DNA from: an uncultured Planctomycetota bacterium
GTDB taxonomy: Bacteria; Planctomycetota; Planctomycetia; Gemmatales; Gemmataceae
Direction: 5' to 3'
Assembly: GCA_963849325.1 (NCBI GenBank)
Contig: CAWKHF010000004.1
Location: 288,001 to 352,000 of the forward strand
Length of the DNA: 64,000 nt
Shown here: positions 1-64,000 of the stretch, piece after piece
Layout of the letters: each line of letters begins with the position of its first letter
How positions within the stretch are numbered: the first letter of the stretch is position 1
Position numbers and translations under genes: made by a program
The notes under the pieces: generated by a model
What the model was told of the DNA's origin: nothing
The model's input: only the letters and a program-made list of their open reading frames with translations
Database searches by the model: none

Positions 1-684
1 CAGCCGACGTAGGCGATCATCAACCAGAACGAGGTACGCCGGCGCCCGAGATCGCCGGCGTCGATCAGCGCTTGCCCCAGCCCGAACAAGCGGCAGCGCT
101 GCCAGCGAGAAATAGACTACCCAGACGCCGAGCGTCCGTTTCTTGTTTCGTTCCTCTCGGTAGCGCCGCCAGCGCTGCCACCAGCCCTCGGCCGGGGGTG
201 TCGTCTCCTCCTCGGCGTCCTTCGCGTCGCGCGCTTCGTTTTCCAGACCTGCCGCTTGCAGCAGACCTTCGGCGTTGACGTCGGTTTCCTCATCGATGTT
301 GGTGCAGTCCCACGTCAGGCGATGAGCGCACCACCACACCAGCCCGATCAAACCCGCGTTGATGATCCCGCTCAGCGCCTTGATTCCGCCCTCGGAAGGA
401 TATTCGACGAACGATTGCATACCGATCCAGGTGAGAATTCCCAGCGGCGCGCCGTACAGGACGGCCCGGCTGGAAGTATCATCCCTCATGGTCATGCGGG
501 CGAGGAGGACGGCGCCGAAGACGAAGAAAAACAAGATCCACTGCAAGCGCTCCACATAGTCGCCGACGTAGAGCACGTTGAGGAGAAAAAAGACGAGGCT
601 GGCGACCAGGCCCATGATGAGGGCGGGGCTGATAGCCAGGGCGACATAGTCGGCGAGCGTCTGGTTGGGGCGGTCCGAGGACAT
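1..684 (-). CDS. Membrane protein of the MoxR/DUF58 operon (possibly DUF4129-type), runs off the left edge
   Basis: Manual translation from ATG at 684 gives MSSDRPNQTLADYVALAISPALIMGLVASLVFFLL..., with several hydrophobic helices. There is an apparent 1-nt frameshift near position 90. Lies directly downstream of DUF58. Confidence 0.6.
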   Translation of the reverse strand, partial: MSSDRPNQTLADYVALAISPALIMGLVASLVFFLLNVLYVGDYVERLQWILFFFVFGAVLLARMTMRDDTSSRAVLYGAPLGILTWIGMQSFVEYPSEGGIKALSGIINAGLIGLVWWCAHRLTWDCTNIDEETDVNAEGLLQAAGLENEARDAKDAEEETTPPAEGWWQRWRRYREERNKKRTLGVWVVYFSLAALPLVRAGASADRRRRSRAPAYLVLVDDRLRRL

Positions 685-738
685 GGCAACTCCATCCACC
701 ACTTGCGGCTTCGCGCGAAAACGCGAAGCCGCAAGCGG

Positions 739-2076
739 CTAGGAAACGATGAACGTATACGGCGACGAGCGGTCCACCTGACGCCGGCACAACTCGGGCA
801 ATTCCGCCTCCTCCTTGAGATGGCGAATATCGCGTATCCCCTCGGCGATGAGCCGGCCATAACCGCGTTCCAACGGCTCGTCATCGAGCAGAATCAAGAC
901 CACGGTGATCGCCAAGCCGCTGCGCCGCAGGTTGCCCAGCGCGATGGCCGTCTCCGCCGGCACGTCCGGTAGCACGGCGAGGAGGGTCGCATCTCGCGGC
1001 AGCCGGCCGATCATCTCGGTGAGCAACTCCGCGAAGGTCAGGCCGTCGGTCAGCTCGACGCGGGCCAGCGTTTCGCGGATGTGTTGCAATTGTTCGACGC
1101 CGCGCCGCGTTGGGACGAACAGCGGCTGCAAGCGTTCGCTCTCCTCGTTCATGGCGGCCGTGCCGCGGGCGGCCTGGCGCGTGCGCGGGTCTTGCTCCCA
1201 CCCTTCCATCTTGATGCGGTCGGCGGCATCGCGGCCGTTGGTCGCCAGGCCGATCTGCTGGCCCATGACGTACACGGCGTTGGCCAGCGACACGGCGGTG
1301 GTGACGGCCAATTCGGAGCGGAACGGCTCGCCGCGCTGGGGATAGCCCGCCTGGTGGAAGTCGAGCAGGACCGTGGCGCCGGACAGCGTCGAGGGTTCAT
1401 GGATCTTGCTGTGCAGTGCTCCCGTGCGTGCGGTGGCGCGCCAGTGGACGCGGTTGAGTGGATCGCCGGCCTCGTAGGGACGAACGCCGGCGATGCGCGT
1501 CGGGTCTTCGTAGAGGCGATGCGTCAGCCGCACGTCGCCGATTGGCCGGCGCGAGGCCACGTCGTAGCCCAACAGCGGCACGATGCGCGGATAGACGAGC
1601 AGGAACGACGGCTCGGTCAGCACGCGGAAGCGCCGATGCAGGCCGAACAGGTCGCCGCTCTCCAGCGTCAGCGGGCCGATCTGGAAATACCCGCGCATGA
1701 GGCACTCGACCTGATAGTTCATCTCCATGTGGGCGCCGCCGCGGAGCATGGCGATTTGCAGGCGTTTGCCCTTGATCTTCAGCCGGGGGAAACGCTTGTC
1801 GAGCGAGTGGCGCGGCAGCAGGTCCTCGGCGAGCAGCCACGGCACCGGCAGTCCGCCCGTGTTGGTGATGGTCAATTGCACCGGCACGCGCTCGCCGATG
1901 TCGGCGGTTCGTTGCTGGCAGGTGCGCGTCGCCGAGAGATGGCCAATCCACGAACGAGCCAGCCAGCGGCTCAAGAGCAGGAGGCCGAGCAGGACGTACA
2001 TGGCATAGGCCAGCAAGCTCGACTCCAGAAGCAGGGCCGCCAACAGCAACAGGAGTGCGCCGAGAAACCACTTCAT
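739..2076 (-). CDS. DUF58 domain protein (MoxR-associated)
   Basis: Motifs GVRPYEAGDPLNRVHWRATARTG and LLVYPRI, N-terminal TM segments, adjacent to moxR. Confidence 0.9.
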   Translation of the reverse strand: MKWFLGALLLLLAALLLESSLLAYAMYVLLGLLLLSRWLARSWIGHLSATRTCQQRTADIGERVPVQLTITNTGGLPVPWLLAEDLLPRHSLDKRFPRLKIKGKRLQIAMLRGGAHMEMNYQVECLMRGYFQIGPLTLESGDLFGLHRRFRVLTEPSFLLVYPRIVPLLGYDVASRRPIGDVRLTHRLYEDPTRIAGVRPYEAGDPLNRVHWRATARTGALHSKIHEPSTLSGATVLLDFHQAGYPQRGEPFRSELAVTTAVSLANAVYVMGQQIGLATNGRDAADRIKMEGWEQDPRTRQAARGTAAMNEESERLQPLFVPTRRGVEQLQHIRETLARVELTDGLTFAELLTEMIGRLPRDATLLAVLPDVPAETAIALGNLRRSGLAITVVLILLDDEPLERGYGRLIAEGIRDIRHLKEEAELPELCRRQVDRSSPYTFIVS

Positions 2077-2091
2077 ACAAACACCCAATCA

Positions 2092-2242
2092 TTCACCACG
2101 GAAAACACGGAAAACACGGAAAAAGACAAAAACAAAAGAATCAGAGGAAAGTGAATCGATTGTGTCTCTGGCCTTATCGAGTAATCTTTGCATTATTGTC
2201 TTTTTGTCTTTTTTCCGTGTTTTCCGTGTTTTCCGTGGTGAA
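2092..2242. repeat. Intergenic inverted repeat built from tandem 9-mers (CACGGAAAA)
   Basis: TTCACCACGGAAAACACGGAAAACACGGAAAAAGACAAAAA near 2092, with its reverse complement ending near 2242. Confidence 0.85.
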
Positions 2243-2248
2243 ATGTCT

Positions 2249-3256
2249 TCAGCGGTCGAAGACGTCTTTGCGGTCGTCGTCGCGGCGCGCCGGGACCGGC
2301 ACGCGAACATCGCTGACGATCTCGTGCAACAGCGCGGCCGGCGTCACTTTGCGCAGCCGGCTCTCCGGCCGCAAGATGAGGCGATGCGCCATCACCGGCT
2401 GCACCATGCGTTTGACATCATCGGGCAGGACGAAATCGCGTCCCTGGATCGCGGCCAACGCCTGCGCCGTGCGGAAGAGGGCGATCGACGCTCGCGGACT
2501 GCCGCCGAGCTGGATGTCGTCGTGCGTCCGCGTGCCCTGCACGATTTCCAGCAGATAGCGGCGCAGCTTGTCCTCGACGTGGACCTCGCGCACCGCCTCC
2601 TGACAGGCCAGCACCTCCGCCGCCGTCGCTACCGTGCCCAGTTCGTCGATGGGATGACCGTGCTGCAAGCGCGTCAGCATCTTGGCCTCTTCCTCCAGTG
2701 CGGGGTAGCCGAGGCTGAGACGCACCAGGAAGCGGTCGAGCTGCGCTTCGGGCAGCGGAAAAGTGCCTTCGTGATCGACGGGGTTCTGCGTGGCGATGAC
2801 CAGGAACGGCGGCTTGAGCGTGTAGGTCTGCCCGTCCGCCGTGACGCGGCGCTCGGCCATCGCTTCCAGCAGGGCCGACTGCGTGCGCGGCGTCGTGCGG
2901 TTGATTTCGTCCGTCAGCAGCGTCTGCGCGAAAATGGGTCCGGGACGGAACTCGAACTCGGCCGTCTTCTGATTGAAGATGGAAACGCCGGTCACGTCGG
3001 TCGGCAACAGGTCCGGTGTACATTGCAGGCGCTTGAAAGTGCAGCCGACGCTTTTGGCCAGGGCGCGGGCGAGCATGGTCTTGGCCACGCCGGGCACGTC
3101 TTCGAGGAGGATGTGGCCCTCGCAGAAGTAAGCCACCAGCGCCAGCGTGATCTGCTGGCGTTTACCGATGATGACCTTCTCGACGTTGGCGAGGATTTTC
3201 TGAGCGGTGGCGGCCACGTCCACCGAAGGGCGGCGCGCTTCGTCGGGCCGGGACAT
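2249..3256 (-). CDS. moxR: MoxR family AAA+ ATPase
   Basis: HILLEDVPGVAKT (Walker A-like), RLQCTPDLLPTDVTG, DEINR, ATQNP, FPLPEAQLDRF. Confidence 0.95.
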   Translation of the reverse strand: MSRPDEARRPSVDVAATAQKILANVEKVIIGKRQQITLALVAYFCEGHILLEDVPGVAKTMLARALAKSVGCTFKRLQCTPDLLPTDVTGVSIFNQKTAEFEFRPGPIFAQTLLTDEINRTTPRTQSALLEAMAERRVTADGQTYTLKPPFLVIATQNPVDHEGTFPLPEAQLDRFLVRLSLGYPALEEEAKMLTRLQHGHPIDELGTVATAAEVLACQEAVREVHVEDKLRRYLLEIVQGTRTHDDIQLGGSPRASIALFRTAQALAAIQGRDFVLPDDVKRMVQPVMAHRLILRPESRLRKVTPAALLHEIVSDVRVPVPARRDDDRKDVFDR

Positions 3257-3374
3257 GGAAGGGCCTCGATGCGGGACCAGATGCGGAAGATCGTGTACGC
3301 TCCGTCCCCAGCATAGCGGCGCCGCTGGCCGCCAGCAACCTCCTGTCGCAACGACGGCTCAGAGTCTGTCTGGT

Positions 3375-3491
3375 AAGCCCTCTCCCCCGCTTCGGGGGAG
3401 AGGGGTTGGGGTGAGGGGGCGCGCCTTCTGCGGATTTCTCGCCCCCTCACCCCCAACCCCTCTCCCCCTGTGTACAGGGGGAGAGGGGCTT
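3375..3491. repeat. REP-like palindromic element (CCCTCACCCCCAACCCCTCTCCCC type)
   Basis: Two inverted units, each with an internal CCCTCTCCCCC...GGGGGAGAGGG hairpin. Confidence 0.85.
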
Positions 3492-3504
3492 GAGGTATAG
3501 CCCC

Positions 3505-3900
3505 TCAGGCGCTCGCCGTGCCGCGGACAGCGATGGCGTGGGCCGTGGCATACGCCCGGCACTGAGACAGCGACAGGAGGATGTCGCTGATGCGCTGATC
3601 GCGGGCGATGTCCTTGGCAGCGCCGCACAGCATCACCTGCGGTTTGCCGCCCGACTCGCTGCGCACCTCGATGTCGGTCCACGACAGGCCGCGCCGCCAC
3701 GGCAGTCCCAGACATTTCAGGATCGCTTCCTTGGCCGCCCAGTGCGCCGCGAAATGCTCCGTGGCCCGCTGCCGCGATTGACAGTAACGGACCTCCCGTT
3801 CCGTGTACACGCGCAACAGGAACAGTTCGCCGTGCTGCTCGATCATACGGCCCACACGCAGGCATTCCACGATGTCTGTGCCGATTCCGACGATTTCCAT
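3505..3900 (-). CDS. acpS: Holo-[acyl-carrier-protein] synthase
   Basis: GIGTDIVE, WAAKEAILK, GKPQV, LSLSQ...ATA motifs. Confidence 0.93.
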   Translation of the reverse strand: MEIVGIGTDIVECLRVGRMIEQHGELFLLRVYTEREVRYCQSRQRATEHFAAHWAAKEAILKCLGLPWRRGLSWTDIEVRSESGGKPQVMLCGAAKDIARDQRISDILLSLSQCRAYATAHAIAVRGTASA

Positions 3901-4028
3901 GAAGGACGCGCCTTTGCTCAAACGGAGGTTTCTGCTGCTGATCTTAGCAAAGGCGGAGCGGCAATGTAAAATCCGGGTCGTTGGACCGGCCAGCTCGTGT
4001 CGTTTCAGAGTGGGGGAGGATGTCGGCG

Positions 4029-6265
4029 ATGGCGCACGAAGCGGAGCAAGACCTGCTTGACGATCTGACGCCGGCGCAGCGCGAGGCGGTGACGCACTTC
4101 GAGGGACCGCTGCTGATCCTCGCCGGCGCCGGCAGCGGTAAGACGCGCGTCATCACGCGCCGCGTCGCCTGGCTGCTGCGGCAGGGCGTTCGGCCCGGCA
4201 ACATCCTGGCCATCACCTTCACCAACAAGGCCGCCGGCGAGATGCGCCAGCGCGTCGAGGCGTTGGTGCCCGGCAGCCGGCTGTGGATCAGCACCTTCCA
4301 CAGCTTCGGCGCTCGCCTGCTCCGCCAGTACGCCGACCGCCTCGGACTCGATCGCAACTTCACCATCTACGATCAGAGCGACCGCGCCCGCATCGTCAAG
4401 ATGGCCCTGGAAGACGCCGGCATCGATAACTACCGCTTCACTCCCGAGACGATCTCCGGGGCCATCAGCAAGGCGAAGAATCAACTCCTCAGCCCCGAGC
4501 GCTACGCCGAGCGCGCCCGCGACTTCTACGAGAAGAACGTCGCCGGCATCTATCCCCTTTACGAAAAGCGCCTGCGCGACGCCAACGCCCTGGATTTCGA
4601 CGATCTGCTGTACTGGCCGGCCCTGGCCCTCAAGCACGATAGCGAGCTGCGCGGCGAACTCGATGCGCGTTTTCGTTTCGTGCTGATCGACGAATACCAG
4701 GACACCAACCAGGCGCAATACGCCATCGCGCGCGGGCTGTCCATCGATAACCCCAACCTGTGCGTGGTGGGCGACCCTGATCAATCGATTTACCGCTTCC
4801 GCGGCTCTGACATCCGTAATATCCTCGATTTTGAACGAGATTTCCCGAATGCCCGCGTGTTGACACTCCGCACCAACTATCGCAGCACGAAATCGATCCT
4901 GTACGCCGCCAGCCACCTGATCGCCCACAACCGGCAGCGCAAGCCGAAGGACCTAATCACCGACAACCCGCAGGGACAGCCGGTGACGGTGCTGACGTTC
5001 GACACCGGCTTGGACGAAGCGGACGGCATCGCGCGCCGCATCCGCGCCGCCGTCGAGTCGGGCAAGCGCGCTACCGCGATTTCGCCATCTTCCTTCGCAT
5101 CAACGCCCTGTCGCGCGGACTGGAGACGGCGTTTGTGCAGCAGCGCGTGCCGCATCAGATCGTGCGCGGCCTGGCGTTCTTCGAGCGAAAAGAGAACCGC
5201 GACATCCTTGCTTATCTGCGGCTGATGGTCAATCCGCGCGACAACCTGTCCTTTTTGCGCATCGTCAACGAGCCGGCACGCGGCATCGGCAAGGTGTCGC
5301 TGGATCATCTGCGGACCTATGCCGAGCCGCGCGAGATGAATCTTCTGGAAGCGGCCGGCGAGGTCGGCAAAATCCCGGCCATCAAGGGCAAGGCCGCCGC
5401 CGGACTGCGCGACTTCCATCAACTCCTCCGCGACCTGTCCGGGTTACTGGAGGCGCCGCCTGACGAGGTCATCCGTCAGGTACTCGACCAGAGCGGCTAT
5501 CGACGCATGCTCATGGACAGTACCGACAGCGAGGACCAGGAACGGTTGGCCAACATCGAGGAGCTTATCACGGCGGCGAAGCAATTCGCGGCCGAAGACG
5601 GCAGCCGGACCATCGGCGATTTCCTGGAGAACATCACGCTGGCCAGCGATCTCGACAGCTGGGACGAGCGGCAGGATTGCGTCTCGATCATGACCATGCA
5701 CGCGGCCAAGGGACTGGAATTTCCCGTCGTGTACATGGCGGCGGTGGAGCAAGGCTTGCTGCCGCACGAACGCAGCATTGGCAAGAGCGAGGAACTGGAG
5801 GAAGAACGGCGGCTCGCCTTCGTCGGCATGACGCGGGCCAAGGAAGAGCTGTACCTCTGCCTGGCTCGCATGCGCGATTTTCGCGGCAACACGTTCTCCA
5901 CCATCCCGAGCATGTTCCTCGATGAACTGCCCGTCGGGGCGATCCAGACGCTGGAGCTATCCGGTGGCGGACAGGAGGCGATGGAGCAGTGGCGCGGCGG
6001 CGGCCCAGCGGCACAGCAGGGATGGACCGACGCCGGTGTAAGGCCGAAGCCGGCCCCAATCCCGCCCCGCATCCCCGAGGGGGAGAACGGCACTCGCACC
6101 TTCGTCGTCGGCATGCTCGTTCGGCACGCCAACTATGGCAACGGCCGGATTGTCGAGGTGAGCGGACAGGGGGCGCTGCGGCGCGTCAAGATCCGCTTCG
6201 CCACCGCCGGCGAACGGACGTTCATCGCCGACAAGGTAACGCTGGAAATCGTGCGAAAGCCGTAG
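4029..6265 (+). CDS. pcrA: UvrD/PcrA family ATP-dependent DNA helicase (frameshift near 5070)
   Basis: AGAGSGKT, TFTNKAA, DEYQDTN, VVGDPDQSIY and NYRS in ORF 3981-5225. MHAAKGLEFP, EEERRLAFVGMTRA and a C-terminal Tudor-like domain in ORF 5135-6265. Confidence 0.93.
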
Positions 6266-6358
6266 GTTTTCGCCGTTCGCATCTCCGACTTGACTTCTCA
6301 GTCCAAGCCGCTATTCTGCCGTCCTTACTTTCAACCCATCTCAAGCAGGGGATCGCCT

Positions 6359-6601
6359 ATGCCCAGAACCTTGCTCGCCGGTGTCCTCGTCCTCAGTCTC
6401 CTCTCGAACGGTTGCGCCGCTTCCGGGGGCGCCCGGACGGCCGACTGGAATCCGTCCTCTCAAGAACCCTCCCACTCCAATTGGTGCAGGGAACACCCGG
6501 TGCTGGTCGGGGCCGCGGCCGGACTGCTGGTGGTGGGCGGCATTCTGACGGCAGGGTATTTCGCCTTGAAAGCAGCGGGGCCTGGCCTCCAAGGAGGTTA
6601 G
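6359..6601 (+). CDS. Small putative lipoprotein with C-terminal TM helix (copy 1)
   Basis: MPRTLLAGVLVLSLLSNGC signal with lipobox-like end; WCREHPVLVG followed by a hydrophobic helix; paralogous to the next ORF. Confidence 0.7.
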   Translation: MPRTLLAGVLVLSLLSNGCAASGGARTADWNPSSQEPSHSNWCREHPVLVGAAAGLLVVGGILTAGYFALKAAGPGLQGG

Positions 6602-6733
6602 GGTGTTCGAGGGGACGCGCCGGGAGACGGCCCGAAGACCATGCGGGCCGACGGTTCGGCTCGACTGTCCCGCTACAACCACTACCGGGCCATCCGTATT
6701 TCCCAACCGACTCCCGCAGGAGTGATCGCGCCT

Positions 6734-7000
6734 ATGCCCAGGTCATTGCTCGTCGGTATTCTCGTGTTCGGTCTCTTTCTGAACGGCTGCGCCGCCCCCT
6801 CGCACGTCGCCCAGACGGCCGACACGCCGGGCGAGGCGGCCGTCCGGAATCCGTTTCCCCCCGAATCCACCCATCCCGTCCGCGACTGGTGCAAGGCCCA
6901 TCCCGTGATCGTTGGAATGGCGACGGGCTTGCTCGTGGTGGGCGGCGCCCTTCTAGTCAAAGGCGCCCTCTTCGCGGTGGCGGTTGGTTCGTCGCACTAA
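6734..7000 (+). CDS. Small putative lipoprotein with C-terminal TM helix (copy 2)
   Basis: MPRSLLVGILVFGLFLNGC; WCKAHPVIVG followed by a hydrophobic helix; GCAGGAG RBS upstream. Confidence 0.7.
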   Translation: MPRSLLVGILVFGLFLNGCAAPSHVAQTADTPGEAAVRNPFPPESTHPVRDWCKAHPVIVGMATGLLVVGGALLVKGALFAVAVGSSH

Positions 7001-7023
7001 CGGAAGGAGATTGGCGGAAGGAC

Positions 7024-7058
7024 GAGGGGCGGCCCGGATTGCTTCCGGGCCGCCCCTC
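7024..7058. terminator. GC-rich hairpin between convergent genes
   Basis: GAGGGGCGGCCCGGA-TTGCT-TCCGGGCCGCCCCTC perfect stem. Confidence 0.6.
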
Positions 7059-7083
7059 TCCCTCTTGGCTGAAAGCGAAATGC

Positions 7084-8085
7084 CTACGCCGCGATCCGCC
7101 TCCGCCGCCACGCCCGGCCGGCCAGACCAGCAAGGCCGAGACCCAGCAGCGTTAGGCTGGACGGCTCCGGGGCGCCGATGGCGTCATACGCCTGGTTGGC
7201 GATCAGCTCGTGGCCGGCCGTCGTCGGATGGACATCGTCCCAGAAGAGGTAGCCGGGCGCCGCCGGGTTGCCGCTCAGGATGCCCTCATCCGTTACGTTG
7301 CTGAAGCCGTACGCCGCGGGGTTCGCCTGGATCTGTTGGAACAAGGTGGCCGTATCGAGGGTGTGGATAGTGGTTCCGTTCGCACTGCCCAGCAGACTCA
7401 GATCGGCGGCCAGCGCCTGGTTGAAGCCGGCCGACAGGGCGCTCAACCCTTGCTGCGTGGCCGTCGAACTGCTCAATCCGAACGGCGTCTTGCTCAGGTC
7501 CGGCAGGAAGGCGACGAGGACGTTATGGGCGCCGGCGCTGATCAGGGCGGCGACGGCATTGGCGACGTTCTTGGCCGGCACGGTCGGATCGGTCTGTTTG
7601 TCGAAGAAATCATTGGCTCCCGCCCAGACCGTGACAAGGGTGTTGGGACTAATGGTCCCACCGCCGAGACTCGAGATGTAATTGGCGACCTGCGTCTGGA
7701 GCGTAGGCACGTTGGCGATGAACTGACCGGATGGCGTCGTCAGGGGAGAGTAGCCGGCCGGCGTGCCGAGTTGAGTGCCCAGCGGCGTCGCGCCCGTGGC
7801 GGCGCCGGCGAATGCGTAGTCCGTTCCGCCTTGCATCGAAGGCGTCGGCGTCGGCGCCCCCAGCTGGCCGGCGAGCTGCTGAACCCAGATCGAGCCGTTG
7901 GAGAAGCGGCCGGCGCTGTAAGGCGACGGCGGAAACGCCCCGCCCGTAGCGGCGTAAGCGTTGCCTGTATCCGACAGGCTGTCGCCGAAGACAACCATCC
8001 CCGTGATTGGTCCCGCAGCCGCTGGGCCGGCGGTCCCGAAAGCGAGAGCGAGGGCGAGTACGCACCCCGGGCGAGGCAACTTCAT
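7084..8085 (-). CDS. SGNH/GDSL hydrolase with PEP-CTERM sorting domain
   Basis: Signal peptide, VFGDSLSDTGN, GRFSNG, GANDF, WDDVHPT, C-terminal APEPSSLTLLGLGLAGLAGRAWRRRR. Confidence 0.93.
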   Translation of the reverse strand: MKLPRPGCVLALALAFGTAGPAAAGPITGMVVFGDSLSDTGNAYAATGGAFPPSPYSAGRFSNGSIWVQQLAGQLGAPTPTPSMQGGTDYAFAGAATGATPLGTQLGTPAGYSPLTTPSGQFIANVPTLQTQVANYISSLGGGTISPNTLVTVWAGANDFFDKQTDPTVPAKNVANAVAALISAGAHNVLVAFLPDLSKTPFGLSSSTATQQGLSALSAGFNQALAADLSLLGSANGTTIHTLDTATLFQQIQANPAAYGFSNVTDEGILSGNPAAPGYLFWDDVHPTTAGHELIANQAYDAIGAPEPSSLTLLGLGLAGLAGRAWRRRRIAA

Positions 8086-8364
8086 CAATACGTCTCCTTG
8101 GCATGGGAGGCAGGATTTTCACCCTACCCAGAACCTTCTCCGAATGGCCGCCGTTGGCCGAAACGGGCCGGACATCCTACCTCTGGTCCAAAAATCACAC
8201 AAGAGGGTTCTGCTTGATCCGAAATACTTCCGTGGTCTCCCCTTTCGCCGGCAAGGAAGCCAATTGACCTCGACAGCCGCTCCTCTGGGGTGGTATGAGG
8301 CCGCCAAGCCGTGTCCTTTCGATCGCCGGACCCCCTTTCGACCTGGAGTTGTGTCAGGACGGCA

Positions 8365-11300
8365 ATGCACCGACCCGCGTCCTACCTGCGAACCAGCAGC
8401 CGCCTCGTTCTGGGACTGCTGGCCGTCGCCCAGGTAGCCGGGGCCGCGCGCCGCCCCGCCCCCCTGGCTTCCGCGCTATTACCTCGACATCCAGCTCGAC
8501 ACCGCCGAGCATATCGCGCGGGTCCGCCAGCGCGTCGTCTGGACCAATCGTCAGATGCGACCGGCGGAGGAATTGGTTTTCAACGCCCACAGCCATTACC
8601 AGCTGCCCGACAAGGACGTCGGCATGACGGCCAAGATCTTCGAGATCTTGCGCATGATGCCGAGCGAATCGCTCGATTTCGAGGGGCACGCCCTGGACGT
8701 GCGCCAGGCGCGCCTGGTGAGTTTGGCGTGGGCCGAGGACGCGGGAGAGCTAGGTCAGCCGCGCAAGGTCGCGTTTCAGCCGAGCGAAACGGTACTGCCA
8801 CCGCCGCGACCGCTGGCGGCGGACAAGGACGGGCTGCCTTTTCACTACCAGGACAAGAACGATTCGGCCCTGGTCGTGCCGCTGCCTCGGCCGGTGCGGC
8901 AGGGCGAGACCGTCACGCTCGACCTGGAATTTGTGCTGAAACTGCCGAACGTCCAGGGCCGATGGGGCTACTGGCGCGGCATCACCTACCTGACCAACTG
9001 GCTGCCGGTCCTGGCCTGTTACGACAACACGGGCTGGCAGCCGACGCCCTACGTCTGCTGGCATCAACCGTTCTTCAACGAGGCCGCGCTGTTCACGGTG
9101 CGCCTGACGGTGCCGGCGGACCAGCACATCGCTTGCACGGCCCCGGTCCTGGCGGAGTTGGACCTCGGCAATGGCCGCCGACAGCTCGACTTCGCGCCGT
9201 GCTGCGCCCGCGACTTCGCGCTCGTTTGCAGCGCGCATTTCCGCGAAATTGTCGGCGAATGCGGCTCGATCAAGGTCCGCTGTCTCGCCGCTCCCAACCA
9301 CGAGCGCTACGCCCGCCTCATGGTCGAGAGCGCCCGCGTCGCCCTGGAGACCTACACGCGCTGGTTCGGTCCCTATCCCTACCCGCAATTCACCATCGTG
9401 GAATCGTATTTCGGCTGGAACAGCAACGAGTGCGCCGGCCTCATCATGATCGATTCGCGCATCTTCGACATGCCGCACTTGGCCGCGGCGTTCGTCGATT
9501 ACCTCGTCGCCCAGGCCACCTGTCATCAGTGGTGGTACAACGTCGTCGGCACGCACGGCTACAGCGAGACGTGGATGGACGAGGGGCTGGCCACTTACTT
9601 CGCCTATCGCCTCATGAAGACCAAGTACGGGGCCAACGATCCGCTTGTCAACTACCCCAAAGGTCTCAAATGGCTGCCGAACGTCCGTCGCAGCGATTAC
9701 CGCTACTTCAACCTGTACGGCACGCTGGCGCACGGCGAGGCCCAGCCGACCGTGCAGGACATCCCCAAGTACGGCCACATCGTCGATCTGTACAGCATGT
9801 GCTACGAACGCGGCAGCAAGATCGTCGGCATGATCGAGCACGAGCTGGGCGAGCAGGCGTTTTTCGATTTTCTGCACGGAGTCTATCGCCGTCACGAATT
9901 CGGCATCCTGCGCGTGGCCGACTTTCGGCGCGACCTCGAAGAGTACACGCATAAATCGTGGGAAGCCTTTTTTCAGAACTGGGTCTATGGCGCCGGCGTG
10001 ACGGACTGGTGCGTCGAGGACGTCACCGTGCAACCGCTTCAGGGCTGGCGGCCGCACCGATCGCCGCCCGTCTACCGGAGCAAGAGCGCCGCCGTGTGCA
10101 GCTGGTTCCGCCCCAAAACGCCGTGCAAGGTGACGGTGATCGTGCGGCAAAAGGCGGAGTACAACGACCCCACCGTCGTCGGTTTCTGCTTCGACGGCGG
10201 CGACAGTTTCCGGGTGCGCGTGCCCGTCATTCCCGAGGCCGGTTTGATCGAAACCAGCGACCCGCCGGGCCGCATGGAAACGCTGGACAAGAATCGCGTC
10301 AAGGTCGAGGTGGAGCTGCCGGCGTGGCCGACGCAGATCGCCGTCGATCCCGACGAGGTGCTGGTCGATCGCAATCCAACCAACAACTACTGGAAGCCGC
10401 GCTTCCGCTTCCGGACCACGCCGGTGTATACCTTCCTCGACGAGACCGACCTGACCAACGCCTACGATCGCTGGAACCTCATCCTCGGCCCGTGGATCTT
10501 CGCGCCAACCTACGATAATCCGTGGTTCACGCGCTCGACGCGCTTCGGGGCGCGGGCCGGCGCCTACCGCACAGCCGCCTTCGAGGGCGGCGTTTATACC
10601 GCCTACCGCACGGATTACCGCGATTTCGTCGAGGGCGTCGATGCGGTCTTCGACCATTGGCCGTGGCCGCACACCGAGGCCGGCTTCGTGTTCGAGCACC
10701 GCATCGCCGGGACGTATGCCGGCGAGTACCCGGCCAACCGCGGCGTCGTGTACGGACGCTACGTCATCGATTACGGCGACAGCCTGTATCTGCCGCCGTT
10801 TCAATACGTCGAGTCCTTTGTCACCATCCAGGACGACCTGCTGCCGTTCGCCATCGAGACCGTGCCGGGGGCAACGCGCTTCCAGCACCAGGGCATCGGC
10901 GGCGCGCACTACCACATCAATTACCTGACGCCGTACTGGAACCCGGAAGGCGGTTTTTCGGCCGATGTGAGTTACGCCGCCGGACTGGTGCTGCCGGGCG
11001 AACACGGCAACATCAACAACAACAACGACCCGACTCGGCTGTTCGGCATCGATGGCTCGCATCAGCTTCTGGGACAGGCGACTTACGTGCAAGCGGTGCC
11101 GGACGGTCTGGGATGGCTGTCCAATACGGTGCTGGCGTTCCGCGCCTATGGGGCGTATGGACTGCCGAACTACGTCCAGTATTTCGCCCTGGGAGGTAGC
11201 GAATTGTTCCGCGGCTTCAGCCTGGCGCAGCGCCAGGGCAGTGCCCTGTGGGTTGGCAGCCTGGAGTGGCGCTTCCCGGTGGCGCGCGACATCAACTGGG

Positions 11301-11542
11301 GTTTCCTCGATCATTCGCTGTGTCTTCGCAGCATTTTCGCGGCGGCGTTCTGCGACGTGGGCCAGGTGTTCCTGAGCGGCCAATCGGTCGGCGGCGTCGC
11401 CGAGGCGGTCGGGGCGGGCTTGCGCCTGGACGTGGCCTGGTTCACCTTCGTCGAGCGCACCATCATCCGCATCGACGCCGCCAAGACCGTCAACAGCACC
11501 GCTCCCTTCCAAATCTGGGCCGGACTCGAACATCCCTTCTGA
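8365..11542 (+). CDS. M1-family aminopeptidase-like domain fused to a C-terminal Omp85/BamA-TamA-type beta-barrel (frameshift near 8450)
   Basis: Signal peptide from ATG 8365. PYPYPQFTIVE, xxTCHQWW...WMDEGLA and CYERG (M1 fold). C-terminus FALGGSELFRGF...GSLEWRFP...AAFCDVG...GAGLRL, ending in Phe. Confidence 0.8.
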
Positions 11543-11566
11543 GACACGTCTTCCGCGATGATGTCT

Positions 11567-11632
11567 GTTTAGCCGCGACGCGCAGCGGAGCGCGGGAATA
11601 CTCCCGCGCTCCGCTGCGCGTCGCGGCTAAAC
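11567..11632. repeat. Palindromic REP-like element, family GCCGCGACGCGCAGCGGAGCG (copy 1)
   Basis: Near-perfect hairpin; related copies at 22753-22823 and 56716-56785. Confidence 0.9.
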
Positions 11633-11798
11633 GGGGGAACGCACGCCGATCGCGCCGGTTCGGATGGTTCCGTCGTCCGGTTTCGCAATCCATCCTCCCC
11701 AGCGTTTTTTCGCTCACCTTGCCGGGCCGCCGGTCGATAAAGAACGACGTATCGTGTTAGCGCGATGGGGCCGTCGGATGATAGCGAGGGCTGCGAGC

Positions 11799-12923
11799 AT
11801 GGGCCACTGTGGGCGACTCGGTTCCTTGTTGCTCCTGGGCGCGCTGACAGCCGGAACGGCCTCGTCCGCGCCGGCACCCGTTACCGCGCCCGTATCCTCC
11901 CCCGTTCCTCCCATCCAGTTGCCCGCCGGAATTGCGAATGCGGCCGGCAACACCGGCTTTTTCGCCGCCGTCAGCGGCATCGACGCCATCGACCTCGCCA
12001 CCGGCAGTATGTTATGGCAGACACACGAGGCACAGCGTCCGTTGCTGGTGGATGGCGATCATCTGCTGGCCCAGGCCGGCGTCAAACGCAATCGCCTGCG
12101 CATCCTCCGTCTCGACCTGACCCGCAAGGGCGAGTGCGATCTGGAATCCGACCCGGTCGTGTTCCCCGCCTGGGTGGTGACCGGCGAGGCGCCGGGCCAT
12201 TCCTTCTCGGCCCACTGGCGCATCGACAAGCATCAACTGGTACTCCAGTGGGAGGCGAGCGCCTGGTACGCCGGCAAGTCGAAGCCGACTCCGGAGCAGG
12301 AGACGGCCGCGCGCAAGCACGCCGCCGGCATCGCTCGCATCGACCTGCGGAGCGGACAGGTCGAGATGACGCCGGCCGCGCCGGCCGTGGTGCCGCCACC
12401 GCCGCCACTGCCCGAGCAACTGGAGAAAAAAGCGGTGCGCTGGCAGCGCCTCATCGGGACGCACTGGAAAGTCCTCGCGCTCGAAGAGGCCGCGGGACGT
12501 CAACGGCTCGTGTTGCACACCTGGGACCGGCAGAGCGAAAAGTGTCTTGGCGAGAAAGAACTGCTGCGCGGCACCCGACTACTGACGCGCGTGACGCTCG
12601 ACGACGACGTTCTCTGTCTGCGCGAGTCCAGCCCCAGCCCCGATGAAAGAGGATCGCTCATGCCGCGGAAAACGTCCGGCTGGTGGTGGTTGTTCTCGGC
12701 GCACACGGGCGAACGGATCGGGCGCGTCCCGGACGAACCGGGGATGCACGCCCTCGCCGTCCACGGCAAGCGCGTGTTCTATCTGTTGCCCGGAACGCTG
12801 CGCGGGTCGCTCGCCGAGCCGAGTATCCAGCCGCGCACGCTCAAGGTCCTCGACCTGTCCTCCGGCAAAAAACTGTGGGAACGCCCCGTCGCGGGCAAAT
12901 GGATCGCACCTCCTCCGCTGTGA
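11799..12923 (+). CDS. Exported hypothetical protein with PQQ-like beta-propeller motifs
   Basis: Signal-like N-terminus; IDAIDLATGSMLWQ and LKVLDLSSGKKLWE motifs. Start uncertain (11778 or 11799). Confidence 0.65.
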   Translation: MGHCGRLGSLLLLGALTAGTASSAPAPVTAPVSSPVPPIQLPAGIANAAGNTGFFAAVSGIDAIDLATGSMLWQTHEAQRPLLVDGDHLLAQAGVKRNRLRILRLDLTRKGECDLESDPVVFPAWVVTGEAPGHSFSAHWRIDKHQLVLQWEASAWYAGKSKPTPEQETAARKHAAGIARIDLRSGQVEMTPAAPAVVPPPPPLPEQLEKKAVRWQRLIGTHWKVLALEEAAGRQRLVLHTWDRQSEKCLGEKELLRGTRLLTRVTLDDDVLCLRESSPSPDERGSLMPRKTSGWWWLFSAHTGERIGRVPDEPGMHALAVHGKRVFYLLPGTLRGSLAEPSIQPRTLKVLDLSSGKKLWERPVAGKWIAPPPL

Positions 12924-13016
12924 GAGCGTCCATCGGCTGGCTCGCCTGGTATCATGAACCGGGGCGAGCGCGGCCGCGTCGGCGCCGGCCCTTCGCTCCT
13001 TCAGGGCCATTTCGTC

Positions 13017-14363
13017 ATGCTCCGCCTCCGAGACCGCCTGAAATGCTCGCCCCCAAGCCGCCGGGTGTTGATCGTCGGCGTGTTGGCGCTCCTCGCCGGA
13101 GGCACCGTCTGGGGCTATCGCCGCATCGAGGCCCAGCGACATTGGCGGTTCGCTCGGGAAGCGCTGACGGCTCAGGACGTGGAACGAGCACGGCCGCACC
13201 TGGCCGCCTGCGTCCGCTACTGGCCGAACGATGCGGAAGTTCGCTTCTGGTCCGCCCGCGCCGCACGGCAGGCCGGCGACTATGAAGAAGCGGAAGAACA
13301 TCTGACCGCCTGCGAACAGTTGCGGCCATCCTCCCCCTCTTCGGATGTGGATGCCGACCTTGAGCGGCTGATGCTGCGCGCCGAGCTGGGCGACACCAAA
13401 GGGCTGGCCCGCGTCGCCGGCGATCTGGAGCAGTCGCGCCCCGCTTGGTTTTTGCTGGCACTGGAGGCTACCGCTCGCGGCCATTTTGCGACGATGCACT
13501 ACGCCGAGGCCGCCCGACTGGCGGACGTTCTCCTGCAACGCTCTCCCGCCCACGTTCAGGGGCTGCTTCTGCGGGCAGCTCTTTTCCACGAAGACTACCA
13601 GGAAGAGAAGGCCATCGAGTGCTGCCGGATGGCCCTGGTCAAGGTTCCGAATGCCATCGAACCACGGCTGCGAATGGGCAAGAGCTTGATGGCGCTGGGC
13701 CGGCAGCAGGAAACGATTCAACTCTACGAGACCCTGCGCTCGAAGCATCCCGAGCACCCGGAAGTCCTCTACCGTCTCGCCCAGTGCCGCCTAGACGCCC
13801 GGCAGACCGACGAGGCCGAAAGGCTCCTCGATCGTTTGATGACGGAGCGGCCGCGCCATGCCGGCGCCCTCGTCGAGCGGGGCCGGCTCGCCCTTCGCCA
13901 GGGCCGCGCGGAGGAGGCGGAGGTTTATCTGCGGTGCGCCCTCGACGCCGCGCCGACGCACGCCGAGGCGTGGGACGCGCTCGTGATGTGCCTGGAGGCA
14001 CGCGGAGAGCGGGCGGAGGCCGAGAAATGCCGAAGCCAGCGCGAGCAGTGGGAGGCCGAGTATGGCCGCGTGGCTCGGCGGAAACTCCGGGCCGAGCAGA
14101 ATCCCGGCGATACGGAAATGCTTCAAACCGTGGCCGACGAACTGATGCGCCTGGGCCGAGGAGAGGAAGCCCTGGCCTGGTATTTCGCCGTCTTGCAGCT
14201 CCAGCCGCGACAGGCCGCTGTCCATCGCGCCCTGGCCGAGTACTTCGCGCACAGCGGCCAGCCGCATCGGGCCGCGCACCATCGCCGGCAGGCGGAGACG
14301 GCCGACGAGGCGAGCAGGGTCGCGTCCGCGCCCCGCTTCTCTAGCCCCGGAGCCAGCGAATGA
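13017..14363 (+). CDS. Tetratricopeptide repeat protein
   Basis: N-terminal TM anchor and repeated TPR-like helices (e.g. ALVERGRLALRQGRAEEAEVYLRCALDAAP). Overlaps the next gene (ATGA). Confidence 0.85.
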   Translation: MLRLRDRLKCSPPSRRVLIVGVLALLAGGTVWGYRRIEAQRHWRFAREALTAQDVERARPHLAACVRYWPNDAEVRFWSARAARQAGDYEEAEEHLTACEQLRPSSPSSDVDADLERLMLRAELGDTKGLARVAGDLEQSRPAWFLLALEATARGHFATMHYAEAARLADVLLQRSPAHVQGLLLRAALFHEDYQEEKAIECCRMALVKVPNAIEPRLRMGKSLMALGRQQETIQLYETLRSKHPEHPEVLYRLAQCRLDARQTDEAERLLDRLMTERPRHAGALVERGRLALRQGRAEEAEVYLRCALDAAPTHAEAWDALVMCLEARGERAEAEKCRSQREQWEAEYGRVARRKLRAEQNPGDTEMLQTVADELMRLGRGEEALAWYFAVLQLQPRQAAVHRALAEYFAHSGQPHRAAHHRRQAETADEASRVASAPRFSSPGASE

Positions 14364-15928
14364 AGTACGTTCTCGGAATCCTTCTCCTTGCCCTTCTTTT
14401 GGGAGGGGGAATCATGCTCTGCTGGCGCGGCGGTGGAGAGACGACGGTTTCTCCGCCGTCTCTGGAGCCGCTGCCCGCCGCGGCCGACAGCGAGCAGGTC
14501 CATCAACTCTGTGCTGCCTGCCACGCCTATCCGCCGGCGGAGAGCTTCCCGCGCTCGGCCTGGCGCGAGGAGGTCCAGAGAGCGTATGGCTTCTTTCGCG
14601 CCTCCGATCTGCGTGCGGACTATCCCAGCATGGAGAGCGTGGTGCGCTATTACGAGGAACGCGCACCGCGTGAACTGCCGCCGTTGGACCGCGGCCCCGC
14701 GCCTGACCGTCCGCCCTCCGTACAACTCGAATCCTTCGGGCTGAGTACGCCCGGACGCTCCGGTCCTCCCGGCGTTACGAACGTTCAGCTGGCCCACCTG
14801 TCCGATCCGAAGAAACTCGACGTACTTGTCTGTCAGCGTCAACCCGGCGGCATCTGGGCCGTCAAGCTCGACGAAACGCCGCCCGCCTGGCGCCGGCTCG
14901 GACAGGTCATGGCCCCCGCCCACGTCGAGGCCATCGACCTCGACAACGATGGCCACAAAGATTTGCTCGTGGCCGACCTGGGCAACTTCTTCCCCACCGA
15001 TGACCGCGTCGGCCGCGTCGTCTGGCTGCGCAACGACGGCAAGGGCAACTTCAACGCCGTGACGCTCCTGGAAGGAGTGGGTCGGGTCGCCGACGTGCGC
15101 ACCGCCGACTTCAACGGCGACGGCAAGCTCGACCTGGTCGTCGCCGTCTTCGGCTGGCACCGCACAGGCGAGATCCTGTACCTGGAAAACCACACCACCG
15201 ACTGGTCGCGGCCGAACTTCACGCGCCAGGTGCTCGACCGCCGGCCCGGCGCCATCCACGTCCCCATCGGCGACATCGACGGCGACGGCAAACCCGATAT
15301 CGTCGCTCTCATGAGTCAGGAATTTGAAACAGTCGTCGCCTTGCTCAACCAGGGTGATGGCCGCTTCCAGGCGAAGATGATCTTCGAGGCCCCTCATCCC
15401 GCCTATGGCTCCAGCGGCATTCAACTCGTGGATCTCAACGGCGATGATCGGCTGGACGTGCTGTACAGCAACGGCGACATCCTGGACCGACCCTATCTTC
15501 TCAAGCCGTACCACGGCGTGCGTTGGTTGGAGAATCGCGGCCGGTTCCCGTTCGTCTCTCATCCCCTGGCCGGCCTGTACGGCGCCATGCGCACCGTCGC
15601 CGCCAACGTCGATGGCGATGGCGACCTCGACGTGCTGGCCGTCAGCTTCTTGCCGCCGGAATGGTTCCCGCAGCGAACGCAGGTGGGGGCCGAGAGCGTG
15701 CTGCTGTTGGAGCAGACGGCGCCCGGCAAGTTTCAGCGTCATGTTCTTGAGGTCGAGAACTGCGATCATCTGACCTGTGCCGCCGGCGACCTTTTCGGCG
15801 ATGGTCGGATTCATTTTGTGACCGGCAACTGCTTTCTGACGGCGGACTCCGCGCGCGGCGAAGCACTTACCCTGTGGAAGAACAAGGGACCACGAAAGAC
15901 CGGCACGCCCCCATCCGCGGATCGCTGA
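14360..15928 (+). CDS. FG-GAP/VCBS repeat protein with N-terminal c-type heme motif
   Basis: CAACH; repeats DLDNDGHKDL, DFNGDGKLDL, DIDGDGKPDI, DLNGDDRLDV. Confidence 0.88.
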   Translation: MKYVLGILLLALLLGGGIMLCWRGGGETTVSPPSLEPLPAAADSEQVHQLCAACHAYPPAESFPRSAWREEVQRAYGFFRASDLRADYPSMESVVRYYEERAPRELPPLDRGPAPDRPPSVQLESFGLSTPGRSGPPGVTNVQLAHLSDPKKLDVLVCQRQPGGIWAVKLDETPPAWRRLGQVMAPAHVEAIDLDNDGHKDLLVADLGNFFPTDDRVGRVVWLRNDGKGNFNAVTLLEGVGRVADVRTADFNGDGKLDLVVAVFGWHRTGEILYLENHTTDWSRPNFTRQVLDRRPGAIHVPIGDIDGDGKPDIVALMSQEFETVVALLNQGDGRFQAKMIFEAPHPAYGSSGIQLVDLNGDDRLDVLYSNGDILDRPYLLKPYHGVRWLENRGRFPFVSHPLAGLYGAMRTVAANVDGDGDLDVLAVSFLPPEWFPQRTQVGAESVLLLEQTAPGKFQRHVLEVENCDHLTCAAGDLFGDGRIHFVTGNCFLTADSARGEALTLWKNKGPRKTGTPPSADR

Positions 15929-15962
15929 CCGCAAGCCGCGAAGCCGCAAGCGGCTTTTGAAA

Positions 15963-15992
15963 TTGCCTTCCCTCGCCTCCGTTTCATATAAT
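15963..15992 (+). promoter_or_regulatory. Putative sigma70 promoter of metK
   Basis: TTGCCT-N18-TATAAT, about 55 nt upstream of the GTG start. Confidence 0.5.
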
Positions 15993-16045
15993 CCGCCAGG
16001 GGCCGAGACGGCCGGCATTACTCCCTCTTCCCGAGGAACTGAATC

Positions 16046-17311
16046 GTGACCGCGAACCGATACCTGTTCACCAGCGAATCCGTGTCCATGGGCCATCCCG
16101 ACAAGGTGGCCGATCAAATCAGCGATGCCATTCTCGACCACTGCCTGGCGGCCGATCCTCTCAGCCGCGTCGCCTGCGAAACCATGGTGACGACCGACCT
16201 CGCCATCGTCTCCGGCGAAATCACCACGCAGGCCAACCTCAGCCGTTCCGTTGTCGATCGGATCGTGCGCGACACGATCCGCGAGATCGGCTACGTCGAT
16301 CCGTCCATCGGCTTCGCGGCGGACACCTGCCAGGTGCAGTGCCATCTGCACAGCCAATCGCGCGACATCGCTTGCGGCGTGGACAACGGCGGGGCCGGCG
16401 ACCAGGGTATGATGTTCGGTTTCGCCTGCAACGAGACGCACACGTTCATGCCGCTGCCGATCTACCTGGCGCACCGCCTGGTCGAGAACCACGCTCGCCT
16501 GCGCCGCTCCGGCGAATTGCCGTTCGTCCGCCCCGACGCCAAGAGCCAGGTCACGGTCGAGTACAACGAGGACGGCTCCTTCCATCGCATCCATACCCTC
16601 GTCCTGTCCACGCAGCACGATGACAGCGTGGTGGTCCGGCGCGACGGCCGCGCTTCGTTCTCCGACGAGGCCCGCGAGGAAATTATTCGCAAGTTAATCA
16701 TCCCAACGTTGCAGGCGGAGAACAAGAAGCTGGTCAAGGACCGCGATCAGATCGAGCTGATCCCGCCGAGCGGTTCGCCGCGACGGCGCGACGACGAGGT
16801 GATCTACTGCCACGTCAATCCGACGGGCATCTTCCTGGAAGGCGGGCCGCACGGCGATTGTGGCCTGACTGGCCGCAAGATCATCGTCGATACCTATGGC
16901 GGCCGCGGCCGGCATGGCGGCGGCGCCTTCAGCGGCAAGGATCCGACCAAGGTGGATCGCTCGGCCGCCTACATGGGCCGTTACATCGCCAAGAACGTCG
17001 TCGCCGCCGGCCTGGCGACGCAGTGCGAGGTGCAGCTGTCCTACGCCATCGGCTATCCCGAGCCGCTCAACATCTGGGTCAGCACCTTCGGCACGGCGGC
17101 GCGCGGCCTAGCCGACACCGACATCGCCGAGTTGATCCGCACGCACTTCAAGCTGACGCCCGGCGGCATCATCGAGACGCTGGACCTACGCCGTCCGATC
17201 TACCGCGAGACGGCCCGTCACGGCCACTTCGGCCGCGAACTGGCCCCGTTCAGCTGGGAGAAGACCGACATGGCCGCCGTCCTGCGACGCGCGGTCGAGA
17301 AGGCGGCGTAA
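16046..17311 (+). CDS. metK: S-adenosylmethionine synthetase
   Basis: [53 protein letters not shown]. Confidence 0.97.
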
Positions 17312-17318
17312 TCAACAT

Positions 17319-17432
17319 AAGCCCGGAGCGCTAGCGACGGGTTGGCGCAACCCGTCGCTAGCGCTCCGGGCTTGTATGGCATCGTGGTTTGATACATCGG
17401 CGAGCGGGTCGCGTCTGCGACCCGCTCGCCGC
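17319..17432. repeat. Two palindromic REP-like hairpins downstream of metK
   Basis: AAGCCCGGAGCGCTAGCGACGGGTT...AACCCGTCGCTAGCGCTCCGGGCTT and CGGCGAGCGGGTCGC...GCGACCCGCTCGCCG. The second resembles 56523-56590. Confidence 0.8.
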
Positions 17433-17541
17433 TTTTGCTTCCATGAATTGCTCCGCGCCATTCCATGACCTATCTTTTGGGACAAAGATCGTTCGTACAC
17501 CAGCGATCCTCGGTCTGGCTCCGTGGGGAGAAACGATTCGG

Positions 17542-19089
17542 ATGTCCCTGTCCTCCGCCTGCCTACCGGCAACGATGTCCGCGTCCGCCGCCCCGCCGAT
17601 CGTACCCAGCCAGTGCGATGAGGGCGTCGAGCGGATGATGGGCACCGTCCCGGCCCTGGTCATGGTGACGGCCCTTTATGCCATCCCTATCCTGGTGACG
17701 GTGCGGCCGGGCGTGCTCGACCCGGACATTTGGTGGCACCTGCGCGTCGGGCAGTGGGTCGCCGAACACGGCACGGTGCCGGCCACCGATCCCTTCTCGC
17801 GCTACGGCCTGGAGAAAAGCTGGGTCGCCTACAGCTGGCTCTTTGAAGTGCTGGTCTTCCGGCTGCACGAATGGTTCGGCCTTGCCGGCATCGTGGCCTA
17901 CCGGGTCGTTCTCTCGACGGCGATCGTGGTGATGCTGCATCGTCTGCTCCGCCGCTGCGAATCGCGCTTCCTCGTCGCCACCGGCTTGACGGCGGTCGCC
18001 GCCGTCGCCCTGGCGCCGATGTTCAGCGAACGGCCCTGGCTCTTCACGATCCTGTTCGCCATTCTTACGCTCGAAGCGATTCTCGATCTGCGCGCCCGTC
18101 GTTCCTCCAGACTGGTCTGGTTTCTGCCGCTTCTGTACGCGCTGTGGGCGAACCTGCACATTCAATTCGTTTACGGACTGCTTCTGCTGGGCCTGGCGTG
18201 TGTCGCGCCGGTACTCGACACTCTCCGATCTCACTGGCACGAAAAGGATCGTGGGCCGGAGTTCCCCTGGCGATTGGGTGTGCTCACGATCCTGTGTGCG
18301 CTGGCCACGCTGGTCAATCCGTACCACGTCCGGGTCTATGGAGTTGTGCTGGAGTACGCCGCGCAGCCGGGTCCGTTCTCGTGCGTCACCGAGCTGCGCA
18401 CTGCGGAATTCCGGGAAGTGCCCGACTGGGTCATGCTGTTGCTGGGAGCCTGCGCCGTATTCGCGCTGGGCCGGCGCCGGCGGTTGCGCTGTTTCGAGGT
18501 GCTGCTGCTGGCGTGTACGAGTGTCTTCGCCTTCCGCTCGCGGCGGGACTACTGGTTTCTTGTCCTCGCCGCCGTGGCCATCCTCGCCAACGGCGAAGGC
18601 CGGACGATCGCGGCGGCGTCGGCGCGCTTCGTCTTCACCCGGCGCCGCTGGGCCGTCGTGGCGTCGGCGCTGGCGGCGTCGATTGTGTTGGCCGCCTGGG
18701 CGCGCAACGTCTCGACCGAGAGCATGCGCGGGAAAGTAGCGGATGCGTTTCCCGTCAAGGCGGCGGAGGTGGTCGCCGTGCGCGGCTATGACGGGCCGCT
18801 GTACAACGATTTCAACTGGGGCGGCTTCCTGATCTGGCAGCTGCCGCGACTGCCGGTGCTCCTGGATGGACGCACCAACTTGCACGGCGACGAACGCATC
18901 CTGCGCATCGGCAATACCTGGGCGGCCGGTCCCGGCTGGCGCGACGATCCCGACCTCGCCGCCGCCGGCGTGATTGTCGCCGACACGCAAAGTCCTCTGG
19001 CGTGCGTTCTGGTCCTCGATGATCGCTTCCGACTGGTGTACGAAGACGCGGTGGCGCGCGTCTTTGTACGCGGAGGACAGGATCGCTGA
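17542..19089 (+). CDS. Polytopic membrane protein, probable GT-C-fold glycosyltransferase-like
   Basis: DPDIWWHLRVG, LWANLH, LVNPY and YNDFNWGGFLIW...DGRT motifs; many TM helices. Confidence 0.7.
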   Translation: MSLSSACLPATMSASAAPPIVPSQCDEGVERMMGTVPALVMVTALYAIPILVTVRPGVLDPDIWWHLRVGQWVAEHGTVPATDPFSRYGLEKSWVAYSWLFEVLVFRLHEWFGLAGIVAYRVVLSTAIVVMLHRLLRRCESRFLVATGLTAVAAVALAPMFSERPWLFTILFAILTLEAILDLRARRSSRLVWFLPLLYALWANLHIQFVYGLLLLGLACVAPVLDTLRSHWHEKDRGPEFPWRLGVLTILCALATLVNPYHVRVYGVVLEYAAQPGPFSCVTELRTAEFREVPDWVMLLLGACAVFALGRRRRLRCFEVLLLACTSVFAFRSRRDYWFLVLAAVAILANGEGRTIAAASARFVFTRRRWAVVASALAASIVLAAWARNVSTESMRGKVADAFPVKAAEVVAVRGYDGPLYNDFNWGGFLIWQLPRLPVLLDGRTNLHGDERILRIGNTWAAGPGWRDDPDLAAAGVIVADTQSPLACVLVLDDRFRLVYEDAVARVFVRGGQDR

Positions 19090-19101
19090 GCCGATGGCGG
19101 G

Positions 19102-19299
19102 TTACAGGACGTGACAGGGGTGCGGCACCGACTCCGGAGCGTGCAGCCGCTTCTCGTGAATCTCTTGCCGGTCCACGACGACCGACGGCGGGGCCGTGAT
19201 GCCGAGGCGGATGCGATCGCCGCGCACCGACACCACGGTCAAACGAATGTTGCCGTCAATCACGATCTCCTCACCAGGACGACGGGTCAACACCAACAT
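19102..19299 (-). CDS. csrA: Carbon storage regulator CsrA family protein
   Basis: MLVLTRRPGEEIVIDGNIRLTVVSVRGDRIRLGITAP..V.V.RQEI; AAGGAGG RBS. Confidence 0.93.
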   Translation of the reverse strand: MLVLTRRPGEEIVIDGNIRLTVVSVRGDRIRLGITAPPSVVVDRQEIHEKRLHAPESVPHPCHVL

Positions 19300-19443
19300 G
19301 ATTCCACCTCCTTGCAGATGAGTCCAGCCGTTCGGAGTTTTCGCCATCCCGTTGCGTGAGGAAAGTCGAGCCGGCCGGCGCTTCGTGTCCTTGCCTGGGG
19401 ACCACGTTGCGGGATGTGGTCCCGTTGTTTCCACGCCTCAAAC

Positions 19444-19480
19444 AAAAAAAGCCCCTTCCGCGCCGTTACGCGAAAGAGGC
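19444..19480 (-). terminator. Intrinsic terminator inside the csrA leader
   Basis: Minus strand GCCTCTTTCGCG-TAACGG-CGCGGAAGGGGC-TTTTTTT. Confidence 0.7.
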
Positions 19481-19525
19481 TGCCATAGCCTGCTCAACCT
19501 GCCCCTCACGAGCAGGAGTGAATTT

Positions 19526-19554
19526 TTTGTACCCGAAAAGCTCCCCTCTGTCAA
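19526..19554 (-). promoter_or_regulatory. sigma70 promoter upstream of the csrA leader
   Basis: Minus strand TTGACA-N17-TACAAA. Confidence 0.65.
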
Positions 19555-19684
19555 ACCGAATTTTTCTTCCCGCGCGGACGCACTCCTGCCGCCGAACGAG
19601 GCGGGAGTACAATGCTCCCACGTGCGCCGTCCTCGGACGCCTTGTTCGACCTCAACGAATCGATCGCCCAAAGGAGGGACCGGC

Positions 19685-20888
19685 ATGAAACGTCTCCGCT
19701 GTGCCGCCGCGCTGCTGTTTGTCCTGGCCGCCGTTGCCCCGCTGCGAACGGCCGAGAAGGAGGACGGCTTCGTGCCGATGTTCAACGGCAAGGATCTCGA
19801 CGGCTGGGTGAACGTCAACTGCGCTCCCGGCACCTTCTTCGTCAAGGGCGGGGAGATCATCACCACCGGTAAGCCGACCGGCTTTTTGCGCACCGCGAAG
19901 CAATACGAGAACTTCATCGCCGAGTTCGAGTGGATGCACGTCAACAAAAAGGAGGTCGGCAACTCCGGTTTCTTCGTCTGGGCCGACCCGCTGCCGGCGG
20001 TGGGTACGCCGTACACGCGCGGCATCGAGGTGCAGGTGCTGGTCAACCTCGAAAAGGAAGGCGCTTACACTAGCCACGGCGATCTGTTCAGCATCCACGG
20101 CGCCACCTGCAAGCCGGATCGGCCGCACCCGCAAGGCTGGTCGGCGCTGCCTGCCCAGCGAGAGGCGCTGCAAGGGCGGCGGCGAATGGAACCATTACAA
20201 GGTCATCGCCAGGGACGGCGTTCTCAAGCTGCACGTCAATGGCAAGGAGGTGTCCGGCCTCAGCGACTGCAAACCGCGCAAGGGGTATTTGGCCCTGGAG
20301 TCGGAGGGCGCGGAGTGCCACTTCCGCAATCTCCGGATCAAGGAATTGCCTTCCAGCAATCCAACGCCCGAGGAAACTACCGAGGTGGCGAAAGGGTTCC
20401 ACAAACTGTACACCGGCCTCGACCTGGCGGGATGGAAGGCAGACGCCGCGGTTGCGGAGCACTGGCGGCCGCGCAATGGCATCCTGCACGGCGATGGCAA
20501 GGGCGCGGCGCTGACCACCGACAAGGAATTCGGCGATGCGGAATTCCTCGTCGATTTTCGTTCGCCAAGGAAGGGCGCGGCGGCGCCCGGTGTCTTCCTC
20601 TTCCGCGGAAACGAGGAAAAGGGAGTGCGGTTGTCGCTAACCAACGGCAAGGTCATCGTGCGTTCGCCGGGGGGAGAGGCAACGCCGGAGATCTCCGCTC
20701 TCAAGCCTGCCGGGCAGTGGAACCGGCTGCGCGTCTCCCTGAAGGACAACGCGATCCGCGTGGCGATCAACGGCAAGGACGCCGCGGAAGCGACGGTCGC
20801 CGACGTGTCGTCGAGAGGGACGTTTGCGCTCCGCCCCGAGGGGGAGATGGATTTCATGAACCTGTTTGTTCGGGAATTGGGGAAATAA
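19685..20888 (+). CDS. DUF1080 (3-keto-disaccharide hydrolase-like) tandem-domain protein (frameshift near 20145)
   Basis: Signal peptide; FVPMFNGKDLDGW, GNSGFF, GIEVQV; then GYLALESEG..CHFRNLRIKEL and GQWNRLRV in the second frame. Confidence 0.85.
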
Positions 20889-20905
20889 CTCGGGAGAGAA
20901 CAAAC

Positions 20906-22761
20906 ATGGATGTGCGGCGGTGCGGGGTGATGGGGCTGTCGGACGGGTCGGTTCTCTGGCGAGTGTGGGCGTCGCGCGTCGGGCGAGTGGACCTGGTGCT
21001 CCTCGACGGTGCGCAGCGCCGCACTTATCCGATGCAGGCGGAAGAGCATGGCTTCTTTCATTGCAGCTTGCCGGACGTGCGCGAGGGACAGCGCTACGCC
21101 TATCGGCTGAACAATGGGCCAGAGCGTCCTGACCCTCGTTCGTTGTGGCAGCCGGAGGGCGTTCACAACCCGTCGGCCGTCGTCCGTCCCGAGCGCTTCG
21201 CCTGGACCGACCACGGTTGGAAGGGCGTGCCGCGCGAAGACCTGGTGTTCTACGAGCTGCACGTCGGCACCTTCACTGCGGAGGGCACCTTCGCGTCCGT
21301 CATCCCGCGTTTACCTCAGTTGCGTGAACTGGGCGTGACGGCCGTGGAACTGATGCCGGTCGCGCAGTTTCCCGGCAGCCGCAATTGGGGCTACGATGGC
21401 GTCCATCTGTACGCGGCGCAGAACAGCTATGGCGGACCCTACGGTCTGCAACGGCTGGTGGACGCTTGCCACGCGGCCGGGCTGGCGGTCTTCCTCGACG
21501 TGGTGTACAACCATCTCGGGCCGGAGGGCAACTATCTCGCCGAGTTCGGAACGTACTTCACCGAACGCTATCACACCTCCTGGGGCTCCGCCCTCAACCT
21601 CGATGGACCCGGCTCCGACCCCGTGCGCGACTTCCTCCTCGATAACGTCCGTCTCTGGATCGAAGATTTTCACTTCGACGGCCTGCGCCTGGACGCCGTC
21701 CACGCCATTTTCGATTCGCGTCCGCGCCACATCCTCCGCGAGATCAAGGAGGTCGCGGACGCCGCGGCGCGTCCAGGACAACGCATTCACATCATCGCGG
21801 AGAGCCTGGTGAACGACGTGCGCATGGTGCGGGCGCCCGAGGGCGGCGGCCACGGTCTCGACGCCGAATGGAACGAGGATTTTCACCACGCGCTGCACGC
21901 TTACCTCAGCGGCGAGCGGCACGGCAAATATGGCGACTTCGGCGCCACCTCATGCTTGTCGCGCGTGCTGGAGCACACCTTCCACCTCAACGGGATTTAC
22001 AGCGTCCACCGCGGCCGGCGCTGGGCGCCCCCGACGAGGGGCTGCCGGGCGATCGCTTCGTCATCGGTATCCAGAACCACGACCACGTCGGCAACCGGCC
22101 GCGCGGCGACCGGCTGGCGGCGCTGGTTGGCCCGGCGCAGCAGCGCCTGTCCGCCGCCCTGATGCTGCTGTCGCCGTACCTGCCGCTGTTGTTCATGGGC
22201 GAGGAGTACGGCGAGACGAACCCCTTTCCCTTCTTCTGCTCGTTCCACAACGGCCCGTTGATCGAGAATGTCCGCCGCGGACGCCGGCGCGATTACGGCT
22301 TCGCGGCGGGGGCGGAGATGGCCGACCCGCAGGCCGAAGCGACGTTCGCCGCCGCGCGCTTGAGCTGGTCGTGGCCGGAGAATTCGCTTCGGGCCGGACT
22401 GCGTCGTCTGTACCACGATTTGCTGGCGGCGCGACGGCGTTGGCCGGCCCTGCGCGACTTCACGCACCGCAGCGTTCGCCTACTGCCGGACGAGAACGCG
22501 GCGGCCGTCCTGCATCTGGTGCGCGGCATCGGCGGCGCGGCGGCGGAGCTTCACGCCTACTTCAACTTGACGGAACAGCCCCAGCCGTTGCCGAATGCGA
22601 TGGGTGAGGAGAGGAGTTTGTTATTCAGCTCGGAGGCGGAGCGCTATCACGGCAGCCGGACGAACGCGATGGTCCCGAAGCAGCTGAAACCTTATGAATG
22701 TGTCGCGCTTGGGCCGGCCGCGTGGGGGATGCCGATTGTCGAAGAACAACATCTCGTTTAG
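20906..22761 (+). CDS. treZ: Malto-oligosyltrehalose trehalohydrolase, GH13 (frameshift near 22025)
   Basis: [70 protein letters not shown]. Confidence 0.93.
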
Positions 22762-22823
22762 CCGCGACGCGCAGCAGAGCGCGGGAGCCTCCCGCGCTCC
22801 GCTGCGCGTCGCGGCTAAACGAG
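22753..22823. repeat. Palindromic REP-like element (copy 2 of the 11567 family)
   Basis: CTCGTTTAGCCGCGACGCGCAGCAGAGCGCGGGAG...CTCCCGCGCTCCGCTGCGCGTCGCGGCTAAACGAG. Confidence 0.9.
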
Positions 22824-22862
22824 TAACTTGTTTTTCTCCAAACCCAAACCATGCGCGTTAGG

Positions 22863-24181
22863 TCAACTTCGGCAGCACGCCGCCGCCGCAGAAGTCCGGG
22901 TTGCCGAAGCGCTCGATGCGATGGCCCATGCCGTGCGCCAGCGACAGCAGCAGCCGATTGTGCGGCAGCTTGCGGATACTTGATCGAGCGGCCCATGCGG
23001 AAATCCAGGCCGTTGCCGACCAGCACGAACGGGATGTTGTCGAGCGTGTGCGAATTGCCCTTGCCCAGCTCGTTGGTCCAGACCAGCAGCGTGTTGTCGA
23101 GCAGGCTGCCGCCGCCGCCCGGCTCCGGCGTCTCGGCCAAGCGCTTCGCCAGGTAGGCCAACTGCTCGCAATACCACTTGTTGATCTGCGTCAGCTTGTC
23201 CTGGGCGACCTTGTCGCTGTCGGGGCTGTGCGACAGTTCGTGATGGCCCTCGTTGATCTTCAGCCAGCGCATCCGCGCCTGACCGACCGAGTTGGTGAAT
23301 TGCAGCGTCGCCACGCGGGCGAAGTCGGCGGCGAAGCTGTTGACCATCAGGTCGATCTGCATCTTGCTGATGCGCGGGATGTTGTCGTTCTCCTTCTTCA
23401 CGCCCGGTTCCAGCTCGGGAACGGCGTGACCGACGTCCTGGTTCTTGCTCGCCTTCAGCTCCTGCTCCATCTCGCGGACGAACGTGGCGTGTTCGTCCAG
23501 CAGTCGGCGATCCTCGGCGCTGACGGCGGAGCTGACCTTCCGCAGGTCGTCCTGCAGGTCGTCGAGAATGCTCTTCAGGCTCTCCTGGTCCTTGACCCGG
23601 CCGTACAGCTTGGCGAACATCTGGTAGGGATCGTCGATCGGCGCGATCGGCTTGTTCGGCCCGGCGTAGACCATGCGCGTCCAGGTGTCGGCGCGATCGG
23701 GCACCATCACGCCGAACTCCAGCGAGCCGAAGCGCGTGCGCGTCGCCGGGTTGGCCTGCAGATGGTTCTTGATCTCCTGGTCGATGGAGAGACCGCTGGC
23801 CCAGCCGGCCGGCGTGTGCGAGCCGCCCTGGATGTTGCCGGGGAACAGCTCGATGCCGGTCAGCAGGCAGCCGATGCCGCGCATGTGGTTGTCGCCGTCG
23901 CCGCGGACCTTGTCGCAGACGCCGTGCAGGATCAGCGTGCGGTCCTTGAACGGCTCCAGCGGCTTGAGGCTGTCCTTGAGCGTCGTCAACGTTCCCTTCC
24001 TCGTCGGGCCAGAAGGCGGAGGGCACGACGCCGTTGGGGCTGAACAGGACGACCAGCCGCTGTTTGCGCCGCTGTTGGTTGGCGAAGCCGAGGCTGGGCA
24101 GGTTCAGGATGAACGGCAGGGCCGCCGCGCCGATCCCCAGGTCGCGGATGAACTCGCGTCGCGTGCTTGTTGCACGGTCAC
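22863..24181 (-). CDS. DUF1552 domain protein, Tat-like N-terminus, frameshifted
   Basis: [10 protein letters not shown]...[50 protein letters not shown]. Confidence 0.85.
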
Positions 24182-24182
24182 G

Positions 24183-26639
24183 TCACTCCTCCGGAATACG
24201 TCAGGTCTACCGTATGTCAGGCCCGTGTTGATTCTATCGACTCGCCGTCCCGGCTCACGCGGCACCGGCGGCTTAGGCTTTTCCTCATCGGGAATCCAGG
24301 CGGACTCCGCGACGATCTCCACCATCAGCTTACGGACATTGTAGCGATTGTCGGATACGAAGGACCGCCGCAGGTCCGACGAGCTTCGTGCAGGTCCGTA
24401 GGCACGGATCGGCTGCTTGACCAGGTAGTGGAACAGCTGCTCGACAAAGGCGTCGTGCGTCTCCTCGCTGTCGGCCAGGAACGCGGCCAGATCGCGGACG
24501 CCGGTGAACTTCCTCATCTTCGCCGCTGCGCGTCTGGTAGATGCCCGTGGCGTCGATGGGCCGCTCTTTTTCCTGGTCGCGGTAGCGGCCGATGGCGTCG
24601 AAGTGCTCCAGCGTGAAGCCGAGCGGGTTAATCATGCCGTGGCACGTCTGACACGCCTGCGGCCGCGTTTGCAAGCTCGACGCGCTCGCGCGTGGTCAGC
24701 CGTGGGTGCAGGTCCGGCGGCAACGGGGTGAAGGCCTCCGGCGGCGGCTGGAGCGTCCGGCCCAGGACGCTGCGCGACAGGAAGACGCCGCGATGGATCG
24801 GCGAACTGGTCGCCGTGTAGGCGAAGGTCGCCATCAGGTAGGGGTGCGTAAGCACGCCGGCACGCTCGCCGGCTTTCGCCGCGACCTTTCTGGAACGGCG
24901 CATCGGGCGGCAGATCGCCGCCGTAGAATCTGGCCAGCCGGCCGTTGAGATACAGGGAATCCGCGAGCAGCAGTTGGCGGAAGTCCGATGCCTCGCTCCA
25001 GAGCACGTCCTCCAGGAACAACTCCAGCGAGGTGCGCAGGTCCGAGGCGACCGCCTGAGTCGAAGCCGGGGATAGCTGTGCGGAGTCCTTGGACAGGTCG
25101 GGGACCTGATCGACCTTGCAGCCACTGCAGGAAGAACTCGCGGAGCTTGGCCCGGGTCCGCAGGTCGGCGACCATGCGCTCGGCCTGGTGCAGCCACCTG
25201 CTCGCGGGTGGCACAGCTCGGCCGCTCGCCGCCGCTTGCAGAAGCTCGGCGATCGGGCAGCGAATCCCACAGTCCGAAGGAGAGTCCGCGACGCCACGTC
25301 GTAAGCGTCTGGCCCGCCGCCAATCTCGCGGTAGAGGAAACGCGGCGACTTGAGGACGAGCAGCACAACGCGCTTGACGGCCGTTTCCAGATCGCGGGCG
25401 GCTTCGAATCTGGTGATCGACGTAGAGGCGCTTCTGCTCGTCGCGTGAGCGGCCGGCGAAACGCCCGTCTCGGCGAAGCGTACGACAGAACTCGCGGAGA
25501 CGCGCCTTGCGATCCGGCGGCATCGTCCGCGCACGCCGGCCAACTCCGCCAGGCGGGCGACGACGTAGTCCGCAACCTCGATGGCCGCATCGGTCGTGGC
25601 CTGTTCCCACGCCTTGGAGATCGACGTGCCGCGCTCGTAGCCGACGCTGCGGTCGTCCGGCGGAAACGGCGTGGCGACGACGAACGCAACGGGAGAGGCA
25701 GTTCGGCGTCAGGTTTCGCTGCGGGATCACCTCCGCCGTCCGCTGCGGCGGCTTCCACGCCAGCGCGATCGACGCCTTGACTTGCGGGCGGCTTGCCCTT
25801 CTTGTTCTTCGAGTCGTCCACGCCCTGCTTGGCCTTGGAGAACTCCAGCCGCAGCGGATAGACGCGCCCGCCCAGCAGGAAGATCGAGGCGCGATACTCG
25901 GTATCGTTGCCCGACTTCACCCAGGCGTCGATCAGCGGCCGTTTGCGTGTCGTTGACCCACAGCCGGGCGGCGTGCTCGGTGCGGACGATGAATTCGTAA
26001 CTCGCCGGTGTCCGGGGCCAGGACCGAGCCCGTCCAGCGGATCGAGAATTGATTGGCGTCGAACTTCTTGGGGTCCGGGCCGGACGTCGCCGAAGTCGAA
26101 GCGGACCTCGGGATCGACGCGCTCCAGGACGCGGTCGTTGCCGCGGAAGCGCCGGGACTTGAAATACTCGCCGCGCAGGCCGCGTTGCTGGTCCCAGTGG
26201 CTGGGCGTGCGGAAGCTGCCGATCAGGTCGGCGACGGCGTTGCCGATACTGGCGGACGGTGAGGCGCGACAGCTCGATGCGCGGCGGCTTGTTGCGGGCC
26301 TGCGCGGTCTTGGAGTAGAAGGCATCGTAGATGTAGGCGGCGACTTTCTGGGCGTCTTCGCCGCTGCATTTGTCGTCGGTGTCCTTGGGCATGGTCCGGG
26401 CGATGAGGCGGGTGAGCTGGGAAACGGAGCGATCCCCGGCCAGCGGACGCGGGTAATCATCAATCGGTGCCTTCTCCCGACGCTCCATGACACGAGGCGC
26501 ATTGCTGCTTGTAAATCTGTTCTCCGCTACGACCTTCCGCGGCGAGGACGCGGGGGGCCAGCATGCTCAGAGAGCACAGCAGGGCCATCCAGGGTAGGTG
26601 GCGGAGAGGGGACACGGTTGGCGGATTCGTGTGGATCAT
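24183..26639 (-). CDS. Cytochrome c / PA14 / DUF1592-DUF1588 family protein, heavily frameshifted
   Basis: Pieces across frames: signal peptide + IYKQQCASCHG, GLRGEYF (PA14), LSFGLWDSLPD, RAGVLTHPYL, SSPIHRGVF, CQTCHGMINPLGFTLEHFDAIGR. The usual DUF1552 partner follows. 3' end approximate. Confidence 0.82.
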
Positions 26640-26997
26640 GGAGACCGATTCGGGTAGGCCGCTACGAAATCAGGAGGTCGGAAGGCAGGTCAACACTCAC
26701 CGAGGCGCGTCGTCCGCGAACTGGAGGGAAAAATGTCCGGGATGCGGCGCCGAGTGCTGATAAATAGTTTGAAGGCTCGGGGGACGAATGTCAAGGGGAG
26801 AGACGGAAAAGGTCCATTCCTCCCATCCCGTTGTTGCATCGACTGTCTGTTGCCGAAGAGAGACGAAGTTGGTAGGTGCCGCCAGCCGAGCGGCACGGCG
26901 GAACGATACAGCTATCCGTAACCGGCTCACGCGGAGCATGGCGTCGAAGCACGATACACCATCATTCACGTGGTCGGTCTGCTTGTATGTTCCATTT

Positions 26998-27160
26998 CAC
27001 TCCCGATTTCTTGTCGGGAGTATCCTCGACAGGGGAGTCGCGAGGAGGTCTTTCGGTCTGCTGAGGTACGACCTCTTGCTGCAGATTGACCCCTCCGCGT
27101 CGGACCCAGCGCTGGTTACATCTTGAGGCACTGACCTCTGATCACAAGCTTCCGCTCACG
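26998..27160 (+). ncRNA. Predicted IS110 bridge RNA
   Basis: 5' hairpin ACTCCCGA/TCGGGAGT. Target loop with guides TCGGTCTGCT (27053-27062) and GCTGCAG (27078-27084) around hairpin GAGGT/ACCTC. Donor loop with guides GTTACATCT (27115-27123) and ACAAG (27144-27148) around GAGG/CCTC. All four guides match the reconstructed target and donor. RNA ends approximate. Confidence 0.85.
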
Positions 27161-27233
27161 CCGAGCTACGCCGGAGGAGCCTCGCGGCTACGGCCCCATC
27201 GTCTCCCTCTTCACTCCACATTCCGAGGTTCCC

Positions 27234-29042
27234 ATGCTACCACAACACGCTCCCGCTCCGCAATCGCCGCGACGCATCGGCGTCGGCATCGACACCTCCC
27301 GCTACGGCCATTACGCCGTCTTCCTCACGCGACGACCTCCAGCCCGCCGCCGACGAACTCTCCTTCCCCGAGTCCGCCGCCGGCTACGCCCTCTTCCGCC
27401 AACGCCTCGCAAGCGCATCGTCCAGCGCTACGGCGCCGTGCACTTCGTCGTCCGTCTCGACGTGGCCGGACCCGTATGCCGACAACCTGCTCCACTTCCT
27501 GCACCAACTCGGCCACGCCGCCAGCCGACGCCCGCCAACGCCGCCCGCCGTTGGCCCTCACCCTCTCCTGCGGCGATCCGCAACGCAACAAGAACTACCG
27601 CGCCGCCCTCTTCGGCAGCCAGAAGTCCGATCCCGTCGAGGCCCGCGCCGCCGCACGCTTCGCCCTCACCGAGCGAGCCACGCAGTGACAAGCCATTGTC
27701 CCTGCGAACTCCGCATCCTCCGCCAGGTCGCCGGCCGACTCCAGGCCGTCGTCCGCCAACGCACCCGCCTCCTCAACCAGTTCCATCATCTGCTGGCCTT
27801 GACCTTCCCCGAACTGGCCCTGCTCACCAAGGACCTCGCCGCCGGCTGGGTCCTCGAACTGGTCCACCGCTACCCACCGCCGCCGCGCCTGGCCCAGGCC
27901 ACGACCCGGCCGACCTGGCCGCCATCCCCTATCTGCCCGATGACCATGGCGACGCCGCTGCTCGCAACACGCCCAGCACCTCCATCGCCTCGCTGGACGG
28001 CGCGGCCGTCGAGGAGCTGGTGCGCGACCAGGTCCGCCAACTCCGCGACAGTCGGCGCGCGGCAAAAACGCCTGGAATACCTGCTGGTTTCCGCCTATCA
28101 CGCCCTGCCCCAGACCAACCACCTCGACACCATCCCCGGCATCGGCGCCGTCACGGCCGCCGTGCTGACCGCCTTCATCGTCGACATCGATCGCTTCGCC
28201 ACGCCGGGCAAGCTGGTCGCTTATTTCGGCGTCCTGCCCATCGAGGCGTCCAGCGGCGTGGACCGCGACGGCCAGGCCGCGTTCGCCGCGGCGTTGGGTC
28301 ATGAGCCGGCGCGGCAACGACCTGGTGCGTCGCTATCTGTGGATGGCGGCCTTGAGCGCCATCCGCTTCAACCCGGCGGTGCGGGCGTTGTACGCCCGTG
28401 TCGTGGCCAAGCATCCCCAGCACAAGGCGGTCGCCGTCGGCCACGCCATGCGCAAGCTGTTGCACCTGGTCTTCGCCATCTGCAAGAGCGGCCGGCCGTT
28501 CGACCCCGACCACTATCCCTGGCAGACGCCGGCTCACGTCGACGGAGAGTGACAATGACATGTCAGTGGATGCACCGAAGCCAGTGACAAGACCGTGTCA
28601 GTCGAAAGCCAGGCCGCGGGCCACAAGCCGGAAGCTGAGCCGGCTGCGGACAGTGGTCACCGCGGCCTGTGCCGACAGCGTAGCCGAGACGGCCGCGGTC
28701 GGCGAGAGCAACGCCGTCGATTTCGCCCACGTCAAGAGGCAACTGCCGCTGGCCCAGGTGCTCGATCAACTGGGTCTGTCGGCGCGCCTGCGCGGCAGCG
28801 GTCCGCAGCGCCGCGGTGCCTGTCCGCTGCATCGCGGCGATGGCCGCGGCCGGACGTTCAGCGTCAACCTGGAGGCCAACGTCTTCCAGTGCTTCGACAA
28901 GACGTGCGGTCAGAAGGGCGACGTGATCGACCTGTGGGCGGCGTTGCATGGCTTGTCGCTGCGGGAGGCGGCGTTGGACCTGGTGCGGACGTTTGGGCTG
29001 GAGCCTGCGCCACGCACCGGAACAGAGAAGAGGAACGGTTAA
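27234..29042 (+). CDS. IS110 recombinase/transposase with apparent C-terminal CHC2 zinc-finger domain (multiple frameshifts)
   Basis: RIGVGIDTSRYGH, KSDPVEA, LDTIPGIG, FATPGKLVAYFGVLPIEASSG, GNDLVRRYLWMAA, HAMRKLLHLVFAI; then CPLH...FSVN...FQCFDKTCGQKGDVIDL. Confidence 0.88.
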
Positions 29043-29204
29043 GGAACGGTTGACCGCGTCGGTGGAGAGAATCCGCCCTTGGGTCGGGGCCGTCCGCATG
29101 TGCGCAGACAGGACAGAGGAAACCGTTCTTACCGGCCGTCATCACGGGGACGGGGCTTGACATTCATCGTTACATCTGCAGCGGATTGTTCGGCGCTACC
29201 CCCT

Positions 29205-29684
29205 TCAGAAAACAAGAGGCTTACCGACCCCCAAGGAACACTCGACAAGCGCCGCCATCTGAGCGGCAAACTCACGGACCAACCCTGCCATCCCCTGCTG
29301 GACGCACGACATCGCTTGTAGCGCTCCCACCTCGGACGGCAAACTTTTCACCTCTTCGACGGCGAGGAAGTCTCCTGCATGAGTGCCATTGTACAGCACC
29401 TTGGAGAGCAGCAGCGGGAACGTCTCGGCCTGCCGCTCCAACTCCGCTCGCAGGGCGGCGACCAGCGCGATGTTGCCGATGCGGTGGTGCAGCAACACGC
29501 CCAGCTCGTGCTCGCAGGCGCGCTCGAGTTGCCATCGGTCAAAGGCGAGCTGGACCTCAAGGTCGTCGCTGCCGCAGAGCAGGCTCCCATCGGCCGAGAC
29601 GGACAGGTTACAGCCGGGCGGCGGTGGTTCTCGCAAGCGTCCCCGCTCGAAGCAGTCGCAGTACACAACCGCGTCCAACCCCAT
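29205..29684 (-). CDS. Hypothetical protein carried as a putative integron gene cassette
   Basis: 159-aa ORF MGLDAVVYCDCFERG...KPLVF. Preceded closely by GTTCGGC (29710-29704) and an RBS-like GGAG; followed immediately by the attC-like site. Confidence 0.7.
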   Translation of the reverse strand: MGLDAVVYCDCFERGRLREPPPPGCNLSVSADGSLLCGSDDLEVQLAFDRWQLERACEHELGVLLHHRIGNIALVAALRAELERQAETFPLLLSKVLYNGTHAGDFLAVEEVKSLPSEVGALQAMSCVQQGMAGLVREFAAQMAALVECSLGVGKPLVF

Positions 29685-29715
29685 CTCTGCTTCGCTCCGC
29701 CTCGCCGAACAGTGA

Positions 29716-31474
29716 TTAGTCTGAGGCGGGGCGTCTCGCGGCCTCATTCGTGGTGGTCCCTCGTGGACCCCGTTCGGAAGTTTGCCCTTCCTCACGCCAC
29801 GTTGCGCCTCCGCCGGCCTCCCACGGTTGTCCCACGAACTCCTCTATTCTGAAGGCTCCCATGTCCCGGCACAAGCACCAAACCGCCTCGTCCGCCCCCA
29901 GGCAACCCGCCACGCCCGTGGCACCGCAACGCCGCCGTCACACGCCCACTCCCGCCGACGACGGCTACCACGAATCCCTGCCCATTCAGCACGGCCACGC
30001 GGCCGGCATCGACGTGGGCTCACGCACGCACGGGGTCGCTGCCCCCGCAGCAGACGGCACCCTGGACGTGGCCTGCTTCGACACCTACACCGAGGGACTA
30101 CGCGCCCTGGCCGCCTGGCTCCATGCCCACGCGGTCACCACCGTGGCCCTGGAGGCCACCGGCATTTACGGCGATCCCCTCTTCGATCTGCTCCCAAGCC
30201 AGGGCTTTGACGTCATCCATGTCAACCCCGCCTACACCGCCCAACTCCAGGGACGGCCCAAGACCGACAAGCTCGACTGCCAGTGGATCCAACGCCTGCA
30301 CGCCCACGGCCTGCTGCCCGCCTCCTTTCGGCCCGCCGCCGATGTCGCCGTACTCCGCGTCTACCTCCGTCAGCGGGCCGAACTCGTCCGCGCCGGTGCC
30401 CGACACATCCAGCACATGCAGAAGGCGTTGGAGTTAATGAACGTCAAGCTGACCGAGGTGGTCAGCGACGTGACGAGCTGGACCGGCCTGAAGATCATCC
30501 AGGCCATCCTGGACGGTCAACGCGACCCGCTGACGCTGGCGCGACTGCGGAACAAGCACTGCAAGAACAGCATCGATACCTTCGCGCGTGCCCTGCAGGG
30601 CAGTTGGCGTGACGAACACGTGCTGACGTTGCGGCAGGCGTTAGCATCGTGGCAGCACTATCAGGCTCAGCAACGGGAGTTGGAGGAAGCGATCGCCCGC
30701 CACCTCCATCGGATGAAAAAGACGACCGCGCTGCCGCCGCTGCTGCCCAAGCCGCGACGGCGGAGCCGCGCGGCCAACGAACCACGCTTCGACGTGCGAA
30801 CCGCCCTGTACTACGTGACCGGCGTGGACTTGACCGAGTTGGACGGGATCGCCGACGTGACGGCCTTGGTGGTCGTCAGCGAGATCGGCCTGGACATGAG
30901 CCGTTTCCCCTCCGCGAAGCACTTCTGCGCCTGGTTGGGGTTGTGCCCGCGGGTGAAGAAATCCGGAGGTCGGGTCTTGTCGAGTCGGACGCGCAAGGGC
31001 AAGGGCGCCGCGGCGCGGGCCTTGTGTCTGGCGGCGCGGTCGTTGTGGCGCAGTCCAACGGCGTTGGGTGCTTTGCTGCGGCGGTGGAAGGCCCGCTTGG
31101 GGGCGCCTGCGGCGATAACCGCGGTAGCGCACCGAGCTGGCTCGGCTGCTGTATCAAACCTTGAAGACGGGGGCGTTGCCGGCCCGCGAGACGGCGGCGG
31201 CGTATGCGGCCCGCCAGCGGGAGCAAGCGGTGGCAACGTTGCGGAAGAAGGCGTTGCGTCTGGGTCTGCGCGTGGTAGCGACGAGTGAAATCGTGGAGAG
31301 CGTAGCGTCGCCGCCATGAACGATAGCGGGTGCGGCATGGCCCGAGGTTCGCCCAGGGAGACGAGCAAACAAGGCCCGATCACAGCAAGCGACAGCGAGG
31401 GAGACCGCTTCGGTTCACGGCGGAGCGTCCTTGAGTGCGCACAGCAGTCAAAGATAGAATAAGTCTTCTGAAGA
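29716..31474 (+). mobile_element. Second IS110-family element (different subgroup); boundaries inferred
   Basis: Transposase inside, structured left non-coding end, possible duplicated GA core at 29714-29715 and 31473-31474. Confidence 0.6.
29861..31319 (+). CDS. IS110-family transposase (frameshift near 31135)
   Basis: AAGIDVG, VALEATGIY, KTDKLDCQWI (DEDD tetrad), SEIGLDMSRFPSAKHFCAWLGLCP..KKSGG, AITAVAH; tail LARLLYQTL...LRKKA in the next frame. Confidence 0.92.
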
Positions 31475-31503
31475 AGCTCCTCGGAAGGCCGCGCAGATGA
31501 GAC

Positions 31504-31535
31504 CGTGATAGGCTGCGCCTGCGCAGCCTATCACG
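31504..31535. repeat. Palindrome right of the second IS
   Basis: CGTGATAGGCTGCGC-CT-GCGCAGCCTATCACG. Confidence 0.7.
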
Positions 31536-32323
31536 AAACAACGCCGACCTCGGAAAACGCCATTACTTCTTGGATGGACTAGGGTTGCGCTAAATGATGC
31601 GCAATCTTCTTCCCCTGCTAGGCCGCACAGCGGTCACAGAGCGAGGACTTTGCTATCTCGCGCTCGCGCGCGATAGCATGGGAAAGCGCTTTCCCACTGC
31701 TGTCGAGGATGGACCCCAAAGACAGCATCCTTTGACCGCGCACACCCCGCTCCATCCGGTAAGCCCGACTCTATCCGCTGGCCAACGGCATGGCAAGAAA
31801 AAACCGACACGATTTCCGCGGTTGGGATAGGGTGCGTGCCTTCGGGTAGTTCCTGTTTGCCCTCGTTGCCCAGCTCGACTTCCCGTCCGGTCAGGGACCG
31901 GCCGAGAAGCAGCGCTTCGCCCACGGACGTTGCCCAGCCGAGCGGGGCAACGAGGGTCTACGGCCCGACACTCCAACGATCCGAAATGATGGAGCACTCG
32001 ATCGGAAAGCGCAGCTGCCTTGAGACTCTGGCCAAGTGGCATAGACGGCAGTTGCCCTCGCGCAAACGGAATGCCCGCAAGCTTTTGGGGGAGTCGGGTG
32101 TGTTTGCCCCCCCTCTCCGCCCCGGCAAGGTGACAGACAGACGCAGACGGACGGACAGCAACGACCCCAAACGATTTGCCCACCCGCGACTTCTGGCGGT
32201 TCGTCGAATCGCGCGGCTCTTCGGGCCACTGCGAAACGAAAACGCCGGTGAGCGCGTGACACGCCGGTCACGCGGGTGCCTAAGGGGGGATAGGCACGTC
32301 TAACCGTGGAAAGGAGTTCGGTC

Positions 32324-35300
32324 ATGGTCCTCCTCTGTCCGCGTCTGGTCCTCCCGGCACTGCCGGTCTTCCTGGGGCTGGCGCTGTCCGCCGCACCGCT
32401 CTCCGCGGCCGCTCCGCCGGCGTCCGCGAGCTGCGCATCCAGCAGGTCGGCGATGTCACCTATTTCCACGTCCAGTTCGCCACGCCGCGAGGGATGACGC
32501 CGGGCGGCGAGACGCGCCTGGTGCCGCAGGACGGCCAGGCCAACCACGTCTGCCGGCGCAGCGATGATACGAGCGGCCAGGCCGCTTCTCCTCGGGGTGT
32601 CCAGCCCATCGAGACAAAAAGCGACACTCCTCCCGGTCGCCAGCCCTCGCCGGCGCCTCGTCGCCCTGTGCCGGTCGATGGCCTGGAGTTCACCGGCCGT
32701 CTGAATGGCAAGGGCGAGATCCCGTTCGTCCTGCTGTACACGATGGAGAATCCGCTGCCACGCCTGGGACTCTTCCGTTCGCAGATATTGCGTGGCCGGC
32801 AGCGCCTCAACTGGGTCGAAACGCCCGTCGTGCTCGATTTTCGCAAGGCCGAGAAGGTTGCTCTGCCCGCCGAGGCCAGGGAACGCGCAGACCGAAGCGG
32901 GCTAAGAAGAAAGCCGCTCCAATGGCCGGTGCGAGATGACCTCGAAGGATTGTGGGCCGTGGCCCAGAATGACGAGTTTGGCCGACTCCAAGCCGAGGTG
33001 ACGGAGTTCGGTTTCTACGCCTTCGCCATCCGGGCCGGCGCAGCAAGTATCACGTGCCCGTCAACCTTCACTGGAATCGCAGCATTCCTCCTCGCGGCTT
33101 CGCCAGGCCTCCCATTGATGCGCAACTGTACGAAACCACCACCGGAGCGGCCGCCATCGCCGAGTCGCTGCAATTGCAGCGCATGAGCAACGCCAACTTC
33201 CGCGACAACGGCAAGCGCAGCGTCGCCATCGACAAGATCGAGGGCATCGACATCGCCGAGCACCCGTGGGACAAGATGATGGGCGACAAGAAGCCCGCCC
33301 CCGAGCCGATGGCCCGCCTCATCCCCGACGACAACTACTACCTGCATTTCAAGAACATCCGCCAGTTGATCGAGTTCTCCGACCTGCTCGACCATTGGGG
33401 CACGAACCTCATCCGCGCCTACGAGGTCCACAGCCGCGATCACCGCCTCAAGGATCGCTATCAGCAACAACTCTGCCTGCGGAGCACGGAGCTGGGCCGG
33501 AAGTTCGGCCCGCTGGTGCTGCGCGGCGTCGCCGTCACCGGCAGCGACGGCTACCTGCGCGAAGGCTCCGACGTGGCGATCATCTTCCACGTCGCCAACC
33601 GTCCGCTGTTCCTCGGCGCCGTGCAGCCGTTTATCGAGGAGGCGCGCAAGAAGTTCGGCGACCAGCTCAAGGAGAGCAAGGCCGAGGTCAACGGCGTCAC
33701 CATCGAGAGCTTCACGACGCCGCTGCGCGAGGTCAGCCTGTACCGGGCGGTTGTCGAGGAGTACGTCATCTACGCCAACTCGCCGACCGGCCTGCGGCGC
33801 ATCCTCGACACCTACCAGGGCCGGCGCAAGGCGCTGGCCGACGCCCGCGATTTCCAGTACATGCGGACCATCTTCCGCTACGACGACAAGGACGAGGCCG
33901 GCTTCGCCTACCTGTCCGACGCCTTCATCCGTCAGCTGGTCGGCCCGGCCAGCAAGATCAAGGAGAAGCGACGCCTCGAAGCGCTGACGAGCATGTACAT
34001 GCTGACGGAGGGCGCCCTGTACCACGCCTGGCAGTCCGGCAAGCCGCCCGCCGACTATGACGCCCTGCTCGACGCCGCCGGGCTACGGCCGGAGGAGGTC
34101 TATCTGCCCGAGGGCCGGCCGCTGGTCTGGAACGCCGCCGCGACAGGTCGCCGTTTCCGACGTGTACAACACTCTCCACTTCGCCACGCCGTTGATCGAG
34201 CTGCCCATCGAGCAAATCACCGAGGCGGAGGCGCAGGCGTACCGCCAGTTCCGCGCTGCAGTATCTCGGCCTGTGGCGGCAATACTTCGATCCCATCGGT
34301 ATGCGCATCGCCCTCGACGATAAGCAGCGTCCGGCTCGATACCTACATCCTGCCGCTGGTAGCCAACAGTCGTTACAACGAGTTGCGCCGCGTCACCGGC
34401 GACGGCGTGGTTCGCCTGGACCTCGGCAGCATCGCGCCGCAAACGATCGCGCAGTTCATGATGCACCTGTCGCCCAACGTCGGCGACCGCGGCGGCGCAC
34501 TGGGCCTGCTCGGTTCGGGCGGTTCGGCCGGCGATCTCACTTCGCTCGTCGCCTGGGCGCTGGACCCGGTCGGCAAGTGGGTGCTCGTTCGCGCCGACGA
34601 CAGCCCGGTCTACGGTCAGCTGGCCGACCTGCTGGAACGTATCGACGAAGGACAAAATGTCGATGCCGAACGCATTGCTCGTCTGGTATTTCAGATGCCG
34701 GTCATGGTCGGCATGGACGTGAAGAACTCGTTGACGTTCGCCGTCGCCCTCGCTGCCGCGCGGACGAGCGTGATGAAGTCGCTCCCCGGCGCCTTGACCT
34801 GGGAGCCGCTGGAAAAACCCTACAAAGACGTGTCGATCGTGCAGATCAAGGCGACGCCAGCCGGCATGCGGCAGCGTACCGCTTACTCCAGCGAACACCG
34901 GCAAAGACCCGTTCCTGCCCGCCGTGTATTACGCCATGATCGACGGCGCTTTTTACCTCACGTTCAGCGAGCCGATGCTTCGCGACCTCATCGACCGCTC
35001 GCAGGAGAAGCGCGAGGGCGAGTCCCAGACGGTCGAGGTCAATAGCTCGCTGTACGTCTCGCCCGGCGCGGCGCAATTGACGCGCGGACTGGTTCAGAAA
35101 TATCTGGAGAAACAGGTCCACGACCAGGCGCTGGCGAGCGCGCCCGTGTGGTATCCCCTCTACCACAGCGGCCTTCTCGCCGAAGGGACGAGCCGCGCCG
35201 AGGCAAACACTCTGGCCGAGAGATATTTCGGTTTTGTTCCGGTCAGTCCGGACGGCGCCGCTTTCGTCTACGACCGGCGCACGGACGAGGTGCGCAACGA

Positions 35301-35466
35301 GCGGCACGGTTCGCCGGCGCGGCCGAAGACGCACAAGACACTGGCCGAGAACGCCCAAATCAAGCAACTGCTGGAGCAGCTGCGCTCGATCCGGGCCGAT
35401 CTGCGCTTCCGCGAAGACGGTATCCACACGACGCTGACGATCGATCGCAACGTCCCGGAGAAGTAG
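32324..35466 (+). CDS. Large exported hypothetical protein (about 1000 aa), several frameshifts
   Basis: AAGGAG RBS and signal peptide at 32324; continuous high-GC3 coding signal across ORFs 32494-33186, 33054-35045 and 34924-35466. No family recognised. Confidence 0.7.
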
Positions 35467-35573
35467 CTTATCCGCTCCCAGCCGCTTTCGACTTAGCGCG
35501 GCAGCGGCCAACGCTAAGCCGCAAGCGGCTGGGGCACCTGCTTTCCCACCTGGAGCAGCCGTCGCGCTGTTGT

Positions 35574-37491
35574 TCAGAACGTCCAACTCCTCGGCCACCG
35601 CTCGCGCCGCCTTGTCCATGATGAAACGATAGCGCTGCGACGGATCCTTGCCCAGCAGATCGACGAATGTCTTGTCCGTTTCCAGGTTCGAGTCGATCTG
35701 CACTTGCAGTAGTGTGCGATTGCGCGGATCGAGTGTCGTCTCGGCGAGCACCTTCGGGTCCATCTCGCCCAACCCTTTGAAGCGCGAGACCTCGGGCTTG
35801 GCGTTGGCGCGCAGGCCGGCGAGGATTTCTTCTTTGTGGGCATCGTCGCGGGCCCAGTAGGTCTCCTTGCCGACGTCGATGCGATACAGCGGCGGCTGGG
35901 CCAGGTAGACGCGGCCCTTGCGGATCAACTCGGTCATGTGCCGGAAGAAGAACGCCAGCATCAGCGTCGTGATGTGATGGCCGTCCGCGTCGGCGTCCAT
36001 GAGGAGGATGATCTTGCCGTAACGTAGACCGTTGAGGTCGAATTTGTCGCCGGCGCCGGTGCCGATCGCCGAGACGAGATCGTTCAACTCTACATTGGAC
36101 AGCACCTTGCTGAGCGGCAGCCCTTCGGAATTGAGGACCTTGCCGCGCAGCGGCAGCACTGCCTGCGTCTTGTTGTTGCGCCCCTGTTTGGTCGAACCGC
36201 CGGCGCTGTCTCCTTCCACAATAAAGATCTCTGATTCGTCCAGGCTAGTCGATTTGCAGTCGGCGAGCTTGCCGGGCAGGTTGAGGCGGCGCTGCGTGAC
36301 CGACTTGCGCTTGACCTCGCTGGCTGCCTCGCGTGAGGCGAGGCGAGCTTTGGCGGCGAGCACGATACGACCGACGATCTGGTCGGCGGCGGTCTTGTTG
36401 GCGTTCAGCCACGATTCCAGGGCCGGCCGCACCCAACCGTCCACGGTCGCCGTCATCTCCGGGTTGTTCAGCTTCTCCTTGGTCTGTCCCTGGAACATCG
36501 GCTCGCGCACGAACACCGACAGGATGGCGACGATGCCCTCGCGGATGTCCTCGGCCGTGATGGTCAAGCCCTTGACCTTGACCTCGTGCGTCTCCATGTA
36601 ATTGCGGATGGCCTTGGCGATGCCGCCCTTCAGTCCGTTCTCGTGGGTGCCTCCCGCCGACGTGCGGATGCCGTTGACGTAGGAGCGGATGGCCTCGTCG
36701 GTGGACTCGGTCCACTGCAAGGCCACCTCCATTTTTTCGCCGTTGTTGCGCGCCAGCGTGAAAGGCGTTTCCGTCACCGGCGGCTTCTGTCCCTCGACCA
36801 CGAGACGCTGCAAGAACTCCGGGATGCCGCCGGGATGCGTCAGATCATACGTCTCCTTGGCAATCTCATCCTTGAAGGTGATCTTCAGACCGCTGTGGAT
36901 GTACGACATGCTTTCCAGATGTTCGCGGATCCACTTGGGATCGAGCTGCGTTGTCTTGAAGATGTCGGCGTCCGGCTCGAAGTAGATCGTCGTACCGTGG
37001 CCGCGGAAGGGGCCGACCTTCTCCAACTCGCCGGCCGGTTTGCCGCGCCGGAACGTCTGCCGCCACTCGAAGCCGTCGCGGTGGATGGTAGCAATCAATT
37101 TGCGGGACAGGGCGTTGACGACCGACGAACCGACGCCGTGCAGGCCGCCGGAGTGGAGGTAGCTATCGCCATCGCCGAACTTGGCGCCGGAGTGCAGCGT
37201 CGTCAGGATCAACTCCAGGGCCGGCCTCTTGTGCTTGGGGTGCAAATCGACCGGGATGCCGCGGCCGTTGTCGCTGACGGTCACGGCGTCGCCGGACTTG
37301 TGCAGCGTCACCGTAACGGCGTCGGCGTGGCCGTTGAGGTATTCATCGACGGCGTTATCGACGATCTCCCAAACGAGATGGTGCAACCCCTTGGCGTCCA
37401 CGCCGCCGATGTACATCGACGGCCGCTTGCGCACGGGTTCCAACCCTTCGAGAACCCCAATGTCCTTGGCGGTGTAAGTGGTAGCGCTCAT
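35574..37491 (-). CDS. parE: Type IIA DNA topoisomerase subunit B (ParE/GyrB family, probably topo IV)
   Basis: LEGLEPVRKRPSMYIG, EIVDNAVDE, DNGRGIP, GGLHGVGSSVVNALS, EGDSAGG, PLRGK, DADADG, RFKGLGEM. Natural end ...EELDV with an apparent extra base before TGA at 35576-35574. Confidence 0.88.
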
Positions 37492-37554
37492 CAGCAAACC
37501 CATAAAACAGAGATCCGTAATCCCCTTCGGCCCAGCGTCCTCGTGAGAGGAAAC

Positions 37555-37805
37555 TCACTGCTCATATCGCTTCGATAGGATCGCCCCATTGGTGGAATCG
37601 ATCAGATAATGGGGAGCCCCCCATTCCAGAGAGGGTTCTTCAAATCGTAATCGACGTGCCAACCATCATCCTCAAGAACCAGCGTGACGCGATACGACGT
37701 GAGATCGCCATACGCTTTTTCCGCATCCAATCGAGCAATGTGAAGGGCCTGATCCGAACTGATTGCCGTTCGCTTCGGAAGTTGTGCCGATGTTGTGGGA
37801 GTCAT
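37555..37805 (-). CDS. Small hypothetical protein (PepSY-like; candidate partner of the upstream JAB-like protein), frameshift near 37615
   Basis: ISSDQALHIARLDAEKAY...WHVDYDL...GG, then PHYLIDSTNGAILSKRYEQ in the shifted frame. Confidence 0.6.
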
Positions 37806-37887
37806 TTGCTTGTACCCTGTTTCAGCATACGAATCGTTTGAAGTTCACCCTCATCCAATGAGTTTTGCCTTAGATGCTCTCTCTTTT

Positions 37888-37948
37888 TGGTGAGCCGAGA
37901 CCGTGAGGGAGCGGTCCTGTCCCGCTCCCTCACGGTCTCGGCTCACCA
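37888..37948. repeat. Palindromic REP-like element
   Basis: TGGTGAGCCGAGACCGTGAGGGAGCGG...CCGCTCCCTCACGGTCTCGGCTCACCA. Confidence 0.85.
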
Positions 37949-37960
37949 GGGGGTTAGCTC

Positions 37961-38398
37961 TTATGGTGGAAACCCCGGCCCGCCCACCAATCCTCCTCGC
38001 CTCGTCCTTGGGCCAGACAGGTGGATGCCATCATCCGCCTGAATCAGATCCGGGACGCCATGAAGATCGTCTACACGTCGATCGGCGGCGCTAGGCCTTG
38101 AATTCCAACCCTCCGCGCTGGGATGAGGATGTGTATGAAACTTGCCGACCACAATCGATCCCGGCACGAGAGGAGGGGCGCTGAGATCAATAGCAGCAGA
38201 AAGGCCTCGCACCGCACGCCGAACGGTGAGGTCACCCGTGGACAGGTCCATGTAAATCCATCCACCTTCTTCATGACGCTGCGAAGGATCGTTTGCCTGA
38301 GAATCAATCCATGCTTGGGCCATTGCCCGGGTGACGACGGCAGCATATAGCAACTCCGCTGCCGTGGGCGGCTGCCTGGGTAGATTAGGGGCGGCCAT
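37961..38398 (-). CDS. JAB/MPN-like metalloenzyme domain protein (DUF4329-like)
   Basis: HEEGGWI...VVGKFHTHP...PSAAD matches the JAB E...HxH...S..D pattern. Confidence 0.7.
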   Translation of the reverse strand: MAAPNLPRQPPTAAELLYAAVVTRAMAQAWIDSQANDPSQRHEEGGWIYMDLSTGDLTVRRAVRGLSAAIDLSAPPLVPGSIVVGKFHTHPHPSAEGWNSRPSAADRRVDDLHGVPDLIQADDGIHLSGPRTRRGGLVGGPGFPP

Positions 38399-38480
38399 GC
38401 CACTCTCTCAATCAAACATCCTTCTCTCTCTTCGTTCCTCGCCAACCGTGCCGTCGAATGACGACATCCCCCGGTGTATC

Positions 38481-38714
38481 TCACCGAGACTCATGACTCG
38501 GCGTTTCATCCTCCAGGGTGTAAATGTCTTCTCTCGGATCACTCCAATCCTCAGCCCAGGAATGATTGATCAGGGCTTGCCAATCGCCCTCCTCATCCTC
38601 CTCGGTTGCCGGCCGCACCGTGATCTTTACTGGACCGGGCTGCACTTCGGGCGGCAACTCGACATGGAGCCGATGTTGCTCGTCAATGTGTCCAATCAAC
38701 TCAACGGGCTTCAT
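38481..38714 (-). CDS. Small acidic protein, probable type II antitoxin-like
   Basis: 77 aa; N-terminal beta-rich segment GHIDEQHRLHVELP and acidic tail WAEDWSDPREDIY; GGGAGG RBS. Confidence 0.55.
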   Translation of the reverse strand: MKPVELIGHIDEQHRLHVELPPEVQPGPVKITVRPATEEDEEGDWQALINHSWAEDWSDPREDIYTLEDETPSHESR

Positions 38715-38728
38715 AATTGATTCCTCCC

Positions 38729-41122
38729 TCACTCGAACAGCGATTTCTGATCCCCGTTCGTCTCCGTCTTGCCGTTGCGCTCCCCGGCGCGGCCCTCGAC
38801 CTGGTCCCAATCGACCAACTCGATCGGCGGCGGCACGACGCGGACGAACGAGGTGCGTTTGACTGCCTCGAAGCCCTTGCCCCCGCGGCTGGCCATTTCG
38901 CGGCTACCGTAAAACTCCATCTGCTTGCCGCCGCTGGTCTCGATGACGAGCGCATCATTCTGATTGCGCACCAGGGCGCCGCCCAGGCACGTATCGCCTT
39001 GGCCCAGCTTGATGCCGATGACGCCTTTGCCCACGCCGGAGAGGACGTTGATCTCCTCGATCGGGAAATGCAACACGTGTCCCTTCGCCGAGGCCAAAAA
39101 GAGACTTCGCTGCTCCGGTTTGAGCACCGTCGCCATCACGACCTTGTCGCCCTCGGCCAGGCGAACGTAGCGACGGCCGACCTTCGTGGACGCGGTGCGG
39201 AACGGCGCCAGCGGCGTGCGCAGCACCTGTCCCTGCGCCGTCGCCACCAGCAGATAGGGACCGGCCGGTTCGCCGTTGGCGGGAGGCTGATCCATCGGCG
39301 TGAAACGCTCATCTGTCGTCACGGCGGCGACGATACGCACCTGATCGGCCAGACGGAAAAACTTGACGATCGGCTCACCGTAGCCGGACGAAGCGGGAAC
39401 CTCGCTGATCCGCATGGTGTACGACGTGCCGTCATCGGCAAAGAAGATGACGTAGTCGAGCGTGCTGCCCGGCACGACGGCCAGTACTTCATCTCCTTCG
39501 CGGACGCGCGTTCCCTCCACCGACGCCAACCGGCCGACGCGCTTGATCCAGCCGTCGCGCGTCAGCACCACGTTGGTGTTCTCGCGGACGATGTACGCCT
39601 CGGGATCGAACTCCGGCGCGTCCTCCGCCGATCCCATGCGCGTCCGCCGGCGGTCCTTCGCTCCGTACTTCTCTCCCAACTCGTTCAGTTCGTCCTTGAT
39701 GACACCCCACAGTTTCTTCTCGGAGCGCAGGATGCCCTCGATCTTCTCCGCCTGCGCCGTCTTCTCCTTCAGTTCGTCGAGGATCTTTTTAATCTCCAGT
39801 TGCGCGATCTTGTACAGCTGCACGTCGAGGATGGCGGCGGTCTGCTCCTCATCGAGCTTGAACGCCGCGATCAGGCGCTCGGCGGCGTCGGCCTTGCCGT
39901 CACTGTCGCGGATGATCTTGATGGCCCGGTCCAGGGCGTTGAAGATAATGCGGAAGCCTTCGAGGAGGTGGATGCGCCGCCGCAGTTGCTCCAGTTCGTA
40001 CTCGAAACGCCGGCGAACGGTCGCCAGGCGGAAATCGAGGAAGTAACGCAGGATGGCCTTCAAGCCGAGCCGCTCCGGCCGCGTCCTCTCCTTGCCCTCC
40101 GCGTCCGCCACCGGCACCAAGCACGTCATGTTGTAGGCGAAATTGTCCTGCAATGCCGTGTGCTTGTACAGGTAGGCCATCACCAGGTTCGGATCGGTCC
40201 CCGGCTTCATCTCCAGGGCGATGCGGATGCCTTCTTTTTCGTTCGACTCGTTGACGAGATTGAGCAGATGCGGCAGCTTGCGCGTGGCGATGATCTCGCC
40301 GATGTCGGACTCCAGCTTGCCCTTGTCCACGCCGTAGGGAATCGAGGTGATGACGATTTGAGCGCGCTTGCCGGACTCCTCGACCTTCCACTCGCCCTGG
40401 ACCTTGATGCTGCCGCTGCCTTCCTCGTAAATCTTGCGCAGCGCGGCGCGATCGGTGACGACCTTGCCGCCGAGCGGGAAGTCCGGCCCCTTGATCTTGT
40501 CGAGCAATTGGGCCGTCGTCGCCTCCGGGTTTTCGATGAGGAAGATCGCCCCCTTGATGACCTCGCCGAGGTTGTGCGGCGGCATGTTCGTCGCCAGGCC
40601 GACCGCGATGCCGGAGGTGCCGTTGACCAGCAAGTGCGGCAGCTGCGCCGGCAGCACGACCGGCTCCTCGCGCGTGTTGTCGTAGTTGGGCCGCATCGCC
40701 ACGGTGCGCTGCCGCAGTTCGACGAGCAGCGCCTCCGACACGGCCGCCAGCTTGGCCTCGGTGTAGCGATCCGCGGCGGGCGGATCGCCGTCCACCGAGC
40801 CGAAGTTGCCCTGACCGTGAACCAGCGGAGCACGCATGACGAAGTTCTGCGCCATGCGCACCAGCGCTTCGTAAGCGGCCGCTCCGCCGTGCGGGTGATA
40901 ATTGCCCGTCACGTCGCCGACGATCTTGGCGCACTTGCGCGGCCGGCCGTCGAAGGTCAGGTGCAGGTCGTGATACATCGTGTAGAGGATGCGGCGCTGC
41001 ACCGGCTTGAGACCGTCGCGCACGTCCGGCAGGGCGCGCGACATGATGACCGACATGGCGTAGTTGAGATAACGCTCCTCGGTCTCCACGCGCAGGGCAA
41101 CCGGCTCGATGGTTTCCGCCAT
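38729..41122 (-). CDS. parC: Type IIA DNA topoisomerase subunit A (ParC/GyrA family, probably topo IV)
   Basis: [45 protein letters not shown] catalytic Tyr, GPDFP. No canonical QxRGGKG GyrA-box in the first CTD blade. Confidence 0.88.
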
Positions 41123-41329
41123 GAAACTACCTCAGAAACAGAACAAACGATCATTTCTCCCAGAATTGTAGCAGCGCCGCAATCCCAAACCCAGGTCAGT
41201 TCTCCGCCAGGACATTAAACATAAGTATAGCATAAATAGATACTTACGAACGAGAAGCCGTCCCGGCACCCGGGAAATACTATTCATCCATTCAGTATAT
41301 CGTCGGAACGCGACAACGTCGGCAAAGAA

Positions 41330-41385
41330 TCCGAGCCTGAAGCGTAAGCGAAGAGAATGCTCTTCGCTTACGCTTCAGGCTCGGA
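41330..41385. repeat. Palindromic REP-like element
   Basis: TCCGAGCCTGAAGCGTAAGCGAAGAG-AATG-CTCTTCGCTTACGCTTCAGGCTCGGA. Confidence 0.85.
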
Positions 41386-41417
41386 AAGATTCTCCCTGGC
41401 CCCTTGCATGATACGGA

Positions 41418-42326
41418 TCATTTTCTCGGCGGCGGATACGCCTTGGCGATGTCGGTCAGCATTTGCTCGTAATCGGGCGAGACATCCTCGAAGCTGGTGA
41501 TACGGCACATCTGCAATGTCTGCCGTCCCTGGCGACTGGCCTTGGCGGCCAGCAGGCCGGCGCGGAAACGCTCGACCAACTCCTCGCCGATCTTTCCCGG
41601 ATAGTAGCCAATGACCGCGCAGGGGAATGCCTCCGACTGCTGCAACACCCGGACCTTGGCGAAATACTCCGGGTAGCGCGTCCGGTAGGCGGTCAGTTCC
41701 GTGTCGTCGATTACCGCGGCTTGCGCCGACCCGTCGATCACGTCATCGATGGCGTAACAGGCATCGCGCGGTGTGGAGACGCGACCGAAAAAGTTCTCCG
41801 GCGTGGTTCCGGGAAGAACACAGCGGCGCTGGAGATAGAGCCAGCAGTGCTCCCGGCTCATGTACGGCAGGGCGACGACCTGCCCTTTGAGGTCGGCGAG
41901 GCCGCGGACCTTGCCGTCGTTCCGGACTACCAGGTGAGCGCGGAGGAAAGGTTGCTGATTGACCGCCAGCAGCAGCGGTTTCAACTGCGGGACCTGGCGG
42001 CGCGCCCAGGCGAACTCCACGCCGTGGAAGACGCCGAGGTGAACGTCTCCTTCCTGGAGCCGCTGAGCGAGGTGGTTGGCGTCTCCGCCCGCCACCAGCT
42101 GGCCGGTCATCCCGGTCTGCGCCTCCAGCAGCGCCCGAAACGGCCGCATGATGACCTGCATGAGCGGCTCGGACGTATCGCGGAACAGGCTGGAGACCAG
42201 GCCGATGCGCACGGGTTGGGGCGTCTCGTCCGCCGCCCGCCCGCTCGATGCCGTCAGGCCCAGGACCAGTCCCAGCCCCGCGACGAGCCATCCCCGTTTG
42301 TTCCTCTGGCCGTAACTCATGCTCAT
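41418..42326 (-). CDS. PhnD/SsuA-family periplasmic substrate-binding protein
   Basis: Signal peptide; LVVRNDGKVRGLADLKGQVVAL; DVIDGSAQAAVI. Confidence 0.75.
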   Translation of the reverse strand: MSMSYGQRNKRGWLVAGLGLVLGLTASSGRAADETPQPVRIGLVSSLFRDTSEPLMQVIMRPFRALLEAQTGMTGQLVAGGDANHLAQRLQEGDVHLGVFHGVEFAWARRQVPQLKPLLLAVNQQPFLRAHLVVRNDGKVRGLADLKGQVVALPYMSREHCWLYLQRRCVLPGTTPENFFGRVSTPRDACYAIDDVIDGSAQAAVIDDTELTAYRTRYPEYFAKVRVLQQSEAFPCAVIGYYPGKIGEELVERFRAGLLAAKASRQGRQTLQMCRITSFEDVSPDYEQMLTDIAKAYPPPRK

Positions 42327-42424
42327 TCCCTCCCCTGTCGGTTGGCGTGGAATCCTGTTCAATCCGGTGTCTGTCCGTTCCGCCCCGGAACCTCATCGCG
42401 GTACCGAGACGCTGCGCCCTGGGA

Positions 42425-43764
42425 TCATTCCTTTTTCATCGGCTCGCCCGGAAGGTCGAGCAATCCCTCTTCACAAGCTGGGGCCGCGTCGAAATCCACG
42501 GCGAACCCGCCCGCTGTCGCTCGTTCCAGGGCCACCAGGGCCAACAGAGACTGGTAGTGGGCCTCCTTCCAGTCCAGCTGCAAGCGCGACGTGACGAGAC
42601 CGGCGTTGATGACCTCATCGATGTTGGGATAGGCGGGCGTCTTGGGATTGAAGCTAGCCTTGACCTTCTCGGAGAACAGCACCGATTGCCGATACGCTAA
42701 CTCCAGATAAACCGCTCGCTGCGCTCGGTCCAGCCAGCGGCGATACAGGTCTTCCACCTCCAGCGCGATCAGGTTGCGCGTCTTGACGACGGCGATCTCG
42801 GCGCGCTCGAAGTAATCGTGGGCCAACTGGACGCGAGCGGCGCGCGAACCGTTGAGCGTGGTCGGCATGTCCGGGCCGATGGGCGCGGGCCGATACTCCA
42901 GTCCCTCGACGGTGCCGGTTGGGATGGGGTTGGCGTGGAGGTCCGAACCGGAAGCGAAGGTCCGCAAGCTGGGCCGGCAACTCGTGTTCTGCGCCTCGAT
43001 CTCCAGACAAATGACCTGGGCCAGCGTGTTGACCTGGACCAACTCGGCGCGGCGAGCCAGGGCCAGGGCCGTCAACTCCTCCAGCTTGGGATCGACGCGC
43101 GGACACGGCAGGTTGCGATCGGGCAGTTCGAGGACGAAATCCGGCCCGACGCCCATCGCCTCGCGCAGGGCAGCCCGGGCGCGCTGGTAGCCCTGATCCG
43201 CTTCCTGCACGCGGCCGGTGACCGTGTGCAGGAAGGATTTCACCAGGTTCAGGTGTTCCTCCAGGACGACATCGCGCCGCTGCTTCCCCTTGGACACCTC
43301 CGTGACCAAGGTCGCAAGGTCGCCCAGTCGGGGCCGAATTTGCTCGTTGACGAGGCGGACCTGCTCGGCCGCATTCAGGGCGGCCAAGTACGTATAGGTG
43401 ACGCCGTAAACGGTATCCACCTCCGCCCGGGCGACGCCGGCCTGGGCGATGATCACGCCCAGGCTGGCTTGCTTGCGACGGACGGGCAACTCGCGGCCCA
43501 GCAAGGGGGGGCGCGTAGATCCTGCACGGCCTTGACACGGTCGAGCGACGTCTTCAAGGTGGCCTGGGCCGCGGCGATGGATGGCTGATTTTGCAGGGCG
43601 ATTGCTCGGCACGCCTGGATCGACAGGGTCGGCTTGTTCGGCGAATCGGTCTTGGCGGGCGGGGCGTCCGCGTAGCCGCGGAGCGCCAGACACAGCAGAA
43701 CGGTCACGACGCCGGCCGCGACGACCGGCCCGGCGCTTCGCCGGTGCAATCGACAACTAGTCAT
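42425..43764 (-). CDS. TolC-family outer membrane protein (frameshift near 43510)
   Basis: LSIQACRAIALQNQPSIAAA, ARAALREAMG, LALARRAEL, ALVALERATAG. Confidence 0.75.
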
Positions 43765-44059
43765 GGATCCTTCCTCGATAGTTGCACAGAGGGGGGCCGC
43801 GAGGCTTCCTGCTCGCCAAGTCCCCCTGCTCGCGTCGATCCGGACTCGTAAGTATAGGATCGGTAGACAAGTGGCGAATCTCGAAATTGTGTGTTTCGAC
43901 GGTTCGCATTCCGGGTCCGTGAGGGAGGATCGCTCGGATTTCGCGGCCTTGACGCTTTAGCGAAGCGGGCGCTCTTCCGTCGATTGGCGAAGTTGGCGGA
44001 GATAAACCGAGGTGGTCCCTCCCTGCTGAAGGCCGCATCCTTGGAGGCTTCTTGCCATC

Positions 44060-45569
44060 ATGCTGCCCGAATTCACACCGGCCGTCGCTCGCGCTTTGGA
44101 AGTAGCACAGGCCCACGCCCACGCGCTGGGCGCCGTGGAGATCCTCCCCCTCTACCTGGTGCATGGCCTGCTGGCGGAAGAAGAAGGGCGGGCCTTCGCG
44201 CTGGCGGTCGAGGCCGGGCTGGATGCCGTCGCCTTTCGAGCCCGTCGCACCTCTTGCGATAGCCCTCCTCCCTCCGAACGATCGCCGTTGCCGCTGCACC
44301 CGCGCGCAGTCGGCCTTTTTTGTTGCTCGGGATGTGGCCCGCGAGGCGACCGGCGAGAGTACGGTCGTCAGCGAAGCGCTGCTGCTGGCGCTTCTCCGCA
44401 CGGATGAGACGTTGGCCGCCGAACTGGAATCGTTCGGCCTGCGTCTGGCTGATCTGGAAGCCAGCATCCTTTCGCGCCGCCCGCCGCCCCCCCAGATCGA
44501 GGAGCCGCTTCACCTGGGCGACGTCACCGAGCACGTGGACACCGCCCGCATTCTCGATGCCTGCGCGAACCGCGCGCGGGAGGGGCTGCGCGTCGTCGAG
44601 GATTATTGCCGTTTCGTCCTCGACGATGCGTTTCTGAGCCGTTCCTTGAAGGAACTGCGCCACGATCTCACGTCGGTCCTGGCCGACCTTTCCGCCGACC
44701 TGCTTCTGGAGTCGCGCGAGACCCAGCGCGACGTCGGCACCGCGTTGACGACGCCGTCGGAGTTCGACCGCGCCTCGCTGCGCGACGTGGTAGGGGCCAA
44801 CTTGAAGCGATTGCAAGAGGCTTTGCGCAGCCTGGAAGAGTTCGGCAAGGTGCGCAATCCTCTTTGCGCTCAAGTGCTGGAGCAGTTGCGTTATCGCAGC
44901 TACACCCTGGAACGTGCCATCGTCCTCGGCGCGACGGCGCGTCATCGACTGGCAGGAGCGCGGCTCTACGTGTTGCTGTCGCGGTCCCGGTGCGCGGCCT
45001 CTCTCGACTGGACCATCGCCGAGGCGGCCGCCGGCGGGGCGCAGGTCGTGCAGTTGCGCGAGAAGGGCTTAACTGATCGTGAACTGCACGAGCGCGCCCG
45101 AGAGGTACGACACTGGACGCGGCAGGCCGGCGTCCTGTTCATCCTCAACGATCGTCCCGACATTGCCCGCCTGGTCGAGGCCGACGGCGTCCACCTCGGC
45201 CAGGACGATTTGCCCATCAAGGAAGCGCGTCGCATCCTCGGTCCCGATGCGCTCATTGGCGTCAGCACGCACAACCTGGAACAGCTGCGCCAGGCAATCC
45301 TCGACGGGGCCAGCTATGTCGGTGTCGGCCCGACCTTCCCGTCGGCGACCAAGGACTTCACGGACTTGGCGGGTCCGGAATTTGTGCGTCAGGCGTTGGC
45401 CGAGACGACGTTGCCGGCCTTCGTCATCGGCGGCGTCAATCCGAGTACGATTGATGCGGTCGTGGCGGCGGGAGCGCGTCGTGTGGCCGTCGGCCAGGCG
45501 ATCACCGCCGCGGACGATCCGCGCAGTGTGGCGTCGGCCCTGCTGGCCGCGCTGCCGACGGGCGCCTGA
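44060..45569 (+). CDS. thiE: Thiamine-phosphate synthase with N-terminal Clp-N-like and ThiD2-like domains (frameshift near 44315)
   Basis: FTPAVARALEVAQ...LVHGLL (Clp-N-like); RILDACANRAREGLRVVEDYCRF; VQLREK, NDRPDIA, GVHLGQDD, GVSTH, GPTFPSATK, IGGVN. Confidence 0.9.
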
Positions 45570-45609
45570 GCGACGACCGAAAAGTTCACGCCGAATGAGG
45601 GCTTTTCCG

Positions 45610-45637
45610 TTGACAGACTTCTTCGCCGTCCTATAAT
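45610..45637 (+). promoter_or_regulatory. Consensus sigma70 promoter of the tRNA/rRNA locus
   Basis: TTGACA-N16-TATAAT. Confidence 0.85.
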
Positions 45638-45750
45638 TCACTCTGCCCAACTGTCCCCCGGCACTCGTTGGTTGAGGTGTCCATGGTTTTGATCTCCATC
45701 CACTCCGGCAAGACGAGGTGAAGCTCTATCCTTCCATCCCGAGCGGATAG

Positions 45751-45779
45751 GGCCAAACCTGTGTAGGTTTGGCTTTTTT
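45751..45779 (+). terminator. Intrinsic terminator-like hairpin just upstream of tRNA-Ile
   Basis: GCCAAACCT-GTGT-AGGTTTGGC-TTTTTT. Confidence 0.7.
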
Positions 45780-45794
45780 GTTTACTAGACAACC

Positions 45795-45868
45795 GCGGGC
45801 ATAGCTCAGTTGGCTAGAGCGCAGCTCTGATAAAGCTGAGGTCCCAAGTTCGAATCTTGGTGCCCGCA
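45795..45868 (+). tRNA. tRNA-Ile(GAT)
   Basis: Cloverleaf: GCGGGCA/TGCCCGC acceptor, CAGCT-CTGATAA-AGCTG anticodon arm, CCAAG-TTCGAAT-CTTGG T arm. CCA not encoded. Confidence 0.95.
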
Positions 45869-45916
45869 TTAGGTGGTGTATCGAGGAAATACTTGCGGTG
45901 GGACAAGGAACGCCCC

Positions 45917-46354
45917 ATGTCGAGACCAATAAACCCGCGTCCTCCGTGCCCGACCTGCGGCAAAACGATGAGTTGGCCTCGATCCCGCTTTTGCTCTCCA
46001 AAATGTCGCTTGGAATTGGATTATCAACGGTATATTGCACGGTGGCTTCAAGGCGAGGTTTCCGGCGGCAGGGCAGGCGGTAGAGTTTCTAGCCATGTGC
46101 GCCGTTGGCTTTTTGAAAGAGCCGAAAGCAAGTGTGAGCAGTGTGGCTGGAGTCGAGTTCATCCGATCACAGGACACATACCACTTGCTGTCCACCACAA
46201 GGATGGTGACTCGGAGAACCATCAGCCAGATAATTTGGAGTTGCTCTGTGGTGGTTGCCACATGCTGACTCCCAACTACGGAAAATTGAATCAAGGTCGA
46301 GGTCGCGCCAGACGGGTGGAGAAGTTGAGGCTGTTGGCAGTTGCGGGGATGTAG
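45917..46354 (+). CDS. HNH endonuclease with N-terminal zinc-ribbon motif
   Basis: CPTCG...FCSPKC; CEQCG...LAVHHKDGDSENHQPDNLELLCGGCH; AAGGA RBS. Confidence 0.88.
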   Translation: MSRPINPRPPCPTCGKTMSWPRSRFCSPKCRLELDYQRYIARWLQGEVSGGRAGGRVSSHVRRWLFERAESKCEQCGWSRVHPITGHIPLAVHHKDGDSENHQPDNLELLCGGCHMLTPNYGKLNQGRGRARRVEKLRLLAVAGM

Positions 46355-46417
46355 CTCAGTTGGGAGAGCGCGTGATTTGCATTCACGAGGTCAGGGGTTC
46401 GAACCCCCTCATCTCCA
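46345..46417 (+). tRNA. tRNA-Ala(TGC)
   Basis: GGGGATG/CATCTCC acceptor with G3:U70, CGTGA-TTTGCAT-TCACG anticodon arm, AGGGG-TTCGAAC-CCCCT T arm. Confidence 0.95.
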
Positions 46418-46451
46418 CATAAGAAAAAATCAAAAAAAACAGCGGAGGGCA

Positions 46452-46480
46452 TTGACAGAGAGAGAGGACATCGCTAGGAT
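46452..46480 (+). promoter_or_regulatory. Second sigma70 promoter directly serving 23S-5S
   Basis: TTGACA-N17-TAGGAT preceded by an A-rich UP-like tract; boxA-like TGTTCTTTGACAA near 46689. Confidence 0.75.
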
Positions 46481-46928
46481 TATCAATCCCAAATGGATGG
46501 GGAGAAAAGACTTAGGTCATAAAGTCTCCGTCCGTTTCTTGTCTGGGTGAGAGTCGCTGCACGGGTCTTCTGATTGGCGTGCATCGACTCCCGATCAGCA
46601 AGACGAGGGTTCTAAGACCTTCGATTGTTCGGGTCGGGATGGCCAGTTCAACAGTTAGCGTCTCTGGCGCGGTTGACTGGTAGCCGTTTGTTCTTTGACA
46701 ATTTGGCAGCGGTAGAAGTTGCAATTCACGAGCAACGGCGGCACAGCGAGCTTTGGCAAACTGTGCTGACGTTTCTTGCGATCTCTGCATGAGCCCGAGA
46801 GAGAGTAGGATCGTTACTCCTCCCACCCGACGTTGGCCGCCTGGCCGCGACGAGGTGGGGCGGTAACTTGGAAGCGATGCCGGCTTCGGTACGGTGGGTC
46901 TCCACCAGCCCGAGGGCGGGATCAATGC

Positions 46929-49807
<2,879 letters not shown>

Positions 49808-49909
49808 GCATTGATCCTGCTCTCGGACCCCCACCAGGGTCCGATCCTGGACGGACCATGCAGAGAGAATTGCGACTTCGACCGCTGCCAGATGATACAC
49901 GCAGAGCTT

Positions 49910-50019
49910 TCCCGGTGAGCAGACCTGGATGGCCCCACCCGTTCCCATTCCGAACACGGCCGTTAAGCATCCAGGGCCGATGGTAGTCCTTCGCGGGCGA
50001 GAGTAGGGTATCGCCGGGG
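49910..50019 (+). rRNA. rrf: 5S ribosomal RNA
   Basis: CCACCCGTTCCCATTCCGAACACGG..GTTAAG, GATGGTA, GAGAGTAGG; terminal helix TCCCGGTGA/TCGCCGGGA. Confidence 0.95.
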
Positions 50020-50025
50020 ATTTTT

Positions 50026-50061
50026 CGACGCCCCCCTGAATACAAAATCAGGGGGGCGTCG
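50026..50061 (+). terminator. Hairpin after 5S rRNA
   Basis: CGACGCCCCCCTGA...TCAGGGGGGCGTCG; no clear U-tract. Confidence 0.6.
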
Positions 50062-50163
50062 CCGTTGACTGAACCACATCAAGAATTCACTCCCAATTAC
50101 ACTTCTCGGAATCGAAAACCTTCTGGGCGTGCAACAGTCTCATTCGTTGATGAACATCCAGCG

Positions 50164-50934
50164 TTAGAGATGCCAATGCCAATCGCGCATCTGCTCCAGA
50201 ATGGCGAGGTGCGTCAGATCGAAGCGTAGCGGCGTCACGGTGATCCAGCCATCGGCCAGGGCGGTGACGTCGGAATCGGGGTGCGGATCGGGACAGCGAA
50301 AATCGGGGTTCGACCAGAAATACATACGGCCGCGCGGATCGATGCGGCGGTCGTAGGTCTCGATGTAGGCGGCCAGGTTCTGCGGAACGGTGCGGATGCC
50401 GCGGATCGGGCCACGCTCCGGACTGGGGATGTTGACGTTGAAGAGCGTGCCAATGTCCGGTTCATGCGCGAGCACCTGCTCGATGACACGACGAGCGAGG
50501 TCCGCACCGCGGGCGAAGTCCAGGGGCTGGAGCTTGGTATATTCCAACGAACAGGCGATACTGGTGCGGCGGAAGAAAGCGCCTTCGATGGCCGCCGCCA
50601 CCGTGCCGGAATAGAGCACGTTGATGCCGGCGTTCGAGCCGGCATTAAGACCGCTGACAATCAGGTCCGGTGGCTCCGGCAGCAGTTCGCGTAAGGCCAA
50701 TTTCACGCAGTCGGCGGGACGCCCCTCGACCGCCCAGCCCATCGGCTGGCGGTCTTCGTCCAGCACTTCTTGCACGACTAAAGGGGTCGTCAATGTCACC
50801 GAATGGCCGACGGCGCTCTGCTCCGTGGCGGGTGCGACCACGATCACCTCGCCGAGCTTGCGCAGCTCCGGTCGCAGCGCCCGCAAACCGGGAGCATAGA
50901 TACCATCATCATTGGTCAACAAGATGCGCACCAA
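50164..50934 (-). CDS. surE: 5'/3'-nucleotidase SurE
   Basis: ILLTNDDGIYAPGL, GRPADCV, SGLNAGSN, YSGTVAAAIEG. Confidence 0.96.
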   Translation of the reverse strand: MVRILLTNDDGIYAPGLRALRPELRKLGEVIVVAPATEQSAVGHSVTLTTPLVVQEVLDEDRQPMGWAVEGRPADCVKLALRELLPEPPDLIVSGLNAGSNAGINVLYSGTVAAAIEGAFFRRTSIACSLEYTKLQPLDFARGADLARRVIEQVLAHEPDIGTLFNVNIPSPERGPIRGIRTVPQNLAAYIETYDRRIDPRGRMYFWSNPDFRCPDPHPDSDVTALADGWITVTPLRFDLTHLAILEQMRDWHWHL

Positions 50935-50943
50935 CGTCTCCCT

Positions 50944-52289
50944 TTATTCTTCCAGCTTCTTGCGCCGCAGGATGTGGTGATAGTGCTGAGCGAAGCGATG
51001 GGCCTCGTCGCGGACGTACTGCAACAGCCGCAGCGCCGCTGCGTGCCGACTCAGCCGCAGCGGCTCGGCCTCGCCGGGACGATAGATCTCCTCCTCGCGC
51101 TTGGCCAGGGAGATCAGACAGGGCGGCTCGACGCCGAGCACCGCAAAGGCGTCGAGGGCGGCGTTGAGCTGGCCCTTGCCGCCGTCGATGAGCAAGATGT
51201 CGGGAAAGACCTGCTCCTCCTCGCCGGCCCGCGGCGTGGACGTGACGAAAGCGGCGTGTCACCACCTCGCGGATCGAGGCGAAATCATCGATGCCATGCA
51301 CCGACTTGATGCGAAAGCGGCGATAGCCGGGCTTGAACGGCAAGCCGTCGATGAAGTTCACCAGGGACGCTACGGTGTCACTACCGCCGAGGTGAGCGAT
51401 ATCCACGCCTTCAATGGTGCGCGGCGTCTTCGCCAGGCCGAGCACCTTGCGCAGTCCGGCGAGTCCCTTCTTGGGATCGATGGGAAAGACTTCCGGCTGC
51501 ACATCGCGCTGCACGTCGCCGCGCTGCCCCAGCGCCTGCAGCGCCGCGATGTCGTCGCGCAGCCGGTGCCGCCTTCTCGAACAGCAGCGACTTGCTCGCT
51601 TCCTCCATCTCCTGCTCCATCTCGCGGATGAGCCGGTCCTTCTTGCCTTCGAGCACCATGCGCAGCGAACGAATCTGCTTGCGATACTCCTCCTTCGTCA
51701 CCCGGAAATTGCACGGGGCGGTGCATTGGCGGATGCTGTGCAGCAGGCAGGGGCGGAACCAACGCCAGCGGCTGTCGTCGGCCTTGATGTCCAGCGAGCA
51801 GGTGCGAAACTGGAAGATGCGTTGCAAGACGCGGATGGCCTGACGCAGTGTGCGGGCACTGGTGAAGGGGCCGTAGAGGCGGACGCCGCGGCGCCGCGGC
51901 TGGCGCGTGAACTCGACACGCGGGAAGTCTTCACGAATGCGAATTTGCAAATAGGGGAATGTCTTGTCGTCCTTTAGCTCGACGTTGAAGCGTGGCTGGA
52001 TGTCCTTGACGAGCCGCGCCTCCATGAGCAGGGCATCGACCTCGCTGTCGGCGGGTAGGAAATCGATGTCGGCGATGAGCGGCACCAGGTCGGCGGTGCG
52101 CGGATCGTCGATGGCGGCCTTCGTGAAGTAATGCGAGGCGCGGTTGCGAAGGTTCTTGGCTTTGCCGGCGTAGAGGACAACTCCGCGAGCGTCCTTCATG
52201 AGATAGACGCCGGGTGTGGTCGGGAACTGTTTGACCTTCTCGGCGGGCGGCAAGGCGGTCGAATCGGCCGGCGGTTCGGTGGTGGACAT
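50944..52289 (-). CDS. uvrC: Excinuclease ABC subunit C, short form, frameshifted
   Basis: PGVYLMKD...YAGKAKNLRNR (GIY-YIG), YGPF, UVR motif, IEGVDIAHL, YRRFRIK, DDFASI, LIDGGKGQL, RDEAHRFA. Confidence 0.9.
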
Positions 52290-52386
52290 GGCGCCTTCTC
52301 CTGGACGCGGAACTCCTCGGAGGGCCACCCGTCCTCCACGGCCCCTTCTTCATGATATACGAACGATCATGGGATGAGGGTCCGAC

Positions 52387-53690
52387 TCAGGAGTTTGTGC
52401 GCGGGCCGATGCGGTCCTTGCCCATCCACGGCCGCAGCACTTCCGGCACGACGACGGAGCCGTCGGCCTGCTGGTTGTTCTCCAGGATGGCGAGCAGGGC
52501 GCGCGTGACAGCCACGGCCGTGCCGTTGAGGGTGTGGACGAAGCGCGTGCCCTTCTGCTCGTGCGTCTTGTAGCGGATGTTGAGACGGCGGGCCTGGTAG
52601 TCGGTGCAGTTCGACGTGCTCGTCACCTCGCCGTATTCGCCGCCCTGGCCGCGTCCCGGCATCCACGCCTCCAGGTCGTATTTGCGGTAAGCCGGACCTC
52701 CCAAGTCGCCGGTGCAGGTGTCGATGACGTGATACGGCAATCCGAGTCCCTGGAAAATCTTCTCCTCGATGTCCAGGAGTTCCTGATGGTGATGCTCGCT
52801 CTGATCGGGAGTGCAGAAGACGAACATCTCGACCTTGGTGAACTGGTGGACGCGGTACAGCCCGCGCGTATCGCGGCCCGGAGCGCCGGCCTCGGTGCGG
52901 AAACAGTGCGACAGGCCGACGTACTTCTTCGGCAAATCCAGCTCGTCGAAGATGTGATCGCGGTGCATGCCGCCGAGCGTGATCTCGGCCGTGGCGATCA
53001 GGCACAGGTCGGTATCGCTCAGCGAATAGATCTGCCGTTTCTCCGGGTCGGGGTCGCGCGGATGAAGCCGATGCCCTCCAGCACCTCGACGCGGGCCACG
53101 TCCGGCGTGATGATCGGCGTGTAATCCGTCGCCGATCAGCGTCTGCATGGCGTACTGCACCAGGGCCAGCTCCAGCAGCACGGCCTCGTTCTTCAGGTAG
53201 TAGAACTTCTGCCCGGCCACCGAGGCGCCGGCCTCGAAATCGACCAGGTTGCAGCGACTCGGCCAGGGCGACGTGGTCCTTGGCGGCGAAGTCGAACTTC
53301 GCGCGGCTCGCCCCACTGTGCGGATGACCTTGTTGTCCTCCGCGGTCGTGCCGACCGGGGCGTCGGGGTGCGTCATGTTGGGGATGGTCAAGAGCGACGT
53401 CGTGCAGTTGGTCCTGGATCGTCTTGAGTTGCTTTTCTCCACCTGCTGGCCTCTTCGCGGAGTCGCTTGCCTTCGGCGATCAACTCCTGCTTGCGAGCGG
53501 GGTCTTTCTCCTTGGGGATGAGCTTGGAGACTTCGTTCTGGCGCTGCTGAATCGCCTGCGTTTGCTGGATCAGGCGCTTGCGTTCGTCGTCGAGCTGGAC
53601 GACGCGATCCACGTCGGCCTTGACGTTGCGATGGCGGCAGTTCGTCTTGACGGCGTCCAGGTGCTCACGAATGAAGGCGGCGTCCAGCAT
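52387..53690 (-). CDS. serS: Serine--tRNA ligase, frameshifted
   Basis: MLDAAFIRE, IPNMTHPD, LIATAEITL, CFRTEAG, GLYRVHQFTKVE, EVTSTSNCTDYQARRL, HTLNGT. Confidence 0.95.
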
Positions 53691-54185
53691 GGGAGGACTC
53701 GACTATTTCAGAGAAAAACGGCGGCTCGGGGAAGGCCGTGGATCCGGTCACGTTCGGGAGATTTTACGAGGTGATCCGCAAACCATCAACACGGCTGCCA
53801 GCAGGCGTTCCTAACACGCCGGAGGGGCTGAAAGTCCAATCATCCCCCTTCCCCGCGATCCCCAGCCCTTCCGAACAGGGTGCAAAGGTGGGCGTAAGTT
53901 GTTGAGACAAGGAGAGTTCACGGTCCTGACCGTCTCCCTTGGTCATTGCCACTCTCCAGGAGAACGAGTACCCTCCCTCTCCATCTTCACCGAATGGGCT
54001 GAGCCGTTCCCTGGGCATCTTCACGTCGATCATGCTCCGGCTCAAACCCTCCTTCTCCTAGTTCCCAAGCGGAGCTTGGGCACGAGGTGAAAGTTTCTCA
54101 TTTCTCCGTAAAGAAATAGGCGAAATCACCTTTGCTGTTAACGGACTTTTTTTGACGAGCCGAGGAGTGACCTCAATTACGGGGA

Positions 54186-54894
54186 TTATCGTTGGCGGAG
54201 CGTTAGCTGCCTCATGTAGCCAGCACCGACTGTCCCAGTGTGCTGAGAGTTGGATTGGATCCGCACCGCCTTGATCGCCGGAGCATCTCCTGCGTGCAGA
54301 CGAGTGAAATCCTTGCGCAAATCCCGTGTCACCTCAACCCACTTGCCCAACTCACTGGCACCAGAGTTCACGACCAACACTTTGATCTTGGCTACAAAAA
54401 GGACGGATTCCTCCGTCACCGTACCCGCCGGCGCAGTTGTGTCCCAAACGTAGCTGACCACCTTGCCACCATCGAAGTAGACTAGTATCTGTACGCGCTT
54501 GGTCGTTGGCAGAACTCCGACGCACATCGCCGCCAGCGGGCAGTTGCTCAACCTTCCATGCCCAACTCAGATACCTTGACATCCTCGCTTCCGGAGGCAA
54601 CTCGCGGTTCAGTGAAAAGGATGCCTTGTCACTCTTCAAGTAAACGACCGACCCGTCGACCTGATCAGCGTTCTTGACAACTTGCACAACAGGTTTCCCC
54701 TTGTTTACCATCAACACCCATGGCCGTGGTATACTCTCAGTTGACAGCGGTCCATCAAAATCTAGGGTAACGGTCGGCTCTGGATCGGTATCAGCCCCGC
54801 GGGGTGTCGGTTGGCTGCAACCGCCTAAGACTAGCAAGCACAGGGTGGCTACGGATGCTCGTACCGGTGCGTTATCCGTGTGTGAATCAAGCAT
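54186..54894 (-). CDS. DUF3047-like lipoprotein (frameshift near 54500)
   Basis: LLVLGGC lipobox; LSWAWKVEQLPAGGD; YVWD; WVEVTRDLRKDF; IQSNSQHTG. Confidence 0.7.
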
Positions 54895-54941
54895 CGCTCG
54901 CATTTGTATCCACACTCCCGAAGATGGTTGCGCCGTCAGAC

Positions 54942-56264
54942 CTATTGCGGACCGGGTGGTTCGGCAGTGGCCTCGCCGGTTGTACTGCTGATGGAACGCA
55001 TAGTCTTCGTGAATTCATAGATGGCAATGCCCAGGACGATCCCGAAAAGGTAAGGCATCAAGCGGAACCATACGAGCCCGGCCCCGCAAAGCACAATCCC
55101 GATCCAAAGCGTGTTGAACCTCGGGTAACGAAAAGGCCAGAAATCCATATCCTTGAGTATTTGCTGGGCCGCATCGGGGTTCAGCTTGAAAGTGGCTTGG
55201 AACTCATCTGAAGACATTTGCTGGCAGATCGCTTCCATGTAAGAATTGGCTCTCCGAGCCGCGCCCGAGAGTACCACGCACGGTAGAATTAGCCCAACGA
55301 CGACGATGATAAATACCGCACCAAGGAGCACCCACCCGATGGAGTAATTAATGATGATGTCGGGTACGAGCACTTGCGCAATTTGCTTCTGCGCGGCAAG
55401 TCCAACGGGCTGTAACACCATTTGCAGTATATTCTGATCGGCAGAGGCAAGGTACATGTTCTGTAGAGTACTCAGGTAAAACACCAGGTAGAAACCGATG
55501 GCGTCAATCAGCATGAATATGCCGACCGGCTCGAAACGCTCGAACCCTCGCCGTCGATCGGGGTCGCTCAGGTCGGGAACGAACTGGACCTCGGACCACC
55601 ACGTATGCTTCATGGTAAAGAAGATGAATGCTGCGCAAACGGCGAGGAACAAGAAAAATATGGCAACCGCTACGCCCTGCATCGAGAACGCCAGGAACGA
55701 GAAGACCAGGTTGGTATACTTCTCCACTCCGGGGTTGAGCAGGTGACCGACCGCCCAGTCAATCTCGACCGTTTCCGCACCCTGCTGTTTGTTCGCATCC
55801 TCCAATGCGGCCAAGTTCTGATACATGCACAGCGGCCGTGCGGAATTCGTATACCACTCATAGATGCTAAGTAAGTATCCGCCCAGGGCGAATAAGAACC
55901 AAATGACGAGCGCACCACCCAAGCAACTTTCCCAACTGGCCTTCACCTCGTGGGGTCGTTTGACAAATGCACCGCGGCGAAAGAGCATGTGTGTTTTCTG
56001 TAGCTCGACGATCATCGAGTCAATGGCCTTAAGGATCACGAGTATTCCGCACATCACAATGGGAAACACGATGATGAAGGAGATCGTCCAGTTAACGGCC
56101 GGCATGTAACCGACCTCTTTCGTAATTTGCCCTCTGCGATAGTTCAGGAGGTGCAAACCTAGCGGGTAGCTGAGGACAAGCATGAAGGTGGCTCCCAGCC
56201 AAAAGAATAGGGGCAGAAACCAGATCTTTCCGCCTTTCAGGGCTTGTACTAATCGATTGAGCAT
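54942..56264 (-). CDS. Hypothetical polytopic membrane protein
   Basis: Long ORF with about 7-8 hydrophobic segments; visibly more AT-rich than neighbours. Confidence 0.75.
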   Translation of the reverse strand: MLNRLVQALKGGKIWFLPLFFWLGATFMLVLSYPLGLHLLNYRRGQITKEVGYMPAVNWTISFIIVFPIVMCGILVILKAIDSMIVELQKTHMLFRRGAFVKRPHEVKASWESCLGGALVIWFLFALGGYLLSIYEWYTNSARPLCMYQNLAALEDANKQQGAETVEIDWAVGHLLNPGVEKYTNLVFSFLAFSMQGVAVAIFFLFLAVCAAFIFFTMKHTWWSEVQFVPDLSDPDRRRGFERFEPVGIFMLIDAIGFYLVFYLSTLQNMYLASADQNILQMVLQPVGLAAQKQIAQVLVPDIIINYSIGWVLLGAVFIIVVVGLILPCVVLSGAARRANSYMEAICQQMSSDEFQATFKLNPDAAQQILKDMDFWPFRYPRFNTLWIGIVLCGAGLVWFRLMPYLFGIVLGIAIYEFTKTMRSISSTTGEATAEPPGPQ

Positions 56265-56522
56265 GACGGCGATTCCTGCAACCTGTCCAGGGTGCGCAGA
56301 CAGCCGTGCAGGCTGTCGGCCCATCCAGCGCCGAGACGACCGTTCCTCCACCCAGTATCCAAGGCAACTCGGGTCAACTGCTTGGCTGCGTTCTGGGCCA
56401 GGCGGACTCGCACCAGGAATCTGGTTGGGGCTTCCCCCTCGATTTCGATTATCTCATGCCGCGGCCCCACGGTAAAGAAGAATGGACGGAAACTCCCGCC
56501 TACGGAAAGAAAAAGAGAAGAA

Positions 56523-56590
56523 GGCGAGCGGGGTCGCGTCAGCGCCCGAGTGCGACGAGTACTCGGGGCGCTGACGCGACCCCGCTCGCC
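56523..56590. repeat. Palindromic REP-like element
   Basis: GGCGAGCGGGGTCGCGTCAGCGCCC...GGGCGCTGACGCGACCCCGCTCGCC. Confidence 0.85.
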
Positions 56591-56715
56591 AGGGTCTCTT
56601 TCGCCCGGCTCGAACGTCGTCGTCTTGGAAGTACTCCTAGCGAAGCGGGCGGCACACGAAGCACGTGCAACATCGACCTCGCCTGTACGCTCCGTTCTAG
56701 CGCACCGCATTATCC

Positions 56716-56785
56716 TCGTTTCGCCGCGACGCGCAGCGGAGCGCGGGAGCAATGCCACGCTCCGCTGCGCGTCGCGGCGTAACGA
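56716..56785. repeat. Palindromic REP-like element (copy 3 of the 11567 family)
   Basis: GCCGCGACGCGCAGCGGAGCG...CGCTCCGCTGCGCGTCGCGGC. Confidence 0.85.
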
Positions 56786-56915
56786 ATCATCTCGGTTGCT
56801 CAAGAGTTTCCCGGTCGGCCCCTCGATCCAGGCATACAAACAACATCAGGGTCCGTTCTCGGCCCGCGCGGTGCGGGCGTGCGGCCCGGACATTCGATCC
56901 TCGTGGAGCTTGAGC

Positions 56916-58379
56916 ATGACAACCGCAACCTCGGGCGCGACGCTGCGGCGCCTGTACATCGACGGCCGATGGTGCGACGCGGACAACGGCCGAACGCTCG
57001 GCGTCATCAACCCCGCCACGGAAGAAGTCATCGCCGAGGTCGCCTACGGCGGCCGCGCCGAGGCACGCCGCGCCTTGGAAGCCGCCCAGCGGGCCATGCC
57101 CGCCTGGATGAAGCAAACCTCCTGGGACCGCGCCAAGGTCCTGAAAAAAACCGGCGAGCTGATGCGCGAACGCGCCGAGGCTATCTCGCGCACCCTGACC
57201 ATGGAGCAGGGCAAACCGTTGGCCGAATCCAGGGCCGAAGTGCTGCACTCGGCCGACACCTTCGAGTGGTTCGCCGAGGAGGGCAAGCGCGCCTACGGCC
57301 AGCTCATCCCCAACTCGGTCCCCGGCAAGAAGCACGTCACGGTCAAGCACCCCGTCGGCGTGGTGGCGGCGATCAGCCCGTGGAACTTCCCGGTGACGCT
57401 GCAAGCGCGCAAGATCGCCCCGGCCCTGGCCGCCGGCTGCACCATCGTCTGCAAGCCGGCCAGCCAGACGCCGCTGTGTCTGATCCAGGTCTTCGAGTGC
57501 TTGATCGAGGCTGGCGTGCCCGCCGGCGTCGCCAACCTCGTCATCGGCCCGGCCCAGGAGATCGGCGACGAGTTTTTGGAGAACCCGATTTGCCGCAAGG
57601 TCAGCTTCACCGGCTCCACCGAGGTCGGCAAGCACATCATGCGCGGCTGCGCCGAGCACATGAAGCGCGTCAGCCTGGAGCTGGGCGGCCATGCTCCCTT
57701 CATCGTCTTCCCCGACGCCGACCCCGAGATGGGAGCGAAGATCGCCGTCACCGGCAAGTTTCGCAACAACGGGCAAGTGTGCATCGCTCCCAGCCGCTTC
57801 TACGTCCACAAGGACGTCCAGAAGAAATTCACCGAGGCGGCCGTCGAGTTCGCGCGCGGCCTGAAGCTGGGCAACGGTCTGGAAGCCGGCATCGAGATCG
57901 GCCCGATGTTCGAGAAGAAGGCCATGCAGCAGACCCTCGACCTGGTCGAGGACGCTCGCCAGTGCGGCGCCAAAATTCTGACCGGCGGCAATCGCAGCGA
58001 TCGCTTCGAGAAGGGCTACTTCTTCGAGCCGACCGTGCTGACGAACGTGAGCGACAAGGTTCGGCTGATGACGGAGGAGCCGTTCGCGCCGGTGATGCCG
58101 CTGCTGGACTTCGGCAAGCTCGACGACGTGATCCGGGCGGCGAACAACACGCGCTACGGTCTGGCGGCCTACGTGTTCACCAACGACCTAACGGTGGCAT
58201 GGCGGATGGCCGAGGGGTTGGAGGCGGGCATCATCGGCATCAACGATCCGGTGCCGGCGACGCCGCAGTGTCCGTTCGGCGGTATGAAGGAGAGCGGCCT
58301 GGGCCGCGAATTGGCCCACGAAGGGCTGGAAGCGTACCTGGAGACGAAATACGTCTCGTTCAAGTTGCGCGAGGGTTGA
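56916..58379 (+). CDS. gabD: NAD(P)-dependent succinate-semialdehyde dehydrogenase family aldehyde dehydrogenase
   Basis: PWNFP, SFTGSTEVG, LELGGHAP, GQVCI, EEPFAPV, PFGGMKESGLGRE. Confidence 0.88.
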   Translation: MTTATSGATLRRLYIDGRWCDADNGRTLGVINPATEEVIAEVAYGGRAEARRALEAAQRAMPAWMKQTSWDRAKVLKKTGELMRERAEAISRTLTMEQGKPLAESRAEVLHSADTFEWFAEEGKRAYGQLIPNSVPGKKHVTVKHPVGVVAAISPWNFPVTLQARKIAPALAAGCTIVCKPASQTPLCLIQVFECLIEAGVPAGVANLVIGPAQEIGDEFLENPICRKVSFTGSTEVGKHIMRGCAEHMKRVSLELGGHAPFIVFPDADPEMGAKIAVTGKFRNNGQVCIAPSRFYVHKDVQKKFTEAAVEFARGLKLGNGLEAGIEIGPMFEKKAMQQTLDLVEDARQCGAKILTGGNRSDRFEKGYFFEPTVLTNVSDKVRLMTEEPFAPVMPLLDFGKLDDVIRAANNTRYGLAAYVFTNDLTVAWRMAEGLEAGIIGINDPVPATPQCPFGGMKESGLGRELAHEGLEAYLETKYVSFKLREG

Positions 58380-58455
58380 TGATCGCGCCGCTTGCGGCCT
58401 GGCGCGAGGCCGCAAGCGGCGTCCTTTCACCTCGAAAAGATGGGGAGCGACAGCA

Positions 58456-59058
58456 ATGGCCTATGCGGACTTCACTCTGGAAAGCGCGGAGGCGGAGTTG
58501 GGCGTCGTCGTTCATCCCGGTGTCCTCTTCCCTGGTCTGCAGCCGCTGACGGTGCCGGTATGGCTGCAAGACCTGCTTGTCCGCGGTATGCGGCTCGCTC
58601 TCCTCAGCGAGAAGTCACGTGGCGAATTTATCGTGGCCCCGATTCTGTTGGCCGTTCGCGAATTATCCGGGGACCGGATCGCTATCCTGTCCGGTCAACG
58701 TCTCGACGTCGATCCGGACCGCCGGCTCGTGGGGGAGTGTGACTTCATTCTAGCCCTGTCCGAGCCGGTGCCGCTCTTGCGGGCGCCGCTGCTGACCATG
58801 GTAGAGGCCAAAAAGCACGACATCGAAGCCGGATTGGGACAGTGTCTCGCTCAGATGGTAGCGGCTCAAGTTTACAACGAACGCGCGGGGTTGTTGCTCC
58901 CCGCCATCTTCGGCTGCGTCACGACGGGCGAAAGTTGGCAGTTCCTGCGGCTCACCGGGAAGACAGGGACACTCGACCAGGACCGATTGTACATCAACAA
59001 TGTGGGCGGCATCCTGGCAGCCCTTCGGGCCGCCATTCCGCCCGAGAAGGAAAGCTGA
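58456..59058 (+). CDS. Hypothetical protein with PD-(D/E)XK-like / HsdR-N-like motif
   Basis: SEKSR.E...GECDFIL...VEAKK...GLGQC.AQM...GCVTTGESWQF. Confidence 0.7.
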   Translation: MAYADFTLESAEAELGVVVHPGVLFPGLQPLTVPVWLQDLLVRGMRLALLSEKSRGEFIVAPILLAVRELSGDRIAILSGQRLDVDPDRRLVGECDFILALSEPVPLLRAPLLTMVEAKKHDIEAGLGQCLAQMVAAQVYNERAGLLLPAIFGCVTTGESWQFLRLTGKTGTLDQDRLYINNVGGILAALRAAIPPEKES

Positions 59059-59061
59059 ACC

Positions 59062-59511
59062 TCAGCCGCCTCCGCTCTGCTTGACCACGGAAATGCCGCC
59101 GTTGCGCTCGACGACGGCGTACTTGATCTGCTCCAGACGCTCGATGCCCTGGCCGCGCGCCGCGGCCATCACGTCCTGCTCGTGAACGCGCAGCCGCCTC
59201 ATGCTCTCGCGTTGCCAGCCGCCTTTGCTAAAGATAATGACCGGCGTGCCGTCCACGATGCGGCCGAAGCAATCCGACCAGCCCTTCAACGACGCCACCA
59301 GGACGTGCATCAGGACGACGGTGCTGATGCCCAACAGTGCGTTGGTCAGCGAGTGATCGTTGCCGACGATCGCTTGCATGCCCATGCCGCCCATCATAAA
59401 GAGTAAAATGATCTCGAAAGGAGTCATCATGTTGGGACCGCGCCGGCCGATCAGTCGAAAGGCGAACAGCAATACCCAGTAAATGATGGCCGCATAGAGG
59501 ATGGTGACCAT
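59062..59511 (-). CDS. DUF421 (YetF) membrane protein
   Basis: RLIGRR...MTPFE, DGTPVII, IKYAVVERNGGISV. Confidence 0.88.
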   Translation of the reverse strand: MVTILYAAIIYWVLLFAFRLIGRRGPNMMTPFEIILLFMMGGMGMQAIVGNDHSLTNALLGISTVVLMHVLVASLKGWSDCFGRIVDGTPVIIFSKGGWQRESMRRLRVHEQDVMAAARGQGIERLEQIKYAVVERNGGISVVKQSGGG

Positions 59512-59526
59512 GCCGAGTCCCTTCGC

Positions 59527-60045
59527 TCAGGGGTAAACGAATTGACGGAAGCGCACGGGTTCCGCGCCTTCCACGGCCACCTCGCCGTCGATAATGCCCG
59601 GCCGCGACGGATCCTCGATAAAGACGATGGTGGCCGAGTCGTGCGTGGGATCGGTGCGGAAAGTGAAGCGGGCGCCGTCGGACAGCGGCTCGGTAGACAG
59701 GGGGTCGGGCACGATGTCCTTGAGGCGCAGCCGCTCCACCAGGTCGCGGTTGAGGCGGATGCGGACCTGGCCGGAGGCGATGGCTCGTTTGTCGAGATGC
59801 AGCTCCAGGATGGCCGGCGTCTCGCGCCGGGCCAGGCGGTCGTAGCGGACGCGCATTTCGCCGCCGGGCGGTTCTGCCGTCGCCTTGCTGAGCGGCCCGT
59901 TACCGAATAGTCCGGCTACCCCGCCAACGAGCAGTAAGGACAGGGCGACCCAGCAGCCGCGCTGGATACGTCCCCAGCGGCATTCAAAGCACGGATCGCA
60001 CCCCGCCTCGATGTCGTCCGTGCGGCTTACGGTTTCCACAGCCAT
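59527..60045 (-). CDS. Hypothetical membrane-anchored protein upstream of DUF421
   Basis: One TM helix + [18 protein letters not shown]-terminal QFVYP; GGAGG RBS. Confidence 0.7.
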
Positions 60046-60188
60046 CCTCCGCTCTCTCCCGTCTAACCCGAGCGCAGGAAATTCATGCAAATGGCGCGCC
60101 TCGTTTCCTCTTCCGCTCCTCCCTTGTGGCGCATCGGCACGACGGCTACGATAGGCCCAACTTCGTTCCGAGCGCGATTGCGAAAAGG

Positions 60189-61145
60189 ATGCTGCGTGTC
60201 CCCAACATCCGTGAATCCCCTCTCGTTGCTGCGGCCCGGCGCAAGCCCGTGGGCATGTCCGCGATCCTGCTGCCCTTCACGACGGGCGGTGGCGTGGACT
60301 GGCCCGGCTTCCGCGCTCACGTCGCCCGCACCGCCGCGGCCGGACTGACGCCGGCCGTCAACATGGACACCGGCTACGGCAATCTTCTCGATGACATCAC
60401 CCGCCTTCTCGTTCTCGCCGAGACGCGAAGCACACTCGACGGCGGAGCCTTCGTCGCCGGCGCCTTCGTCGCGGACCATCCGGGTGATCCGTGTGACCTC
60501 GACGCTTATCGGCGGGCCATCAATGCGATCCAGGAGCACGGCGGTCTGCCGATCCTCTTCCAGTCGCATGGCCTCGTTGGGCAGCCGGCCGACCGTCTGC
60601 TCGATGCCTACCGCGCCCTGGGCCGTGATTGCCCGCGTTATCTCGCCTTCGAGTTGGGCCAGGCGTTCGCGCCGTTCGGGGCCATCTACGACCTCGAAAC
60701 CTATGCCGGCCTACTCACCATCCCGGAGTGCATCGGCGCCAAGCACTCGTCGCTGAGCCGTGTCCTCGAATGGCAGCGTTTGTCCCTGCGCGACCAACGC
60801 CGGCCCGATTTCCTCGTGCTGACCGGCAATGATCTGGCCATCGATATGATTATGTATGGAAGTGATTATTTGCTCGGCCTGAGCACGTTCGCTCCGGACC
60901 TGTTCGCCCGCCGCGACACCCTGTGGGCGGCGGGCGATCCGGCGTTTTACGAGCTGAACGACTTGCTGCAATATCTCGGCTTCTTCGCCTTTCGCCCGCC
61001 GGTGCCGGCGTACAAACACAACGCGGCGCAGTTCCTTCAGCTGCGCGGCTGGATCACCTGCGACGACACGCATCCCCAAAGCCCGCAACGGCCCGCCAGC
61101 GACCGCGACGTCCTCCGCGACATCGCCGACCGCCTCTTGGAATAG
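60189..61145 (+). CDS. Dihydrodipicolinate synthase (DapA)-like family protein
   Basis: SAILLPF...[25 protein letters not shown]. Confidence 0.8.
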
Positions 61146-61225
61146 GGAATAGGGAATAGGGAATAGGGAATAGGGACGAGAGAAGAAGTTTCTGCCCTAT
61201 TCCCTATTCCCTATTCCCTATTCCC
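61139..61225. repeat. Inverted arrays of the heptamer GGGAATA
   Basis: About five GGGAATA units, a spacer, then about four TATTCCC units. Confidence 0.9.
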
Positions 61226-61242
61226 TTTTTGGAGCCGATGCC

Positions 61243-62684
61243 ATGACCACGTATCGCCGAGTGGCCCAGCTGAAAACGGCCGACGACTTCCGCACTCATC
61301 TCGCCACCCTGGGCATCTCCATCCCCTTCGACGAGGAACTGCGTCACGGTCCCGAATCGCCGCTAGCCCAACCGTGTGTCGTGGACGGAGGGACGATCGG
61401 GAATCGCTTCGCCGTGCTGCCGATGGAGGGCTGGGACGGTACGCGCGACGGCCGACCGACCGAACTGACACGGCGGCGCTGGCAACGCTTCGGCGCCAGC
61501 GGCGCCAAGCTCATCTGGGGTGGCGAGGCCGTCGCCGTCCGCGCCGATGGCCGCGCCAACCCCAACCAACTGCTGCTCAACGACGACACGCGCGCCGACA
61601 TTGCCGGCCTGCGCGAAAGGCTCATCGCCGAACATCATCGATGCTTTGGCCGCACCGAGGATCTGCTCGTCGGTCTGCAACTGACGCACTCCGGCCGCTT
61701 CGCCCGCCCACGCGACAAGGGCCGGCTCGAACCGATCCTCGTCTATCATCATCCGCTACTCGACCGCAAGTTCGGCGTGCCGGCGGATCAGCCCGTCTTG
61801 AGTGACAACGACGTGTCACAACTCGTTGATGATTTCGTGCGCGCGTCGAAGCTCAGCCAGCAGGCCGGGTTCGCCTTCGTGGACATCAAGCACTGTCACG
61901 GCTACCTCGGCCATGAGTTCCTTCAGCGCCGTCGATCGGCCCGGCCGTTATGGCGGCAGCTTCGACAACCGTACACGGTTCCTGCGCGAGATCGTGGCCG
62001 GTATCCGCGCCGAGGCGTCCGGACTGGGCGTCGCCGTCCGCGTCAGCGCCGTGGACTGGCTGCCCTTCCGCGAGGGTCCGGATGGTCGAGGCGAGCCGGA
62101 GACGCCGTCCGGCGCATCCTACCCTTATGCTTTCGGCGGCGACGGCACTGGCATGGGCATCGACCTGACCGAGCCGTGTGCCTTCCTCGATCTGCTCGAC
62201 GCGCTCGGCATCCGCTTGGTGTGCATCTCGGCCGGCAGTCCCTACTACAACCCACACTTCCAGCGACCGGCGCTGATTCCCGCCGTCGGACGGCTATCTG
62301 CCGCCGGAAGACCCACTTGTCGGCGTCGCCCGGCACATCGCCATCACAGCCGAGCTGAAACGCCATCGCCCGTCGCTGGTGGTCGTCGGTTCGGGCTATT
62401 CGTACTTGCAGGAGTGGCTGCCGCACGTCGGACAAGCGGTGGTGCGCGGCGGCGGCGCGGATTTCGTGGGGCTGGGGCGGCTGGTGCTGAGTTATCCGGA
62501 CCTGCCGGCGGACGTGCTGGCGGGCCGGCCGCTCGATCGCAAGCGACTGTGCCGCACCTTCAGCGATTGCACTACCGCGCCGCGCAACGGCCTGGTTTCG
62601 GGCTGCTATCCGCTCGACCCCTTCTACAAGGAGCGTCCCGAGGCACGAGCGTTGTCGCAGATCAAAAGAAGTTCGGAGTTCTGA
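61243..62684 (+). CDS. NADH:flavin oxidoreductase (Old Yellow Enzyme family), frameshifted
   Basis: [60 protein letters not shown]. Confidence 0.88.
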
Positions 62685-62724
62685 GTGACTTTCACTCAGA
62701 ACTCCGAACTCCGAACTCCGAACT
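62670..62724. repeat. Inverted heptamer array (ACTCCGA)
   Basis: AGTTCGGAGTTCTGAGTGA...TCACTCAGAACTCCGAACTCCGAACTCCGAACT. Confidence 0.75.
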
Positions 62725-62941
62725 GGAAAGATGGGAGCGAGTCGAGATGGGCGATCGTTGCCATTTTCCTCTGGCTCTTGTATTCTGACTTAATCGAGAA
62801 GGGCGATTGCTTGTATCCTTACGGGTGTACAAGCGTTTCGCCGATCCCCCCGTATCCACAAGAAGCCGGATCGGCCGCGTCGGCCCCAAACAGCTCCGTG
62901 TCGTTGACGCCCTTTTTCCCTCTCCTGTCCGGGCACCTCCC

Positions 62942-63823
62942 ATGAGACCCCCCAAGACCAACTGCCGAAGAGCGTTCACGCTGATCGAGTTGTTGGTAGT
63001 GATCGCCATCCTCGCCGTGCTGATCGGCCTGCTGCTGCCCGCCGTGCAGATGGTGCGCGAAGCGGCCGCTCGCTCGCAGTGCCAGAACAACCTCAAGCAA
63101 ATCGGTACGGCCCTGCACATGCATCACAACACCTACGAGTTCTTCCCCACCGGCGGCAGTGCCAATGCCATGATTCCCACTACCACGGGCGGCAGCCCCG
63201 CCGTCGGCCCTTCCCAGGACTGCGGCTGGTTGTATCAAATCCTGCCTTACATCGAACAATGGGCGGTCTGGAACAACTCTTCTACCGCCGCGCAGGCAGC
63301 CATCAAGACCTACCTTTGTCCCAGCCGGCGCGGCTCGGCGATTCTCCGTGGTGGCGCGCACGCCGGCAACGGCGAGTGCGATTATTCCGGATCGGCCTGG
63401 AAGGCGCCGATCCCGACGTTCTTCCAGTTCAACCCGAACATCGTCCGCATCGCTCAGATTAGCGATGGCACCTCGAACACGCTCGCCGTTAGCGAGAAGA
63501 ACCTCTGCCTGACGACCCTGGGCAGCGGAATGGACATCAACGATGATGATGGCTACATCATCGGTTCGGATGACGATACGCTGTCTTTCCTGCCCGTCAA
63601 GGACGCCAACGGCAACCTTATCTATCAACCGGCGTTCGACTTGATGGGTAATTGCACTTCCGGGACGGGCGGTTTCGGCTCCTCGCACCCCGGCCGCTTC
63701 GGGGCGCTGTTCGCCGACGGCTCGGTCCACGGCATCAGCTATTCGATCTCTCTGCTGACCTTGAACGCCGTCTGCGGAATTAACGACGGCATCGCCCTCG
63801 GCGACGTGGACAACCTCCAGTAA
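62942..63823 (+). CDS. DUF1559 protein (prepilin-type N-terminal cleavage motif, H-X9-DG motif)
   Basis: [68 protein letters not shown]. Confidence 0.95.
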
Positions 63824-64000
63824 CTGCCTGTCCCGGACGCCCTGCGAGGAAGCGCCATGAGCAGCTCTCCCTCTTCGCCGCAATCCTCCGATCCGCACCG
63901 GCCCGTTCCGGCGGAGGCGGCCGGCAGTCCGTCTCCAGTCGCCGAGTCGGCATGGAACCAGCAGACTCAAGCGGACGTACGGATCGACTCCGCCTCCGAC

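Follow-up and report, generated by a model that had tools for sequence, protein, structure and literature searches.

An IS110-family element with a covarying two-loop bridge RNA and a recombinase–zinc-ribbon fusion gene in a Gemmataceae genome

What lies at this locus? Positions 26984–29177 of the window (the whole 64-kb stretch of DNA analyzed) are an IS110-family element of 2,194 bp, counting one copy of its CT core at the right end (Table 1). Its boundaries were set by end homology with ~60 relatives and by the repeat restored on excision: removing the element in silico leaves a homolog of uninterrupted copies of a dispersed repeat. The element begins with TGTAT; its left, 5′ noncoding end encodes a bridge RNA of ~165 nt, followed by a gene for a recombinase fused to a DnaG-type zinc ribbon. 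This type of mobile element, in which the element's own small RNA picks the insertion site, is already known, and its enzyme stands out only by an extra primase-type zinc-finger domain. A preliminary description of the same DNA had given coordinates and strings for the element, all of which we found where it had placed them, and the planctomycete origin that it proposed fits the named relatives (Gemmataceae and Gemmatales records).

Table 1. Features of the IS110-family element and its target repeat (window coordinates)
Feature	Position	Strand	Basis
Left part of REP-like target repeat	26921..26983	+	nhmmer repeat profile
Left target plus core, TCGGTCTG-CT	26974..26983	+	last 10 bases of the repeat's left part
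Whole IS110-family element	26984..29177	+	end homology with ~60 relatives; restored repeat
TATGTT, −10 half of predicted junction promoter	26986..26991	+	predicted; 17 nt from TTGACA across joined ends
5′ stem-loop (26999–27021) and short second hairpin (27023–27036)	26999..27036	+	MFE fold
Target-binding module	27042..27095	+	structure counts; alignment-column guides; covariation with flanks
Target module, outer stem	27042–27050 with 27088–27095	+	structure counts
Target module, left guide; inner hairpin; right guide	27053–27062; 27063–27075; 27078–27084	+	alignment columns
Donor-binding module	27100..27164	+	consensus fold; structure counts; guide alignment
Donor module, outer stems	27100–27111 with 27153–27164	+	structure counts
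Donor module, left guide (match on to 27125); inner hairpin; right guide	27115–27123; 27125–27138; 27144–27148	+	
Recombinase–CHC2 zinc-ribbon fusion gene	27234..29042	+	Pfam pieces; intact 608-aa paralog on contig 7
Coding part for DnaG-type CHC2 zinc ribbon	28700..29042	+	PF01807 in ORF 28398–29042, residues 111–202
Conserved subterminal hairpin, right end, CCGTC-ATCACGGG-GACGG	29136..29153	+	in nearly all right ends listed
TTGACA, −35 half of predicted junction promoter	29157..29162	+	conserved distance from end
Right terminus GTTACAT plus core CT	29169..29177	+	left donor sequence once ends are joined
Right target GCAGC	29178..29182	+	directly after right-end CT
Right target and right part of repeat (GCAGCGGATTGTTCGGC...)	29178..29200	+	homologous to GCAGCGCCTGGTTCGGC in uninterrupted repeats

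The guides of the window copy agree with both flanks and both ends. In loop 1, TCGGTCTGCT is identical to the left flank plus core (10/10), and GCTGCAG is the reverse complement of CT+GCAGC (7/7); in loop 2, GTTACATCT is identical to the right end plus core (9/9), and ACAAG matches the joined ends (5/5). All four matches had been proposed in the preliminary description and are borne out, the 9-mer extending further than claimed, to GTTACATCTTG (11/11 of the joined ends). The CT core is present in all four pairings.

Does the left end behave as a structured RNA? The RNAalifold consensus of 11 left ends consists of a 5′ hairpin and two stem/internal-loop/stem modules, with double-sided changes in 17 of 39 pairs; pairs 19–23/36–40 of the 5′ region carry compensatory changes. 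In a 26-pair structure, 91.2% of cells pair, compared with 35.1–62.8% when the partners are slid, and 12 pairs show double-sided changes, a result reached by none of 500 shuffles. Of 85 sources searched with a covariance model, 80 gave one match apiece, located upstream of the recombinase gene. The layout is that of an IS621-type RNA—a left-end noncoding RNA with a 5′ stem-loop and two internal-loop stem-loops. In the window copy, three of the seven outermost pairs of the donor module are nonstandard. A search of positions 26000–32500 against Rfam 15, with E values up to 1, returned no match.

Do guides and flanks change together? This had been set beforehand as a test of the bridge-RNA reading, and guides do covary with flanks in relatives from other genomes, whose right ends we located with an nhmmer profile. 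The 3′ guide of loop 1 matches the five bases to the right of the element fully in 51 of 61 loci, at 4/5 in five, and at 3/5 in five (L050, L055, L061, L078, and L086); there are 31 distinct right target guides, cross-guide matches average 1.45 of 5, and none of 20,000 permutations scores as high. Matches of the 5′ guide to the left flank average 5.06 of 7 (69 loci with 43 distinct guides) vs. 2.37 in mismatched pairings, and here too the observed score is reached in 0 of 20,000 permutations. Both sides of loop 1 thus match and covary with the flanks, and this covariation across relatives upholds the earlier claim that the element has its own target specificity. Single bases are followed as well: two copies that are 95.7% identical by blastn (L046 and L047) have the right target guides GCCGCAG and GCTGCAG and the flanks GCGGC and GCAGC, respectively. 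In two multicopy genomes, one of Gemmataceae with 8 copies and another with 4, each copy's site fits its own guides, and CT lies next to both element ends in most loci. There are exceptions: the core in the left target guide of L042 and L018 is GT where the DNA has CT; L043, L051/L052, and L101 are shifted by one base in C-runs; and L107 (0/7) and L076 (1/7) score low on the left, possibly from a misplaced left boundary.

The guides of loop 2 vary with the ends of the element itself. Where the left donor guide reads GTTGCAT, GGCACAT, GTGACAT, or GTTCCAT, the right end carries the identical variant, and elements whose right donor guide has CACGAG begin with CGTAT rather than TGTAT (six loci). 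As end homology was used to find the ends, this test is less independent than that of the target guides. Both sides of loop 2 match the joined ends, and the core dinucleotide is common to target, donor, and the four pairings, with the final core position in the left donor guide often unmatched in relatives (A or C opposite T).

What enzyme accompanies the RNA? The 608-aa paralog on contig 7 contains the Pfam domains DEDD_Tnp_IS110, Transposase_20, and Zn_ribbon_DnaG (PF01548, PF02371, and PF01807), a fusion that the earlier reading of the protein had overlooked. By sequence, the fusion recombinase matches IS621 (8wt6, E = 1.4e-14) and also ISCro4, which are together the best matches in the fold comparison (TM 0.73–0.78 relative to target). 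A Ser-Gly pair aligned with S241–G242 of IS621 is invariant in 44 sequences; D32 and D87 (608-aa numbering) are putative counterparts of IS621 D11 and E60. The family and the contig 7 paralog have both the RuvC-like DEDD domain and the Tnp domain with its catalytic serine; in the window copy the frame is interrupted.

A disordered linker of ~60 residues precedes the C-terminal zinc ribbon. PF01807 scores 36.5 bits in the contig 7 paralog (cut-off 24.9), residues ~500–600 of the fusion align with the DnaG zinc-binding domains 1d0q (E = 5e-6) and 2au3 (E = 6e-5), and the structure model is confident at residues 490–592. The Cys-His-Cys-Cys site of the zinc-ribbon fold is present: C527, C550, and C555 are invariant in the 44 sequences, and H530 is kept in at least 90%. 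The ribbon resembles the primase domain (PDB 1d0q and 2au3) in its PF01807 match and its ligands; unlike in DnaG, no TOPRIM or helicase-binding domain follows, the ribbon is attached to a recombinase, and the last two cysteines are spaced CX4C, compared with CX2C in the two aligned primases. The fusion is an abundant architecture, and it was not found in the bridge-RNA literature that we searched. We suggest, tentatively and at less than even odds, that the ribbon is a working third recombinase module on a flexible linker, its zinc ligands being kept across 36–100% identity. Its possible tasks include holding hairpin or single-stranded DNA, whether at palindromic targets or at the conserved hairpin of the right end, or coupling recombination to replication.

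Where does the element insert? In this genome, its natural site is on the 3′ side of a hairpin repeat of REP-like type, present in at least 41 copies; the preliminary description had not recognized the target as such a repeat. The nhmmer repeat profile matches contig 4 at 314921–314983 (profile positions 10–71), stopping exactly at the insertion point, window base 26983; an example of an uninterrupted repeat lies on contig 5 at 67215 (...cgcgtggccGGTCTGCTGCAGCgcctggttcg). Rfam returned no match for five intact target repeats. All four right ends found in the genome join their flank as GTTACATCT followed by GCAGC, and a solo left end occupies the REP-like repeat at the very point where the window copy does. 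A left-end match on contig 10 was set aside, being only a 69-nt fragment. The genome also holds truncated copies and solo ends; two perfect 14/14 targets are empty and the assembly contains no second complete copy, which together speak against current activity. Beyond this genome, reconstructed empty sites have a median hairpin z of −0.89 (51 sites) vs. −0.27 in 85 controls (50 nt of flank only; Mann–Whitney P = 0.052), and a single genome supplies five of the strongest sites; we therefore claim no general preference of these elements for palindromes. The 26–29-nt arrays in G096 were rejected as CRISPR, as their "spacers" are repeated as well.

How might the RNA and the enzyme be expressed, and how might they act? 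The two ends carry the halves of a predicted promoter in conserved geometry: in 52 of 59 loci the −10 hexamer has A2 and T6 and agrees with TATAAT in at least four of six positions, and the −35 hexamer matches TTGACA in at least five of six positions, at an equal distance from the end, in 51 of 59. A scan of the linear sequence found no sigma-70-type sites, as expected if the promoter arises only at the junction. By analogy with IS621, the element would leave as a circle, and joining of the right end to the left over the CT core would bring TTGACA to 17 nt from TATGTT, so that bridge RNA and recombinase begin to be transcribed. Pairing would follow between loop 1 and both strands of the target, CGGTCTG-CT-GCAGC, and between loop 2 and the joined ends, GTTACAT-CT-TGT, after which a recombinase tetramer would swap strands at the CT core. 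Transcription, circle, and catalysis are thus presumed from the better-known element.

We regard the element, with high confidence, as an IS110-family insertion sequence belonging to the IS110 subgroup, with a two-loop bridge RNA and a DEDD/serine recombinase. IS1111-type elements have their guide RNA on the 3′ side and subterminal inverted repeats; that arrangement was not found here: 80 of 80 matches have the RNA upstream of the recombinase gene. What the element does share with the IS1111-group seekRNA elements is the DEDD transposase family and RNA-guided, site-specific insertion (Siddiquee et al. 2024, PMC11187229). The closest known systems are ISCro4 and IS621 of Escherichia coli, the latter with its bridge RNA as described by Durrant et al. 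2024 (PMC11208160) and Hiraizumi et al. 2024 (PMC11208158), the former of which agrees with the element point by point in its account of IS110 bridge RNAs. As in IS621 and ISCro4, a left-end noncoding RNA combines a 5′ stem-loop with a pair of internal loops, of which the first is variable and matches the target and the second is conserved and matches the donor; the 5′ sides of the loops copy the top strand over 8–10 nt and the 3′ sides are complementary over 5–7 nt; the core is CT; the natural target is of REP type; and the protein has a RuvC-like domain, a coiled coil, and a Tnp domain bearing the catalytic Ser-Gly. The predicted promoter across the joined ends would be a further parallel. 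The IS621-type target loop, donor loop, and CT core proposed in the preliminary description have strong, independent comparative backing in guide–flank covariation, conserved RNA structure, and recombinase homology. Unlike IS621, with 326 aa, the protein has ~600 aa, its linker leading to the C-terminal CHC2 ribbon; the element measures 2.2 kb and its host is a planctomycete; a Glu aligns with D105 of IS621; and identity to IS621 is just 20–22% over the fold alignment. Insertion into a conserved, multicopy, palindromic intergenic repeat recalls ISPpu9 and ISPpu10 of Pseudomonas putida, which are reported to use another repeat family and another host (PMC12288879; bioRxiv 10.64898/2026.03.19.712850).

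Could the matches in the window have arisen by chance, or as a by-product of insertion into a repeat resembling the left end? The 7-mer GCTGCAG is by itself ordinary (5 matches vs. 13.5 expected), the 5-mer is trivial by itself, and the target is a multicopy repeat. However, the loop-1 10-mer has just two exact occurrences in the 64-kb window, in flank and loop (shuffles average 0.21, with 2 of 100 reaching two), as does the loop-2 9-mer, in end and loop (average 0.12; 0 of 100), and relatives with very different targets (31 right- and 43 left-guide classes) refute coincidence unless boundary calls are systematically wrong, leaving it a negligible probability. Scarcely more credible is that the repeated strings work as DNA, e.g., as subterminal protein-binding copies of ends and target, without RNA. 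Homology recognition of DNA copies would produce guide–flank covariation too, but the strings sit in internal loops, and the double-sided changes in the stems that frame them imply selection for a folded single strand; moreover, pairing with two DNA strands calls for direct copies on the 5′ side and reverse complements on the 3′ side, which is how the guides are arranged, and the protein is a structural homolog of IS621, which was solved with its bridge RNA.

A rival of greater weight, although we think it the less likely reading, accepts a genuine bridge-RNA insertion sequence and holds the window copy to be a dead relic whose recombinase is no longer made. In the sequence as given, 18 single inserted bases split the recombinase frame into pieces in three frames, so the earlier word "complete" is not supported. 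Two other IS110-family frames in the assembly, the contig 7 paralog and a neighboring 512-aa gene, are intact, and assembly errors are therefore not everywhere; the vacant perfect targets and the truncated copies and solo ends also favor a relic, and long-ORF density, put forward on the same side, is similar on every contig (9.0–15.2 per 100 kb) and hence uninformative on assembly error. Natural decay is expected to leave many more substitutions than indels, plus some deletions. The window copy is unlike this, with 18 unique inserted bases, none deleted, and just 14 unique substitutions, whereas five other copies have 9–92 unique substitutions and 0–2 indel bases each. Nearby chromosomal genes are split too: a cytochrome c/PSD4/PSCyt3 gene (24628–26639) is spread over at least four frames, and an alpha-amylase gene is likewise cut off from its DUF3459 domain. 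Genome completeness is just 84.69%, in 14 contigs, and all 31 guide bases still agree with their partners. A GC3 count gives 17 frame switches in 64 kb, a signal that frameshifts and neighboring genes produce alike. The 18 insertions are probably assembly or consensus errors. As for the earlier "recently inserted," its sole support is a short branch with 14 unique substitutions: in a search for an empty orthologous site, the left-flank gene turned up in 10 of 10 same-genus genomes and the right flank in 0 of 10, so that no such site was found.

What does the element add? No new principle, because the RNA-guided mechanism has been established since 2024. Bridge recombinases are under development as programmable tools for DNA insertion, excision, and inversion, and the literature searched names few characterized orthologues, e.g., IS621, IS622, and ISCro4. 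The element adds a natural family, well supported, whose dozens of distinct target specificities can be read; a Gemmataceae REP-like repeat family as an insertion hot spot; and, on the recombinase, a conserved additional domain of DNA-binding type that may change how the enzyme handles DNA. If the zinc ribbon is indeed a working module, the members of this abundant clade from planctomycetes and soil would form a bridge-recombinase class of their own, with properties absent from IS621.

Is the IS110-family insertion sequence of the window organized around a bridge RNA? The preliminary description had read it so, and this central reading is right: the element is real, and a check of the sequence found every string where that description had placed it (table). 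Its anatomy matches the one described for IS110 bridge RNAs in the accessible portions of PMC11208160 and PMC11208158, with target guides in loop 1 and donor guides in loop 2. The 64-kb window has exactly two occurrences each of the loop 1 10-mer and the loop 2 9-mer, against shuffle means of 0.21 and 0.12, respectively; the 7-mer GCTGCAG by itself has an unremarkable count there. Nearly all family members also carry a conserved hairpin ~25-40 nt from the right end; ATCAC occurs both in the loop of this hairpin and on the donor loop's 3' side.

Coordinates of the element, its guides, and associated features (window positions unless a contig is named)
Feature	Position	Sequence or remark
Split neighboring genes	19352-26639	alpha-amylase gene with DUF3459 domain; cytochrome c/PSD4/PSCyt3 gene
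Small palindromic unit	26869-26899	GGTAGGTGCCGC-N7-GCGGCAC
End of left flank	26974-26983	TCGGTCTG-CT
Element start	from 26984	TGTAT
-10 hexamer	26986-26991	TATGTT
Left target guide (loop 1)	27053-27062	TCGGTCTGCT
Right target guide (loop 1)	27078-27084	GCTGCAG
Left donor guide (loop 2)	27115-27123	GTTACATCT; match extends to 11/11 bases of the joined ends
Right donor guide (loop 2)	27144-27148	ACAAG
Right-end hairpin	29136-29153	CCGTC-ATCAC...-GACGG
-35 hexamer	29157-29162	TTGACA
Element end	29169-29177	GTTACAT-CT; GCAGC next
Second IS110-family transposase gene	29750-31288 (+)	512 aa, frame intact
Solo right end	contig 6 48319-48375	57 nt
Right-end remnant	contig 12 about 1471958-1471982	16 nt, within target repeat
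Left-end fragment	contig 10 225721-225789	69 nt
IS110-family gene replacing the left part of the contig 7 copy	L002 (contig 7 locus) 3411-4909, minus strand	then ~390 nt of non-coding sequence

A second copy of the element, on contig 7 of the same genome, shares 89% identity with the window copy across element positions 266-2194 and has a single uninterrupted frame of 608 codons, whose product carries the Pfam domains DEDD_Tnp_IS110, Transposase_20, and Zn_ribbon_DnaG. This copy is without the left end, the bridge RNA, and the first codons, in whose place stands a different IS110-family gene; the arrangement looks like one IS110-type element inserted into another. The 608-aa protein has matches in 16 of the 201 genomes of the order, its own included. 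Species-representative genomes yielded 188 matched stretches, 107 of them encoding relatives; 80 loci were retained. Most of these relatives are from Planctomycetota, and the zinc ribbon is covered in most. In a large protein collection, 2,134 proteins among 8,000 candidates scored reached E <= 1e-10; among the matches listed, 117 of 120 proteins contain all three Pfam domains, and the sole name given is "transposase."

In the RNAalifold structure of 11 left ends of different genomes, a 5' hairpin and a second, small one are followed by two modules of the stem/internal-loop/stem type; the four guide strings are in the internal loops, and double-sided changes occur in 17 of 39 pairs. A second structure test used 26 pairs, none inside loops: 91.2% of cells were paired, versus 35.1-62.8% with partners slid, and double-sided changes occurred at 12 pairs, which 0 of 500 shuffles reached. 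A covariance model built from the same 11 left ends had one match each in 80 of 85 sources, upstream of the gene and on the same strand; of the five sources in which no RNA was matched, at least two (the loci L040 and L088) have upstream sequence too short for the RNA.

Do the guides covary with the flanks, as the preliminary description had proposed to check? Guides were read by alignment column, and element boundaries were set independently of the target guides—right ends with an nhmmer profile made from 20 of them, left ends with the closest copy of the conserved terminal motif upstream of the RNA. Two minus-strand matches of the 80 were left out (L021 duplicates L082, and L027 is without a right end); among the remaining 78, left boundary and flank were usable in 69 and right in 61. 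The right target guide, compared with the five bases right of the element (61 loci, 31 distinct guides), matched at 5/5 in 51 loci, 4/5 in five, and 3/5 in five, while other guides averaged 1.45 of 5. The left target guide, compared with the seven bases left of the core (69 loci, 43 distinct guides), averaged 5.06 of 7, and other guides 2.37 of 7. Covariation held on both flanks, the own-locus score being reached by 0 of 20,000 permutations in each case. Most left-guide misses fall at the core-distal end, on one base or two, or are single-base shifts within runs of C; the boundaries of the lowest-scoring loci, L107 (0/7) and L076 (1/7), may be wrong. In multi-copy genomes, where boundaries were also read from where copies cease to be alike, every copy family lies at sites fitting its own guides: eight copies with guides ...GTCCC-CT and AGAAA-AG are at ...GTCCC-CT followed by TTTCT, and four with CACCAAC-CT and GCCCG-AG are at CCAAC-CT followed by CGGGC. 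Two same-genome copies, 95.7% identical by blastn, differ by a single base in the right target guide, and their right flanks differ correspondingly (GCGGC vs GCAGC).

On the donor side there is less variation to test, because the element ends are conserved. Each of the right-end variants GTTGCAT, GGTACAT, GGCACAT, GTGACAT, and GTTCCAT recurs unchanged in the accompanying left donor guide, and a right donor guide CACGAG accompanies an element start CGTAT rather than TGTAT (L096, L078, L095, L086, L094, and L100). Opposite T, the left donor guide often carries A or C as its final core base. L069 has AT at three of four core positions, and the distant subgroup that it forms with L068 and L073 apparently uses AT or TT as its core instead of CT. 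Right ends in this subgroup read GTGACATTT, and guide positions differ accordingly, though not fully consistently. When the window ends are joined, the -35 and -10 hexamers (table) lie 17 nt apart; a promoter scan of the linear sequence gave no such site. Among the 59 loci with both ends defined, the -35 hexamer agrees with TTGACA at 5/6 or better in 51, and the -10 hexamer passes in 52. Judged by sequence geometry, this would be the junction promoter that the accessible portion of PMC11208160 describes for IS110 elements, and it would fit the transcript start near 26998 that had been guessed previously.

What does the element target? Its flanks are part of a dispersed repeat of ~100 nt, with 41 copies in its own genome (profile search, 16 seeds), that folds into a long imperfect hairpin and comprises two sequence subtypes in which the stem is kept through compensating changes. 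An Rfam search of the repeat gave no match. At the window left flank and at the flank of the contig 10 fragment, the profile match ends exactly at the insertion point. The best 14-mer of each repeat copy, scored against the guide-predicted target, had 0 mismatches in 2 copies, 1 in 17, 2 in 9, 3 in 8, 4 in 1, and 5 in 1, and no 14-mer was found in 3. Relatives in other genera are flanked by the same repeat context, GCAGCG...GGTTCGGC. Three repeat copies (contig 12 879953, contig 5 954875, and contig 7 540415) bear an identical sequence, GGATACTCATGAAGGCTCTTGAAGC..., about 11 nt right of the element's target, which looks like a terminus of some other site-specific element that uses this repeat. 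Immediately to the left of the target repeat is the small palindromic unit (table); the same-genus genome G096 (loci L127 and L128) has numerous tandem arrays of this unit (period ~59-60 nt), which are not CRISPRs, because the intervening parts are repeated too.

Elsewhere in the genome, element fragments persist on contigs 6, 10, and 12. All four right ends of the element in this genome share one junction with the flank, GTTACATCT followed by GCAGC. The contig 12 remnant, the terminal 16 nt of the right end, replaces TGCT of the repeat, like a footprint of imprecise loss. The second, different transposase gene in the window (domains DEDD_Tnp_IS110 and Transposase_20) lies 570 bp right of the element; contigs 5 and 1 hold copies at about 67% identity, and the bridge-RNA covariance model has no match near the window gene.

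Is the window copy itself intact and young? The preliminary description had called it complete and recently inserted, and neither point is proven. In the sequence as given, the recombinase frame is broken into pieces in three frames, two with Transposase_20 fragments and the third with the CHC2 zinc finger; the DEDD domain has no match in these pieces. Among six copies compared, changes unique to each (substitutions/inserted bases/deleted bases) number 14/18/0 in the window copy, 81/0/1 in the contig 7 copy, 92/0/0 in L033, 66/0/2 in L034, 14/2/0 in L046, and 9/0/0 in L047. Two neighboring genes are also split over several frames, which suggests indel errors in that part of the assembly, and the genome, in 14 contigs, is 84.69% complete. 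Because of these counts, split genes, and completeness, the breaks are probably assembly consensus errors. Real decay is a weaker candidate, in favor of which two other long IS110-family frames are intact in the same assembly; contig-wide checks for assembly error were uninformative. A young age would agree with the short branch leading to the window copy, and no empty orthologous site for dating the insertion was found in same-genus genomes.

The recombinase part of the 608-aa protein aligns with IS621 (8wt6, E 1.4e-14) and ISCro4, S348-G349 being aligned to IS621 S241-G242 and D143 and E146 to D102 and D105 (catalytic-residue numbering from the accessible portion of PMC11208158; 8wt6 chain numbering is the paper's plus 2). 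Across 44 sequences with identity down to 36%, the first Asp, D78, D134, S339-G340, and cysteines C527, C550, and C555 are invariant, and H530 is kept in at least 90% (599-aa numbering, i.e., 608-aa numbering minus nine). The AlphaFold model (mean pLDDT 84.1) is confident at residues 16-425 and 490-592, with a low-confidence linker, residues 429-488, between them. Foldseek ranked the IS621 and ISCro4 complexes top (TM 0.73-0.78 relative to target), then Nop5-family proteins, and the C-terminal 119 residues align with the DnaG zinc-binding domains 1d0q (E 5.2e-6) and 2au3.

The RNA-guided principle is not new, because guide covariation is already reported in the accessible portion of PMC11208160, for 5,511 pairs of target and RNA and 2,201 of donor and RNA. 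A recombinase-zinc-ribbon fusion was not found in the IS110/bridge-RNA literature searched, whose supplementary tables may list such orthologues; neither bioRxiv 10.1101/2024.06.21.599552 nor 10.64898/2026.08.14.744561 makes any mention of zinc, primase, or a fusion, and the zinc passage found in the accessible portion of PMC11208160 is a reference to zinc-finger nucleases. What sets this element apart from the bridge-RNA IS110 elements described in that literature is its tethered primase-type zinc ribbon.

Follow-up and report, generated by a model that had tools for sequence, protein, structure and literature searches.

An IS110-group insertion sequence with a candidate left-end guide RNA in the L'' box of a planctomycete attC-type site

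The window analysed here, a stretch of 64,000 nucleotides from an uncultured soil planctomycete of the Gemmataceae (GenBank assembly GCA_963849325.1, contig CAWKHF010000004.1, positions 288,001 to 352,000), very probably contains an IS110-group insertion sequence that is guided by RNA and lies within an attC site of the integron type, in its L'' box (Table 1). attC sites are known targets of IS1111-group elements and group IIC introns. The element described here would be new among attC-targeting elements in its left-end bridge RNA, in the fusion of its recombinase to a primase-type zinc ribbon and in its planctomycete host. The evidence comes from the reconstruction of the interrupted site, from the comparison of guides and flanks between related loci, and from the family of attC-like elements in this genome and its relatives. 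All positions are those of the window unless another contig is named.

Table 1. Features of the element and of the interrupted site, in window coordinates
Feature	Position	Strand	Basis or remark
R' box of attC	26898..26904	-	GTTCCGC vs family GTTCGGC; aligned to start of family profile
3' three-quarters of attC	26905..26981	-	6-nt spacer, decayed L', variable centre, distal L''
Left target arm LT (CGGTCTG)	26975-26981		last 7 nt of 3' attC part; copy comparison
Left CT core	26982..26983	+	left junction agrees with uninterrupted paralogues through CT
Element body, 2192 bp, IS110 group	26984..29175	+	ends kept in 12 related loci and second copy
Non-coding left end, 250 nt, putative bridge RNA	26984..27233	+	alignment of 12 left ends
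-10-like hexamer TATGTT	26986-26991		left end
5' hairpin	26999-27021		left end
Putative target-binding loop	about 27044-27096		left end
Candidate left target guide CGGTCTGCT	27054..27062	+	identical to LT + core 26975-26983, 9/9
Candidate right target guide GCTGCAG	27078..27084	+	reverse complement of core + right target arm 29176-29182, 7/7
Putative donor-binding loop	about 27110-27155		left end
Candidate left donor guide GTTACATCT	27115..27123	+	identical to right end + core 29169-29177, 9/9
Candidate right donor guide CACAAG	27143..27148	+	reverse complement CTTGTG vs core + left end CTTGTA, 5/6
Recombinase gene, DEDD RuvC-like + Transposase_20	27234..28645	+	Pfam; three reading frames here
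C-terminal CHC2 zinc ribbon, DnaG-primase type	28653..29042	+	Pfam PF01807; separate frame here
Right end, 133 nt	29043..29175	+	kept in 7 related loci and solo right end
Right CT core	29176..29177	+	right junction agrees with paralogues from CT onward
5' quarter of attC	29178..29194	-	R'' GCCGAAC, spacer AATCC, proximal L'' GCTGC
Cassette-like ORF, 159 aa from internal ATG at 29684	29205..29684	-	10 nt before R''

The insertion and the interrupted site

Uninterrupted paralogues of the target in this genome read CGGTCTG-CT-GCAGC, with one CT only, and no target duplication beyond the CT core was seen at the junctions of the element, whose right flank (GCAGCGG) starts at 29178. Of 12 left junctions, 3 have GT in place of CT. 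The right end holds a -35 hexamer, TTGACA (29157-29162), and the left donor arm GTTACAT (29169-29175), and the only terminal repeat noticed at the element ends, by eye, is a 4-nt TGTA. The genome carries a second copy of the element (G000:C7:283559-285474) and a solo right end (C6:48302-48375).

On the minus strand the reconstructed site runs from an R'' box GCCGAAC (29194-29188) through the spacer AATCC (29187-29183) into the proximal L'' box, of which GCTGC (29182-29178) is followed by AG, that is, the CT core of the plus strand; beyond the element it resumes with CAGACCG (26981-26975) and terminates in GGATAGC-TGTATC-GTTCCGC, the last box lying at 26904-26898. A preliminary description made from the letters alone had proposed this minus-strand attC layout, and its boxes, its spacers and the IS core can all be read in the sequence. 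It had also put the empty site at about 103 bp, starting about 10 nt past a stop codon. In-silico removal of 26984-29177 leaves exactly 103 bp ((29194 - 26898 + 1) - 2194), and 10 nt separate the R'' box from the stop codon (29205-29207) of a minus-strand ORF. This ORF encodes a cassette-like product of 159 aa that matched no Pfam family.

The reconstructed joint is likewise real: the 14-mer that spans it, CGGTCTGCTGCAGC, occurs twice in the 8.16-Mb genome (C5:67214 and C12:879952), each time in an element of the same family that is uninterrupted and has the same orientation. The alternative joint CGGTCTGCAGCG, with a TGC or CTGC core, gave one unrelated coding match only, and the CT core was preferred. 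Using a profile of the attC family built from this genome alone, nhmmer placed 26895-26983 at profile positions 12-97 (46.8 bits) and 29176-29204 at positions 96-124; thus, the two halves of the window site abut exactly on the model. Joining them in silico gives a site of 73.5 bits (E 1e-19, profile positions 13-124), and a second profile built without the window still recovers it with 44.7 bits (E 1e-10). Its L' box is decayed, with 8 nt (TTACGGAT) where the family has the 6-nt CTGCTG. The same family-profile search of the window found this attC to be solitary, and no remainder of an upstream attC was found on the far side of the window's second IS110 gene. A stretch of 33 nt that overlaps the R' box (26872-26904) matches a palindromic repeat at C11:99719 and C1:495093.

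The left-end RNA and the recombinase

The preliminary description had further proposed an IS621-like element with an RNA at its left end, and this is supported by the CT core, the 250-nt non-coding left end, the gene with DEDD and Transposase_20 domains and a conserved two-loop fold. The consensus fold of the left end, computed with RNAalifold from 10 of the 12 left ends, has 49 pairs, 12 of which show compensatory change. An Rfam scan of 20000-36000 at E ≤ 1 found nothing in the element or the site, and its lone match in this range was a weak one to sbcD at 22765-22892.

The candidate guides (Table 1) were compared with the flanks of related loci. The right target guide matches 7/7 in seven of the eight loci with a right flank and 6/7 in the remaining one (L020), and for the left guide, 2 of the 18 loci readable for both guide and flank show a full 9/9 match, the rest having 6-8 of 9. 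Two loci point to retargeting: in L019 the left target guide carries three changes that its own flank shares, so that it fits this flank at 8/9 positions versus 5/9 for the consensus guide, and in L014 the right guide and the right flank are altered together. Taken with the modelled fold, these matches support a two-loop guide RNA that would be able to pair with both strands of the target and of the donor.

The junction computed for a circular form of the element reads TTGACA, 17 nt, TATGTT, and no promoter-like site was found in the integrated copy. A search of sequencing runs turned up no RNA run, and at most 0.09 of the sampled words were present in any run. By analogy with IS621 and the work on seekRNA, the element would excise as a circle, and the joining of its ends would build this promoter and drive transcription of the left end. 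The resulting RNA would pair one of its loops with the donor joint GTTACAT-CT-TGTAT and the other with the target CGGTCTG-CT-GCAGC, and the DEDD recombinase would exchange strands at the CT.

The recombinase matches DEDD_Tnp_IS110 (PF01548, 46.4 bits) and Transposase_20 (PF02371, 70.7 bits) above their cut-offs, and the NCBIfam IS110 model NF033542 with 123.7 bits, under its cut-off of 140 bits. In the copy on contig C7 the recombinase and zinc ribbon form a single fusion ORF of 608 aa. A tblastn search with this intact protein recovers the window pieces in frames 2, 3 and 1, and about 15 single-base indels separate the window gene from the C7 copy. These frame changes may mean that the window copy is dead, or they may stem from indel errors in the assembly; the latter is considered possible because a neighbouring cytochrome gene is likewise split across frames. 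The nearest solved structure of the recombinase is the IS621 transposase (E 3e-14), and the zinc ribbon matches the PDB entry 1d0q (E 8e-5). The fusion is widespread: the recombinase has about 2100 homologues, and of the 120 homologue clusters listed, 117 carry PF01807. Our search of the literature found no paper on a fusion of an IS110 recombinase with a CHC2 domain.

Target choice across genomes and the attC family

The use of attC as a multicopy landing pad, as suggested in the preliminary description, was supported across genomes against the counter-expectation of further insertions in non-attC contexts: 15 of the 22 distinct insertion sites match the attC profile at E ≤ 1e-4 and are cut at one and the same model position. 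Seven miss this threshold, and L011, L019, L198 and L203 are without any match. A strict box rule, which is over-rigid because 5-nt spacers or ATC boxes occur at some of the sites, is satisfied by 9 of the 22 insertion sites versus 14 of 20000 random positions. Moreover, GTT(C/A)G(G/C)C lies exactly 5 nt past the right target arm in six of the eight right junctions. A metagenome scan with a 15-nt word from the right end, too short for a collection of this kind, returned 80 loci of which one (L088) is a real right end, and the 14-nt flank of this locus fits the pattern. No other stretch of these attC sites is as conserved as the L'' box, and each genome holds tens of copies of it, so an element that reads it would find many intergenic landing sites that spare genes.

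Within this genome the 14-mer has 48 matches with at most one mismatch. In support of the landing pad, 20 of them lie in attC-family elements, which make up 0.08% of the genome; the other 28, which speak against it, lie outside attC elements and carry no copy of the element. These 28 empty near-matches are among the observations that would fit a different reading, which we consider unlikely, in which the target is set partly or mainly by the protein, which would recognise the folded hairpin, perhaps with the fused CHC2 domain, and RNA pairing is only one of two required matches. The near-universal occurrence of the DnaG-type zinc ribbon in the relatives listed would agree with this, as would the looseness of the left guide, which matches 6-8 of 9 positions in 16 of the 18 loci, yet 15 of the 22 insertions share one attC position. 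For ISPpu10, a preprint (10.64898/2026.03.19.712850) reports that a stem-loop is needed besides RNA pairing. Against it stand the joint changes of guide and flank in L019 and L014, and another IS110-family element whose 349-aa recombinase has no zinc ribbon and which also abuts these attC sites. Moreover, with only two full copies in this genome, empty near-matches say little. A related proposal, to which we give a low probability, is that the zinc ribbon is an adaptation to single-stranded or structured targets. It would recognise the folded arm of attC, or the template of the lagging strand on which attC hairpins form, and leave the L'' sequence to the bridge RNA, making the protein a two-key bridge recombinase specialised on integron cassettes. 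If this were true, the spread of the element and of at least one other attC-abutting IS110 lineage could help explain how the integron of this genome came to be broken up into scattered attC sites that lack an integrase.

RNA-guided insertion into attC, the reading we prefer, also depends on the target being attC proper. The family profile finds 49 elements in this genome at E ≤ 1e-4, of which 25 full-length members were aligned. A 7-nt box that ends in AAC opens each site and one that begins with GTT closes it, the first followed by a 5-nt spacer and the second preceded by one of 6 nt, with a stem and a variable centre in between; the consensus boxes are GCCGAAC...GTTCGGC, with the AAC and GTT triplets kept. 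RNAalifold on this alignment gave only an 8-pair L stem, and the structure was then named by hand, with the central stem left out: its two subfamilies are offset by one base. The structure so named is paired in 84.8% of cells versus 23-45% when the partners are slid, and its covariation score is 0.246 versus 0.05-0.11, the observed value being reached by none of 500 shuffles. The L stem by itself is paired in 87.4% of cells and shows changes on both sides in 10 of its 14 pairs.

The stem carries two 1-nt bulges on its 5' arm, with six paired bases between them (alignment columns 36 and 43), and in the array of a relative it is this bulged arm that lies closest to the integrase side. Bouvier 2009 (PMC2727003) defines the extrahelical bases of attC sites as two or three in number and located on the R''-L'' arm, with a distance of 6 to 8 nt between the first and the second, and the two bulges of the family fit this account. 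The first bulged base is a G on the top strand and hence a C on the bottom strand; the same source names a G.

On another reading, the family would be a dispersed palindromic repeat of a different sort, such as a REP or MITE, and would share only the look of attC. Its members are indeed scattered over most contigs, as singles and in groups of two or three, and no integron integrase above the curated cut-off was found in the assembly, which is 84.7% complete (best match 85 bits versus 265). attC boxes follow the consensus RYYYAAC / GTTRRRY, and the boxes of the family depart from it at position 4. Furthermore, IS110-family elements that target REP sequences are on record (PMC12288879; PMC11208160). 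The relatives speak against this reading. Of 81 genomes from the same bacterial family, 32 have an integron integrase above the 265-bit cut-off, as against none of 14 control genomes, and four of the eight integrase-adjacent stretches from relatives (L063, L065, L067 and L068) hold arrays of 22, 4, 4 and 3 sites found with the same profile, the other four being without a profile match. In L063 the own-genome profile finds the 22 sites co-oriented, 300-550 bp apart, in an array that begins about 420 bp from the integrase gene and runs away from it. The sites of L067 all point away from the integrase as well, as do two of the three in L068. The integrase-adjacent sites carry GCCTAAC and GTTAGGC boxes; those of L063, which read GCCTAAC...GTTAGGC, are in this unlike most sites of the present genome. 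The spacers and the bulge-bearing arm agree with the definition of attC, and in this genome an N-terminal integrase remnant lies 3.8 kb from one attC cluster. Together, these observations bring the dispersed-repeat reading close to refutation. The attC-like nature of the target given in the preliminary description is upheld by the 49-member family, the covarying hairpin and the 22-site array beside an integrase in a related genome, and these sequence comparisons support the membership of the window site in a genuine attC family.

The least credible reading takes the shared flanks for parts of a larger mobile unit that moves along with the element, and not for independent targets. It draws on many loci in which the flanks are alike over about 80 nt on the left of the element and 19 nt on its right, and is already refuted by the existence of uninterrupted sites; the flanks, moreover, stop exactly at the limits of the attC model, and the centres of the flanking sites vary between loci, with only boxes and stems kept.

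For an attC site invaded by the element, the 2.2-kb insertion would part the R''-L'' arm from the L'-R' arm, and folding of the attC hairpin should fail. The suggestion in the preliminary description that the insertion blocks excision of the cassette is probably moot for the window, given a solitary, decayed site and an assembly in which no integrase reaches the cut-off.

Relation to known systems and significance

Among the closest known systems are the IS621/IS110 bridge elements described by Durrant et al. 2024 (PMC11208160) and Hiraizumi et al. 2024 (PMC11208158). The window element shares with IS621 the DEDD and Transposase_20 recombinase, the CT core on both sides and, going by the accounts in PMC11187229 and PMC11208160, a long non-coding region upstream of the gene, the left and right ends here being 250 and 133 nt. 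Also as in IS621, the putative RNA has two internal loops, with target guides of 7 nt plus core and core plus 5 nt in one and the donor guides in the other, and a promoter that, as computed here, would arise only on joining of the ends. It differs from IS621 in its protein of about 596-608 aa versus about 330 aa, with the C-terminal CHC2 zinc ribbon, in its attC target and planctomycete host, and in a left end without an Rfam family.

An IS1111-attC group, reportedly comprising ISKpn4, ISPst6 and ISPa25, is said to go back to Tetu and Holmes in 2008 and to Post and Hall in 2009. As described by Siddiquee et al. 2024 (PMC11187229), IS1111-attC elements have a DEDD recombinase, insert at a fixed position and orientation near one attC end and are guided by RNA from their own non-coding region. 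In that account, this RNA lies downstream of the gene, the subterminal inverted repeats measure 7-17 bp and the proteins 330-350 aa; by contrast, the guide segments of the window element lie upstream of its gene, and its protein is a zinc-ribbon fusion. Thus, an IS110-group element would have reached the same class of target with a guide RNA located at the opposite end from that of IS1111, which argues for a convergent choice of landing site. The REP-targeting ISPpu9, ISPpu10 and ISPa11 likewise combine a repeated intergenic hairpin with RNA guidance and fixed orientation; their target is REP, whereas that of the window element is a cassette recombination site. On the side of the integron, Cury et al. 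2016 (PMC4889954) and Ghaly et al. 2021 (PMC8352920) report integrons and a taxon-specific attC covariance model for Planctomycetes, and the scattered small clusters seen here fit the class of integrase-less attC clusters that these sources describe.

In the literature on bridge RNA together with attC or integrons, we found only reference-list mentions or unrelated use. The element would thus add a natural bridge RNA with a defined, multicopy and structured target and with natural retargeting in its relatives, as well as a recombinase variant, about 596 aa long and widespread, to which a zinc ribbon is fused. As regards integrons, the case suggests that insertion sequences act to disable cassette arrays and to scatter them in soil planctomycetes.

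Limits, parts and copies of the element

The limits of the insertion sequence were set by the ends common to 12 related loci, namely ...CT followed by TGTATGTT... on the left and ...CGTTACAT followed by CT... on the right. Uninterrupted sites in the genome under study (G000; 8.16-Mb, 65% G+C, 14 contigs, designated C1 and so on) read CGGTCTG-CT-GCAGCG; the left junction agrees with them through the CT and the right junction from the CT on. The window spans C4:288001-352000 of that assembly. There is therefore one CT core per side and no other duplication, as PMC11208160 describes for IS621. The empty site proposed in the preliminary description is right base for base against these sites: it spans 103 bp and begins 10 nt past the stop codon at 29205-29207.

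Features of the insertion sequence and its predicted guide RNA
Feature	Position in the window	Length or sequence	Remarks
Insertion sequence body	26984-29175		Parts: left end, recombinase gene, CHC2 segment, right end
Non-coding left end		250-nt
Recombinase gene			Transposase_20 matches
CHC2 zinc-ribbon segment
Right end		133-nt
First loop, 5' side guide	27054-27062	CGGTCTGCT	Equals left target arm + core, 9/9
First loop, 3' side guide	27078-27084	GCTGCAG	Complement of core + right target arm, 7/7
Second loop guide	27115-27123	GTTACATCT	Equals right end + core, 9/9
Second loop guide	27143-27148	CACAAG	Complement of core + left end, 5/6

A second copy of the element (C7:283559-285474, 89% identity to the window copy) encodes its protein in a single open frame of 608 aa, with DEDD_Tnp_IS110, Transposase_20 and Zn_ribbon_DnaG domains, and a solo right end is found at C6:48302-48375. 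The recombinase gene in the window occupies three frames and shows about 15 single-base indels relative to the C7 copy. The cytochrome c/PSCyt gene adjoining the site (24628-26639) likewise occupies at least three reading frames; because this neighbor is also split, decay of the recombinase gene is indistinguishable from assembly error, and the two genes are either both pseudogenes or both affected by indel errors in this stretch of the assembly. The locus was found in no public sequencing run. Among solved proteins, the closest to the recombinase is the IS621 transposase (E 3e-14). Its homologs comprise 2134 proteins at E <= 1e-10, and the zinc-ribbon fusion is common, with PF01807 found in 117/120 of the homolog clusters listed. 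The related records retrieved with the element's protein are metagenome-assembled genomes of Gemmataceae and other Planctomycetota.

Two genomes have a further IS110-family gene joined to the element's left side (L011 2005, a relative's copy, and L001, G000:C7:285474-287000); its 448-aa product begins MKSTAYRAV... At C7 this gene stands in place of the element's left end; in L011 it is broken off after ~20 codons, and the right flank there is still attC-like.

The attC-like family and its link to integrons

An nhmmer profile seeded with four uninterrupted sites and iterated on G000 only recovered 49 elements at E <= 1e-4, including the left part of the window's site at model positions 12-97; the right part aligns to positions 96-124. 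The joined window site scores 73.5 bits with this own-genome profile and 44.7 bits with a second profile seeded without the window. Oriented like the preceding ORF, the family consensus runs GCCGAAC, 5 nt, GCT[G]CAGCAG[A]CCG..., a variable center, ...CGGCTGCTGAGC, 6 nt and GTTCGGC. Structural analysis used an alignment of 25 full-length members out of 30, with L026, L038, L041, L047 and L049 excluded because a foreign repeat has replaced one end of each. In these 25, 84.8% of cells are paired in the named structure versus 23-45% for slid partners, and its covariation score of 0.246 (versus 0.05-0.11) was reached by 0/500 shuffles; two-sided changes occur at 10/14 L-stem pairs and 0/7 R-box pairs. 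Both bulged bases lie on the ORF-proximal arm, and Bouvier et al. (PMC2727003) place the extrahelical bases on that same arm, the second lying 6 to 8 nt away from the first. Against attC membership, the base given in the literature for the first bulge is complementary to the one seen here, and box position 4 differs from the attC consensus.

In the G000 assembly (84.7% complete) no gene passes the curated cut-off for an integron integrase; one that does is present in 32/81 genomes of the same family versus 0/14 control genomes. The own-genome profile was run on the cassette-side DNA of eight relatives' integrase genes. One of these stretches (L063) carries 22 full-length sites of the form GCCTAAC...GCTGCAGCCGACCG...CTGCTGAGC...GTTAGGC, all on a single strand, spaced 300-550 bp apart and heading away from the integrase gene; 4, 4 and 3 sites were found in L065, L067 and L068, respectively, and no matches in L059, L061, L064 (998 nt only) and L066. 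In G000, a 196-aa ORF at C5:71040-71630 matches, among NCBIfam models, solely integron integrases (64.8 and 62.1 bits), over the N-terminal part only. It is separated from three co-oriented attC sites (64306-67237) by 3.8 kb holding two IS110-family genes and one DDE transposase gene, and this region (G000:C5:62000-73000, L070) resembles a decayed integron. For Planctomycetes, PMC4889954 and PMC8352920 report integrons, attC clusters without an integrase and a taxon-specific attC model.

Given the size of the family, its paired and covarying structure and the arrays beside relatives' integrases, we conclude that these are probably attC sites, with that of the window a solitary, partly decayed member; the attC-like nature of the target, as first described, is supported. 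A 33-nt stretch including its R' box (26872-26904) matches a longer palindromic repeat (GTAGGTGCCGCGAGCCGAGCGGCAC...) over that repeat's left half, at G000:C11:99719-99751 and G000:C1:495093-495125; hence, the outer end of the window's attC may border on or overlap with another family of repeats.

The predicted guide RNA and its targets

The left ends align well across 12 loci, among them a deletion derivative (L022) and a locus with an insertion (L021). RNAalifold, applied to 10 of the 12, predicts a hairpin at the 5' end plus two modules in which an internal loop separates an outer stem from an inner hairpin (49 pairs, 12 with compensatory change). The right guide matches its own flank at 7/7 positions in 7/8 loci with a right flank and at 6/7 in L020; in L014 guide and flank are altered in concert. 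The left guide matches fully (9/9) in only 2/18 readable loci and at 6-8 of 9 positions in the rest, which counts against a simple picture. In L019 both target guides are altered, and the left guide has three changes common to its flank, which it matches at 8/9 positions versus 5/9 for the consensus guide. As these changes are shared with a left flank that is not attC-like, L019 appears to be a natural retargeting of the element. This locus (L019 2238) is from a record labeled Alcaligenaceae, and its right flank is missing at a contig end. Joining of the element's ends would create TTGACA, 17 nt, TATGTT; no promoter-like site was found in the integrated copy.

Preference for attC sites and relation to known systems

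We collected 22 distinct left junctions, comprising the window, 11 relatives of the first set and 10 new loci, and leaving out L193 (repeats L020), L202 (repeats L018), L200 (without the end motif) and G198:C11 (contig end). A broader attC profile, built from 31 own-genome and 27 integrase-side sites, detected 15/22 at E <= 1e-4, all ending at one model position; three others gave weak partial matches and four none. A strict box-and-stem rule is passed by 9/22 junctions versus 14/20000 random positions. Counted across G000, the 14-mer spanning the empty joint has two exact occurrences, both within attC elements, which make up 0.08% of the genome; with one, two and three mismatches, 18/46, 9/430 and 11/3685 occurrences fall in them.

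Other elements were observed at or near such sites. A second IS110-family gene in the window (29750-31288, plus strand; DEDD and Transposase_20) starts directly upstream of the cassette-like ORF whose stop codon is at 29205-29207. Its homology to C5:953704-953891 and C12:511475-511677 starts at 29713, 2 nt from a GCCGAAC heptamer (29704-29710); on the minus strand this heptamer is an R'-like GTTCGGC, placed 19 nt ahead of the ORF's ATG. A search beyond this element turned up no other part of an attC. A different IS110-family lineage, whose 349-aa recombinase lacks the zinc ribbon and whose long non-coding region is downstream of the gene, borders sites of the same attC family at another position (G000:C12:879875-881100, i.e., L069; C5:954850; C7:540326; C12:1471909; the right flank of L015), with GATACTCATGAAGG... 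in place of the R'' box at four G000 sites and one relative. A third repeated junction, CGGCTGCT then TCTATGATGCCAGGCCACTCGTCAAGAG... in place of the L'-R' end at three attC sites (G000:C5:67125, C5:713170, C7:540324), suggests yet another element landing in them.

According to PMC11187229, IS1111-group elements, ISKpn4 and ISPst6 among them, insert at one end of attC sites and code the guide RNA downstream of the gene, and the IS110 group has the RNA upstream and proteins of 315 to 455 aa. RNA position and CT core therefore place the window's element in the IS110 group, from which it differs in that its family's protein is ~596-608 aa long and carries a fused zinc ribbon. Our literature search, with most subscription journals outside it, found no text linking bridge RNA to attC, or IS110 to CHC2. 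The guide matches, the conserved fold and the closest structure favor an IS621-like element with a left-end RNA, and the junctions and exact 14-mers agree with multicopy landing in attC sites. Together, these results confirm the original observation and, its clause on blocked cassette excision apart, support the interpretation that such an element would use cassette recombination sites as a multicopy safe harbor.

Follow-up and report, generated by a model that had tools for sequence, protein, structure and literature searches.

An IS110-group insertion sequence of a soil planctomycete whose recombinase family carries a C-terminal DnaG-type zinc ribbon

A locus in the genome of a soil planctomycete raises the question of whether a primase-type zinc finger can be part of a bridge recombinase and, if so, what it might do there. 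The locus lies in a 64,000-nt stretch of DNA (hereafter the window; the parts of the element described below are on its forward strand). As assembled, a recombinase gene of the IS110 group ends in a stop codon and is followed at once by a small open reading frame that encodes the finger. The original prediction proposed that the finger is fused to the recombinase or, failing that, encoded by a second gene of the insertion sequence (IS); the letters that it quoted are present where it had placed them.

The small frame (28560..29042) starts at ATG 28560 and runs for 160 codons to a TAA stop at 29040-29042. Its residues 57-148 (28728..29003) matched the Pfam family Zn_ribbon_DnaG (PF01807) far beyond chance, with 36.3 bits (cut-off 24.9) and an E-value of 5e-9. 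The putative zinc ligands are C88 (28821-23), H91 (28830-32), C111 (28890-92) and C116 (28905-07), and in an alignment of 58 family sequences this C/H/C/C set was kept in 58, 57, 58 and 58 of them, respectively. Mean conservation in the 58-member alignment was 0.85 for the ribbon and likewise for the recombinase core, as compared with 0.64 for the linker that joins them, and dN/dS values of 0.08-0.34 in 15 pairs show purifying selection on the ribbon. In sequence comparison the ribbon matched the DnaG zinc-binding domains of PDB entries 1d0q and 2au3, and each of the four ligands stood opposite its counterpart there. A structure model of the domain (pLDDT 81) had 1d0q as its best PDB match (TM 0.74, rmsd 3.0, E 5.7e-6) and also matched 2au3 (E 2e-5), while no other PDB chain was found for it at E≤0.001. 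Judged by sequence and predicted fold, the domain is a DnaG-type CHC2 zinc ribbon, as its resemblance to CHC2 fingers had suggested. Neither DNAG_N nor Toprim matched protein P0001 or the window frame, and TIGR01391, whose cut-off is 283.6 bits, reached 33 bits, confined to the ribbon. As the RNA-polymerase core and Toprim are absent, the family protein is not a primase.

Alignment of related loci set the limits of the element and placed the zinc finger inside its ends, as predicted. A single copy of an IS110-group insertion sequence, 2.2 kb long, occupies positions ~26984-29175 of the window. On the left, homology with 10 related loci from other genomes begins at ~26968-26981 (at 26897 in one of them); on the right it ceases at ~29183-29215 in the seven related loci that reach this end and in a paralogue on contig C7 of the same genome. 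Between these limits lie a non-coding left end of ~250 nt (26984..27233), the recombinase core (27234..28549), the linker coding region (28553..28727), the ribbon, and a non-coding right end of ~133 nt (29043..29175) that terminates in ..CTTGACATTCATCGTTACAT. The right end is conserved in eight loci and is also found by itself, with no element attached, on contig C6.

The core (RuvC-like domain, coiled coil and Tnp domain with its catalytic serine) is recognizably that of an IS110 recombinase. Its N-terminus, MLPQHAPAPQSPRRIGVGIDTSRYGH, is identical to that of 596-aa homologues, and its C-terminus, ..HAMRKLLHLVFAICKSGRPFDPDHYPWQTPAHVDGE, is encoded by the frame 28301-28552. Transposase_20 (PF02371) matched two frames of the window, with E-values of 2.1e-12 and 1.4e-5, the latter for the frame 28301-28552. 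The RuvC-like DEDD domain (PF01548) was not detected by Pfam scan in the broken frames of the window itself; it is on record for P0002, the protein of the intact paralogue, and for more than 110 relatives, and was found in the subfamily members scanned. With a structure model of the family (mean pLDDT 71), the top ten Foldseek matches were 8wt9 and 8wt6 (IS621) and 9t56 (ISCro4), with TM scores (target) of 0.66-0.72 and E-values of ~1e-14; the best reached TM 0.70 and E 7.5e-15. In a profile alignment, KSDPVEA stands opposite KTDTVDA of IS621, and the second serine of ASSG, at least 90% conserved among the 58 sequences, stands opposite the IS621 serine. Scores for NCBIfam NF033542 stayed below the cut-off of 140 (123.7 bits for P0001 and 139.6 for one subfamily member), which indicates that the family is a divergent IS110 branch. 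The other IS110 gene of the window scored 226.8 bits with the same model.

The recombinase gene of the window is split over three frames, which begin at 27234, 27685 and 28301, and the suspicion that indels had scrambled this region is thereby borne out. Taken at face value, the assembled letters describe a core in three frames, a TGA at 28550..28552 between core and linker, and an ATG at 28560 preceded, at ~10 nt, by a GGAG-like stretch. On such a reading 28560-29042 would be a true, separate small gene behind a truncated or decayed recombinase gene, and the element a dead, pseudogene-bearing relic. Comparison with the C7 paralogue, which is 89% identical in DNA to window positions 27249-29183, argues otherwise. 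Relative to the paralogue, the core stretch 27234..28549 has 16 single extra bases and lacks two, the linker has two extra bases at 28577 and one at 28651, and the IS copy as a whole has 19 single extra bases and one double. The TGA is in frame only because of an extra base at 28543. When read in the register of the paralogue, the window copy had no stops in 607 codons and was identical at 524 of 608 positions. This register was obtained by projection on the paralogue; tblastn of intact homologues forced a gapped single-frame alignment and was uninformative on frames.

The same excess of single-base insertions was present outside the element. The adjoining unrelated single-copy gene has ~24 single extra bases in 24519-26239 as compared with its same-genus orthologue, and rpoB of the same assembly is split over several frames with the same kind of insertion. 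Since the neighbouring gene and rpoB are also affected, and since no nonsense codon interrupts the paralogue's register, the breaks in the window are probably assembly errors. In natural decay deletions usually prevail over insertions; here nearly all indels are +1 insertions, which fits an error of consensus calling better. Indel density was ~10 per kb in the IS, ~14 per kb in the worst stretch of the neighbouring gene and ~6.5 per kb over 3.7 kb of it, and much lower in rpoB. The density in the IS, somewhat above that of the neighbouring gene and much above that of rpoB, is in favour of a decayed recombinase gene and suggests that some real decay is possible. No public sequencing run was found to contain the window copy; the best word share was 0.11, and the matching runs were all soil metagenomes. 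A separate gene in a dead element is an improbable explanation. The frame breaks and the TGA at 28550-28552 are most likely single-base insertion errors of the assembly rather than decay, and the two-gene layout of the window is probably a product of these indels.

In the C7 paralogue, IS110 core, linker and zinc ribbon are encoded by one open frame of 608 codons. The paralogue has no left end, homology beginning at 27249, and is therefore itself probably immobile. Intact relatives have the same order in a single frame of ~596 codons, in which the core is followed by a disordered linker of ~60 residues (pLDDT below 50 over residues 429-488 of the family model) and then by the C-terminal ribbon. 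The linker contains a short conserved motif, (S)QAAGHKP..PA..VVTAACA, and residues G460, P467, A468, V472 and A474 are invariant. A true stop at 28550-28552 and a zinc finger unlinked to the recombinase had been named as observations that would speak against fusion; the homologues run through the core-linker junction (..PAH(V/I)..(D/N)N..) with no equivalent stop, and the linkage is conserved.

The C-terminal 129 residues matched 1,127 database proteins at E≤1e-3, and almost all of the best 120 of these were ~580-620 aa long and carried PF01548, PF02371 and PF01807. A search with the core alone gave a similar picture, 115 of its 120 best hits having PF01807. Two of these 120 core relatives, of 440 and 454 aa, were ribbonless, suggesting that the ribbon may be dispensable. 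In the ESM Atlas, 89-93% of the members of three clusters (133, 263 and 72 members) had PF01807. Within the host's order the domain was found in 43 of 267 genomes and 31 of 96 genera, often in many copies (up to 13 ribbon matches in one genome) and in open frames ~470-650 aa long; in the rest of the phylum it was rare (2 of 400 sampled genomes outside the host's family). Crude motif sorting of the 150 best ribbon matches left 33 unclassified, and no claim made here rests on it. For the family, then, fusion of ribbon and recombinase is upheld by the paralogue frame and by the core relatives, whereas a second IS gene fits only the window letters as assembled, which are probably erroneous. A literature search of article texts, abstracts and titles yielded no description of an IS110 recombinase with CHC2 or PF01807. 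One paper mentioning both CHC2 and a transposase was set aside, CHC2 being in that case a methylation motif and not a zinc finger. The recombinase-ribbon architecture is apparently a conserved, widespread and undescribed variant, and we hold with considerable confidence that the element encodes a fusion of core, linker and ribbon which assembly errors have broken up in the window copy.

The left end probably encodes a structured, bridge-RNA-like RNA. It is highly conserved in 11 loci, and RNAalifold predicted a consensus structure of 54 pairs for it, with compensatory changes in 10; no Rfam family matched 26500-31500 at E≤1. The junctions read CGGTCTG-CT-TGTATG on the left and TTACAT-CT-GCAGCG on the right. 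The flanking CGGTCTG (26975..26981), the left half of the target site, lies outside the IS and is followed by the core dinucleotide CT at 26982..26983; the core CT of the right junction (29176-77) and the right target half GCAGCGGATTGTTCGGCG occupy 29176..29195. Of the 10 related loci aligned with the window, 8 likewise have CGGTCTG, or a heptamer close to it, ahead of the element. The putative left-end RNA carries CGGTCTGCTGAGG, which has the sense of the left target half with its core; this stretch co-varies in locus L015 with that locus's own flank. By eye, and with loops only loosely mapped, 9 of 11 loci show the same core letters in RNA and junction; in L010 and L016, GT occupies both the left core and the matching place of the RNA. 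Two stretches of the right-end junction were also recognized by eye in the left-end RNA, GGTTACATCT in the same sense and CTGCAGAT in antisense.

An uninterrupted look-alike of the target (L052) is present in the same genome and reads ..GGCCGGTCTG-CT-GAAGCAAATGGTTCGGC. This empty site folds into a hairpin of ~100 nt (z -3.6 for one strand and -4.3 for the other), and the insertion point is in one arm of the hairpin-forming palindrome, whose outer stem is closed by ..GGTTCGGC. An attC site is an imperfect palindrome of the form R''-L''...L'-R', with RYYYAAC and GTTRRRY boxes, and is found in cassette arrays beside an integrase. The look-alike target has the ends (T/C)CGAAC...GTTCGG, each box being, by eye, one position off the attC consensus. 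No attC or REP array was found in the window, where five CCGAAC...GTTCGG pairs occur unarrayed and at chance level. The few target look-alikes recognized by eye in the genome were not in an array either, and a loose genome-wide pattern gave 1,386 matches, mostly due to chance, that provide no count of target sites. A palindromic repeat of ~70 nt at 22753-22823 was rejected as a target, as it belongs to a different repeat family.

The ribbon is not restricted to IS110 recombinases. In other Gemmataceae genomes it forms the C-terminus of multi-copy transposases with an rve (DDE) catalytic domain (L035, L036 and L037), in frames of 470-493 aa in three genomes, and one complete genome had 10 matches. 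The best NCBIfam matches of these transposases were IS3 and IS481, both under the cut-off. Their ribbons are 44% identical to the IS110-fused ribbon (pairwise E 2e-24), as compared with 29% for the ribbon of the host's own DnaG, and nest among the IS110 ribbons in a domain tree, in which the clade of rve ribbons and L043 has a support of 0.99. These relationships bear on the idea that the ribbon serves the element's own bridge RNA, by binding it or by helping to load it. The length of the left-end RNA (~250 nt), more elaborate than a minimal two-loop RNA, would suit such a role, as would a conserved linker motif exclusive to the IS110 fusions. The rve transposases have no known use for a guide RNA, though, and their ribbons are both similar to and nested among those of the IS110 proteins; a dedicated bridge-RNA function is very unlikely. 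The presence of a 44%-identical ribbon at the end of an unrelated multi-copy DDE transposase also makes it unlikely that the ribbon works only with bridge RNA or only at the ends of a particular element. The shared module points instead to a role directed at the host or at DNA structure, possibly with a link to replication.

What the ribbon might do can be framed as follows. The core would perform RNA-guided recombination as in IS621. The tethered ribbon may assist it by binding either nucleic acid, with single-stranded or hairpin DNA as the likeliest ligand, or a partner in the replisome, and through this binding transposition could be steered or timed relative to DNA replication. We propose replication or single-stranded DNA targeting as the ribbon's function only tentatively; the position of the target in the arm of a hairpin-forming palindrome and the occurrence of the module on an unrelated DDE transposase are circumstantial points in its favour. 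A plainer role is conceivable, in which the ribbon binds DNA or stabilizes synapsis through non-specific or double-stranded DNA affinity for donor or target, with no connection to replication or to single strands. Zinc fingers have such roles in many transposases, and the flexible tether, the independent fold and the basic, conserved segment ahead of the first cysteine (QRRG.CP.H) would all be compatible with it, as would the occurrence of the module on two transposase classes that both need to hold DNA. We nevertheless consider plain DNA binding rather unlikely, as it is the primase zinc-binding domain in particular that the fold matches, a domain which acts on a single-stranded template, and the closest ribbons found outside transposases (42-47% identity) belong to the small zf+Toprim primase-like proteins P0245 and P0268.

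Replication or single-strand targeting could extend to both transposase classes. The primase-type ribbon would then be a portable accessory module, common to at least two transposase classes of unrelated mechanism in Gemmataceae (IS110 bridge recombinases and IS3/IS481-like DDE transposases), that ties transposition to the replisome, a generalization that is possible but doubtful. It could operate in two ways. The ribbon may recognize single-stranded or hairpin DNA exposed at replication forks. Alternatively, it may take the place of DnaG's own zinc-binding domain and bring in the polymerase domain of the host primase in trans, which would prime the replication that makes or resolves a circular intermediate.

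Durrant et al. (2024) portray bridge recombinases as minimal RNA-guided systems that consist of a single protein with two domains; the present family is a large natural clade that keeps a third, independently folded domain. The clade is in effect a natural experiment on how bridge recombinases are steered or regulated in the cell, and the ribbon is a candidate handle for engineering, being a tethered module that would bind nucleic acid or a partner. Its recurrence on DDE transposases provides a testable lead on the coupling of transposition to host replication.

Some IS110/IS1111 elements are known to target palindromic repeats, namely REP elements and, in the IS1111-attC group, attC sites. 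The present element is like them in that it inserts at a fixed position within one arm of an imperfect palindrome able to form a hairpin, and in the target ends of the type CCGAAC...GTTCGG; to our knowledge, no zinc ribbon has been reported for such elements. With IS621 and ISCro4 the family shares the RuvC-like/coiled-coil/Tnp fold (TM 0.70), the aligned acidic motif and the catalytic serine, a left end, ahead of the gene, that is predicted to encode a structured RNA, the CT core at both junctions and a target that is a repeat or palindrome. It differs in the fourth acidic residue (E rather than the D of IS621) and in the length of its core (~430 aa, as compared with ~326 aa). The chains of IS621 and ISCro4 end where the core of the family ends, with nothing past the point that aligns to residue ~422-427, whereas the family has a further ~170 C-terminal residues of linker and ribbon; the prediction that the extra domain is foreign to IS621 was thus correct. 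The passages of Durrant et al. (2024; PMC11208160) on the IS110 family describe proteins of 300-460 aa with two domains and make no mention of a zinc or primase domain.

The resemblance of the ribbon to the zinc-binding domain of DnaG (1d0q and 2au3) consists in a zinc-ribbon fold followed by helices and in the ligand pattern C-x2-H ... C ... C. The second knuckle is C-x4-C (CFDKTC) in the present family, as opposed to C-x2-C in DnaG, and the RNA-polymerase and Toprim domains of DnaG have no counterpart. The rve transposases with CHC2 have a ribbon of the same subfamily, also C-terminal after a low-complexity spacer and also present in several copies per genome. Their catalytic domain is unrelated, their second knuckle is C-x2-C (CFKC), and the QAAGHKP..VVTAA linker motif found in the IS110 fusions is absent from them. 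Position in the protein finally distinguishes the family from primases, for its ribbon is at the C-terminus of a recombinase, whereas that of DnaG is at the N-terminus of the primase, and P0245 and P0268 keep this ordinary primase order, with an N-terminal ribbon followed by Toprim.

The original prediction had coding sequence continue past the recombinase C-terminus into a primase-type CHC2 zinc finger, in a reading scrambled by indels, and both points were confirmed. As assembled, an IS110 C-terminal open reading frame (ORF; 28301-28552, +) with a Pfam match to Transposase_20 ends ..HAMRKLLHLVFAICKSGRPFDPDHYPWQTPAHVDGE at a TGA stop (28550-52). A 160-codon ORF (28560-29042, +), starting at an ATG 8 bases past the TGA (28560) and stopping at TAA 29040-42, matched PF01807 (Zn_ribbon_DnaG, CHC2 zinc finger; E 5e-9, 36.3 bits against a Pfam cut-off of 24.9). 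Upstream, the recombinase gene is split among three frames, with starts at 27234, 27685 and 28301.

A paralogue on another contig of the same genome (the C7 copy; 89% DNA identity to window 27249-29183) has IS110 core, linker and zinc ribbon together in a single open frame of 608 codons. Compared with it, the window copy has 19 single and one double extra base insertions and 2 missing bases over 27329-29100; the extra base at 28543 brings the TGA at 28550-52 into frame. Read in the C7 register, the window copy had 0 stops in 607 codons, and 524 of 608 positions were identical. An adjoining, unrelated single-copy gene carried ~24 single extra bases between 24519 and 26239, and 2 single missing bases, relative to a same-genus orthologue, and rpoB in the same assembly (G000:C1:334967-338611) was also broken into several frames. 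Because rpoB is split, the neighbouring gene has the same kind of extra bases and the C7 register is free of stops, the frame breaks are probably assembly errors; real decay of the element is unlikely. A search of public sequencing runs did not recover the window copy. Measured against orthologues or paralogues, the stretch 24519-29100 has a surplus of roughly one single base every 70-75 nt, and many of these bases create or occupy CG contexts. Frameshift or 'pseudogene' calls anywhere in the window are suspect.

The fusion itself was assessed in the wider family. With the last 129 residues as query, 1,127 matches at E<=1e-3 were found among 5.8 billion proteins; nearly all of the 120 matches listed were ~580-620 aa long with PF01548, PF02371 and PF01807, and were named merely 'transposase'. 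A query with the core only (residues 10-440) gave PF01807 in 115 of the 120 best matches, the other five comprising three proteins of fused length and two of 440 and 454 aa. In the ESM Atlas, 89-93% of the members of three clusters (133, 263 and 72 members) carried PF01807. The N-terminus MLPQHAPAPQSPRRIGVGIDTSRYGH is common to 596-aa homologues and the window frame at 27234. We conclude that fusion of core and ribbon is real in the family; of the two possibilities in the prediction, a fused domain or a second IS gene, the first holds at family level, given the open C7 frame and the results of the core query.

The 599-aa form, modelled with AlphaFold2 on a 58-sequence alignment (mean pLDDT 71), had a folded core (13-428), a linker with pLDDT <50 (429-488) and a folded C-terminal domain (~490-590, pLDDT ~80-87). 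Its ten best Foldseek matches were IS621 and ISCro4 chains (TM 0.66-0.72, E ~1e-14), and in the family profile KTDTVDA of IS621 aligned with KSDPVEA, and its serine with that of ASSG. The family is a divergent IS110 branch, since it scored 123.7 bits with the NCBIfam IS110 model, below the cut-off of 140. Among 58 family members, mean conservation was 0.85 in both core and ribbon and 0.64 in the linker, the last 28 codons of which had dN/dS of 0.11-1.9. The linker retains a short, nearly invariant motif, QAAGHKP..PA..VVTAACA (residues ~457-476 of P0002, the C7 protein; window ~28595-28680, frame-broken), which may be a docking peptide. Distant IS110 subfamilies (L038, L039, L041 and L042; only faintly L044) retain it in a looser version, (A/V)GHK...VVT(A/T)A.

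Modelled alone, the ribbon (pLDDT 81) matched only the DnaG zinc-binding domains 1d0q (TM 0.74) and 2au3 at E<=0.001. All four ligands align in sequence with those of primase and are kept in 58, 57, 58 and 58 of 58 family members, although the second knuckle differs from that of primase in being C-x4-C, owing to a two-residue insertion. Across 15 locus pairs the ribbon had dN/dS of 0.08-0.34; the domain is under purifying selection, on a flexible tether. The ribbon of the host's own DnaG is separate and distant, with 29% identity.

A HMMER search of 1.84 billion representatives returned 2,727 ribbon-matching proteins at E<=1e-3. All 28 proteins of at least 300 aa among the best 150 were scanned with Pfam: 22 had an IS110 domain, two were primase-like (zf+Toprim, ribbon N-terminal), three had the ribbon alone and one was a chimera. 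The ribbon occurred in 43 of 267 genomes and 31 of 96 genera of the host's order (42/251 genomes in the host's family, 0/15 in a sister family), with at most 13 matches per genome, and in just 2 of 400 genomes sampled elsewhere in the phylum. In three other Gemmataceae genomes (L035, G607:C1; L036, G438:C10; L037, G414:C4) it ends multi-copy rve/DDE transposase frames of 470-493 codons with HTH_21, rve and rve_3 domains, for which the best NCBIfam matches, IS3 and IS481, were each below cut-off. One single-contig genome had ten rve+ribbon matches, and the rve_3 + ribbon architecture of two representative proteins (P0213, P0192) is consistent with this picture. The rve ribbon is 44% identical to that of the window but has an ordinary C-x2-C knuckle; the linker motif is missing from these fusions. 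A tree of 47 ribbons took the Toprim and N-terminal forms as its root; the shortness of the domain leaves its deeper branches weak. In it, the rve ribbons grouped with one IS110-linked ribbon (support 0.99) within the IS110 radiation. Two unrelated classes of transposase have thus acquired the module.

Alignment to the window begins at ~26968-26981 (in one case at 26897) for ten related loci (Gemmataceae, Gemmatales, Tepidisphaerales, 'Planctomycetaceae', other Planctomycetota and one 'Alcaligenaceae' bin). On the right, alignments stop at ~29183-29215 in the seven that reach that far and in the C7 paralogue. Because of these alignment ends, the CT at both junctions (CGGTCTG|CT|TGTATG.. and ..TTACAT|CT|GCAGCG) and an uninterrupted look-alike site in the same genome (..GGCCGGTCTGCTGAAGCAAATGGTTCGGC), we delimit the IS to 26984-29175, flanked on each side by a CT core. 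The ~250 nt of the left end are more conserved than the coding region, and their consensus structure has 54 pairs, 10 with compensatory changes. The left end holds CGGTCTGCTGAGG, which has the same sense as the left target half together with the core; at locus L015 the flank is GAGCCGCT and the left-end RNA GAGCCGCTGA. By eye, the core letters (CT or GT) of RNA and junction agree in 9 of 11 loci. The left end had no Rfam match; it fits a candidate bridge RNA.

The empty site is predicted to fold into a hairpin of ~100 nt, with z -3.6 for one strand and -4.3 for the other, and the insertion point lies in its 3' arm. Uninterrupted look-alikes lie at G000:C5:860343-860443 (L052 24-124), at G000:C2:757065-757167 (L053 26-128) and on G000:C12 (-; offset ~1471774 in reverse-complement coordinates). 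These are ~100-nt imperfect palindromes with outer arms (C/T)CGAAC...GTTCGG and inner stem CAGCAGCCGG.../...CCGGTCTGCTG; their layout resembles attC or REP sites, with no array seen. In other genomes, the left flanks of L012, L014, L017 and L018 are similar to them. At L013 (~2227-2247) the left flank ends ..GCATCTGCAGCCT, like the right-end junction of the same IS, and may reflect a tandem or junction-like arrangement. The repeat at 22753-22823 (..TTTAGCCGCGACGCGCAGCAGAGCGCGGGAGCCTCCCGCGCTC..GCGGCTAAA), a perfect palindrome of ~70 nt, recurs dozens of times in this genome, on either strand, and is also present in same-genus genomes; it looks like a REP-like element and was rejected as the IS target.

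The C7 copy has an open frame yet lacks a left end; where this is expected lies another IS110-type gene (L002 3806-4915, -, G000:C7; 332-369 aa), which suggests that an insertion or rearrangement removed it. Elsewhere the genome has a solo right end on C6 and, on C10, both a fragment of the ribbon and a diverged piece of the left end. In the window, 550 nt downstream, is a second, unrelated IS110-family gene (29750-31288, +; 512 codons, open; NF033542, 226.8 bits), which has no zinc ribbon.

We suppose that the core would recombine as in IS621 and that the ribbon would be an auxiliary binding module. Its function is unlikely to depend on the bridge RNA or on an element-specific sequence, because it is shared by two enzymes that differ in chemistry and ends, one of which, the rve/DDE class, is not known to use a guide RNA. 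In primase, the zinc-binding domain reads the template in single-stranded form, and it acts in trans on the polymerase domain of an adjacent primase molecule; both IS3-type and IS110 elements form circular intermediates. A link to replication is for these reasons the most attractive reading, if a tentative one: the ribbon could recruit the host primase, or recognise DNA that is single-stranded or folded into hairpins at replication forks. That the ribbon is a plain extra DNA-binding domain seems rather doubtful, and RNA binding is improbable; regulation or oligomerisation would account for what is left.

Searches of the open literature, supplements aside, did not find the three-domain architecture described. 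The sequences themselves are not new, as the architecture is already in precomputed Pfam annotations. The fusion should interest those who study bridge recombinases or the ways in which transposition is coupled to replication. The founding paper gives the IS110 family as proteins of 300-460 aa with two domains (Durrant et al., 2024; PMC11208160), and the chains of IS621 and ISCro4 stop at the end of the core of the present family.

Follow-up and report, generated by a model that had tools for sequence, protein, structure and literature searches.

A free-standing HNH endonuclease gene, probably a homing element, between tRNA-Ile and tRNA-Ala of an uncultured planctomycete of the Gemmataceae

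Homing endonucleases encoded in tRNA clusters are textbook knowledge for the phages T4 and T5. To our knowledge, they have barely been described in the tRNA clusters of bacterial chromosomes. According to PMC2330249, SegB of phage T4 is a free-standing homing endonuclease encoded in a tRNA cluster; its target is conserved sequence within tRNA genes, and its homing was shown experimentally. Maturation of the next tRNA was proposed to split the stop codon from the SegB ORF and thereby to limit expression. [quoted passage not shown] HNH genes within the tRNA arrays of mycobacteria and mycobacteriophages are interpreted, in PMC6582537 and PMC6409571, as homing elements and as a means by which tRNA clusters spread.

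The gene described here was found in a 64,000-nt stretch of the genome of an uncultured soil planctomycete (hereafter named the window), where it fills the spacer between tRNA-Ile and tRNA-Ala. Like segB, it is a free-standing nuclease gene among tRNAs, with a stop codon that maturation of the next tRNA would cut off; SegB, however, is a GIY-YIG enzyme and not an HNH enzyme, is non-homologous, is borne by a phage and has been shown to home. The mycobacterial and mycobacteriophage HNH genes, compared by their setting alone, are also embedded in tRNA gene clusters, although these are large accessory arrays of presumed phage origin, whereas the planctomycete gene lies in a core tRNA pair beside the rRNA genes. 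No publication on an HNH gene in a planctomycete Ile-Ala spacer was found in a search of the main texts of the openly accessible literature. Probably, with an estimated probability of about 0.68, the gene is free-standing and encodes a homing endonuclease of the HNH (His-Me finger) class, as a member of a large family that inhabits tRNA operons.

Layout of the locus and the nuclease protein

The features of the locus are given below in window coordinates. G006 and G002 are two other genomes of the genus, the former with the HNH gene at this site and the latter with an empty site.

45610..45637, + strand: sigma-70-type promoter TTGACA-16-TATAAT of the tRNA-Ile/HNH/tRNA-Ala unit, with 12/12 consensus matches; also in G006
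45683..45721, + strand: leader mini-ORF of 12 codons, MVLISIHSGKTR followed by a stop, with two ATC Ile codons; present in 32/39 related leaders
45724..45779, + strand: leader hairpin A (~45724-45752) and terminator-like hairpin (45749-45776) with a T-run; from a terminator scan and covariation
45795..45868, + strand: tRNA-Ile(GAT), the sole copy in the assembly; from ARAGORN and Rfam, with one full-length match in the genome
45869..45916, + strand: 48-nt spacer with a Shine-Dalgarno-like AAGGA before the HNH start; read from the sequence, GGACAAGGA..CCCCATG being kept in G006
45917..46354, + strand: free-standing HNH endonuclease gene, 145 aa, with zinc ribbon, linker helices and CxxC-HNH-CxxC core; from conservation, profiles, dN/dS and a structural model
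46345..46418, + strand: tRNA-Ala(TGC), whose positions 8-10 (TAG) are the HNH stop codon; from ARAGORN, Rfam and the sequence
46452..46480, + strand: second promoter-like site in the interval from tRNA-Ala to 23S, TTGACA-17-TAGGAT; kept in G006 and missing in G002
46929..50019, + strand: 23S rRNA (46929-49809) and 5S rRNA (49911-50019), downstream context; from Rfam

Both tRNAs were called concordantly by ARAGORN and Rfam. The HNH frame runs from the ATG at 45917, which is preceded ~9 nt upstream by AAGGA, to the TAG at 46352-46354, and its 3' end, GCG GGG ATG TAG, shares 10 nt (46345-46354) with tRNA-Ala. The preliminary description of this DNA had claimed an intact 145-aa zinc-ribbon and HNH ORF in the Ile-Ala spacer whose last codons and stop are the first 10 nt of tRNA-Ala, and both points were confirmed, the first by coordinates, motifs and profile match (see below) and the second by the sequence itself. 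The ORF occupies its own reading frame between two intact tRNAs, outside any intron or intein; no intron and no RNA family other than the tRNAs was detected at E<=1 in positions 45560-46930. The gene preceding the tRNA-Ile unit encodes a ThiD2/ThiE fusion and ends at 45569. Four promoter-like sites were counted in 45400-47000, compared with 0.5 expected from shuffled sequences.

The 16S-Ile-Ala-23S operon setting implied by the preliminary description proved wrong. No 16S gene is located upstream, the sole 16S of the assembly being on a different contig, and the rRNA genes 3' of the tRNA pair form an unlinked 23S-5S unit. A second 23S copy of the genome lacks any Ile-Ala pair, and the pair itself is single-copy, which leaves no further site for the comparison among rrn copies suggested in the preliminary description. 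When public sequencing runs were searched for the locus, none contained it; the best share of sampled words was 0.07 and consisted of tRNA words alone.

The protein carries an N-terminal ribbon of the form CxxC...CxxxC (C11, C14, C26 and C30) and a CxxC/HNH/CxxC core (C73, C76, H94, N106, C111, C114 and H115), in which H94, N106 and H115 correspond to the catalytic H...N...H motif and the two flanking cysteine pairs to the structural zinc site of His-Me finger nucleases. Residues C73, C76, H94, N106 and H115 were invariant in 40 aligned relatives, and C11, C14, C26, C30, C111 and C114 were conserved in at least 90% of them. Zinc ribbon and HNH core were both covered by the PHROG profile phrog_1271 'HNH endonuclease' (E 3e-20, residues 9-128); the aligned stretch corresponds to profile positions 213-325 of 361, the first ~210 positions being unmatched by the HNH protein. 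Pfam scores fell below the cut-offs, with 22.0 vs 24.8 bits for HNH_3 (PF13392) and 15.3 vs 21.4 bits for HNH (PF01844). This shortfall was attributed to limited sensitivity of the models; a precomputed PF13392 match is present on several close relatives. A HMMER search over 1.84 billion representatives returned 6573 matches at E<=1e-3, 120 of which reached E<=1e-30, and most matches spanned residues ~10-135. The AlphaFold model (pLDDT 85.4) showed a beta-beta-alpha core made up of strands 90-94 and 107-111 and helix 112-116.

Comparison of this model with the PDB by Foldseek gave the HNH domains of McrA as top matches (probability 0.98-1.00, E 4e-3, TM 0.34-0.38), and none was obtained at E<=0.001. 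EcoKMcrA and ScoMcrA (PDB 6ghc and 5zmm) were the top structural and PDB-sequence match to the HNH core, and some database sources label relatives of the protein 'McrA'. However, McrA proteins are at least 277 aa long and possess an N-terminal modified-DNA-binding domain, whereas the protein studied here has 145 aa, and the match is weak (sequence E 0.11; Foldseek E 4e-3) and confined to the ~70-aa HNH core. A McrA-type modification-dependent restriction enzyme was rejected on the absence of that N-terminal domain. A YacG gyrase inhibitor was rejected as well (Pfam YacG, 17.1 vs 25.5 bits; NCBIfam PRK01343, 23.4 vs 79), the resemblance being limited to a generic zinc ribbon. A role as part of a defence system was likewise rejected, as far as NCBIfam models are concerned: IscB and ZorE gave weak matches to the HNH core (23 bits, with cut-offs of 175 and 600).

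Phage relatives and the wider family

Searching 50,697 phage records by tblastn matched 39 of them, all with less than 60% identity, and 22 matches covered at least 80% of the protein. The three phage homologues inspected all lie within tRNA arrays and on the tRNA strand, in agreement with the earlier statement that free-standing homing endonucleases are known in phage tRNA clusters. The coding sequence of gp177 of the Tequintavirus HdH2 ends on the first base of a tRNA-Thr, the HNH gene of Raoultella phage Ro1 starts one base past a tRNA-Thr, and gp14 of Streptomyces phage Jada is the third case. The resemblance to the T5-like phages extends to the protein, gp177 of HdH2 being 37% identical over residues 11-132, which takes in both zinc ribbon and HNH core, and to the arrangement, this gene also being free-standing on the tRNA strand inside a tRNA array. 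In contrast, those phages have lytic genomes in which homing takes place during co-infection, whereas the present gene resides in a bacterial chromosome, at a single-copy Ile-Ala pair before 23S. The best reading of these comparisons is that the gene is a chromosomal member of the HNH family of phage tRNA clusters.

The surroundings of the family were analysed in 106 related loci, 26 of them from species-representative genomes and the others the best 80 of 403 metagenome loci. In this set, 411 tRNAs are on the strand of the nuclease and 3 on the opposite strand; a same-strand tRNA is found within 400 nt at 89 of the 106 loci, a tRNA starts no more than 100 nt past the match at 61, and 8 lack any tRNA. 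The universal U8-A9-G10 of tRNA reads TAG, which explains why the reading frames of these nucleases so frequently terminate within the tRNA that follows. The set of 106 loci includes many kin and duplicates. After removal of 14 duplicate ORFs, 60 ORFs had a downstream same-strand tRNA, and 32 of them had their stop codon within it; 20 of these 32 stop at tRNA positions 8-10. In the loci compared, the genes of the family thus lie on the tRNA strand and usually directly abut the following tRNA at its 5' end.

Relatives in Acidobacteriota lie between tRNA-Thr(TGT) and tRNA-Tyr of a Thr-Tyr-Gly-Thr cluster, and further relatives adjoin tRNA genes in Anaerolineales, Armatimonadetes, CPR bacteria and large tRNA arrays. 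When 81 family members were placed on a tree, their downstream tRNAs proved to be clustered by identity, requiring 29 changes as compared to 42.8 for shuffled labels, and none of 200 shuffles was as low; the 11 Ile-Ala copies included formed one clade (11/11, support 94). Within this tree the clustering shows heritable fidelity to a site and not a series of independent events, kin sharing labels, and lineages of the nuclease tend to retain the same tRNA partner.

Filled and empty sites, selection and descent

In the genus of the window, the locus was assembled in 9 of 11 genomes. Two sites are filled, those of the window's own genome (G000) and G006, with an Ile-Ala spacer of 476-478 nt, and the other seven are empty, with a spacer of 18-23 nt. 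The spacer is also empty at all 22 loci taken from the other genera of this family (7-120 nt). The normally short, non-coding spacer and the patchy presence of the gene, the one asserted and the other put forward for checking in the preliminary description, were both borne out by these counts. No HNH remnants were detected when the 29 empty sites, including the longer spacers of 97-120 nt, were searched by tblastn with 8 nuclease proteins; the best match (E 0.011) was outside the spacer. A protein search of 60 relatives yielded one HNH ortholog, that of G006 (77% identity, E 4e-79), which has the same position and the same tRNA-Ala overlap as the copy in the window. At the empty site of G002, the tRNA-Ala is identical to that of the window and the leader is 89% identical.

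More copies were recovered from a large protein collection, as 52 clusters of metagenomic relatives with 44-81% identity, nearly all on contigs of 1-3 kb. The close metagenomic relatives nearly all end in GM followed by the stop, which corresponds to GGG ATG of tRNA-Ala, and two relatives continue as GDVAQLGE, which is tRNA-Ala read in another frame. Twelve contigs of the Ile-Ala type were available, of which 10 carry intact frames (144-154 aa), one (L093) has a premature stop and one (L118) is cut by the contig end. Nine of these intact frames stop at tRNA-Ala positions 8-10. The premature stop of L093 is decay as expected from a selfish cycle.

Comparison of the HNH genes of the two filled genomes gave pN 0.12, pS 0.67 and dN/dS 0.08 at a dS of ~1.7; in the other pairs silent sites were saturated, with pN of 0.16-0.28. 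The frame is not a chance ORF, because 10 of the 11 complete copies are open and dN/dS is 0.08. The GC content of the gene is 0.541, as compared to 0.63-0.69 in nine long ORFs of the window, so that it is indeed more AT-rich than its surroundings, as had been stated for the flanking genes. Its GC3 is 0.534 in the window and 0.51 in G006, and the nine long ORFs have 0.71-0.85. Such a low GC3, retained despite the divergence of the copies and in a 64% GC genome, points to time spent by the gene outside its present host. At the level of sequence, these comparisons showed that the gene is intact, that it is under strong purifying selection and that its composition is atypical for the host.

One important question is how the two filled sites are related. 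GyrB protein identity was too flat to measure kinship (91-94% among all members of the genus), and a gyrB DNA tree was used, in which G004 is a partial row and the gyrB of G002 carries frameshifts. G000, G006 and the empty-site genome G002 formed one clade (89/97) without resolution inside. The flanks of the site, with the insert columns removed, were analysed in a second tree of 39 rows (10 filled and 29 empty loci). Filled loci were scattered over this tree with 8 changes, a rough count since the tree has long branches and was built from rapidly evolving spacer DNA, and at least 4 of them were forced by well-supported branches; presence of the HNH gene was not more clustered than shuffled labels. 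A single clade of all filled loci was rejected (p-AU 2.5e-9). By this test, uniform vertical inheritance across the family, the outcome held in the preliminary description to speak against a selfish element, is refuted. G000 and G006 as sisters were not rejected (p-AU 0.38), and in the HNH tree their genes were nearest each other (80/81); that tree, built on a 145-aa protein, is star-like, with stars on 2 of its 14 inner branches, and is too short to gauge incongruence with the hosts. Within this nearest clade, the pattern may well result from one old gain and vertical inheritance thereafter, or from loss in G002.

The tRNA alleles of these three genomes are mosaic. For tRNA-Ile, G006 has the allele of G002, which is two positions away from that of G000; for tRNA-Ala, G006 shows many differences from the allele shared by G000 and G002 and resembles G007. 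Allele types do not track the presence of the nuclease. This mosaic hints at exchange.

The results within the nearest clade bear on an alternative, namely that a homing element entered the ancestor of G000 and G006 on a single occasion, has since been passed on by vertical inheritance and is kept for a benefit to the cell, for example an action at the tRNA/rRNA locus or defence against incoming DNA. A dN/dS of 0.08 at that dS, the retention of all the catalytic residues, the grouping of the two HNH genes, the unrejected sisterhood of G000 and G006, and the common position and overlap would all suit such a domesticated nuclease, and a frame kept open under selection for a long time could also reflect a host function. 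However, the gene is missing in G002, which belongs to the same gyrB clade and has the identical tRNA-Ala, as well as in 7 of the 9 genus genomes and at all 22 loci of the other genera, and one copy has a premature stop. GC3 is well under the host level in both carriers, which is unexpected after a long stay, and the tRNA-operon habit is common to the whole family including its phage members. We consider domestication unlikely.

The mobile unit could, alternatively, be a cassette made up of the nuclease and its own tRNA-Ala, joined by the shared stop, which would overwrite the resident tRNA-Ala, in place of a nuclease that enters the spacer alone. The position of the stop within tRNA-Ala in 9 of 10 intact copies, the retention of the tRNA partner by nuclease lineages and the mosaic alleles among G000, G002, G006 and G007 are in line with such a unit, but tRNA-Ala alleles are uncoupled from the nuclease (G000 has the allele of the empty G002, and L094 that of the empty G007) and the 48-nt spacer between tRNA-Ile and the HNH gene holds no leftover fragments of tRNA-Ala, so that the cassette appears quite improbable. 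An artefact, either a chimeric join in a draft genome of 14 contigs, where regions flanking rRNA are prone to misassembly, or an ORF that a long spacer contains by chance, deserves next to no credence: misassembly is ruled out because independent contigs carry the same layout, which recurs in a second genome and at least 10 separate metagenome contigs, and the frame shows strong profile matches and protein-like conservation with pN far under pS.

Leader and proposed mechanism

A separate observation concerns the region between the promoter at 45610-45637 and tRNA-Ile. It contains the mini-ORF MVLISIHSGKTR, which stops 2 nt before hairpin A, and hairpin A in turn abuts the terminator-like hairpin and its T-run, with an overlap of 2-3 bases. 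In 39 related leaders, taken from filled and empty sites, the terminator core was found in 36 and the mini-ORF in 32, with a length of exactly 12 codons in 24 of the 32. Every one of these 32 mini-ORFs has at least one Ile codon and 26 have at least two, and Ile makes up 17.6% of the residues (n=376), as compared to 3.1% in the nine long ORFs of the window. In a separate count of Ile codons over 26 mini-ORFs, all 55 were ATT or ATC, which are read by tRNA-Ile(GAU). Over 32 sequences, 98.1% of the cells in the leader hairpins were paired; three pairs of hairpin A were changed on both sides, and the terminator stem was nearly invariant. The leader had no Rfam match, and a literature search for such a leader before a tRNA gene found none. 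It looks like a peptide attenuator, by which the supply of tRNA-Ile would set the transcription of its own gene and hence of the nuclease gene. The leader is separate from the nuclease and is the newer-looking of the two. If it works in this way, it would represent a tRNA gene whose transcription depends on decoding by its own product.

The reading of the HNH gene as a selfish homing element, which was also that of the preliminary description, is supported by the comparisons above, and its cycle may be outlined as follows. Transcription would start at the 45610 promoter and include the gene in the precursor of tRNA-Ile and tRNA-Ala. With its zinc ribbon and HNH core, the protein would bind an empty Ile-Ala allele and cut it within the conserved tRNA sequence or next to it, and the cut would be repaired from a filled allele that arrived by DNA exchange, so that the HNH gene is copied in, possibly together with the adjoining tRNA-Ala. 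Homing would require DNA exchange between cells, because the Ile-Ala target is single-copy in the genome. Cleavage by RNase P at the 5' end of tRNA-Ala would strip the last three codons and the stop from the HNH message, and normally terminated nuclease could then be made from the unprocessed precursor only, which would keep its level low. This last step, suggested in the preliminary description too, has a printed precedent in the proposal made for T4 SegB.

A more specific version, possible though doubtful as a whole, is that of a lineage of homing nucleases dedicated to the single-copy Ile-Ala pair before the unlinked 23S of free-living Gemmataceae. It would have been transferred repeatedly between species as a unit of nuclease and tRNA-Ala, its dose being set both by the Ile-sensing leader attenuator and by removal of the U8-A9-G10 stop through RNase P.

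The nuclease of the Ile-Ala spacer is real and interesting, yet it is not unprecedented as a selfish homing gene. The gene is a cause of length variation in a spacer that is used for typing, and the HNH family is a source of candidate rare-cutting enzymes that target tRNA genes. Here the family has settled in a tRNA pair that is essential and single-copy, beside the rRNA genes of a free-living bacterium with a large genome, while sister lineages are found in the Thr-Tyr-Gly-Thr tRNA operon of Acidobacteriota and in the tRNA genes of many more phyla.

Surroundings of tRNA-Ala and the second 23S copy

In the window, tRNA-Ala is directly followed by an A-rich segment (46419-46531, about 110 nt) that carries the promoter-like sequence TTGACA-17-TAGGAT. 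This segment was present in both genomes carrying the HNH gene (the window's own genome, G000, and its same-genus relative G006). It was absent from the relative G002, which has an empty site and in which tRNA-Ala directly adjoins the conserved 23S leader; in G001 and G003, also with empty sites, another promoter-like segment was observed at the same position. A second 23S copy of G000 is located on contig C10 (locus L183, from position 1190) and is 99.87% identical across 3014 nt, the identity starting at window position 46689, about 240 nt ahead of the 23S gene. The C10 copy lacks tRNA-Ile, the HNH gene, tRNA-Ala and the promoter at 46452, and tRNA-Leu(CAG) is found instead, about 875 nt upstream of the identity boundary.

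Distant HNH genes and other genes in the window

G000 also contains a second, distant HNH gene encoding 208 amino acids, the core of which is 40% identical to the 145-aa query:
C12:920165-920791 (L002 1288-1914): second HNH gene of G000

This ORF spans the entire tRNA-Leu(TAG), with its stop codon 4 nt past the tRNA end. Weaker matches to the query in G002 and G006 (40-41% over the core) adjoin a same-strand tRNA-Leu(TAG), and in G007 and G008 related HNH genes of 152-191 aa precede tRNA-Gly by about 700 nt.

Within the window, an IS110-family transposase ORF (29750-31288, + strand; domains DEDD_Tnp_IS110 and Transposase_20) is located 14 kb upstream of the tRNA-Ile/HNH/tRNA-Ala locus. The gyrB ORF (34846-37500, - strand) encodes 884 aa, about 240 more than in all genus relatives, where the stop follows residue ~642. 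The additional residues correspond to stand-alone ORFs located elsewhere in G009 (63% identity) and G002 (57%); the long ORF results from a gene fusion or, alternatively, from an error in sequencing.

A candidate attenuator upstream of tRNA-Ile

The following elements were identified upstream of tRNA-Ile:
45638-45794: conserved leader, from a perfect promoter to tRNA-Ile
45683-45721: Ile-rich mini-ORF of 12 codons
45724-45779: leader hairpins

The leader was found in 32 of the 39 Gemmataceae loci compared, with or without the HNH gene. It had no match in Rfam, and a literature search returned no paper on such a leader upstream of a tRNA gene. Isoleucine accounts for 17.6% of the mini-ORF residues, versus a background of 3.1%, and is encoded exclusively by ATT and ATC. 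The stop codon of the mini-ORF lies right next to a hairpin that shows covariation, and this hairpin in turn overlaps a terminator hairpin that is almost invariant. The leader is a candidate leader-peptide attenuator of the tRNA-Ile gene.
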